Under the pieces are notes generated by a model. The model worked only from the letters and a program-made list of their open reading frames with translations. It was not told the DNA's origin and made no database searches. Source: Candidatus Sericytochromatia bacterium (GTDB lineage: Bacteria > Cyanobacteriota > Sericytochromatia > S15B-MN24 > UBA4093). Taken from it: 32,906 bases of DNA. Positions 1 through 32,906 of this stretch are shown piece after piece. How positions within the stretch are numbered: position 1 is the first letter of the stretch; every line of letters starts with the position of its first letter. A program made the translations under genes and the position numbers. The DNA is taken from contig JAKFCT010000079.1 in NCBI GenBank assembly GCA_036676495.1, positions 1-32,906 of the forward strand. Reading direction: 5' to 3'.

Positions 1-1
1 G

Positions 2-352
2 GCCCTCTCGCTGAGCAACGGCGGTTGCCCTCGGTGTCGGATGATCTCCTCCGTCCTGATCCTTCGGGCCGGCCGCGACGTCGCCGCGGCGGAGGGCTGG
101 GTGGAGGTCCGGTGCGTCCGGTGTGAGACGGAGTGGCGGATCGTCCCCATCCACCCGGACGAGGAGGCGCGGCAGAGGCGGGAGGGCCGTGAGCAGGCAG
201 AGGCTGCTCGGAAGCCGGGCGGGCTGCTGGGGATTCCGGTGGTCGTTACCATAGCCGCGCCGCCCAACCGTGTGACGTTCGCCCAGGACTGCAAGGTCGT
301 CGGTATCATCGAGAACGTCGGGGCACCGGCGGAGGAAGGAGCAAGCGAATGA
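2..352 (+). CDS. Phage zinc-ribbon protein, probably 5'-truncated by the window edge
   Basis: The frame of ORF 41..352 is open back to base 2 (ALSLSNGGCPRCRM...), giving a CPRC...CVRC pair. Stop overlaps the next ATG (ATGA 349-352). Confidence 0.6.
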   Translation, partial: ALSLSNGGCPRCRMISSVLILRAGRDVAAAEGWVEVRCVRCETEWRIVPIHPDEEARQRREGREQAEAARKPGGLLGIPVVVTIAAPPNRVTFAQDCKVVGIIENVGAPAEEGASE

Positions 353-744
353 GCGAGCAGCGAGAGCGAAACTACGTCCGGAGCGGCCCCCGGGCGCTGG
401 AGATGGCTCGGGAGCATTGCGTCGAGCGCTTGGGGGATTGCCGCGGCTGCCTCCATGCCCTGGAGAGCCTGAACTGGACGTGCAAGATCCGGCAGATCCC
501 GGAGGTGAAGCAGGCGATCGCCAGCCGTCAGGCTAAGCCGGTATCGCGCCGGACCCCATACGCGAAGCTCACGGCCGCCGATGCGTGGGCGATCCTGGAC
601 CTGCTGGCGACCGGGATGCAGCTCAAGGACATCGGGACGGCGATGGGGGTTTCAGCGACCACGGTGGGCGACATTCGGGACGGCATCCGATGGCGCGACG
701 TTCACCGGGATTGGCACGCGAAGCACGACAAGGCCGCTGGATAG
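349..744 (+). CDS. Phage protein with Cys cluster and C-terminal helix-turn-helix
   Basis: RBS GGAGGAAGGAG. HC-x6-CRGC...C cluster. C-terminal AKLTAADAWAILDLLATGMQLKDIGTAMGVSATTVGDIRDGIRW is an HTH pattern. Confidence 0.7.
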   Translation: MSEQRERNYVRSGPRALEMAREHCVERLGDCRGCLHALESLNWTCKIRQIPEVKQAIASRQAKPVSRRTPYAKLTAADAWAILDLLATGMQLKDIGTAMGVSATTVGDIRDGIRWRDVHRDWHAKHDKAAG

Positions 745-755
745 AGGGATAGACG

Positions 756-1316
756 ATGCAAACGACGAAGAACCCCTACTACGAGCTTTTCTACCGCGCC
801 GAGGACGGAAACCCCCAGGCGATCGCCCTCCTCCTCGAGCGCCACCTCCTCCGCCTTGCTCCCTGTCCGGCGCCCTGGAGCGACGCGCGGCCGTACACCA
901 GCGTCGAGAGCCCGGACGGGAGCCGGACATGGTACGACACGACGGAGGGCACGCTAGCCTGGGACCTGGCCTTCCCCCCGCGGCCGAAGGTGTACCGGGA
1001 GCGCCGGCAGTACTCGCGGAAGGCGATCCTCCGAGCCCTGCTGCTCTACCAGCGCTACCAGGAGGCCGGGCTCGACCGCGGGTCGGACGGGCAGATCGCC
1101 GCGGTCTGCAAGCGGATCGACGCGTGGTTTGCGTTCAACCCGCTCTCCGAGATGGAGCGCAAGGTCGTGTTCCTGCACTTCATGCAGGGCAAGAGCCAGG
1201 AGGAGGTCGGGAAGCTGATTGGCCGGACCCGGCAGACGGTCGCGCGGTACGCCCGCGAAGCCTTGGAAAAGATGGAGCTCTACATCAACAACTGGCTCGA
1301 GGAGGAGGTGTCGTAA
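756..1316 (+). CDS. Sigma-70 region-4-like HTH protein, probable late-gene transcriptional regulator (RinA/ArpU/Q-like position)
   Basis: LSEMERKVVFLHFMQGKSQEEVGKLIGRTRQTVARYAREALEKM matches a sigma r4 HTH. It is the last gene before an AT-rich gap and the packaging module. Confidence 0.75.
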   Translation: MQTTKNPYYELFYRAEDGNPQAIALLLERHLLRLAPCPAPWSDARPYTSVESPDGSRTWYDTTEGTLAWDLAFPPRPKVYRERRQYSRKAILRALLLYQRYQEAGLDRGSDGQIAAVCKRIDAWFAFNPLSEMERKVVFLHFMQGKSQEEVGKLIGRTRQTVARYAREALEKMELYINNWLEEEVS

Positions 1317-1410
1317 GAAATCTGTGGATAACTTCTAACGGATTGTAACAAACTACTTGCAGGAAATCCGATTTAACGTGTCAATAGGTTTATAGCCTAG
1401 TCTGCCGGTT
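1317..1410 (+). promoter_or_regulatory. AT-rich probable late promoter region containing a perfect DnaA box (TGTGGATAA, 1323-1331)
   Basis: Sharp AT enrichment directly after the regulator gene. TTGCAG at 1357-1362 has only a weak -10. TGTGGATAA is the reverse complement of the DnaA consensus TTATCCACA. Confidence 0.5.
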
Positions 1411-1418
1411 CGTGTGTC

Positions 1419-1444
1419 AAGCCCTCGGAATTCCCGGGGGCTTT
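1419..1444 (+). terminator. Hairpin, possible attenuator/terminator after the late promoter
   Basis: AAGCCCTCGG-AATTC-CCGGGGGCTT, 10-bp stem with a short T tract. Confidence 0.45.
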
Positions 1445-1465
1445 CGTCGTGGAAAGGGGTGTCAA

Positions 1466-1864
1466 ATGGACGTCAACGCAGCGTTTGAGGCCTTCCTGTC
1501 CGATGGCGCCCTGGTCCGCCTGCACCCCGACGTGGCGGACGCGATACCCGCGGCGACTCCCCGCCGGACCACCCGCGTGCTCGACCGCATGCCCGAGCTG
1601 CCGAAGGCCGCCGAGGAGCGGGAGGCCGTCCTGGCTCAGCGCGCCCGCGCCCGCCAGGTCGAGCGTGCCGAGCGCAAGGGCCAGCCGATCGCCGAGTACG
1701 GCCCGACCGTCACGTGGGTCGTGGGGGACGGCAAGGATCGTCGGCAGGTCAGCGGCCGCCTCTCGGAGATGCACCGGGCCTTCCCGGATGCCGCGGAGGT
1801 GGAGAGCCGGGCCCAGGCAGGGGTGAGGGCGCCCGAGCCGCCGAAACGAATCGTCCAGTTGTAG
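1466..1864 (+). CDS. Phage hypothetical protein
   Basis: RBS GAAAGGGGT before ATG 1466 (the ORF-track start at 1412 is probably too early). GC3-rich codons; followed by a terminator. Confidence 0.7.
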   Translation: MDVNAAFEAFLSDGALVRLHPDVADAIPAATPRRTTRVLDRMPELPKAAEEREAVLAQRARARQVERAERKGQPIAEYGPTVTWVVGDGKDRRQVSGRLSEMHRAFPDAAEVESRAQAGVRAPEPPKRIVQL

Positions 1865-1889
1865 CCGTCCCGCGTGGGGCGGCTTTTTT
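1863..1889 (+). terminator. Intrinsic terminator
   Basis: AGCCGTCCC-GCGT-GGGGCGGCT followed by TTTTT. Confidence 0.8.
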
Positions 1890-1910
1890 GATGGGAAGAG
1901 AGGAGCAACC

Positions 1911-2219
1911 ATGAAACCTACCGTTGGCCGCCTGGTTCACTACCAGGCTTATGGCACCCCTGGCGGCGAGTACCCGTCCATCGAGCGCGCGGCCGTCGTG
2001 ACCGCCGTCGAGTCCCGTCACGATGCCTCGGGCCCCGAGACCGAAAACCCTCCCGAGGAAGCCTTCTTCAAGGTCTCGCTCTGCATCCTCAATCCGACCG
2101 GGCAGCTCTTCAACCAAGACGTGCCCTATTCGGCCGAGCCGAAGCCCGGCCACTGGAACTGGATGCCCTACCAGGTCGCGCGTCACGCGAAGGACGAAGC
2201 CGAAGGCCTGAAGGTCTAA
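1911..2219 (+). CDS. Conserved-looking phage hypothetical protein
   Basis: RBS GAGGAG. The KPTVGRLVHY...RAAVVTAV...W pattern resembles small proteins seen near phage packaging modules (from recall, not searched). Confidence 0.75.
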   Translation: MKPTVGRLVHYQAYGTPGGEYPSIERAAVVTAVESRHDASGPETENPPEEAFFKVSLCILNPTGQLFNQDVPYSAEPKPGHWNWMPYQVARHAKDEAEGLKV

Positions 2220-2223
2220 CCCT

Positions 2224-2500
2224 GTCCCCGCCCCTCCTTCGGGGACCAATGCGATCGCCGGTAGGGGACGCCGGCGATCGCCTCTGAGCGGTGTAGGTGT
2301 GATTGCGCCTCGCCGCTCTTCTTGCTCCAAGCCCACGGTGCGGCGCGCGGACTCAACCATCCGCGTGAGCAGGTTCGAAGCCTGCCTTGGGGCCTCAACT
2401 CACAACCTCTCCCGGGGAAGGCCGCTACCGCCTGGACCGTGAGACGGGGGATTGCGCCGGGGAGTTCGGGACAGCGCATCCCCCATGCTTTTCGGGGAGG
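2224..2500 (+). ncRNA. Putative structured non-coding RNA region (series of hairpins around a tRNA-like element)
   Basis: Helices GTCCCCG/CGGGGAC (2224-2246), GCGATCGCCGG/CCGGCGATCGC (2251-2281), GAGCGGTG..AGGTGT/GCGCCT.CGCCGCTC (2286-2318) and GGGGGATTGCGC/GCGCATCCCCC (~2446-2484). No convincing CDS. Confidence 0.55.
2324..2394 (+). tRNA. Atypical tRNA-like element (pseudo-tRNA or tRNA mimic); identity undetermined
   Basis: Acceptor GCTCCAAG/CTTGGGGC (8 bp). T-arm GCAGG-TTCGAAG-CCTGC. Anticodon-like arm CGCGGA-CTCAACCA-TCCGCG. 3-nt variable loop, degenerate D-arm retaining GG, no encoded CCA. Confidence 0.55.
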
Positions 2501-2505
2501 ACTCG

Positions 2506-2682
2506 ATGGTCTGCACGCATCGGGGCTCCATCGCCGTGTTCATCCCGCTCGACTTCCCGCTCTGCCGCTACTTCATCGCCTGCCCGAGCTGCGGGCCATG
2601 GGCCGGTGGGGAGACGGAGGATCCGTTCGCGCTTGCCACGGAGTGGAGTCTCGAGGAGAGTCAGGAAGGTAAGAGCCGATGA
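2506..2682 (+). CDS. Small Cys/His-containing phage protein (58 aa)
   Basis: RBS GGGGAGG before ATG 2506. CTH...CPSC motifs. Stop overlaps the next ATG. Confidence 0.55.
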   Translation: MVCTHRGSIAVFIPLDFPLCRYFIACPSCGPWAGGETEDPFALATEWSLEESQEGKSR

Positions 2683-2768
2683 CGCAACGGACTGATGGAC
2701 GCTGCTCCCGGTGCCTCTCGGTGCTAACGGCGGGCGCTTGCTGGGTGTGCCAAGGGAGGGCGATGTGA
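2679..2768 (+). CDS. 29-aa zinc-finger microprotein MTQRTDGRCSRCLSVLTAGACWVCQGRAM (not in ORF track)
   Basis: Translated by hand. CxxC-x8-CxxC. ATGA overlap with the upstream gene and GTGA overlap with the downstream gene. RBS AGGAAGGT. Confidence 0.6.
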   Translation: MTQRTDGRCSRCLSVLTAGACWVCQGRAM

Positions 2769-4006
2769 GCGAACTGCAGATTCACCAGGTGCCTGTCGCC
2801 GACCTTCAGGCGGCCGGGTACAACCCGCGGCGGATGCCCGACGAGCAGATGCGCCTCCTCATGCGCGGCATCGAGGAGTTCGGCGTCGTCGACCCGGTCA
2901 TCGTCAACCGTCGCTCCGGCAACATCGTGGGCGGGCATCAGCGCGTCGAGGCTTGCAAGCGCCTGGGGCGCGATACCATCCCCGTGGTCTACGTCGACCT
3001 GGACGACGCGCGCGAGAAGGCGCTGAACCTGGCGCTTAACAAGATCAGCGGCGAGTGGGACGAGGACCGCCTCCGGAGCCTCCTCTCCGAGCTGCGGGCC
3101 GGCGACCTGGACCTCGACCTTACCGGCTTCTCGGGCGTCGAGCTGGACGACCTGATCGGCGTGATGCCGGCGGAGTTCTTCGTGCCCCAGTGCGACCCGG
3201 ACGACGTGCCGGAGCTTCCGGCGGAGGCGGTGACCCGCAAGGGCGAGCTGATCCTCCTGGGTCGACACCGCCTGCTCTGCGGGGACTCGACCGATCCCGC
3301 GAACGTGGCGCGCCTGATGGACGGCGCGAAGGCGGACATGATCTTCACGGATCCGCCGTACAACGTGAGCTACAAGGGCAAGACCAAGGACGCCCTGACC
3401 ATTGAGAACGACGCGATGAACCCCGAGGAGTTCCGGGCCTTCCTGCTCGCCTCCTACCGGGCCATGCTCTCGGTGACGAAGCCGGGCGGGCCCATCTACG
3501 TTTGCCACTCGGACACGGAGGGCGAGGCCTTCCGATGGGCAATGCGCGAGGCCGGCTGGCTCTTTAAGCAGTGCCTGGTCTGGGTGAAACAGGCCTTCGT
3601 ATTGGGGCGCCAGGATTACCAGTGGCAGCACGAATCCATCTTGTACGGATGGGCGCCGGATGAACTCATTCCACAGCACCAGCCGATTCTGTACGGCTGG
3701 GCCCCCGGGGCGGCACATCAGTGGCACGGTGACCGGAAGCAGTCCACCGTCTGGGAGTTCGACCGGCCGTCCCGGAACGATATCCACCCAACCATGAAGC
3801 CGGTGGCCCTGGTCGAAAGAGGCATCCTCAACTCGTCAACGCCCGGCGCGCTCTTGTTCGAGCCGTTTGGCGGGAGCGGATCCACGCTGATCGCCGCCGA
3901 GCAGACCGGAAGGACGTGCAACCTGATGGAGCTCTCGCCGCGCTACGCCGACGTCATTGTCCGGCGCTGGGAGGACTTCACCGGGCATAAGGCCGTCCGG
4001 CTATAG
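2765..4006 (+). CDS. ParB/Srx-like N-terminal domain fused to an N6-adenine/N4-cytosine DNA methyltransferase (beta class)
   Basis: YNPRRM...IEEFGVVDPVIVN...GGHQRV (ParB-like). HRLLCGDST, DPPY catalytic motif, HPTMKP, EPFGGSGST SAM-binding motif. GTG start at 2765 with RBS GGGAGGG. Confidence 0.93.
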   Translation: MSELQIHQVPVADLQAAGYNPRRMPDEQMRLLMRGIEEFGVVDPVIVNRRSGNIVGGHQRVEACKRLGRDTIPVVYVDLDDAREKALNLALNKISGEWDEDRLRSLLSELRAGDLDLDLTGFSGVELDDLIGVMPAEFFVPQCDPDDVPELPAEAVTRKGELILLGRHRLLCGDSTDPANVARLMDGAKADMIFTDPPYNVSYKGKTKDALTIENDAMNPEEFRAFLLASYRAMLSVTKPGGPIYVCHSDTEGEAFRWAMREAGWLFKQCLVWVKQAFVLGRQDYQWQHESILYGWAPDELIPQHQPILYGWAPGAAHQWHGDRKQSTVWEFDRPSRNDIHPTMKPVALVERGILNSSTPGALLFEPFGGSGSTLIAAEQTGRTCNLMELSPRYADVIVRRWEDFTGHKAVRL

Positions 4007-4009
4007 GGG

Positions 4010-4513
4010 GTGATGGCGATGGCAGGGAAGCAAAACGCGCTCGACATCGCCATGCGCCGAGAGAAGATCGAAGCTCTGATGCTCATGGAGTTCACCACGG
4101 GTGACATCCTCGAGCTAATGCCTGACATGAAGCGCCGGACGCTCGAACGCGACATGGAGGAGATTCGCCGGAAGTGGCGAGAGGAAGGCGAGGGGCTGCC
4201 GGCGCGCGAACAGCTTCGCGAGCAGATGGTCAGGAAGGCCAGGAAGGCTGAAAACAAGGCCTGGCTCATCGAAGCCAAGAGCAAGTCCTACTCGGAGAAG
4301 CTCGGCGCCATCAAGGCCGCACTCCAGGCTCAGAAGCGCCAGGCGCGCCTCCTAGGGCTCGACGCTCCGATTCGTACCGAAGTGAGCGGCCCAGAGGGCG
4401 GCCCGATCGAAGTGAGGGAGGGGCTCGATGAACAGGAAAGAGCTGCTCGAGTTGCTGCCCTACTTGCCGCCTTCGGCCACGCGCCTCCTGGATCGCCTCC
4501 TGGATCAGAGTGA
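4010..4513 (+). CDS. Terminase small subunit (putative)
   Basis: Directly upstream of TerL. Helical protein with the ARLLGLDAP...EVSGPEGGPI C-terminal motif typical of TerS. Exact start (4010/4013/4019) uncertain. Confidence 0.8.
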   Translation: MMAMAGKQNALDIAMRREKIEALMLMEFTTGDILELMPDMKRRTLERDMEEIRRKWREEGEGLPAREQLREQMVRKARKAENKAWLIEAKSKSYSEKLGAIKAALQAQKRQARLLGLDAPIRTEVSGPEGGPIEVREGLDEQERAARVAALLAAFGHAPPGSPPGSE

Positions 4514-5906
4514 CCGCGGGTGGTTCCCGCTGCCCGGCCCCCAGATGCAGGCCTTTTTCAGCGAGGCTGATGAGCTGTTCTACGGCGGCGCGGCTGGCGG
4601 CGGCAAGTCGGACCTCCTGCTAGGGCTTTCGCACACTGAACACTACCAGACGATCATTTTTCGCCGTGAGTTCCCGCAGATCAAGGGACTCGAAGAGCGT
4701 ATGACCGAGATCATGGGCAGCACCGCCGGCTACAACTCGCAGCGAAAGTTCTGGCGACTGCCCGGCGGCCGCTCGCTGGAGTTCGGTTCGGTTCCGCGCC
4801 TAGGTGACGAGGTGAAGTACCAAGGGCGCCCTCACGACCTCAAGGCCTTCGACGAGATCACGCACTTCCTCGAGGCGCAGTACCGCTTCCTCATCGGCTG
4901 GACCCGTACCAGCCGCCCCGGACAGCGGACGCGCGCCATCGCAACCGGGAATCCGCCGACCACTCCTGAAGGGGAGTGGGTGGTGCAGTACTGGGGGCCC
5001 TGGCTAGATCCCCAGCATCCGAACCCGGCCAAGCCCGGCGAGTTGCGCTGGTTCGCCACGATCGACGGCAAGGACGTTGAGCTCGACGGGCCCGAGCCCT
5101 TCATGCATAAAGGCGAACTGGTTGAGCCGAAGTCGCGGACCTTCATCCCGGCCCGGGTCGAGGACAACCCCTACCTAATGGCCTCCGGGTATAAGCGCCA
5201 GCTCCAGAACCTGCCGGAGCCGCTCAGGACTCGGATGCTCTTGGGCACCTTCGGCATGGAGCGCGATGACGACCCCTGGCAGGTCATCCCCACAGCCTGG
5301 GTCGATGCCGCAATGGAGCGATGGTCGAGGCGAAGCAAGCCCGACCTCTCGCTCACGGCGACCGGCGTCGACGTCGCCCGCGGCGGCAAGGATAAGACCG
5401 TGATCGCCAAACGGCATGGGAATTGGCTCGATGAGTTGGAGGCGCACCCAGGATCGAGCACTCCGGACGGCCCGAAGGTCGCCGCTCTAGTCGTCGCTGC
5501 CACGCGTGGCAAGGGCACGGTGAACATCGACATCATCGGCGTCGGAGCTTCCGCCTACGACTCGCTCACCATCTCGCTTGATGACGTCGTAGGTTTGAAT
5601 GGCGCTGCTGGGTCCAAGGCGAAGGACCGTACCGGGAAACTCGGCTTCCTCAACAAGCGCGCCGAATGGTACTGGCACCTCCGCGAGATCCTCGACCCAG
5701 AGCACGGCGAGGACATCGCCCTCCCACCTGATCGGGAGCTCCGCGCCGATCTTACGGCGCCGCGGTGGAAGCTGACGACCCGGGGAATCCAGGTGGAGAG
5801 CAAAGACGACATTCAGGCGCGGATTGGCCGATCCCCAGACAAGGGCGACGCAGCGGTCTATGCATTCGCCGAGGAAAACGCACGCTTCAACCCGATCGGA
5901 GTATGA
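4428..5906 (+). CDS. terL: Terminase large subunit
   Basis: Walker A YGGAAGGGKS, Walker B AFDEITHF, coupling motif ATGNP, nuclease motifs GVDVARGGKDKT and SPDKGDA. Strong RBS before 4428. Confidence 0.96.
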   Translation: MNRKELLELLPYLPPSATRLLDRLLDQSDRGWFPLPGPQMQAFFSEADELFYGGAAGGGKSDLLLGLSHTEHYQTIIFRREFPQIKGLEERMTEIMGSTAGYNSQRKFWRLPGGRSLEFGSVPRLGDEVKYQGRPHDLKAFDEITHFLEAQYRFLIGWTRTSRPGQRTRAIATGNPPTTPEGEWVVQYWGPWLDPQHPNPAKPGELRWFATIDGKDVELDGPEPFMHKGELVEPKSRTFIPARVEDNPYLMASGYKRQLQNLPEPLRTRMLLGTFGMERDDDPWQVIPTAWVDAAMERWSRRSKPDLSLTATGVDVARGGKDKTVIAKRHGNWLDELEAHPGSSTPDGPKVAALVVAATRGKGTVNIDIIGVGASAYDSLTISLDDVVGLNGAAGSKAKDRTGKLGFLNKRAEWYWHLREILDPEHGEDIALPPDRELRADLTAPRWKLTTRGIQVESKDDIQARIGRSPDKGDAAVYAFAEENARFNPIGV

Positions 5907-7414
5907 CGATGGCAGAGAATCAGAAGTGCTGGCTGGATACCGTCCACCCGGCATATGCGGCGGCGGCTCCCCATTGGGCGTTCTGCCGGCAGAGCTACGA
6001 GGGCGGCCCCGCGTATTTCGAGACCAACCTCTTCAAGTTCCGCCTCGAGGACCCGGGGGACTTCGTCGAGCGCAAGAAGCGGGCGAATCGCTACAACTTC
6101 TCGGGACAGGTCGTCGACATCTTCAACGACCACCTCTTCAAGGTCCAGCCGACTCGCAAGGTCGACGCGGCCCGGCCGGGCGTCCAGCGTTTCTGGAAGC
6201 GAGCCACGAAGGGCAAAGGCGCCAATGGGATCGAGGTCTTCATCCGTGAGGTCTCGAAGTGGAAGAGCGCTGAAGGTCGTCTCTACGCCGTGATCGACGT
6301 GCCGTCGGACGGGGGAGTACCCCCGACCACTGAAGCCGATCGCCTGAGCCGCGGCCTTGAGCCCTACGCCTACTACGTCCACCCGGACGACATGCTCGAC
6401 ATCGCCTTTGACGAAGACGGCAAGATCCTCTGGGCGAAGGTCCGCGAGCGTTACCGCGACGATGCGGATCCCAAGGCGGCTAGCGATTCGTACGAGGAGC
6501 GATACCGCCTCTGGGAGCGTGGCAAGTGGTCGCTCTGGCGGAAAAAGAAGGACGATCAAACCGGCACCGTCGAGGCCGAGCTCATCGAGGAAGGCGAAAT
6601 TCCTTTCGACGAGGTCCCGATCGTCATCGTCGAGCACCAGGACGGCGACGACTACACCTCGCCAGGGCTGATCGATGACGTGGTCTACATCGACCGCGAC
6701 ATCTTCAACCTCGGGAGCGAACTCAACGAAACGATCAGCCAGCAGACCTTCGGGCAACTCATCATGCCGTCGGATGCGCTACCGTCGAAGCTGACGGAGG
6801 ATCAGCTCGCCAAGTACCTGGCCGTCGGCAAGCGTCGCGTCCTGGTCTACTACGCCGATGCCAAGCATCCGCCGCAGTACATCAGCCCGGACGCGTCCCA
6901 GGGCGGCCTCATCCTCTCGACCATCGACAAGCGGATCGGCTGGCTCTACGACGCCGTCAACCTCGGTTCGGAGGTCGGTCGCGAGAAGACAACCGCCGCG
7001 AGCGGCGTCTCGAAGGCCTACGACTTCGCCACGCTCGAGGGCGGACTCGTCACCTCCGCGACCGAGCTGGAATCGGCTGAGATGGAAATGGCGCGCTTCG
7101 TCGACCTCTGGACCGGCGGCACGGGCGAACTCCCCGAGGGGCTCGTCGCTTACCCGCGGACCTTCGACGTGGTCAGCCTGAATCAGGCACTCACGGAGGC
7201 GATGAGCCTGCAGGTCGTCCTCGAGGAGGCTTCGCCCACGGCCATGGCCGAGCTTCGCAAGCAGCTCGCAGCCAAGGGCCTGGACAAGCTCGACGCGAAG
7301 ACCATGCAGCAGATCGTGGCCGAGATCGACGCCTACGCGGCGACCGAGCGGCTCGGGCCTGCTGAAGACCAGGAAGACGAGGTGATCGAGGTGGAGAATG
7401 GCGGATTGGCTTGA
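5903..7414 (+). CDS. Portal protein
   Basis: ~500 aa directly after TerL with ATGA overlap (the ORF-track start at 5765 is too early). HPAY..., SGVSKAYDF clip-region motif, acidic C-terminus. Confidence 0.88.
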   Translation: MTMAENQKCWLDTVHPAYAAAAPHWAFCRQSYEGGPAYFETNLFKFRLEDPGDFVERKKRANRYNFSGQVVDIFNDHLFKVQPTRKVDAARPGVQRFWKRATKGKGANGIEVFIREVSKWKSAEGRLYAVIDVPSDGGVPPTTEADRLSRGLEPYAYYVHPDDMLDIAFDEDGKILWAKVRERYRDDADPKAASDSYEERYRLWERGKWSLWRKKKDDQTGTVEAELIEEGEIPFDEVPIVIVEHQDGDDYTSPGLIDDVVYIDRDIFNLGSELNETISQQTFGQLIMPSDALPSKLTEDQLAKYLAVGKRRVLVYYADAKHPPQYISPDASQGGLILSTIDKRIGWLYDAVNLGSEVGREKTTAASGVSKAYDFATLEGGLVTSATELESAEMEMARFVDLWTGGTGELPEGLVAYPRTFDVVSLNQALTEAMSLQVVLEEASPTAMAELRKQLAAKGLDKLDAKTMQQIVAEIDAYAATERLGPAEDQEDEVIEVENGGLA

Positions 7415-8207
7415 GCGATTCGTCCGGCGACAGGACAGGGCAAAGGATGCCGCAGCACGCGCGCTGACGAGCATCTACACGCAGGCGGCCCGGGAGCTTC
7501 TCGGGTCGCTTCTGCTTGATGGCGATGCTCCCCTCGACGTCATCCGGAACGGCCGGGTGCTCGCCCAGGTCCTGCCTCTCCTGCAGCGTCTGGACAACCG
7601 GGCGACGATGGCCCTGAGCACGCTCCTCCTAGACGCCTACGCAGGGACCCGGCGGGACATCTTCCGCGTAGCGCTCCTGCAGGCTGGCTCAGTTCCACCT
7701 CCGCCGGAGGCGGGGATCCGGATCTCGTTCGAGACCATCCCTGAAGAGCGCGTGCGCGAGGCCGCCCGGGCGAGCCTCGCGCACGTCAAGGGGATCGGCG
7801 AGGACTTGCGGACCAAGATCCGGGCCCAGATCGGCATCTCCTACGTCCGGGGGGAGAGCGTCCGTGACCTCGCCAAGCGGATTGCTGGAACGGGACTCAC
7901 CCCGGATGGCGGGCACCCGAGCTTCCACACGGCCGAGGTCCGCGCCAACGTAATCGCCCGAACCGAGACCGCGCGGATCCACTCCGTCACCACCGAGGAG
8001 GCGATCGCCCAGATCCCCGGCGGCCTGATGGAGTGGAGCGCACTCCTGGAGGGGGCCTGCAAGTTCTGCCGTGACCTCGACGGGCAGCTTGCGAAGCCGG
8101 GCGAGCTCTTCGTCGGGCGACGCTACCCCGGCATGTGGATGGTGCCTCGGCATCCCCGTTGCCGCTGCGTGATCGTCCCGCACATACCGAAAGCAGGGAG
8201 ACCATGA
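7398..8207 (+). CDS. Minor head protein, Mu gpF/SPP1 gp7 (MuF) family, short form
   Basis: RANVIARTETARIH, CKFCRDLDG and HPRCRC motifs; follows the portal. Confidence 0.92.
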   Translation: MADWLERFVRRQDRAKDAAARALTSIYTQAARELLGSLLLDGDAPLDVIRNGRVLAQVLPLLQRLDNRATMALSTLLLDAYAGTRRDIFRVALLQAGSVPPPPEAGIRISFETIPEERVREAARASLAHVKGIGEDLRTKIRAQIGISYVRGESVRDLAKRIAGTGLTPDGGHPSFHTAEVRANVIARTETARIHSVTTEEAIAQIPGGLMEWSALLEGACKFCRDLDGQLAKPGELFVGRRYPGMWMVPRHPRCRCVIVPHIPKAGRP

Positions 8208-8626
8208 AGACGAGCAAGGTTCGGGAAATCGTCAATGAGCACATCAAACCCATCCGGAACGCACTCCATCTGAACGACTGGGATATCGACACGGAGTACA
8301 CCGCGTTGGATCCTGGCACGCCCGCACGCGTCCACATGGCCGCTCGCTACCGGCTCGCGACCATCCAGTTCGACCCGGCGCAGATCGTAGACCGAGAGCA
8401 GGTCCTGCGCTGCCTTCGGCATGAGCTACTGCATCTCGTCTTGGCGCCGTTTGACCTTTACACCTGCGCGGTCAGCGAGATGCTTCCCAAGCATTTCAGC
8501 AGGGTTGACAAGCAGCTCTTCATGGATGCCGTCGAGCTCGTCGTCGGCAATCTGGAGCGGGTCCTCGACTGGGGGATCCCGTTCCGGCCCTGGGAGTCCC
8601 AAGAAGACGCCACCCGCCCCGCCTAG
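8204..8626 (+). CDS. Small HExxH zincin-like protein
   Basis: ATGA overlap with the MuF stop; RBS AGGGAG. LRHELLHLVL motif with downstream DAVELVV. Confidence 0.7.
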   Translation: MKTSKVREIVNEHIKPIRNALHLNDWDIDTEYTALDPGTPARVHMAARYRLATIQFDPAQIVDREQVLRCLRHELLHLVLAPFDLYTCAVSEMLPKHFSRVDKQLFMDAVELVVGNLERVLDWGIPFRPWESQEDATRPA

Positions 8627-8856
8627 CGCGGGGCTTCCTCTTGAAAGGGGGGATGCGAATGGACCTGGTTTCCCTTGGTTCCCGCGCTCTCACCTGAAAG
8701 GGGGTGGTCTCGCATCTGGCGCGAGGGTAACAACCTCGCAGGCGGGGTCTACCAGAGCCCTTGACCACCTCTAGGCTTGCTTCGGTGAGCCTTGCCGGCC
8801 AACTCGCGGCCTTGTTGCGAGGGTTCAGAGGCTTACCCGTGGGCCCAATCGCGGGG
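8625..8856 (+). ncRNA. Putative large structured RNA element upstream of the scaffold gene
   Basis: At least eight helices, GAAA and cUUCGg tetraloops on the + strand, and a 7-bp cross-domain pairing (see findings). Confidence 0.6.
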
Positions 8857-8877
8857 GATGAGAAAGGACAGCACCAC

Positions 8878-9723
8878 ATGAAGACGCATCAGACCTCCGG
8901 CGGCGGGCTCTCGCTCGGCCGCAACGTGTTCCGGCCGATGTTCGGCACTCCCCGTTTCTTCCTGGACACCTCCGGGGACGGCGGCGGCTCGGCAGGCGGA
9001 GGTGCGGGGCCCACTGGCACCCAGGGCCAGGGAAATACCCAGACGGGAGGAAGCACCCAGACGGGGGCGGATTTCACGCCCGAGCAGCAGGCCAAGATTC
9101 AGGACCTGATTAACCAGGCCTTCGGCAAGGGCGCGAGCAAGGCAGAGAAGGAGCAGGCGACTCGCATCCAGCAGCTCGAGGCCGAGCTCGCCAATCTCAA
9201 GGGAGGAAAGTCTGGCGACAAGACGGCCGGCGACCAAGGCGCTAAGTCCGGCTACGACCAGGACGAGATCAAGAAGCTGCTCGACGGTGTGCGCGGCGAG
9301 TACGAGCCCAAGCTCACGGAAGCCAACCAGACCATCGAGAAGCTGAAGTCCGGCCAGCGCAACGCTGCCGTCATGGCGGCCGCCGCCGTGGCCAAGGCAG
9401 TGGATCCCGTGGTCGTTGCCAAGCTCGTCGGCGACGCGATCGGATTCGATGGCGACGGCCGCCTGGTGGTCCTGGACGCCAGCGGGCAGCCCCGCCTCAA
9501 TGCGAAGGCCGAGCCGATGAGCGTCGACGAGTATGTCGCCAGCTTCCTCGAGGAGCGCCCGTATCTCAAGCAGCCCTCCAACGCCGGCGGCGCCGGTTCT
9601 GGCACCAAGGGCGCCGGGGGCTCCCAGACCTTCACCCGCAAGCAGATCGAGGACCCGGACTTCTACCGGGCCAACAAGGACGCAATCAATCGAGCGGTCA
9701 CGGACGGCCGCATCGTAGACTGA
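8878..9723 (+). CDS. Capsid scaffolding protein
   Basis: RBS GAAAGGA before ATG 8878. Gly-rich N-terminus, FTPEQ motif, coiled coil, ERPYLK...GGAG C-terminus. Immediately precedes the coat gene. Confidence 0.85.
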   Translation: MKTHQTSGGGLSLGRNVFRPMFGTPRFFLDTSGDGGGSAGGGAGPTGTQGQGNTQTGGSTQTGADFTPEQQAKIQDLINQAFGKGASKAEKEQATRIQQLEAELANLKGGKSGDKTAGDQGAKSGYDQDEIKKLLDGVRGEYEPKLTEANQTIEKLKSGQRNAAVMAAAAVAKAVDPVVVAKLVGDAIGFDGDGRLVVLDASGQPRLNAKAEPMSVDEYVASFLEERPYLKQPSNAGGAGSGTKGAGGSQTFTRKQIEDPDFYRANKDAINRAVTDGRIVD

Positions 9724-9734
9724 TGAGGTAAAAG

Positions 9735-10616
9735 ATGCCCAACAATCTCGTCGCCCTGATTCCCCAGATCTGGGCCCAGGAATCCCTCGAAAATCTCTTC
9801 GCCAACATGGTCATGGCGAATCTCGTCCACCGCGACTTCGAAGGTGAGTTCGCGGCCAAGGGTGATACCGTCAACACCCGCCGTCCTGGCACCTTCGAAG
9901 CCAAGGACATGGGTGCGTCCATCATCATCCAGGACGCGACCTCCCAAAACGTGCCCGTGAAGCTCGACAAGTGGAAGGAAGTCTCCTTCGCTCTGTCGGA
10001 CAAGGACCTCACCTTGGCGATGAACGACCTGATCCCGATCTACGTCGCGCCCGCCATGGAGGCGATCGCCCAGCAGATCGACAAGGACCTGCTCGCGCTC
10101 TACGCCGACATTACCGCTTCGGTCGGCACTGCCGGAACCGATGCCGACAAGGCTCTGGTTCTCGCCGCGCGCTTGGCCTTGAACGAGGCCAAGGTCCCGA
10201 TGCGCGATCGCCGCTTGGTTCTGGCGGCCAAGGACGAGAACGCGCTCGTCGGTCTCCCCGAGTTCTCCTCGGCGGAGAAGGTCGGGGACAACGGCACCGC
10301 CATGCGCGAGGCTTCGCTGGGTCGGATCTTTGGTCTGGATACCTTCCTCGACCAGAACGTGATCACTACCGGCGCCACGCCGGTCTCGACCCACAACCTC
10401 GCGTTCCACAAGAACGCCTTCGCGCTGGTCACCCGTCCGCTGGCGAAGCCCGTCGAGGGCACCGGCGCCAACGTCTCGGTCGTGAACTACAAGGGCATCG
10501 GCCTGCGGGTCGCGATCGCCTGGGACATCAACAAGAAGCAGCACGTGGTCTCGATCGACGTGCTGTACGGCGTGAAGACCCTCGACGACGACCTGGCCGT
10601 CCGGGTGTTGACCTAG
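9735..10616 (+). CDS. Major capsid protein, P22 gp5-like (HK97 fold)
   Basis: IPQIWAQE..L..MVMANLVHRDFEGE...GDTVN, G.LGRIFG.D, NLAFHKNAFALVTRPL and DVLYGVKTL motifs. Strong codon bias. Confidence 0.93.
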   Translation: MPNNLVALIPQIWAQESLENLFANMVMANLVHRDFEGEFAAKGDTVNTRRPGTFEAKDMGASIIIQDATSQNVPVKLDKWKEVSFALSDKDLTLAMNDLIPIYVAPAMEAIAQQIDKDLLALYADITASVGTAGTDADKALVLAARLALNEAKVPMRDRRLVLAAKDENALVGLPEFSSAEKVGDNGTAMREASLGRIFGLDTFLDQNVITTGATPVSTHNLAFHKNAFALVTRPLAKPVEGTGANVSVVNYKGIGLRVAIAWDINKKQHVVSIDVLYGVKTLDDDLAVRVLT

Positions 10617-10634
10617 CCCCACCCCGTCTCCCTT

Positions 10635-10669
10635 CGCCTCACGGTGGCTACGGCTGCCGTGAGGCGTTT
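10635..10669 (+). terminator. Strong hairpin after the capsid gene (terminator or mRNA stabiliser)
   Basis: CGCCTCACGGTGGC-TACG-GCTGCCGTGAGGCG then TTT; cUACGg tetraloop. Confidence 0.7.
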
Positions 10670-10684
10670 CCTTGAGGTAGCAAG

Positions 10685-10993
10685 ATGAAAGACATGATCC
10701 TGCGCCACCCGAACGGCCATGAAGTGCCGGTTCCCGGGTGGCTGGTGAAAGAAAAGGTCGCCCAGGGGTTCGAGCCCATCCGCCCGGTTGACGCGGGCCC
10801 CGAGCTCGAGGTCACGGAGATGAAGGAACTCAGCAAGGAGTTGCTGCCCGCTTATCTGGAAGCGAGGACTCGCGATGAACTGCGCGAGATCGCCCAGGCC
10901 GGGAAAATCGACATCCCCGGCAACGCCAGCAAGGCCGCGTTCATCGAGGCCATTCTCGCCAAGTCGGCCGAAGAAGCCGACGACGAGCAGTAA
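10685..10993 (+). CDS. Small head-associated protein with Rho-N/HeH-like helical motif
   Basis: TRDELREIAQAGKIDIPGNASKAAFIEAIL. Such genes commonly follow capsid genes. RBS GAGGT. Confidence 0.7.
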   Translation: MKDMILRHPNGHEVPVPGWLVKEKVAQGFEPIRPVDAGPELEVTEMKELSKELLPAYLEARTRDELREIAQAGKIDIPGNASKAAFIEAILAKSAEEADDEQ

Positions 10994-11005
10994 AGGAGGT
11001 CCCCC

Positions 11006-11347
11006 GTGGCGCTGACTGAGTCTCAGATCATCGACGTGCTGGTCCTCTTGGGCCTGCCCGCTCGCGCGAGCTCCGCGAGCCACGGGGCGGCCTACATCGA
11101 CGCGGCCGAGGTCCGGAAGATCCTCGGCGAGCTCTCCGAGGCCGAGGAGACGGCCGTCACCAACCTGCTCACCCAGTGGCAGGGGGTCAAGGCGGACACC
11201 GACCGCATCAATGCGGAGGGCCTGGATAGCGATCCGGCCCGGTCTCGGGCGCATCTCGCCTCCTTGATGGAGGACACCATCGGCTACCGGCCGACGGCCT
11301 CGCGCAACTCCTCGCCTTGGCCGTCGCTGCGGCTCGGGAGGGGGTAG
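11006..11347 (+). CDS. Putative head-tail adaptor
   Basis: RBS AAAGGAGGT, GTG start; helical 113 aa; position in the neck module. Confidence 0.6.
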   Translation: MALTESQIIDVLVLLGLPARASSASHGAAYIDAAEVRKILGELSEAEETAVTNLLTQWQGVKADTDRINAEGLDSDPARSRAHLASLMEDTIGYRPTASRNSSPWPSLRLGRG

Positions 11348-11350
11348 GCG

Positions 11351-11752
11351 ATGGCCGACGCACTCAGCAAGCTCCAGGCGGGCGCCGACAAGGCGCGCGC
11401 CAAGCTCGCGGCTCACCGCCTCGGCGGCCGGGAGCGCACCGTCGCCATCCGGACCGTCACGGAGACGGGCGGCAACGCGGCGCTCGGAATCGCGCCGACG
11501 CGCACGGTGACGGACGTGGAACTCGAACCGCGGCCAGTGGTCCGGGACGGTGGCTTCAAGCTCATCCAGTACGCCGAGGCTCACGGCGGCCGCCTCGAGG
11601 ATGGAGACCTCCTCGTCGACGCGATCTCCCGGTCCTACTCGGAGGAGGAGCTGCGCGGTGCCGGCGGCTGGCTCGTGGATAGCGTCGAGTACTCCCTGAT
11701 CCGGCTGGCGCGAAAGTCCACGGAGTGGGAGGCCTTCCTGCGGAGGGTGTGA
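11351..11752 (+). CDS. Putative head-closure (stopper) protein
   Basis: Beta-rich 133 aa, LEDGDLLV...VDSVEYSLI; position. Confidence 0.6.
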   Translation: MADALSKLQAGADKARAKLAAHRLGGRERTVAIRTVTETGGNAALGIAPTRTVTDVELEPRPVVRDGGFKLIQYAEAHGGRLEDGDLLVDAISRSYSEEELRGAGGWLVDSVEYSLIRLARKSTEWEAFLRRV

Positions 11753-12384
11753 TGAGCGACTTCAAAATCACGACGGACGGCATTGATGAGTTTATGGCCG
11801 ACCTCCTGGCGCTCGGCGAGCTCGGGGAGGCGAACCTCGACACGGCGACCAAGCAGACGACCGGAGAGGCCTTCCGGATGATCGTGGATGCCACCCCGGG
11901 CTCCCAGAAGCGCGAGTGGGATATGCGCTTCCCGGAGAAGATGGTGGGAGAGGTCACGACCAACTCCAAGATCATGCACTTCCTCGAGTACGGCACGGGC
12001 CTCTACACCGAGGCTCCGGACGGGAAGCGTGCCAAGTACAAGATCGCTCCCAAGTTCAAGAAGGCCCTGGCCTTCCAGAGTGCAGGCGGCAGCTTCCAGG
12101 CTGCGCGCGGCGCCGACGGTCAGGTAATGCGTAACGCCAAGGGTGCAATGCTCTTCAAGACAAAGGCCGGCAACGTCGGTCTCCCTCGCTACCGCCGCGG
12201 CGCCGGCGGCGTGCTTGACGCCCCAAATCTCGGGAAATTCGCTGTCGTCAACTACGTCATGCACCCCGGCATCAAGCCCGTCCGGATGGTCCGGAACAAC
12301 CTGACTCGGATGGAGCAAGCCTACGACGAGCACCTGCAGGCCGCCCTCGACGCGACCGTGAAAGGAGAGCGCCTTGGACCCTAG
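11752..12384 (+). CDS. Neck protein, HK97 gp10-like
   Basis: ITTDGIDEF start, FLEYGTG and HPGIKP motifs. ATG 11752 overlaps the previous TGA. Confidence 0.8.
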   Translation: MSDFKITTDGIDEFMADLLALGELGEANLDTATKQTTGEAFRMIVDATPGSQKREWDMRFPEKMVGEVTTNSKIMHFLEYGTGLYTEAPDGKRAKYKIAPKFKKALAFQSAGGSFQAARGADGQVMRNAKGAMLFKTKAGNVGLPRYRRGAGGVLDAPNLGKFAVVNYVMHPGIKPVRMVRNNLTRMEQAYDEHLQAALDATVKGERLGP

Positions 12385-12817
12385 CCGCGTGAGCCAGAAC
12401 ATCAAGCGCACGGTGCAGAAGTATCTCGAAGGCGCAGGCCTCGGCGCGCCGATCCTCTTCGACGGTCGCAAGGCACTCCCGAGCGAGCCCGCCTGGGTTG
12501 ATCCCGAGTGGAAGGCCCTCAACGAGACGGACCTCGGGAACTTCGAGAAGCAGGCATCCTGGAACCTCTTTCTCGACTGCTGGTCCTGGCGGTCGACCGA
12601 CACCTACGGCGGGACGCTCGACGCCCTGGCCGATCGCCTCAAGGACGCCTGCAGGGACAAGCGAGTCCCGCTGCTCGACTACTCAGACCCCGGGAACCCT
12701 GCTGCCACCGGATACTTTGTCCGGCTCAGGATCGACGGCGACGACCCGCTCGACAAGACCGACCGCGTCCAGGGCCGCGCCATCCACGTCGCCGTCGGAT
12801 GGCTGATGCGATCCTAA
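12374..12817 (+). CDS. Putative tail terminator/completion protein
   Basis: TTG start with RBS AAAGGAG; 147 aa; directly before the tail tube gene. Confidence 0.65.
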   Translation: MDPSRVSQNIKRTVQKYLEGAGLGAPILFDGRKALPSEPAWVDPEWKALNETDLGNFEKQASWNLFLDCWSWRSTDTYGGTLDALADRLKDACRDKRVPLLDYSDPGNPAATGYFVRLRIDGDDPLDKTDRVQGRAIHVAVGWLMRS

Positions 12818-12834
12818 CCCAGCTCAAAACTACG

Positions 12835-12859
12835 CCCCCGGCCACGCGCCGGGGGTTTT
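12835..12859 (+). terminator. Intrinsic terminator-like hairpin
   Basis: CCCCCGGC-CACGC-GCCGGGGG-TTTT. Confidence 0.7.
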
Positions 12860-12877
12860 GCGTGAAAGGAAGGCGTC

Positions 12878-13831
12878 ATGCCGAATCCCGAAATCATCGT
12901 CAAGCCTGAAGGCAAGCTGATCTGGCACAACAAAACGGTTGCGCTTGCCAAGCCCAAGATCCTGGAGCTGACCAAGGGCGGCATCCGCACCCAGGTTACG
13001 CGCTCCCTCGTCGCGATTCTGAAGGACGACGGTTCGCTCGACCATTGGAAGAAAACCCAGGAGACCGAGTTCACCGTCGCGATCTCCATGCTCTACCGGG
13101 ACAAGCTCGGCAGCTTGCTCGGGAGCACGCCCATGGGGTTCGAGGCTACGGATCCCGGCGTATCCACCGCCTTCGGCAACATCTACCACCAGGGCAACTC
13201 CGGCGGCGTGGTCGATGTCCTGGGCTACGAGAACGCCACCCTCATGGGCTACTCGATCGCCTCTGCGGCCGACGGCAACATGATCGACCTCAATTTCCAA
13301 GGCGTCGGCGAACCGACCAACAGCGCGATCGCCGTGGCCGACGCGGAAGCGATTACCCTTGGCAACGCCGAGGCGATGGTCGCCGCCGAGACCTACGTGC
13401 GATGGAAGTCCGCAGGCGCCGGCGCGCCCGTGGCCAAGACGCTGGGTTTCACCAACGCCGGCTGGCGCCTGTCGGTCCAGTACCAGAAGCTGCTGATCCG
13501 CAAGACCGACACCACCTTCTCCCACGCGAAGGTCGTCGGCGTCCCGACCTGGGACCTGACCGTCAACCAGTTCTACCAGGACGGCACCACGAACCTCCTG
13601 TTCGACGCGGTCAGCGGCTACGGCAACAAGGCTGCCGGCAAGACGGTCCCCTTCGGGAAGATTGCCGTCGAGGGCTTGCTCGCTGCGGGCGGCGGGGCCC
13701 TGGAATCCATCCAGCTCGACAACGCGGTCCTCACCAACTGGGACTTCTCCCAGGCGAACGAAGGCAACCCGCTCGCGCTGACCTTCAAGGGCGTCGGCCT
13801 GCCGAACTTCGCGGCCGAGACTCTGGCGTAG
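12878..13831 (+). CDS. Major tail tube protein (two similar halves)
   Basis: Position between neck and chaperone/TMP; strong codon bias; beta-rich with an internal repeat. Confidence 0.8.
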   Translation: MPNPEIIVKPEGKLIWHNKTVALAKPKILELTKGGIRTQVTRSLVAILKDDGSLDHWKKTQETEFTVAISMLYRDKLGSLLGSTPMGFEATDPGVSTAFGNIYHQGNSGGVVDVLGYENATLMGYSIASAADGNMIDLNFQGVGEPTNSAIAVADAEAITLGNAEAMVAAETYVRWKSAGAGAPVAKTLGFTNAGWRLSVQYQKLLIRKTDTTFSHAKVVGVPTWDLTVNQFYQDGTTNLLFDAVSGYGNKAAGKTVPFGKIAVEGLLAAGGGALESIQLDNAVLTNWDFSQANEGNPLALTFKGVGLPNFAAETLA

Positions 13832-13842
13832 GAGGGGCGACC

Positions 13843-14037
13843 ATGACAAAGCCGAAGGACGAGCTCTACGCCGACTGGTGCGCGGCCCGTGGCACCTCCG
13901 CTGAAGCCGAACGCGCAGCGTGGGAGGCCTACCAGACGGCCGTGAAGGCGGAGAAGGATGCCAAAGGCCCCATCGGCCCGGCAGCACCCCCCAACACCCA
14001 TGCCGTGACCGCTCAGAAGGTCAAGCGCACCAAGTAA
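13843..14037 (+). CDS. Small phage hypothetical protein (64 aa)
   Basis: RBS AGGAGGGG before ATG 13843. It is the real 3' part of ORF-track 13045..14037. Confidence 0.7.
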   Translation: MTKPKDELYADWCAARGTSAEAERAAWEAYQTAVKAEKDAKGPIGPAAPPNTHAVTAQKVKRTK

Positions 14038-14057
14038 AGCTCTCCCGCGAGGGAGCG

Positions 14058-14091
14058 GCGCCCCGGGTTCCCTCCTCGCCCGGGGCGCTTT
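14058..14091 (+). terminator. Terminator-like hairpin preceded by a GNRA hairpin
   Basis: GCGCCCCGGG-11 nt-CCCGGGGCGC-TTT; upstream CTCCC-GCGA-GGGAG. Confidence 0.6.
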
Positions 14092-14127
14092 GCCTTATCC
14101 AGAGGAGGACGAGAGGAGAGAACCCCC

Positions 14128-14652
14128 ATGCCCAAGCTTCACGAGATCATCGCCGGCCGCAAGATCGGTATCTTCCCCGTCGGTAAGGTCAAGCCCGCGG
14201 CCGAGCGCCTGGCCGATATCCTTCCCCGCTTCGGCCTCACCGCCGAGCAGACCGCCCAGGCGATCGCCGGCTTCCTGGCCGACGACGAGGAAATCGACTT
14301 CGAGATCTACTTCCGGCGCATCACCTCGACCGAGAACGATCGCCTGCGGAGCATCGCCAACAAGAAGCCGAGCACGATGGATCCGAAGACCAAGCAGTGG
14401 TCGACCGAGGAGGTCGACGTCGAGGACCTCGCCCGCCTGCGTCTCGGCTATGCCCTGACCAACCCGGAGTTCCCCGAAGGGATGGAGCTTCCCGAGGACC
14501 TCAGCGCCCCGGAGTTCGAGCCGGCCATCCGGAAGCGCGCCGCCTACATCAAGGCCAACTTTTCCGACACTGAGATCCGGCAGCTTGCCATCGCCCTGGC
14601 TGAGCACTGCTCCTTCGACCTGCAGGCGGCCAAGGATCGCGTAAAAAACTGA
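14128..14652 (+). CDS. Tail assembly chaperone (lambda gpG analogue)
   Basis: Between tail tube and TMP; ends in the slippery heptamer A AAA AAC just before TGA. Confidence 0.85.
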   Translation: MPKLHEIIAGRKIGIFPVGKVKPAAERLADILPRFGLTAEQTAQAIAGFLADDEEIDFEIYFRRITSTENDRLRSIANKKPSTMDPKTKQWSTEEVDVEDLARLRLGYALTNPEFPEGMELPEDLSAPEFEPAIRKRAAYIKANFSDTEIRQLAIALAEHCSFDLQAAKDRVKN

Positions 14653-14903
14653 TCGGCCCCGAGCTGGCTGCCAACCCTCCCAAGCTACCCGACAACCCCA
14701 AGGCCCCGAAGGTCAGCATCCCCGAGATGCTGACCTCGATGGAGTTCGTCCTGGGCTCGGTGTGCAAGGAGCATGGCCTGACTCGGGCGCAATTCGACTT
14801 CCTGAGCGACGAGGCGCAAATCGACCTCGTCGCTCACTATTTGGCAGACCAGCAGATCGCCAAGTGGCAGACTTACCGCCACGAAGCGAGTATGCCCAGG
14901 TGA
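14643..14903 (+). CDS. -1 frameshift extension of the chaperone (gpGT analogue)
   Basis: The -1 frame is open from the heptamer at 14643-14649 to TGA 14901-14903: KLIGPELAANPPKLPDNPKAPKVSIPEMLTSMEFVLGSVCKEHGLTRAQFDFLSDEAQIDLVAHYLADQQIAKWQTYRHEASMPR. Confidence 0.85.
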   Translation, partial: KKLIGPELAANPPKLPDNPKAPKVSIPEMLTSMEFVLGSVCKEHGLTRAQFDFLSDEAQIDLVAHYLADQQIAKWQTYRHEASMPR

Positions 14904-14915
14904 TAGAGGTGACGC

Positions 14916-17900
14916 ATGACCGAACGGATCTTGAGGGCACGCTTTGAGGGCGATATCAGCGGACTCAAGCGCATGGCTGCAGAGGGCCGGCAGGAGATTG
15001 CTTCGGTAGCCGACGCCCAGGAGAAGGCCTCGCGCGAGATGGTCTCGGCCACCGAGCAGAGCGAGCGCAAGATGGCGGCGACCGTGCAGATCGGCACGCA
15101 GCGCCGCATCGCCTCGATTCAGCGAGAAGTAAACGAAGCGATCCAGGCAATCGAGAAGCTCCCCATCGCTCGAGAGGAAAAGGAGCGCCAGATCGCCCGG
15201 ATCGTGGAGACCAATGCCAAGCGCACCTCCGAGATCCTGCTCCAGGAGATCCGGAAGCAGGAGCATGCGCACCAGCAAGTTTCCAATGGCATGGGCTCGC
15301 AAAGCGAAGCTGCCATCGCGCTCACCCGGAACATCACGGGCCTTGTGGCTGCCTACGTCTCGCTGCAGAGTATCATCGGAATGGCCGGAAAGGGGCTCTC
15401 TGGCAACGCTGACCTTCAGCAGGCCGGGTTGACCTTCGAGGTCCTCTTCAAGGATGCCGATCGGGCGAAGGCCAAGATCGAGGAGCTGTACGGCTTCGCA
15501 GCCAAGACGCCGTTCGAGTTCGCTCCGGTCAAAGACGCAGCCCTCGCCCTGGAGACCTTTGGCCTGAACTCGTCGGTCTACCTGCGGGATGCCGGCGACC
15601 TGGCCGCCGCCTTCGGCGCGGAGATCTCGGAGGTGGCTCGCGTCTTCGGGCGCATCAACTCCGGCGACTTCGGCGAGGCCTTTGAGCGCCTGCGGGACTT
15701 CGGCATCTCGCGCGAACTGCTTGAGGGCGAGGGGCTCGTCTTCGACAAGTCGGGCTCCTACCAAGGATCCGTCGACCAGGCGCTCACCGCCGTCCAGAAC
15801 ATCATCCGCACGAAGTTCGGCGGCATGATGGAGCGCCAATCCGGGATCTTCAACGGCCAGATGAGCAACCTGGCGGACAACTTCCAGACGATCCTTAACT
15901 CGGTGATGGCCCCGACATTCGATACCCTGACCGGCGCGGTCACGGAGTTGAATACCGCACTGGATGGTGCGTTCGGCGACGAGATGCAGGCGAACATCCG
16001 AGTTCTTGGCGACATCGTGAACGGCGTCGCCGTGGCTTCCCTTGCGCTCGGCAAGGCGATCAGCGAAACCCTGGACGAGATGATGGCTCCCCTGCGCTGG
16101 GTGCGGGACACCGCCGCATCACTGGGCAGAGGCGCCGGAGAGCGTGATGTTGCGAAGTCCCTCGTCCTCTCGTCCGGCATCAACCCAAACCGGGCGCAGC
16201 ATTACGCCAACCTCGTTGGGCGCGGCGAGAATCTCCAGAACATCGCTCGTGATTTCCGGGTGAATTCATGGGGCGATCCTCGGGGCGTTCAAGAGGACCT
16301 TGGGCGCCTGGCAGTCATCCTGGCGGATGCAAAGCAGATCGTCAACGGAACCAAGCAGTACCAGAACTTCGAGCCGTTTGGCCCCCCTCTGCCGGCTGGC
16401 GGTGTGAATCCTCGCACCACGAACACGAGCGCCACCAGCAAGCCTCTGGAGGGCCACCAGCTCTTCGCGGCCCAACACAAGGCGGGGGACCTGTCAGATG
16501 AGCAGTACCTCGCTAAGCTCAACGTCGAACTCGGAAAGGTGGTCAAGAACTCATCGGACTACTTCGCCATCCGTGAAAAGATCGCTGGCCTGAAGTCCGA
16601 TCCCTGGCTCGACCGCGTCCTTGAACAATCGCCCGGCGCCCTCGACCTGCGTCTCGGCCAACTCATGCAGGGGGACCTCAGTGGCAACCTCCCAATCACG
16701 AGCCTGGACGCCCGGATCGGATCCGCGTTCGAGACTCCCTCTGGCATGCTTGGCCTTGGAAACCCAGGCGAAAGCAAGGATGCAAAAGAGTATCTCAAGC
16801 TTATGGAGGGCTGGGACAAGCAAAACGAAAAGGAGCGCAAGGAAGAACTCGAGAAAGCCTCCAAGGCGCTCCTGAAGATTCAGGAAGATGCCGAGAAATC
16901 CTTGCGTACTGGTCTCGAAGCTGGCATCTCAGCCTTCCTCGATGGCGGGATTCAAGGCCTTGGCACCTCGGTTTACAGTCTGAGTAAGGACAAGTTCGGA
17001 AAGGCCCTGGCTGATGGCCTGTACGACAACAAGGAAATCCAGGCAGCACTCGGCGAGATCGGAGAAAAGTTCGGCGACGTGTTCAAGGATGCTCCGGAGC
17101 TTGGCCTTGCGATTGACGACATTGGCAGCAAGGTTTCTGGCGCAATTTCCAAGGGGCTATCCAGCGGTAGCTTTGCTGTGGCAGGTACCATCGGAATTGG
17201 CTTAGCAGCGATGTTCAGCGCCGAAATTGAAAAAGGTCTGAAGCTACAAGCGACCCGCAAGAGCATTGTGGAAAGCCTCGGTGCGCCTAAGTCTGAAGCT
17301 CAGCGAAATCTTGAGTGGCTTCAAAAGCGCAACGCCGAGCTGAGCGGCAATCTAGACAACCCCTTCATTAGGGCCGTGTCCGGCGCTCATGTAGGCGGAT
17401 GGGAATCCGAGAAAGTAGCAAATGATGGCCTAATTGACAGCCTGAACGCTCGCATCGCTGCTGAGAAGATGGCCACCGATGCGGCTTATGCTACGGCTAT
17501 GGCCCTTCAAGTCGTGTCCGATCGCGGAGAGAGGATAGGCAACGCCGTTAGCTCTACTGAGCTGTTGCTGAAGCTCGGAGGCGTTGAGGCCGGTACTGCT
17601 GGCTATGAAAACGCCATCTTTCATGCATACCAGTCAGGACTCGGTTCCGCAGGATTCACAGGCGAAGAGGCTGCCAGGTTGGTAGGCGATCGCGAGTTGC
17701 AGCGGAATGTCGTTTGGCAATACCAAGACTGGGCTGCCAACGGCTTCATGGACTTTGGGTCTGGACGCGATCAGATGGGGGTGTTGAGTGACTTGATCGG
17801 CTTGAACTTCGACAATTCGGAGGCCCTCCGTACGTTCATCGAATCGAGCCTCATGCCGATGTTTTCTCGGCTTGCCGACCTAAATCCGGCGACGTCGTCG

Positions 17901-18083
17901 GTCGGAAATCTCAACAACCCAGATACCGCACTCCAGTTCGATGCCCCGCAGACCAGGAACATCACCAACAACAACCAGTTCATCGTCCAGTCCCAGGCCT
18001 TCATGGGGAGTCGGGCTGATGCGAGAGAGTTCGCGATGATGATCTGGGCAGAGTTACGTGAGATCGAGGGGCAATCGGTTTAG
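14916..18083 (+). CDS. Tape measure protein
   Basis: 1055 aa, Ala/Gly-rich helical. FEVLFKDADRAKAKIEELYGFAAKTPFEF is a tape-measure N-terminal motif. Follows G/GT. Confidence 0.93.
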   Translation: MTERILRARFEGDISGLKRMAAEGRQEIASVADAQEKASREMVSATEQSERKMAATVQIGTQRRIASIQREVNEAIQAIEKLPIAREEKERQIARIVETNAKRTSEILLQEIRKQEHAHQQVSNGMGSQSEAAIALTRNITGLVAAYVSLQSIIGMAGKGLSGNADLQQAGLTFEVLFKDADRAKAKIEELYGFAAKTPFEFAPVKDAALALETFGLNSSVYLRDAGDLAAAFGAEISEVARVFGRINSGDFGEAFERLRDFGISRELLEGEGLVFDKSGSYQGSVDQALTAVQNIIRTKFGGMMERQSGIFNGQMSNLADNFQTILNSVMAPTFDTLTGAVTELNTALDGAFGDEMQANIRVLGDIVNGVAVASLALGKAISETLDEMMAPLRWVRDTAASLGRGAGERDVAKSLVLSSGINPNRAQHYANLVGRGENLQNIARDFRVNSWGDPRGVQEDLGRLAVILADAKQIVNGTKQYQNFEPFGPPLPAGGVNPRTTNTSATSKPLEGHQLFAAQHKAGDLSDEQYLAKLNVELGKVVKNSSDYFAIREKIAGLKSDPWLDRVLEQSPGALDLRLGQLMQGDLSGNLPITSLDARIGSAFETPSGMLGLGNPGESKDAKEYLKLMEGWDKQNEKERKEELEKASKALLKIQEDAEKSLRTGLEAGISAFLDGGIQGLGTSVYSLSKDKFGKALADGLYDNKEIQAALGEIGEKFGDVFKDAPELGLAIDDIGSKVSGAISKGLSSGSFAVAGTIGIGLAAMFSAEIEKGLKLQATRKSIVESLGAPKSEAQRNLEWLQKRNAELSGNLDNPFIRAVSGAHVGGWESEKVANDGLIDSLNARIAAEKMATDAAYATAMALQVVSDRGERIGNAVSSTELLLKLGGVEAGTAGYENAIFHAYQSGLGSAGFTGEEAARLVGDRELQRNVVWQYQDWAANGFMDFGSGRDQMGVLSDLIGLNFDNSEALRTFIESSLMPMFSRLADLNPATSSVGNLNNPDTALQFDAPQTRNITNNNQFIVQSQAFMGSRADAREFAMMIWAELREIEGQSV

Positions 18084-18496
18084 CGGGTTTCGCCTTCTAG
18101 TGTTTCATCTAGGCGGCTATAGAAGTCCTCTAGAATTCGGCGAGTGACGCCGTTTCGGACCATCTCGCCTCCCTGGAATGCTGTGGCTTCAACAGTGACA
18201 CGGCCAGGTTCGGGCTCGATCAAGGTAACGGTCAATTTGGAAGGACCAGAAAACCGAAAGACGGCGTTGTTTGCGCCTTCGGCCGAAATCACCGTCATTC
18301 CATCAACTGGAGTAGAGGTCGACGTCACCCCAAAGTTCAGCTTCGTTATTGCCCTAACAGCGCCGACGGAGAGTTGCTTCATGGTCACGTCGTGATAGTC
18401 ACGGAAAGATTCAGTTCTCTGGCCTTGGTTGTAGGTCGCAGCGCAGCCAGACGCGAGCGAAACACTGAGAACGACAGCAGACAAAATTGAACGCAT
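18080..18496 (-). CDS. Antisense lipoprotein (moron; candidate superinfection-exclusion protein)
   Basis: RBS AAAGGAGG before ATG 18496. Signal peptide MRSILSAVVLSVSLASGC with a lipobox-like Cys. Lower GC; opposite strand to the tail operon. Confidence 0.8.
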   Translation of the reverse strand: MRSILSAVVLSVSLASGCAATYNQGQRTESFRDYHDVTMKQLSVGAVRAITKLNFGVTSTSTPVDGMTVISAEGANNAVFRFSGPSKLTVTLIEPEPGRVTVEATAFQGGEMVRNGVTRRILEDFYSRLDETLEGETR

Positions 18497-18501
18497 CGAA
18501 A

Positions 18502-18542
18502 GGCCCTCCTTTGCTCGGCATGGTAGCAAGGGAGGGTTTTTT
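18502..18542 (+). terminator. Intrinsic terminator on the + strand overlapping that promoter and RBS
   Basis: GGCCCTCCTTTGCT/AGCAAGGGAGGGTT 14-bp stem running into a T tract. Confidence 0.65.
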
Positions 18543-18548
18543 GGTCAA
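18520..18548 (-). promoter_or_regulatory. Sigma-70 promoter for the lipoprotein
   Basis: Minus strand TTGACC-17 bp-TACCAT with TGn extension. Confidence 0.75.
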
Positions 18549-18562
18549 AGAAAGAGGCCCAC

Positions 18563-18913
18563 ATGCCCACCCCCATCATCATCGCGGGCTTCGAGTTCTA
18601 CCCCGAGCCATTCAACCCGCAGCCGCTACGCATCGGCGGAGGCGCCCCGCGGCGCTCGCTCAGCGGCAAGGGCTTCCAGCGGATCGTCGCGGAGAAGCAG
18701 CGCTTCACTCTCCCCTGGAGCTGCGTGGGGGAAGACGAGATGCAGCTCATCCGCATCATCTGGGCTCGCTCCAAGGACGCACCGCTCCCCATCTCCTGCG
18801 CCGATCCGCTCGTCGCGGGTAACTTCTTCATCACCGACCAAGCCTTTGCCTTCGAGCAGTTGGATGGCGATGGGCGCTTCTACCGGGGCTCCCTGAACTT
18901 CGAGGAGGAATAG
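18563..18913 (+). CDS. Putative distal tail (Dit/gpM-like) protein
   Basis: 116 aa, first + gene after TMP. RRSLSG...KQRFTLPW...YRGSLNFEEE pattern. Confidence 0.7.
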   Translation: MPTPIIIAGFEFYPEPFNPQPLRIGGGAPRRSLSGKGFQRIVAEKQRFTLPWSCVGEDEMQLIRIIWARSKDAPLPISCADPLVAGNFFITDQAFAFEQLDGDGRFYRGSLNFEEE

Positions 18914-18917
18914 CGCC

Positions 18918-21662
18918 ATGGCGATCGCCGTTTCTCAGGCCTACAAGGATGTGATCCGTGGGCCAATCGACCGCTCACAGCTCAAGGTCGAGGTCTACTT
19001 CTCGGGAGCTCTCGGCTGGGTGGATATCTCGCAGTGGGTCGAGCAGGCCAGCGGAGAGAAGGAAGAGGGCTCCGACAAGGGCACGGCGTCCACCAACACC
19101 CTCAACCTGACGCTCATCAACGACGACAGCCGCTTCAGCGCCAAGAACTCGGCCGGCCCCTACTACGGCAACCTGACTCCGAACAAACCGATCCGCGTCT
19201 CGAAGGTCTGGGGCTCGGAGTCCGTCCGCCTTTTCACCGGCTACACGGGCCCCTGGCCTACCCAGGCGAAGACGCGTACGTGCCAGATCCAGGCCCAGGA
19301 CGCCGCCCGCCTCCTCCTTCGGAAGGACATCCGCGAGGAGACCGTCTTCAACCCGGCCGCCCTGGCCGCCGGCTACTACCTGACTCCGGTACTCGAGCGC
19401 GCGGCATGGCTGTCAGGTCTCCGCTGGGACGCCGTCACGACGAAGCCGGACCTCGCCGGCCATGCCTGGGCCTTCGCCTCACACGATGGGACCGCCATCA
19501 CGGTCACGAAGAGCGCGGGCGCGGCGGTGGCCACGTACACCCTGGCCGGCCAGCTCGTGATGCAGCTCGACCTGGTCGACCTCCTCATCCCCGTCGCGCC
19601 TCTCAAGGGGAAGGCGCTCGCCGTCCTGGACCAGCTCGCCAAGGTGGTCGACGGCCGCGTGTACTTCGAGAGCCAGGGGCAGCTCGTCTTCCGGGCCAGG
19701 ATGTACCGCAACGACAGCACCGTGCCCAGCGTCGAGACCTTCACCATCGACAACCTGGACGACGTCCTCACGGATCAGGGCTTCGAAGGAGGGCGGTACT
19801 CGCCGCTCATCAACAAGGCCGAGGTGACCTCGACGCCCTACACCTTCCGGCTCGACGCGGGCGGCCAGGTCCTCGAGGAGGAGATCCCCTTCAAGGGGGA
19901 CCTCTTCGCGAAGTACCACTTCAACCCGGGCGAGTCCTACCCGGCGTCGGGTGATGCCGATCTCTGGTGCGAGCTTCCGAGCGAACTCCAGATTGCCAGG
20001 ACAGGTAGCTACCCCACGGCCGCCAACGTGATTCTGGAATCGGCCTCCGGGGCCGATCGGACGAAACGGGGATCGGGCATCCGCTTCAAAGCCGGCTACC
20101 CGGTCTTCGAGCAGAGGCGGATGAAGGTCGCTTTCGAGAACGTAGGCACCGAGGCTGAGGTCATCAAGACTTTGACCCTCAAGGCACGGCTGATGCGCCC
20201 CGTCCAACGCTGCAGGGGCGTCACCAAGAACCAGGCCAGCATCGACCTCTACGACCAGCGGGACTGGACCTACAACAACGACCTGATTCCGCATGCGACG
20301 GGCTGCAAGAATCAGGCCGCTTGGAAGGTCGAGGACGGCCGCGAGCCAAAGCTCTTTGTCACCTTGAAGGGGATGCACGGCGTGCCATGGCTGGAAATCA
20401 ACGATCGGATCACAGTTTCGGAGACGCTGACTAAATCACTGCCGGTCGCGGAGGATTTCATCGTGAAGCGAATCAAGTGGGTGGTGGCCCTCGCGGCCTT
20501 CACCGCCACCATCGAGGCGTGCTCGCCCTCGCCCGACTTCACGGCGAGCGCCTTGCCGCCGGCGGTGGCGATCGTCGAGACCTCCAACCAGAACATGAAC
20601 GGCGCGGAGCAGGCCTCGCTCCCCCCCCAGGTGATCGACGGCACGCAGGCGCTCGTCGGCCTGAACAACATCCCAGCATTCGCTGAGATCGTGAACAAGG
20701 TCAAGAACATCAAGATCGCAGGCTCGCAATCCACCCATGGGATTGCATTCGATGGCTCCGACATCTACGTCACCGATTGGGCCCCTTCGAAGGTCTACAA
20801 GCTCGACAGCTTGACTGGCCAATTGCTCGCGACTCAAAGCCTGACGCTCAATAGCTACCTCGGGTTCATGGCGGTCGGAAAATCGTCATCCGGGGCGACC
20901 CTGCTATATGTCGTGAGCGCTCTCGGCAAGATTTACGTCATAGACGTCAAGAACTTCGAGACGGGGGCCTTCTCGGTCAAGGCAGACTTGAGCGCGGCTG
21001 GATACAACCCCTCCAACATCGCCGTCGCCCATGGAAAGCTGTACGTCACCGCGACGACCTCTGGCTCTATCCCCCACCTTCTCGTTTGGGACGACATCAC
21101 CATCACTCAGCAGAACGTGCCGAGCAAGAGCATTCAGCTTTTCGGCTCAGCCGCTAGTCCTACCCAAATGGCCTGGGATCGCGATCACGTCTATATCCCG
21201 CTTCAAAATGAACGCAGGATCTGTCGCTACAAGGTGGCGGCAAACACGCTAGACAACGGCTATGCCATCCTTGGCGCCGACGTCGGAATCGTGCCGGGAG
21301 ACGGGATTATCGGGCTGACTCACGACGGATCCCAGTTGTGGGCGGTGGCGTTTACTGGCAAGGTTGTGCGGATTCGAGATGCCGTTTCCGGTGTTTCAGC
21401 GTCTCAACTGCCCGTCGACCTCAGCGGTGGTGGATATGCTCGGTTTGATGGCACCTACGTCTGGGTGTCTGCAAGCTCGGGACTCGTCCAGTTCTCGACG
21501 TCTGGCGGCATCGTTGCTCGCTATGACATTGGAGATAGCGCGCTTGGCTCAATCACGTTCGATGGGGCGGCAATTTGGGCCACAAGCGGCGCACCGCTTG
21601 ATCCATTCGCCGATTCCTCAGTAATTCGTGTCCCGCGACAGTCCGTAGGCCGCCAGTTCTAA
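18918..21662 (+). CDS. Tail tip/hub protein with C-terminal beta-propeller (candidate receptor-binding domain)
   Basis: N-terminal hub-like motifs (LTLINDDSRFS, RLFTGY, GRVYFESQGQLVFR, LEINDRITV). C-terminal repeats GIAFDGSDIYV, LTHDGSQLW, RFDGTYVW and TFDGAAIW. Confidence 0.8.
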   Translation: MAIAVSQAYKDVIRGPIDRSQLKVEVYFSGALGWVDISQWVEQASGEKEEGSDKGTASTNTLNLTLINDDSRFSAKNSAGPYYGNLTPNKPIRVSKVWGSESVRLFTGYTGPWPTQAKTRTCQIQAQDAARLLLRKDIREETVFNPAALAAGYYLTPVLERAAWLSGLRWDAVTTKPDLAGHAWAFASHDGTAITVTKSAGAAVATYTLAGQLVMQLDLVDLLIPVAPLKGKALAVLDQLAKVVDGRVYFESQGQLVFRARMYRNDSTVPSVETFTIDNLDDVLTDQGFEGGRYSPLINKAEVTSTPYTFRLDAGGQVLEEEIPFKGDLFAKYHFNPGESYPASGDADLWCELPSELQIARTGSYPTAANVILESASGADRTKRGSGIRFKAGYPVFEQRRMKVAFENVGTEAEVIKTLTLKARLMRPVQRCRGVTKNQASIDLYDQRDWTYNNDLIPHATGCKNQAAWKVEDGREPKLFVTLKGMHGVPWLEINDRITVSETLTKSLPVAEDFIVKRIKWVVALAAFTATIEACSPSPDFTASALPPAVAIVETSNQNMNGAEQASLPPQVIDGTQALVGLNNIPAFAEIVNKVKNIKIAGSQSTHGIAFDGSDIYVTDWAPSKVYKLDSLTGQLLATQSLTLNSYLGFMAVGKSSSGATLLYVVSALGKIYVIDVKNFETGAFSVKADLSAAGYNPSNIAVAHGKLYVTATTSGSIPHLLVWDDITITQQNVPSKSIQLFGSAASPTQMAWDRDHVYIPLQNERRICRYKVAANTLDNGYAILGADVGIVPGDGIIGLTHDGSQLWAVAFTGKVVRIRDAVSGVSASQLPVDLSGGGYARFDGTYVWVSASSGLVQFSTSGGIVARYDIGDSALGSITFDGAAIWATSGAPLDPFADSSVIRVPRQSVGRQF

Positions 21663-21674
21663 CCCGTTCACCGG

Positions 21675-21695
21675 CCCCGCTTCGGCGGGGTTTTT
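21675..21695 (+). terminator. Intrinsic terminator
   Basis: CCCCGC-TTCG-GCGGGG-TTTTT. Confidence 0.85.
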
Positions 21696-21710
21696 CTCAT
21701 GGAGGCCCTC

Positions 21711-24389
21711 ATGCCCGAAGTCTACTCGTCGAGCGAGACCTCGCTCGAGCTGCTCGACCCGATCACGGGGGGCGTCATCATGACGATCCCCTTCCTGCGG
21801 GACGACACCTTCTCCGAGAGCCCGACCTACGCCCCCCGCGGCTACCACCGGAGCGCGGCCGTCTCGGCGGCCCGTCTCCGCTCCAAGGGGACGATCACCA
21901 TCCGCAAGGACGCCGAGAGCCTGGCCTTCGCCCAGGAGGTCGAGCGCTGGCAGAAGGGCGTCATCTGGTACCCGATGGGCTCCGACCTCAAAGGGAAGCG
22001 CTTCCGGCATCCCCACGTTCGCAAGGTCATGACGCAGCCGGACGGAACCAAGGAATACCGCACGGGCTACGACGTCCGCCTCTCCGACCGGTCCTTGAGC
22101 CGGCCCGACGCGGGGCTCCTCTCGGAGTCGCTCACCTTTGACGTCCAGGGCGGATTCGATACCTCTGACAGCGAGCGCGGGGAGCCCGTCCGAACCCTCG
22201 ACTTCCACCGCACCGGCTCCGCCACCTACGTGGGCACGGACGGCCAGATCAAGACGGCGGGGGATGGGGTGGCGCGGTTCGGGGTGCCGGTGGCTCCGGT
22301 GCGGCGGAACCTTTTCGACTACTCTACTGATCTTTTGGCGTCCTACTGGGAGAAGCTAAGCCTTACCGTGACGGCAGGCATGCCCGATCCTTTCGGCGGG
22401 ACAGGGGCTTTCACGCTCACCGAGGCGTCAGGGGCCGGGAGTCGGTTTCTCCGTAGGACGATCACGCCTTCAGCAGCAGGAAAAATCTACACGCTGAGCT
22501 ACTGCCTTCAGGCCGGCGCGCGCAAATGGGCCTACCTCTCCATTTTCGACGAGTCAGGCAGCGGAAACTCCGCCAATGCGTACTTCAACCTAGAAATAGG
22601 AACGCTCGGCACCTACAGCGCTCCGGGCGGTACACTACCGACCATCACGAGCCTGGGAGGCGGTTGGTATCGCTGCACGGTGACCTTTACGCACGTCAGC
22701 GGGTACGTGCGGCACCAAGCCAACATCGCAGCAGCGAACGGCAGCAACTCCTACGTCGGTGATGGTGTGAGCGGCATCCGAGCCTATGGTCCGATGCTCA
22801 ACGAGGGCACAGCGGCGCTCCCCTACCAGCCCACCAACGCAACCGGCGTAGACCTCTCCCACCCCCTCAACGGGGCGGGGCTGGTGCTGGAGGGGGCGGG
22901 GACGAATCTCTGCATCAACAACGTCTTCAACAACACGATGGGATGGTCTGCGACTAGGGGTGTTGCGACCACGGGGGCGCTTACAGCCGGAAAGGCTAGC
23001 GCAATAAAAACCACAGTAACTTCGCAGTACGACACGATTTATACGCTTCTATCGGCAGCGCTAACTCCAGGTGCGACCTACACCGTAAGCTTTTTAGTAA
23101 AAACTACGATCGATATGCAGCTCTGGTTTCAGAACATTTCGCTGAACACAACGCATAAAGACATAACGCTTAAAGCGAACGTGCCTCAGGAAGTCGTTTT
23201 TTCGTTCGTTGCTGGGGCGTCAGGCACATGGTATGGCGTAAAAACTGCGGCTCCATACGCAGGTGATATTACGATCGACTGCCTCCAAATCGAGCCTGGC
23301 TCCATCCGGACGAGCCTGATCCTGACCGATGGGGCGACAGTCACCCGTCAGCCCGACCTCTGCGGCATCGTCCTGCCCCACAACCTGCTCAAGTGGAGCG
23401 AGGATTTCAGCAACCCGGCGTGGGTCAAGAGCCTAGTCACGATCGCCTCAAGCAACGTCATGTGGCCGAATGGCGTGAGCAATGCGACCCAGCTTACCCT
23501 CAGCTCGCTCAAGCAGTCCCTGGGTAATCTTGCAGGAAAGACGGTCACCTGGGCATTCTGGGCTCGCATCCCCAGCGGGACGGCCAACACCCTGCGGGTC
23601 ACCCTGCGGGATGGCGCGACCCTGAAGAAACAGGAGGTTTGCAATCTCACGACCACGCCGCAACGGTTCACGGTAACTTATACGTTCGGCGCGACGGAAA
23701 CCGATGCCATAGCGGAGATCACGTCGACCACGACGGCCCAGACCTATGAAATCTGGGGGGCTCAGCCAGTTATCGGCTCTCACCCCGGCATCTACGTCCC
23801 GACCACCGATACCCCGATCCCAGCTCCGGCATCCCCGGCGCTGGACCCGGCGCTATCGCAGAATGGGCGGACGCGGTTCCGCCTCAAAACCCCGTCGGAG
23901 TCGAATCCGAATTTGGAATACGTCCAACTATTTGGGGGAGAGGGCAGAAGTGTCAATGGGGCGCTACTGCGCCTCTATCGGTCTAACGGGACTGGCAGCG
24001 GCGATAACACGGTCTACTTCGACCGGCTATCGAATCACGCGACGACGATATCCGGGGCCGTAGGCAGAGGTCTTCTCAAGGTTAGCCCTGCAGCACCTCT
24101 GTTCAGCTCCGCGGTCAGGGATGTTGTCCTCGAGTGGACGAACGAGATCAACGAGGCCACGGGCGTCCGTGAGATGTGGCAACGAATATTCGTGGACGGC
24201 GTCCTCATCGCCCAGCAGGACGTGGCTGCCCTCTACGGGGCAACCGCCTGGGCACCCATTGACCCGAGCCGCCTGATCTCGGATGGGGCCGTCAATGCCG
24301 TCCTGTCCATGCAGCCCAACGGCGGCGGAGTGATCGTCGAGTTCCCGCCCCGCCGCGCCGGCTACCGCCAGGTCGAGCGAGCGGCCTAA
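21711..24389 (+). CDS. Fibre/spike protein with three carbohydrate-binding-like beta-sandwich modules
   Basis: RBS GGAGG before ATG 21711. FHRTGSATYVGTDGQI, GLVLEGAGTNL and VTRQPD motifs of phage spike fibres. Three NL-x(n)-W modules. Confidence 0.8.
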   Translation: MPEVYSSSETSLELLDPITGGVIMTIPFLRDDTFSESPTYAPRGYHRSAAVSAARLRSKGTITIRKDAESLAFAQEVERWQKGVIWYPMGSDLKGKRFRHPHVRKVMTQPDGTKEYRTGYDVRLSDRSLSRPDAGLLSESLTFDVQGGFDTSDSERGEPVRTLDFHRTGSATYVGTDGQIKTAGDGVARFGVPVAPVRRNLFDYSTDLLASYWEKLSLTVTAGMPDPFGGTGAFTLTEASGAGSRFLRRTITPSAAGKIYTLSYCLQAGARKWAYLSIFDESGSGNSANAYFNLEIGTLGTYSAPGGTLPTITSLGGGWYRCTVTFTHVSGYVRHQANIAAANGSNSYVGDGVSGIRAYGPMLNEGTAALPYQPTNATGVDLSHPLNGAGLVLEGAGTNLCINNVFNNTMGWSATRGVATTGALTAGKASAIKTTVTSQYDTIYTLLSAALTPGATYTVSFLVKTTIDMQLWFQNISLNTTHKDITLKANVPQEVVFSFVAGASGTWYGVKTAAPYAGDITIDCLQIEPGSIRTSLILTDGATVTRQPDLCGIVLPHNLLKWSEDFSNPAWVKSLVTIASSNVMWPNGVSNATQLTLSSLKQSLGNLAGKTVTWAFWARIPSGTANTLRVTLRDGATLKKQEVCNLTTTPQRFTVTYTFGATETDAIAEITSTTTAQTYEIWGAQPVIGSHPGIYVPTTDTPIPAPASPALDPALSQNGRTRFRLKTPSESNPNLEYVQLFGGEGRSVNGALLRLYRSNGTGSGDNTVYFDRLSNHATTISGAVGRGLLKVSPAAPLFSSAVRDVVLEWTNEINEATGVREMWQRIFVDGVLIAQQDVAALYGATAWAPIDPSRLISDGAVNAVLSMQPNGGGVIVEFPPRRAGYRQVERAA

Positions 24390-24445
24390 CCCAGACACCC
24401 ACCGCCCCCGCCTCACCCGCGGGGGCTCGCCTTTTGGAGGACACC

Positions 24446-24721
24446 ATGCCCCAACCCATCACCCCCATCGTCACCCACTCCCAGATCCACGGCGCCCACA
24501 TCGACGTGGACGGCGAGCGGATCGTCATCGACCACTCCGAGGGCATCCAGCCCGATGGCGAGCCGTACCAGCCCCACCGGCATCTCACGGACACGATCGA
24601 GGGCGAGGCCTTCGCGGCGCTCTGCAATACCGTCGTCACCATCCAGGGCCCGAACCAGACCTACCAGACCACGGTCTACGCCCTGCTCAAGGATCTCCTG
24701 TACGGGGCGCTGCCCGTCTAG
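24446..24721 (+). CDS. Small phage protein, possible fibre-associated chaperone
   Basis: RBS GGAGG; 91 aa; follows the fibre gene; strong codon bias. Confidence 0.7.
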   Translation: MPQPITPIVTHSQIHGAHIDVDGERIVIDHSEGIQPDGEPYQPHRHLTDTIEGEAFAALCNTVVTIQGPNQTYQTTVYALLKDLLYGALPV

Positions 24722-24722
24722 C

Positions 24723-24839
24723 AGAAAGCCGCCCCGAGCCTTGCAGCAGGAGGCGGCTGTGCTGCCGGAGGGACCGTCATGTCCCCTCAGGCGCCCCGAA
24801 GAGCTACGGCCGACGGATTTACCGTGTCGCAGCAGCACC
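24723..24839 (-). ncRNA. Putative antisense small RNA (four-way junction plus terminator)
   Basis: TACAAT -10 at 24850-24845. 9-bp closing helix, three arms including cUUCGg. G-U pairs work only on the minus strand. Terminal hairpin AGCCGCC/GGCGGCT-TTCT. Confidence 0.6.
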
Positions 24840-24898
24840 ATCAGATTGTACCCGCCCCCGGCTGCACGCCGGGGGCTTCCCTTTGAAAGGACGGGCCC

Positions 24899-25405
24899 AT
24901 GGCCACGACCGAAGACATCATTTCCGCAGCTCCCCATGCCGTGGCCCGTCTCCTCGAGGCCATGCCATTCAAGCTCGCCACCTCTGGAGGGATTGCCGTC
25001 CTCGGATGGCTGACGACGCCCGGCGCCTACCAGGCCGCCATCCTCATGCTCTTGGCCGACTGGGGGACCGGCATGGTCAAGGGCTACACCATTGAGGGCC
25101 GCCTACGCTCCAACGCCTTGGTACGAGGCGCCGTGAAAAGTCTCGTCTACGCGGGGCTTCTGGGTTGCGCTTGGCTGATGACTCACGGTGGCCCCATACC
25201 TGACCTGATGGGCCAGGCGATCGCCATTTACGTGCTCACGACCGAAGCGATCAGCAACCTGGAGAACCTCGACGCGATCGCCCAGCGTCACGATGTCCAA
25301 CTCCCGGCCCTGAACGGCGCACTTCGCATCTTGCGCGTGAAGGCCGACGAGCTCGCCCCCGATGTGCAAAACACGAAGGAGGAGACCCATGCCCCGCACC
25401 CGTAG
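24899..25405 (+). CDS. Holin (phage holin 4 / toxin-secretion-lysis type)
   Basis: Hydrophobic segments with ADWGTGMVKG, LRS..LVRGAVKS and EAISNLENL motifs; precedes the endolysin. Confidence 0.88.
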   Translation: MATTEDIISAAPHAVARLLEAMPFKLATSGGIAVLGWLTTPGAYQAAILMLLADWGTGMVKGYTIEGRLRSNALVRGAVKSLVYAGLLGCAWLMTHGGPIPDLMGQAIAIYVLTTEAISNLENLDAIAQRHDVQLPALNGALRILRVKADELAPDVQNTKEETHAPHP

Positions 25406-26144
25406 CGAACAGGAGGCCGTCGCCCGCGCCATCACCATGGCCTTTGAGGGCGCTGGCTTCGTGAACCTGGCCGGCAACTTCGACGGCCAGGGGTGGAGCC
25501 TCGGCGCGCTCCAGTGGAACTTTGGCCAGGGCACCTTGCAGCCCTTGATCCTGGCCATGGAGAAGGAGGGGCCCAAGACCTTCCGCGAGCTGCTCACCGT
25601 CACCCACCAAGGGAAGGCCTACGACCTCGCCCCCTTGCTCCTCGATGCGTGCCGCATGCCCAAGACTCAGGCGATCGCTTGGGCGGATGCGCGGTGTCAC
25701 GGTCCCGGCAAGCGCCAGCTCGTCGAACCTTGGCGCACGGGCTTGGCTGCGCTTCTCGGGCACCCAGGGATGCAGCAGGCCCAGATCCGCGCGATGCAGT
25801 CCTACATGGATGACGCCCAGGCCGATTGCGCCTTCTACGGGCTCAAAACCCTGCGCGACCTCGCCCTCTTCCACGACATCGCCGTTCAGAACGGGCGAGG
25901 CAAGGTGGGCAAGCTGAGTGCAGCGGACACTCGCCAGGCCTTCGAGAGTCGCGGGGGCATGAGCCTTGCACCGGATAAGCGGCGCCTGGCGATCGCCCTG
26001 GCCGTCGCTGATACGTGCAATCCGCGCTGGCGCGCCGACGTTCACTCTCGCAAGGCGACGATCGTCCACGGTGCCGGCATGGTCCACGGGCGCCAGTACA
26101 ATCTCGCGCAGATGTACGGCCCGCTTGATGAGGTGCTGGCATGA
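25389..26144 (+). CDS. Endolysin, lysozyme-like fold (putative)
   Basis: RBS AAGGAGGAG before ATG 25389. ITMAFEG...GNFDGQGWSLGALQWNFGQGTL and FHDIAVQNG motifs. Follows the holin. Confidence 0.8.
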   Translation: MPRTRSEQEAVARAITMAFEGAGFVNLAGNFDGQGWSLGALQWNFGQGTLQPLILAMEKEGPKTFRELLTVTHQGKAYDLAPLLLDACRMPKTQAIAWADARCHGPGKRQLVEPWRTGLAALLGHPGMQQAQIRAMQSYMDDAQADCAFYGLKTLRDLALFHDIAVQNGRGKVGKLSAADTRQAFESRGGMSLAPDKRRLAIALAVADTCNPRWRADVHSRKATIVHGAGMVHGRQYNLAQMYGPLDEVLA

Positions 26145-26800
26145 CGAAACGCCTTTACCTGGCCCTCGCTGCGGCGGGGGCCGTCCTCTTGGCCTTCCTG
26201 GGCCTCACCAGTTGCCCCGCGCCGGATCCGGTCACGCCGCCGGCGGCGATCGCCTCCCCCATGCCCGCGTCGACCGCGGCCGCCAGCAACTCGACGGCCG
26301 CCACGGCGACGGGGACGATCAGGGCGACGATCCGGCGGCCGGTCGCTGGGCCCCATGCGCCTCAAATCAAGTCGGAAAACCTGCACAACGGGACTGAGGT
26401 CCAGTCGGGAAGCGGCGGGCCCCATGCGCAGAACTACGAGGAGATCGTCATCGAGGTCACGCAGACCGCGACGGCGGTCGCCAGCTCGGAGGCGTCGGCA
26501 GGTGCAGGCGTCCTATCGCCGGCGCAGGAGCGCCCGGAAATCGCAGGAGGGGAGCATGCCCGCCTCGGGGCGTTCGTCGGGACGGTGCCCGGGGCGATCG
26601 CCATTTCCTACCAGCTCGCCGATGTCGAGATCCCCCCCTGGGTGATCGGCACTCCGCTCGAGCTCGGCCTCGAGGTCGAGGGGAATACCCAGCAGCTCGG
26701 CGCTGGAGTCTCGGTCGGGTCGAAGGCCTTCGCCACCGGCGGCGGCTATCTCGGATGGGATGGGCCTGGCTGGTACGTGGGCCTCGGCATGAGATTCTGA
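26141..26800 (+). CDS. Spanin-position membrane/lipoprotein with C-terminal beta-strands
   Basis: ATGA overlap with the endolysin stop. Hydrophobic N-terminus with lipobox LTSC, Ala/Thr/Pro linker, ends in WYVGLGMRF. Confidence 0.7.
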   Translation: MTKRLYLALAAAGAVLLAFLGLTSCPAPDPVTPPAAIASPMPASTAAASNSTAATATGTIRATIRRPVAGPHAPQIKSENLHNGTEVQSGSGGPHAQNYEEIVIEVTQTATAVASSEASAGAGVLSPAQERPEIAGGEHARLGAFVGTVPGAIAISYQLADVEIPPWVIGTPLELGLEVEGNTQQLGAGVSVGSKAFATGGGYLGWDGPGWYVGLGMRF

Positions 26801-26805
26801 CCATT

Positions 26806-26832
26806 CCCCCGGCTTCGGCCGGGGGCTTTTCT
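26806..26832 (+). terminator. Terminator ending the late operon
   Basis: CCCCCGGC-TTCG-GCCGGGGG-CTTTTCT. Confidence 0.85.
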
Positions 26833-26879
26833 GCTTTCTCCCAAGACTCTGGCGCCTGTTTGCCGGAAGGTAGTTCGTA

Positions 26880-26915
26880 CCCCTACAGACTGTGTCGGAT
26901 GGCCGATGCTGAGCA
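26880..26915. other. Prophage-host junction (att site) within comEC
   Basis: ComEC reads LSIVMLSIG then HPTQSVGV instead of the expected QGD. The switch maps to about 26899-26901. Confidence 0.8.
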
Positions 26916-28530
26916 TGACGATCGATAGGTCGCGGGGACGGTCCAGCCGATCCCAGGCCGCGTAAGCCAGAACGGGCAGCATCAGCGCGAGGCCGCCCAG
27001 TCTCAGGTACTTCCGGCCGATGAGCCCCATCCCCCCGGCCAGGGAGACGTAGGCCAGGGCGAGCCAAGCCGCGGGCGGAAGCCTGAGGTACCAGGAGGAG
27101 CCGGGCAGTGGCAACGTCAGCTCGACGATTCCCACGAAGGCTCGCAGGAGCACGTAGGCTCCGCTGAGGAGGTGATGTCCCAGCAAGTCGGAAAGCGCCC
27201 CTCCCAGAACGGCAACGAACCCGATGATCGTCATGGCCTCCACCAGGAAGCACGTGACGGCGTTCAGTGGCAGGCTATAGGGCGAGAACTGCCCGAAGTG
27301 GAAGATCTGCAGCGGCAAGACCCAGAGCCCTGCTGCCAAAGCCATGGCAACGGCTTGAGCGAGTGTCTCGGGCAGCCTCTTGAAGAGGGGAAGGAGGATG
27401 GGCGTGGTATGCAGCAGCGAGAAGGTGGCGATCGCGCTGAACTGAAACCCCACGTCGAAGAGCAACGAGGGCCGGGCGAGGAGCATTCCCAGCACGACGG
27501 CTTCGAGGGTCAGGTAGCGCAGCCAGGGGCGCGCGACCGCCCACCCGACGATCAGCGCGCAGCCCATCCAGGTGGCGCGGACGACGGAGGGAGGCAGCCC
27601 GGTCATGAGCGCATAGCCCCAGAGGCCCGCGCAGCCGAGCGCGACGCCTAGCCAGCGGGGAATGCCGAACGCCGTGATCAGCCCCTTGAGCATCCCCCAG
27701 AGGAAGAGGATCTGGGCACCGCTCACGGCGAGCACGTGTGCCAGCCCGAGCGCCCGGAAGGCCCCGGCGGTCTCGGGGTCGATGGGAGAGGCGCCGTCCC
27801 CGAAGAGTAGGCTGCCGAGCAAGGCGGCCTGCGCCTGGGGGAGGTGGCGCGACAAGAGGGCCAGTGCCTCGTTCTTGAAGGCGATCGCCCCTCCCACGAG
27901 GCTGGGAGGCGGATCCTCGGCGAGCGGCACGATCGCGCGGGCGTTCATGACGGCGAAGATGCCGCTGCGCGCCAGGTACTCCCGGTAGTCGAACTCCCCC
28001 GGGTTCTGGGCGCTGGGCGGAGCTTTCAGGGAGCCGCGGAGGCGCACGCGTTGCCCGTAGCGTAACGATCCGCCGCTTGCGACACGGTTCGCCGTCTCGC
28101 GCCTCTCCGTTTCGGGGCTCCCCGCCTCGCGGGACTCCGCCCGGACCAGGATCCTCCCGGAAATCCGGGAGGGGACGGGGCGCTGGAGGCTCTCGACCTC
28201 GACTTCGAAGCGGAGGCCGCGCTCCGTGCGTCGCGGGTCGCTCGCCACCGTGCCCACGATCTCGGCATGCCGCAGGGGGGCCTCGTGTACGGGGTCGTTG
28301 GGCCCCGGGAGGGGCATGCGCCAGGCGGTCCAGATCATCGCGAGGGGGAGGAAGCCGAGGGCGCACGCCCCCCTGAGCAGCCACGGTCGAATCCGCCGTC
28401 GGCCCAGTGCCAGGAGCGCGAGGCAGAGGATCCCGAGGGCCGCTGCGCCGGGCTCTGCGGGGCCGAGCCTCGTGCTCAGCCCCACGCCGAGCATGTGGCC
28501 GGCGAGGAGGGCGGCCAGGAGGCCGGTCAT
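26900..28530 (-). pseudogene. comEC: ComEC/Rec2 DNA-uptake channel, 5' part (~543 codons), interrupted by the prophage; frame reads through into phage DNA to a stop at 26746
   Basis: NPGEFDYREYL, GLAHVLAVSGAQI, PSVVRATWM, GFQFSAIAT and NAV motifs of the Competence domain. MBL domain absent. Confidence 0.92.
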
Positions 28531-29076
28531 CTAGAGCGTGAGCAAGGGGGCCAGGCGCTCGAAGCGGCGCGCGCCGATCCCGGGAACCTCCTTGAGTTCG
28601 TCGAGGCTGCGGAAGCGCCCCTTCTCACGGCGGTAGCGCAGGATCTCCTCGGCGAGGGAACGGCCGATCCCCGGCAGGGAGTCGAGGTCCTCGAGGCTCG
28701 CCTGGTTGAGGGAAAGGACGCGCTTGGTGGGGCGCGCGGAGGGGCGCGACGACCGTCCAGGGCGGGGGGAGGCGGTCGAGACCGTGGCTCCTGACGAGCG
28801 TGCTTGGGTTTCTTTGCTGGGGACCACCAGTCGCTCGCCGTCTTCGAGGACGCTGGCGAGGTTGAGGTCCGAGAGCACGGCTCCCTTGGCAATGCCGCCC
28901 GCCGCCTGGATGGCGTCGACTCCCCGGGACCCGCGCGGCAAGGTGTAGACGCCGGGCCGCTGGACGCGGCCGCTGATGTGGACGCGCACGGTGGATTCCT
29001 GGACTTGAACCTGCGCCTGGGCGACGCCCGCCAGGGAGAGCGCCAGGAGCATGACGAAGAGGCCCTTCCGTAGCAT
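28531..29076 (-). CDS. comEA: ComEA DNA receptor (SLBB + helix-hairpin-helix)
   Basis: VHISGRVQRPGVYTL..GSR..DAIQAAGG, LNLA..L.DGE, LNQASLEDLDSLPGIG and ELKEVPGIG motifs. Signal peptide; RBS AGGAG. Confidence 0.95.
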   Translation of the reverse strand: MLRKGLFVMLLALSLAGVAQAQVQVQESTVRVHISGRVQRPGVYTLPRGSRGVDAIQAAGGIAKGAVLSDLNLASVLEDGERLVVPSKETQARSSGATVSTASPRPGRSSRPSARPTKRVLSLNQASLEDLDSLPGIGRSLAEEILRYRREKGRFRSLDELKEVPGIGARRFERLAPLLTL

Positions 29077-29087
29077 GGCATTCTCCT

Positions 29088-29126
29088 AAATAAATAAGTT
29101 ACATCGTTATAACATCATAACATGAT
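29088..29126 (-). promoter_or_regulatory. comEA-comEC promoter region with extended -10 and ATGTTA repeats
   Basis: Minus strand ATGTTATGATGTTATAACGATGTAACTTATTTATTTAGGAG: TGn-TATGAT plus ATGTTA/ATGTTA/ATGTAA repeats. Confidence 0.55.
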
Positions 29127-29237
29127 CCAGCGAGCCGCTCGGGGCCCTCGATCCGAGGAGCGGGCGCTCGGGCCGAGAGGCGAGGATTTTCCTGGCGAAA
29201 TGGACGGTGGGGGCGGGGCCGCAAGATTAAGTGCTTG

Positions 29238-29246
29238 TGATAGAAT
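29238..29246 (+). promoter_or_regulatory. Extended -10 promoter for ylqD-rimM-trmD
   Basis: TGA-TAGAAT about 30 bp upstream of the ATG. Confidence 0.55.
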
Positions 29247-29275
29247 GGGAAAAATTCGTGATAGGAGAACCAGCC

Positions 29276-29722
29276 ATGACCGACTCGCTCAACCTTCGTC
29301 GTCAAGCCATCATCAAGGCGATCGTCACCGACACCTTCAAGCATCAGGCCTCTGCCGAGCTGCAGGGCGCCCTCCAGCAGATCGATATGCAGATGCAGCA
29401 GCTCGAGTTCCAGGGCAAGCGCGCCATCGCGGACCTCGAAAAGAAGGGCATCTCGCCGGCCGGCCCCGAGCTCACGGCCCAGCTCAACCAGCTCAAGGAG
29501 CAGATCGAGCAGGAGCGCCAGAACCTCTACTCCGCCAAGAACGACATGATGCAGAAGCTCAACATGATCGGTCAGCTCGAGCCCGGCAGCGAGTTCGTGC
29601 AGGGCAACGTCGACAACTTCGTTGACGTCAAGCTGGGCGACAACCTCTACGCCAAGCTTTCGGCTCCGGAGATCATCGTCAAGGACGGGATCGTCATCGA
29701 GATCCGCCAGCCGGAGGCCTAG
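29276..29722 (+). CDS. ylqD: YlqD-family protein
   Basis: LRRQAIIKAIVT, coiled coil, LEPGSEFVQGNVDNFVDVKLGDNL...EIIVKDGIVIEIR. Directly upstream of rimM; RBS AGGAG before ATG 29276. Confidence 0.85.
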   Translation: MTDSLNLRRQAIIKAIVTDTFKHQASAELQGALQQIDMQMQQLEFQGKRAIADLEKKGISPAGPELTAQLNQLKEQIEQERQNLYSAKNDMMQKLNMIGQLEPGSEFVQGNVDNFVDVKLGDNLYAKLSAPEIIVKDGIVIEIRQPEA

Positions 29723-30250
29723 ATGTCCGACGAGGAGCGCCTCCTCGCCGTCGGCCGACTGCTCAAGCCCCACGGCGTGCGCGGCGAGATCAAGGTCGCC
29801 GTCATGACCGACGATCCCGCCCGCTTCAAGAAGCTCGCCGACGTCACCGTCGAGCTCGTCAGCGGTCAGCGCGTGCCCCTTCACGTGGAGGCGGCACGCG
29901 TCATCGGTCCGGAAACCGTGCTCGTCAAGTTCCGCGAGTACGGCACCCCGGAGGCCGTGCTGGCCCTTCGCGACGGCCTGATCATGATCCCGCGCTCCCA
30001 GGGGGTTCCCCTGAAGCCGGGAGAGGTCTACTTCGCGGACATGATCGGCCTTTCGGCCGTCCTCCAGGAAACCGGCGCGGAGATCGGGACGGTGACGGCC
30101 ATCCTTTCGGCCGGCAACGACCTGCTCGAGATCACGCGCCCGGACGGCACGGAGGTCCTGATTCCCTGGGTCGACCCGTTCGTTCCCAAGATCGACGTCG
30201 CGGCGGGACAGGTCTTCTTGACCCCGCCTCCCGGCCTCCTGGAGGAGTAG
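29723..30250 (+). CDS. rimM: 16S rRNA processing protein RimM
   Basis: [32 protein letters not shown] and [13 protein letters not shown] motifs. Confidence 0.96.
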
Positions 30251-30251
30251 C

Positions 30252-30989
30252 TTGCGGATAGACGTCGTCACGCTCTTCCCTGGCATGTTCGAAGGCCCCA
30301 TGTCGGAGAGCATCATCAAGCGCGCTCAGGAAGCCGACGTCCTGGACCTCCGAATTACCGACCTGAGGGATTATTCCAAGGACAAGCATCGGAAGGTCGA
30401 TGATCGGCCGTTCGGCGGCGGGGCCGGGATGGTGATCAAGGCCGAGGTGGTCTTCGACTGCCTATCGGCCATGGAGCTCGCGCCCGGAGCGCGGGTGATC
30501 CTCACGGATCCCCAGGGCGTGACCTTCAACCAGAAGCTCGCCAACGAGCTCGCCTTAGCTCCGCAGCTGGTCTTCCTCTGCGGGCATTACGAGGGCTTCG
30601 ACGAGCGGGTGCGCGAAAACCTGGTCACCGACGAGATCTCGATCGGAGACTACGTGCTCACCGGAGGCGAGCTTCCCGCCATGGTGATGATCGATTCGGT
30701 CGTCCGGCTATTGCCGGGAGCCATCGGCAAGATCGAGTCCACGCACGAGGATTCGTTTTACACAGGCTTGCTAGATTATCCGCATTACACTCAGCCGGCG
30801 AGCTACCGGGGCTGGGAGGTGCCGGAGATCTTGCGGTCGGGGAACCACGGGGCGATCGCCCGCTGGCGGCGCGAACAGGCGCTCATGCGGACCTTCGAGC
30901 GCCGCCCGGACCTTCTGGAGAAGGCCCCCCTCACCAAGGAGGACCGGAAGTTCCTGAAGGAGCGCTGCGGCTGGGTGGCTCCGGTTTGA
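30252..30989 (+). CDS. trmD: tRNA (guanine37-N1)-methyltransferase TrmD
   Basis: [39 protein letters not shown] and SGNH motifs. Confidence 0.98.
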
Positions 30990-31115
30990 CCCCCCTGGCC
31001 GGGGGGTATTTAATGCATGATCGGGTCTTGCGCGGCCCGCGCCTGCTGGCGCCGCGCGGAGTTGAGTCGGCCCTTTTTGATTAGGAACGGCGCCATGGCG
31101 CCCGTGAGGTGAGTC

Positions 31116-31544
31116 TTGCAACTGAACCGCATCTTGACCAATTTTGTCGTGACCGAGGATGGCATCTCGAAGATTCACCAGCTGCTCTCGCACCTGGTCA
31201 AGGACGTGGATGCTCAGGCGGCGATGCTCGTCGAGAAGTCCGGGCAGATGATCGCGACCGATGGGGATGTGCAGGGCCTGGACACTCAGGCGATCGCCTC
31301 CCTGGTCAGCGGCGCCTTCGCCTCCACCCGCGCGGTCGCGCGCCTCATCGGCGAGACCGAGTTCCAGGCGATGTTCCAGCAGGGCGAGCAGAGCAGCATC
31401 TTCATGTACGCCCTCGGCACCAACGACATCCTCGTCGTGATCTTCAACGACGTCAGCAAGACCGGTCTCGTCAAGGTTCAGGCCCAGCAGACGGCCATGG
31501 CCCTGTCGAACGAGATCGCCCAGATGCAGTCTCCCAACAAGTAA
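31116..31544 (+). CDS. Roadblock/LC7 domain protein (MglB-like)
   Basis: AAMLVEKSGQMIA, IASLVSGAFASTRAVARLIGETEF..MFQQGE and LVVIF....TGLV motifs. TTG start with RBS GAGGTG. Confidence 0.85.
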   Translation: MQLNRILTNFVVTEDGISKIHQLLSHLVKDVDAQAAMLVEKSGQMIATDGDVQGLDTQAIASLVSGAFASTRAVARLIGETEFQAMFQQGEQSSIFMYALGTNDILVVIFNDVSKTGLVKVQAQQTAMALSNEIAQMQSPNK

Positions 31545-31608
31545 GAATTCTGGTATCATGGCCTCGCTTGGTTAGCCGGCGAGCCGGCACGCGGAGGAAT
31601 CGATCCCC

Positions 31609-31992
31609 ATGAAGAAGTTCGTTGTAGCGCTCAGTGCCCTCATGCTTTCCCTCTCGGCCGGTGCGGCCCTCGCCTGCGGCGACGACGGCTGCAGCGCCGA
31701 GCAGTGCGCCATCACCGAGAAGGGCACCAAGGCCCATGGCGACCACGCCCCGGCCAAGGCCGTGACCGTCAAGCCCGGCTACACCCTCGCCACCCTCTCC
31801 GTCGACGGCATGGTCTGCGTCAACTGCGTCAACAAGGTCACGTCGACCCTCAAGGGCATGAAGGGCGTGGATGCGGTCAGCGTCGACCTCGAAGCCGGCA
31901 AGGCCTCCGTCTCTTACGACAAGAAGGCCGTCGAGCCCGCCAAGCTCGTCGAGATCGTCTCGAAGCTCGGCTACAAGGTCAAGCAGATCTAA
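31609..31992 (+). CDS. Exported heavy-metal-associated (HMA) domain protein, MerP/CopZ-like
   Basis: Signal peptide; LSVDGMVCVNC motif; extra Cys/His in the N-terminal linker. Confidence 0.88.
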   Translation: MKKFVVALSALMLSLSAGAALACGDDGCSAEQCAITEKGTKAHGDHAPAKAVTVKPGYTLATLSVDGMVCVNCVNKVTSTLKGMKGVDAVSVDLEAGKASVSYDKKAVEPAKLVEIVSKLGYKVKQI

Positions 31993-32008
31993 CGACCTGC
32001 CAAAACCT

Positions 32009-32046
32009 GAAGCGCCGCTCCCCTCGGGGAGCGGCGCTTCGTTTTT
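32009..32046 (+). terminator. Intrinsic terminator
   Basis: GAAGCGCCGCTCCCC/GGGGAGCGGCGCTTC perfect inverted repeat, then GTTTTT. Confidence 0.88.
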
Positions 32047-32165
32047 GGGGCTAGCGCCTGCGGCGGTTGCGAGACGCCCGTGGCTGGAGACCAGGAGAGC
32101 GAGCGTTAGCTGTGACCCCGATAGAGAGGGCGTGACAAGCATCGCTCGCTGACCTGAAGCAACGA

Positions 32166-32906
32166 CTAGGGGTAGATGCGGGTCAAGAGGCGCGGGAACG
32201 GAATGGTCTCGCGGATGTGATCCAGGCGGCAGATCCAGCGGATGGCCCGCTCGATGCCCAACCCGAAGCCCGAGTGCGGCACGGAGCCGAACTTCCGCAG
32301 ATCCAGGTACCAGTCATAGGCCTCGGGGGCGAGGTCATGCTGCTTCATGCGCTCCACGAAGAGGTCGTAGTCCTGGATGCGCTGCGAGCCGCCGATGATC
32401 TCGCCGTAGCCCTCGGGCGCCAGCATGTCGGCACAGAGGACGACCTCGGGGCGGTTCGGATCGGGTTGCATGTAGAAGGCCTTGATCTCCGTCGGGTAGT
32501 GGGTGACGAAGAAGGGGGTCTCGAACTGGTTGGCGAGGATGTCCTCGTCGTCGCCGCCGAAGTCCTCGCCCCAGGTGATGTCCGAGCCCGCCTTGCGCAG
32601 GCGCTCCACGGCCTCGTCGTAGGTGATGCGCGGGAAACCTTCTTCAACGGTCTTCGATAGCGTCGTGACGTCGCGCTCCAAGAAGGCCAGCTCCTCGCGG
32701 TTCTTCTCGAGCACGCGCTTCACCACGTGCTTCACGAAGTCCTCCTGGACCTGGATGCTCTGCCAGAGGTCGTAGTAGGCCATCTCGGCCTCGACCATCC
32801 AGAACTCCATGAGGTGGCGGCGGGTCTTGGACTTCTCGGCCCGGAAGGTGGGGCCGAAGCAGTAGACGTTGCCGAAGGCCATGGCGCCGGCCTCGAGGTA
32901 GAGCTG
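32166..32906 (-). CDS. asnS: Asparagine--tRNA ligase, C-terminal part (5' end outside window)
   Basis: [29 protein letters not shown] (motif 2), [14 protein letters not shown] and [11 protein letters not shown] (motif 3). The frame is open to the window end. Confidence 0.95.

What the first reader, a model, noticed from the sequence alone, without database searches (positions are those of the whole stretch)
24723..24850. Self-contained antisense four-way-junction RNA just upstream of the lysis cassette
Seen on the minus strand: TACAAT, then 6 nt later GTGCTGCTG pairing with CGGCAGCAC. This encloses three arms: CGAC..GG-TAAAT-CC.GTCG, GGC..GCTC-TTCG-GGGC.GCC and GAGGGGAC-ATGACG-GTCCCTC. A terminator-like AGCCGCC/GGCGGCT-TTCT follows at once. 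Two positions are G-U on minus but C-A mismatches on plus, which supports the strand. No good -35 is visible. Inference: a ~115-nt sRNA, possibly made in lysogeny, that could damp lysis-gene read-through or act in trans as a cloverleaf-like decoy. Family not recognised.
Basis: partly seen in the sequence, partly recalled or inferred. Interest (0 to 1): 0.72.

Follow-up and report, generated by a model that had tools for sequence, protein, structure and literature searches.

The report
New phage small RNA, tRNA-shaped
The flagged stretch is a real small RNA gene on the minus strand, and it belongs to a widespread family of folded phage RNAs, absent from the RNA family catalogue, that normally sits beside a nuclease-carrying phage head gene.

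Summary
On the minus strand, TACAAT (24850-24845) is followed 6 nt later by an 80-nt four-way junction (24838-24759), then a hairpin plus T-run (24758-24723). Folding energy alone is unremarkable (z -1.15). Comparison settles it.

- **Family:** covariance models found more than 100 homologues in very diverse bacteria and phages. All four helices and a 5-bp loop-loop pseudoknot covary (94% and 91% of cells paired, against 39-49% in slid controls).
- **Membership:** a model built without the window scores it 71.4 bits (E 6e-15).
- **Strand:** G-U pairs, UUCG/GNRA tetraloops and a conserved -10 box (58 of 78 sequences; controls 2 and 8) all point to the minus strand.
- **Known families:** Rfam 15 holds no such family, and ARAGORN calls no tRNA.
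- **Usual home:** in 75 of 80 viral loci chosen only for a MuF C-terminal RelE-like RNase domain (PBECR3), the RNA lies antisense, mostly abutting that gene's stop codon.
- **This copy:** it is an orphan, inserted between a 91-aa late gene and the holin. A related phage lacks the whole spacer.

Function is untested. My best guess is a folded RNA ligand, probably an inhibitor, of that RNase, not a regulator of lysis.

The parts
24845..24850 (-). -10 promoter box TACAAT, 6 nt upstream of the first paired base
   Evidence: Sequence. TAnnnT lies 4-10 nt upstream of P1 in 58 of 78 distinct family sequences, against 2 of 78 and 8 of 78 in two controls. No -35 box is recognisable, and the consensus scan calls no promoter.
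24759..24838 (-). 80-nt RNA core: four-way junction (P1-P4) plus L2-L4 pseudoknot
   Evidence: R3, a model built from 26 other sequences, scores it 71.4 bits, E 5.7e-15, with every modelled pair canonical. It is the only copy in its genome.
24830..24838 (-). P1, 5' strand (pairs with 24759-24767)
   Evidence: 9 bp. All 9 P1 pairs show changes on both sides across the family.
24759..24767 (-). P1, 3' strand
   Evidence: As above.
24806..24825 (-). P2 (ACGG 24825-24822 with CCGT 24809-24806) enclosing the 12-nt loop L2
   Evidence: Invariant in the first set. It covaries in the MuF-selected set: AU 28 / GC 19, and GC 36 / AU 13.
24812..24816 (-). Pseudoknot strand in L2 (CCGTC)
   Evidence: Pairs with 24774-24778. 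The pseudoknot was in no model, yet 95-96% of its cells are paired and 3-4 of its 5 pairs change on both sides.
24793..24804 (-). P3: short variable hairpin capped by a UUCG tetraloop
   Evidence: Length varies across the family. Caps read by eye include UUCG, GAAA, GCAA and GUAA on this strand. Three of the four visible substitutions in run X2 fall in this arm and one in the adjoining junction.
24768..24788 (-). P4 hairpin (GAGGGG with TCCCTC, 9-nt loop L4). L4 bases 24774-24778 form the other pseudoknot strand.
   Evidence: 92-98% paired, with 4 of 6 pairs changed on both sides.
24723..24758 (-). Terminator-like hairpin (24758-24727) and T-run. The predicted 3' end lies next to the stop codon of the upstream + strand gene.
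   Evidence: MFE hairpin. The scan tool missed it because its loop exceeds 8 nt. Across the family the 12 nt after P1 are T-rich (0.38 against 0.17 in the RNA body).
24854..24884 (+). Plus-strand terminator-like hairpin and T-run just before the holin ribosome binding site. It lies upstream of the RNA's promoter.
   Evidence: The same hairpin / T-run / RBS design stands before the 91-aa gene at 24404-24426, with similar stretches at 12833-12873 and in contig C63.
24724..24889 (.). Inserted cassette, bounded by a 5-nt direct repeat GAAAG (24724-24728 and 24885-24889)
   Evidence: A contig of run X2 joins 24715 to 24894 with 21 other letters between. Relatives of the flanking genes have only a 15-30-nt spacer. 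The repeat is also the phage's RBS motif, so it may be microhomology or chance.
24446..24721 (+). 91-aa late gene of unknown function, upstream neighbour on the + strand
   Evidence: Its paralogue in contig C63 (88% identity) and a homologue in G001 are followed directly by the next gene. No likeness to the MuF C-terminal domain.
24899..25405 (+). Holin (Phage_holin_4_1), downstream neighbour on the + strand
7398..8207 (+). This prophage's own MuF-like gene: 269 aa, with no C-terminal RNase domain and no RNA beside it (context)
   Evidence: Pfam PF04233 at residues 140-259. R3 finds only one match in the window.

Best explanation
Shown: 24850-24723 on the minus strand is a compact small RNA gene of about 116 nt.
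- It has a -10 box, a start at the first base of helix P1, an 80-nt core and a terminator.
- The core is a four-way junction locked by a 5-bp kissing contact between the first and third arm loops. This is the topology of a tRNA cloverleaf.
- It belongs to a widespread, uncatalogued family of phage and mobile-element RNAs.
- The family's usual place is antisense to a MuF head-protein gene that ends in a RelE/BrnT-like RNase domain (Pfam PBECR3), mostly abutting or overlapping that gene's stop codon.
- The window's copy is an orphan. It arrived as a cassette of about 160 nt between a 91-aa late gene and the holin. This prophage's own MuF has no RNase domain.

Inferred: the RNA acts through its fold, as a specific ligand of that RNase domain. 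Most likely it is a non-cleavable, tRNA-shaped inhibitor, that is, an RNA immunity factor or antitoxin. An orphan copy would then protect the lysogen from the RNase that a superinfecting Mu-like phage brings in its head. It would not regulate the lysis genes.

My odds: real RNA gene of this family, 0.9; functional partner of the PBECR3 domain, 0.6; inhibitor or immunity factor specifically, 0.35.
For: **Family and structure**
- R1, built from the window alone, found three tandem copies in G018, a genome of the same order.
- A motif scan of the genome collection gave 26 loci in very diverse bacteria. Of these, 17 match R2 at E <= 1e-4.
- All 10 of 10 viral motif loci match R2.
- On A8 (30 distinct rows), 93.9% of cells pair against 41-49% in slid controls. 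19 of 28 pairs change on both sides, and 0 of 500 shuffles reach the observed value.
- On A11 (49 distinct rows, fetched by protein homology only), 90.6% pair against 39-47%. 23 of 28 pairs change on both sides.
- The pseudoknot was in no model and still pairs in 95-96% of cells.
- R3, built without the window or G018, scores the window 71.4 bits.

**Strand**
- Position-specific G-U pairs fall mainly in P3 and P4. P3 pairs in 78% of cells on this strand and 66% on the other; P4 in 98% and 87%.
- UUCG and GNRA caps sit on this strand.
- The -10 box is conserved, and the tail after P1 is T-rich.

**Partner**
- Of 80 viral loci chosen only by homology to the MuF C-terminal domain, 68 hold the RNA at default filters and 7 more with filters off.
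- Every one is on the strand opposite MuF.
- In 66 of the 69 default-filter matches, the 3' end lies between 49 nt inside and 7 nt beyond the MuF stop codon.
- The domain is PBECR3 by Pfam.
- Its AlphaFold model (pLDDT 89) is closest to the RNase toxins BrnT and RelE, weakly: best E 0.035, probability 0.98.
- E. coli Mu has a different C-terminal domain (a weak MuF_C hit). Iyer et al. 2017 (PMC5512222, passages read) call it an inactive PBECR. Mu has overlapping F and G genes and no RNA.
- In G018 the RNA array abuts the stop codon of a ParE/RelE-family toxin gene.

**Orphan status**
-.
Against: - No transcript was seen. Expression, ends and abundance are untested.
- No experiment or calculation here shows that the RNA binds the RNase domain. 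Tight linkage could equally mean a cofactor, a cargo or a regulator.
- About half of the genome-collection hits lie away from any MuF gene: 9 of 17 strong loci, some between ordinary chromosomal genes. The RNA can therefore persist without the partner.
- The G018 ParE-like toxin shows no significant sequence likeness to the MuF domain.
- The fold matches to RelE-type toxins are weak by E-value.
- Alignments A8 and A11 were fitted to the models' helices, which favours P1-P4, though not the pseudoknot.
- Many sequences are related, so counts of cells overstate independent events.
- tRNA likeness is one of topology only. ARAGORN calls none of 42 loci at the RNA.
Confidence: 0.4

Rival explanations
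1. Cis-antisense or transcription-interference element. Transcription from the minus-strand promoter collides with, or pairs with, the late + strand transcript. This would damp read-through into the downstream genes, here the holin and in Mu-like phages gene G, in the lysogen.
For: The RNA is antisense to its neighbours in the window, in G018 and in 75 of 75 MuF loci. It often overlaps the last codons of MuF. In Cupriavidus-type loci its -10 box sits a few nt from the G start codon.
Against: The RNA ends at P1 or at its own terminator, so it covers only the spacer and at most a few codons. An antisense role does not explain a covarying four-way junction and pseudoknot with conserved loops. It also does not explain copies between chromosomal genes in other orientations, such as L064, L108 and L111. 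Antisense orientation inside operons is expected for any cassette that carries a terminator.
Confidence: 0.12
2. Decoy or ligand for a host factor other than the MuF RNase. Candidates are a tRNA-recognising defence nuclease, RNase P, or a translation or repair factor. The phage would express it to blunt host defence or to tune the host.
For: tRNA-like topology: helix lengths, a 4-nt junction in the place of the variable loop, and arm-loop contact in the place of the D/T elbow. It has its own sigma-70-type -10 box. Orphan copies occur in prophages and islands without MuF-PBECR3.
Against: It does not explain the near-constant placement at the stop codon of one particular protein domain. No host gene was found to co-occur, and none was searched for.
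Confidence: 0.15
3. Positive cofactor or cargo of the head protein. The RNA would be bound by MuF's C-terminal domain and packaged or used in head assembly or DNA delivery, as phi29 pRNA serves the portal. The L2-L4 complementarity could then act between molecules and build rings.
For: Linkage to a virion protein gene in the head module, in the order portal-MuF-RNA-G-protease. Loop-loop complementarity covaries. Iyer et al. 2017 predict RNA binding for the inactive PBECR of Mu (passages read).
Against: Phage Mu itself lacks the RNA. Orphan copies far from head genes, including this window's, would have no use. Rfam's pRNA model gave no match. A promoter independent of the late operon is odd for an assembly factor.
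Confidence: 0.12
4. Selfish mobile RNA element or new self-cleaving ribozyme. The cassette would spread on its own account, and the fold would serve its mobility or processing.
For: Precise presence or absence of a cassette of about 160 nt, with a 5-nt direct repeat at its edges. Tandem copies in G018, L071 and L076. Two copies in one Sphingomonadales genome share about 45 nt of upstream sequence. Distribution is patchy: 2 of 151 and 5 of 151 genomes.
Against: One copy per genome in most cases. No transposase, integrase or reverse transcriptase is consistently nearby. No match to any Rfam ribozyme. The position beside MuF has been stable through long divergence.
Confidence: 0.08
5. Chance folding of a GC-rich spacer, or a plus-strand leader or attenuator of the holin.
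For: Fold z-scores are ordinary. A terminator-like hairpin stands on the + strand before the holin RBS. A 35-codon ORF with a GGAGG motif starts at 24779.
Against: Family-wide covariation, strand-specific G-U pairs and tetraloops, and a promoter on the minus strand. In run X2 the core recurs with different flanks, so the 35-codon frame is not kept. Only 2 of the 4 visible substitutions fall at third codon positions.
Confidence: 0.02

Closest known systems
tRNA and tRNA-like structures (for example viral TLS, mascRNA, the tRNA-like domain of bacterial Y RNA)
   Same: A four-way junction of tRNA size. The first arm has a 4-bp stem and a large loop. One nucleotide separates the first and second arms. 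A 4-nt junction sits where the variable loop would be. The third arm runs straight into the closing helix. The first and third arm loops touch each other.
   Different: The closing helix is 9 bp. There is no 7-nt anticodon loop; the middle arm varies in length and carries UUCG or GNRA caps. There is no T-loop or D-loop consensus and no CCA or discriminator. The loop contact is a 5-bp Watson-Crick helix. ARAGORN calls none.
Type III toxin-antitoxin RNAs (ToxI, CptI, TenpI; recalled)
   Same: If my reading is right: a small folded RNA encoded beside an endoribonuclease that neutralises it by binding. Tandem copies occur in some loci.
   Different: Type III antitoxins are short tandem repeats upstream of the toxin on the same strand, and the toxin cuts them out. 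Here there is usually one unit of 85-110 nt with its own promoter, on the opposite strand, at the 3' end of the gene. The RNase is a RelE-like domain fused to a virion protein. Binding is not shown.
phi29 pRNA (recalled; an Rfam family, no match here)
   Same: A phage RNA linked to the head and portal module, with covarying loop-loop complementarity.
   Different: pRNA is a three-way junction of 120-170 nt. Its loops pair between molecules, and it is essential for packaging. No sequence or model likeness was found. Phage Mu lacks this RNA.
Classical phage antisense RNAs (lambda OOP, P22 sar, P1 c4; recalled)
   Same: Short, constitutive, made from its own promoter, and antisense to a phage operon.
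   Different: Those RNAs act by pairing with a coding region or a ribosome binding site. This RNA covers only an intergenic spacer and has a conserved tertiary fold.
Mu-gpT-DE motif (Rfam; recalled as another RNA motif of Mu-like head modules)
   Same: A conserved RNA structure in the head gene cluster of Mu-like prophages.
   Different: It has a different place (downstream of gpT), is read on the sense strand and is a different structure. No Rfam model matched the window or six family loci.

Membership tests
MuF-RNase-associated four-way-junction RNA (family defined here; unnamed) | Match to a covariance model built without the candidate | tested here: met
   R3 (26 sequences, none from the window or G018): 71.4 bits, E 5.7e-15, full length, no non-canonical pair. 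The R3 seed sequences were themselves found with a motif and a model derived from the window and G018.
MuF-RNase-associated four-way-junction RNA (family defined here; unnamed) | Helices P1 (8-9 bp), P2 (4 bp around a 12-nt loop), P3 (variable capped hairpin) and P4 (6 bp, 9-nt loop), in this order, with no linker between P4 and P1 | tested here: met
   Window coordinates are given under parts.
MuF-RNase-associated four-way-junction RNA (family defined here; unnamed) | 5-bp pseudoknot between L2 and L4 | tested here: met
   CCGTC (24816-24812) with GACGG (24778-24774), 5 of 5 Watson-Crick. The commonest family version is CTCCC with GGGAG.
MuF-RNase-associated four-way-junction RNA (family defined here; unnamed) | Conserved unpaired blocks: AC before P2, TAAAT/TGAAT at the start of L2, and the CGGCCGTA block | tested here: met
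   All are present in the window copy.
MuF-RNase-associated four-way-junction RNA (family defined here; unnamed) | -10 box (TAnnnT) 4-10 nt upstream of P1 on the same strand | tested here: met
   TACAAT, 6 nt upstream. Family: 58 of 78.
MuF-RNase-associated four-way-junction RNA (family defined here; unnamed) | Position antisense at the stop codon of a MuF gene with a PBECR3 domain | tested here: not met
   The window copy abuts the stop codon of an unrelated 91-aa gene. The prophage's MuF (7398-8207) has no such domain and no RNA beside it. This feature holds for 75 of 80 MuF-selected loci. It holds for only about half of the loci found by RNA motif, so it is typical and not defining.
tRNA | Cloverleaf with a 7-nt anticodon loop, D and T loop consensus, and a 7-bp acceptor stem | tested here: not met
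   ARAGORN finds no gene in the window and none at the RNA in 42 family loci. The middle arm carries a tetraloop.
Any Rfam 15 family (4227 models, including riboswitches, ribozymes, c4, pRNA and Mu-gpT-DE) | Score at or near the family's gathering threshold | tested here: not met
   The window gave no match at gathering thresholds. At E <= 10 on 24600-25000 the matches were all far below gathering: one weak chance match inside the core (14.8 bits against 80), and two weak ones on the hairpin beside the promoter. Six family loci at E <= 1 gave nothing at the RNA.
Type III toxin-antitoxin system | RNA repeats upstream of, and on the same strand as, an endoribonuclease gene that processes and is inhibited by them | tested here: not met
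   The gene arrangement is the opposite: convergent and at the 3' end. Processing and inhibition cannot be tested with these tools.
Cis-antisense regulatory RNA | Extended complementarity to a coding region or ribosome binding site of the overlapped mRNA | tested here: not met
   The predicted RNA spans 24838-24723. The neighbouring stop codon is at 24719-24721, and the holin RBS is at 24885-24892, outside the RNA.

The most novel reading that the evidence does not exclude
The RNA is an RNA immunity factor. It would be a tRNA-shaped, non-cleavable mimic that binds and silences the RelE-like RNase which Mu-like phages carry in their heads on MuF and inject with their DNA. Copies beside MuF would protect the producing cell. 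Orphan copies would act like the orphan immunity genes of polymorphic toxin systems and shield the lysogen from the injected RNase of competing phages. Examples of orphans are this window's copy, the triple array in G018, and copies between chromosomal genes. That would be a new class of RNA-protein toxin/immunity pair working at the level of the virion.
Probability: 0.3. Interest if true: 0.92.

Novelty: categorically new. Interest (0 to 1): 0.86.

Why it matters
A small RNA with four covarying helices and a covarying pseudoknot, present from Betaproteobacteria to Fibrobacteria and in cultured phages, has apparently gone unannotated. Mannheimia phage vB_MhM_3927AP2 and Haemophilus phage SuMu both carry it in a gap with no annotation.

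Its near-constant pairing with one protein domain gives a concrete, testable hypothesis for two open points:
- what the predicted injected RNases of MuF proteins do, and how the phage or lysogen is protected from them;
- whether RNAs can serve as immunity factors against protein effectors delivered by virions.

Even if the function proves different, the family is a compact, well-defined target for structure determination. It is also a new marker of Mu-like head modules.

Limit: 'not described' rests on Rfam 15 and on the seven completed full-text searches. Catalogues of candidate phage RNAs held only in supplements, or in journals not held here, could contain it.

Tried and rejected
- **Folding energy as evidence:** ordinary.
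- **Relatives of the whole spacer by BLAST:** none in 47 genomes of the class, 401 of the phylum, the phage collection or the plasmid collection.
- **Two 16-base words of the core in viral contigs:** chance matches only.
- **Holin-based search for related loci:** one distant relative, with no spacer.
- **Loci found with the 91-aa gene and the endolysin:** nothing useful.
- **Repeat or MITE in the window's own genome:** single copy.
- **RNA evidence:** no RNA holder listed. The contigs laid were DNA only.
- **Plus-strand riboswitch or leader with a terminator platform:** considered. Dropped because of the strand-specific G-U pairs and tetraloops and the minus-strand promoter.
- **35-codon ORF at 24779:** dropped.
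- **Weak R1 matches L055-L060:** judged chance by eye.
- **G018 ParE-like toxin against the MuF domain, and 91-aa protein against the MuF domain:** no significant likeness.
- **Sequence search of the PDB with the MuF domain:** nothing meaningful.
- **Literature:** seven searches completed. I read passages of Jamet et al. 2017 (PMC5576092) and Iyer et al. 2017 (PMC5512222). No RNA beside MuF is described. One preprint on BECR RNases appeared in a search listing but could not be opened.
- **Earlier notes of this scan:** nothing.
Full report
**1. Setting**

The window is a whole 32.9-kb contig of a 4.1-Mb soil metagenome-assembled genome. Most of it is a prophage read on the + strand.
- It carries a MuF-like gene (7398-8207), a P22-type coat gene and long tail genes.
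- An 896-aa tail protein ends at 24389.
- A 91-aa gene of unknown function runs to 24721.
- A holin occupies 24899-25405, followed by two more ORFs.
- A host ComEC gene lies on the other strand.

The finding lies in the 177-nt spacer between the 91-aa gene and the holin.

**2. The observation**

- TACAAT is at 24850-24845.
- A 9-bp closing helix joins 24838-24830 with 24767-24759.
- A TTCG-capped hairpin is present.
- A hairpin on GAGGGG/TCCCTC is present.
- A hairpin with a T-run ends beside the stop codon of the 91-aa gene.

The spacers drawn in arms 1 and 2 were miscounted.

Thermodynamics gives no support.
- z is -1.15 on the minus strand and -1.93 on the plus strand.
- The drawn junction is 5.5-6.3 kcal/mol worse than the MFE of the isolated core.
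- The minus-over-plus advantage sits only at the 12th percentile of 80-nt windows of this contig.

Rfam and ARAGORN find nothing relevant.

**3. First comparisons: the spacer is an insertion**

- The 91-aa gene has a paralogue in a second prophage of the same genome (88% identity) and a homologue in a genome of the same genus. In both, the next gene follows after about 25 nt.
- The only holin relative with DNA on hand has a 15-nt spacer.
- In the public run X2, one contig carries relatives of both flanking genes and joins 24715 to 24894 with 21 other letters between.
- Another X2 contig holds only 24760-24836 (9 differences) in different flanks. Its boundaries are those of the closing helix.
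- By eye, a TACGAT hexamer lies at nearly the same distance upstream on the minus strand.

The core is therefore a discrete module that moves.

**4. Finding the family**

- BLAST found nothing in 47 genomes of the class or 401 of the phylum.
- R1, a model built from the window's core alone, found tandem copies in G018, a genome of the same order.
- The blocks shared with those copies gave a degenerate motif. That motif hit 26 loci in the genome collection and 10 in viral contigs.
- The genome hits include Cupriavidus, Pseudogulbenkiania, Aquitalea, Sphingomonas, Hankyongella, Desulfovibrio and Fibrobacteria.
- R2 confirmed 17 of the 26 genome loci at E <= 1e-4, and all 10 viral loci.
- R3 later added L065 and L072 clearly, and L080 and L085 weakly. 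L069, L070, L079, L082 and L083 did not match.
- Rfam at E <= 1 finds nothing at the RNA in six of these loci.

**5. Structure**

The consensus has these parts, in order:
- P1, 8-9 bp.
- A junction of 2-4 nt ending in AC.
- P2 (ACGG with CCGT) around a 12-nt loop.
- One A.
- P3, whose base carries a conserved A-A mismatch in most members, followed by a hairpin of variable length.
- A junction of 4-5 nt.
- P4, 6 bp with a 9-nt loop, running straight into P1.

Five bases of L2 pair with five of L4.

| Measure | A8 | A11 |
|---|---|---|
| Distinct rows | 30 | 49 |
| How the sequences were fetched | RNA motif and model | homology to a neighbouring protein only |
| Cells forming a standard pair | 93.9% | 90.6% |
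| Same measure, partner slid by 1-3 columns | 41-49% | 39-47% |
| Pairs changed on both sides | 19 of 28 | 23 of 28 |
| Shuffles reaching the observed pairing | 0 of 500 | 0 of 500 |

In A11, P2 also covaries. The measure 'further pair types' was not exceptional there (140 of 500 shuffles reached it).

The pseudoknot was in no model, and it pairs in 95-96% of cells. The window has CCGTC with GACGG where most members have CTCCC with GGGAG. All five window pairs are Watson-Crick.

Caveats:
- P1-P4 counts lean towards the models that made the alignments.
- Relatedness among sequences inflates cell counts.

**6. Strand and transcription**

- Helix pairing falls when the other strand is read. P3 goes from 78% to 66% and P4 from 98% to 87%, because of G-U pairs at fixed positions.
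- P3 caps include UUCG, GAAA, GCAA and GUAA on this strand (read by eye).
- TAnnnT lies 4-10 nt upstream of P1 in 58 of 78 distinct sequences. The two controls give 2 of 78 and 8 of 78.
- The 12 nt after P1 are T-rich, 0.38 against 0.17 in the RNA body.
- Several members, like the window, have a separate terminator hairpin (read by eye).

The unit is thus a complete gene for an RNA of about 85-120 nt. No transcript was seen, and no RNA run was listed.

**7. Membership of the window copy**

R3, built from 26 sequences excluding the window and G018, scores 24838-24759 at 71.4 bits, E 5.7e-15, with every modelled pair canonical. It is the only copy in the genome.

**8. Where the family lives**

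Among loci found by the RNA motif, many lie between a MuF gene and a gene G homologue (Phage_tail_S) of Mu-like prophages, on the opposite strand.

The MuF proteins concerned share a C-terminal domain.
- Its AlphaFold model (pLDDT 89.3) is closest to BrnT and RelE-type toxins, with weak scores.

The reverse test was to take 80 viral loci chosen only by homology to this domain.

| Result among the 80 loci | Count |
|---|---|
| RNA found at default filters | 68 |
| Further loci with the RNA once filters were off | 7 |
| Locus stops short of the expected place (L172, L177) | 2 |
| Only 8-13-bit matches at the expected place (L128, L129, L136) | 3 |

- All 75 copies are antisense to MuF.
- In 66 of the 69 default-filter matches, the RNA's 3' end lies between 49 nt inside and 7 nt beyond the MuF stop codon.

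Cultured examples:
- Mannheimia phage vB_MhM_3927AP2 has the RNA in an unannotated 150-nt gap.
- Haemophilus phage SuMu has a divergent copy.
- E. coli Mu has no gap between F and G and no RNA. Iyer et al. 2017 call its MuF C-terminus an inactive PBECR.

**9. Copies away from MuF**

- 9 of the 17 strong genome-collection loci are not beside MuF.
- Some lie next to IS1595 transposases or between ordinary chromosomal genes.
- In G018, three tandem copies abut the stop codon of a ParE/RelE-family toxin gene and precede a serine recombinase gene.
- The family is sparse:

| Sample searched | Genomes with the RNA (search centre included) |
|---|---|
| Window's order | 2 of 27 |
| Order of the Cupriavidus genome behind L062 | 2 of 151 |
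| Order of the Sphingomonas genome behind L074 | 5 of 151 |

- The window's prophage has a short MuF without the RNase domain. Its RNA is therefore an orphan copy.

**10. How it most likely works**

Shown:
- The gene anatomy.
- The fold.
- The strand.
- The linkage to the MuF RNase domain.
- The insertion in this phage.

Inferred:
- The RNA ends within the spacer, so it cannot act by extended antisense pairing.
- The conserved tertiary fold and the partner domain point to a protein-RNA complex.
- The topology is that of a tRNA, with the anticodon arm replaced by an inert capped hairpin.
- Relatives of the partner's fold include RelE and, from my own recall, the tRNA-cutting colicins D and E5.
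- I therefore favour a non-cleavable mimic that inhibits the RNase (odds 0.35).
- Orphan copies would then serve as immunity against incoming phages.

Rivals are a cofactor or cargo of MuF, a decoy for a host factor, transcriptional interference, and a selfish or ribozyme element. The section Rival explanations weighs each.

The position before the lysis cassette looks incidental.

**11. Novelty**

- No Rfam 15 model matches.
- No tRNA is called.
- The seven completed full-text searches and two papers read in part describe no RNA beside MuF.
- Supplements of large phage-RNA surveys were not seen and could list it as an unnamed candidate.

Noticed in passing
window 24404-24426 and 24854-24876 (+); similar stretches at window 12833-12873 and G000 contig C63 11974-12014: A recurring 'punctuation' before late genes: a GC-rich hairpin, then a T-run that overlaps the GGAGGA/GAAAGGA ribosome binding site. 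It looks like an intrinsic terminator placed directly before a start codon. That suggests antitermination or mRNA processing in this phage group.
   Followed up: partly
G000 contig C63 (locus L010 1505-1792): A second prophage in the same genome carries an 88% identical copy of the 91-aa gene. It is followed by different genes, with no holin of this type and no RNA.
   Followed up: partly
L054 1405-1724 (G018 contig C53): Three tandem copies of the RNA; two of them have their own -10 box. They lie between a ParE/RelE-family toxin gene, which has an 82-aa upstream partner, and a serine recombinase gene. The copy nearest the toxin gene has a degenerate closing helix.
   Followed up: partly
L108 and L111 (two contigs of genome G564): Two copies of the RNA between ordinary chromosomal genes of one Sphingomonadales genome. 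They share about 45 nt of upstream sequence including the -10 box, as if promoter and RNA move together.
   Followed up: no
L195 2532-2732 (Haemophilus phage SuMu): SuMu has an extra annotated 66-aa hypothetical gene between the RNA and gene G. The other Mu-like loci I looked at do not.
   Followed up: no
window 31990-32050: This was the most stable local fold of the contig. It is an ordinary strong terminator hairpin with a T-run, right after a stop codon.
   Followed up: yes
window 26141-26800 (+) and 26746-28530 (-): The last prophage-side ORF (219 aa, no family) overlaps the 3' end of the host ComEC gene by about 55 nt. The prophage-host junction should lie here.
   Followed up: no
L086 2273-3766: A 497-aa protein with a weak RelA/SpoT-like match (E 6e-4) lies convergent to an orphan RNA copy, about 200 nt away.
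   Followed up: no
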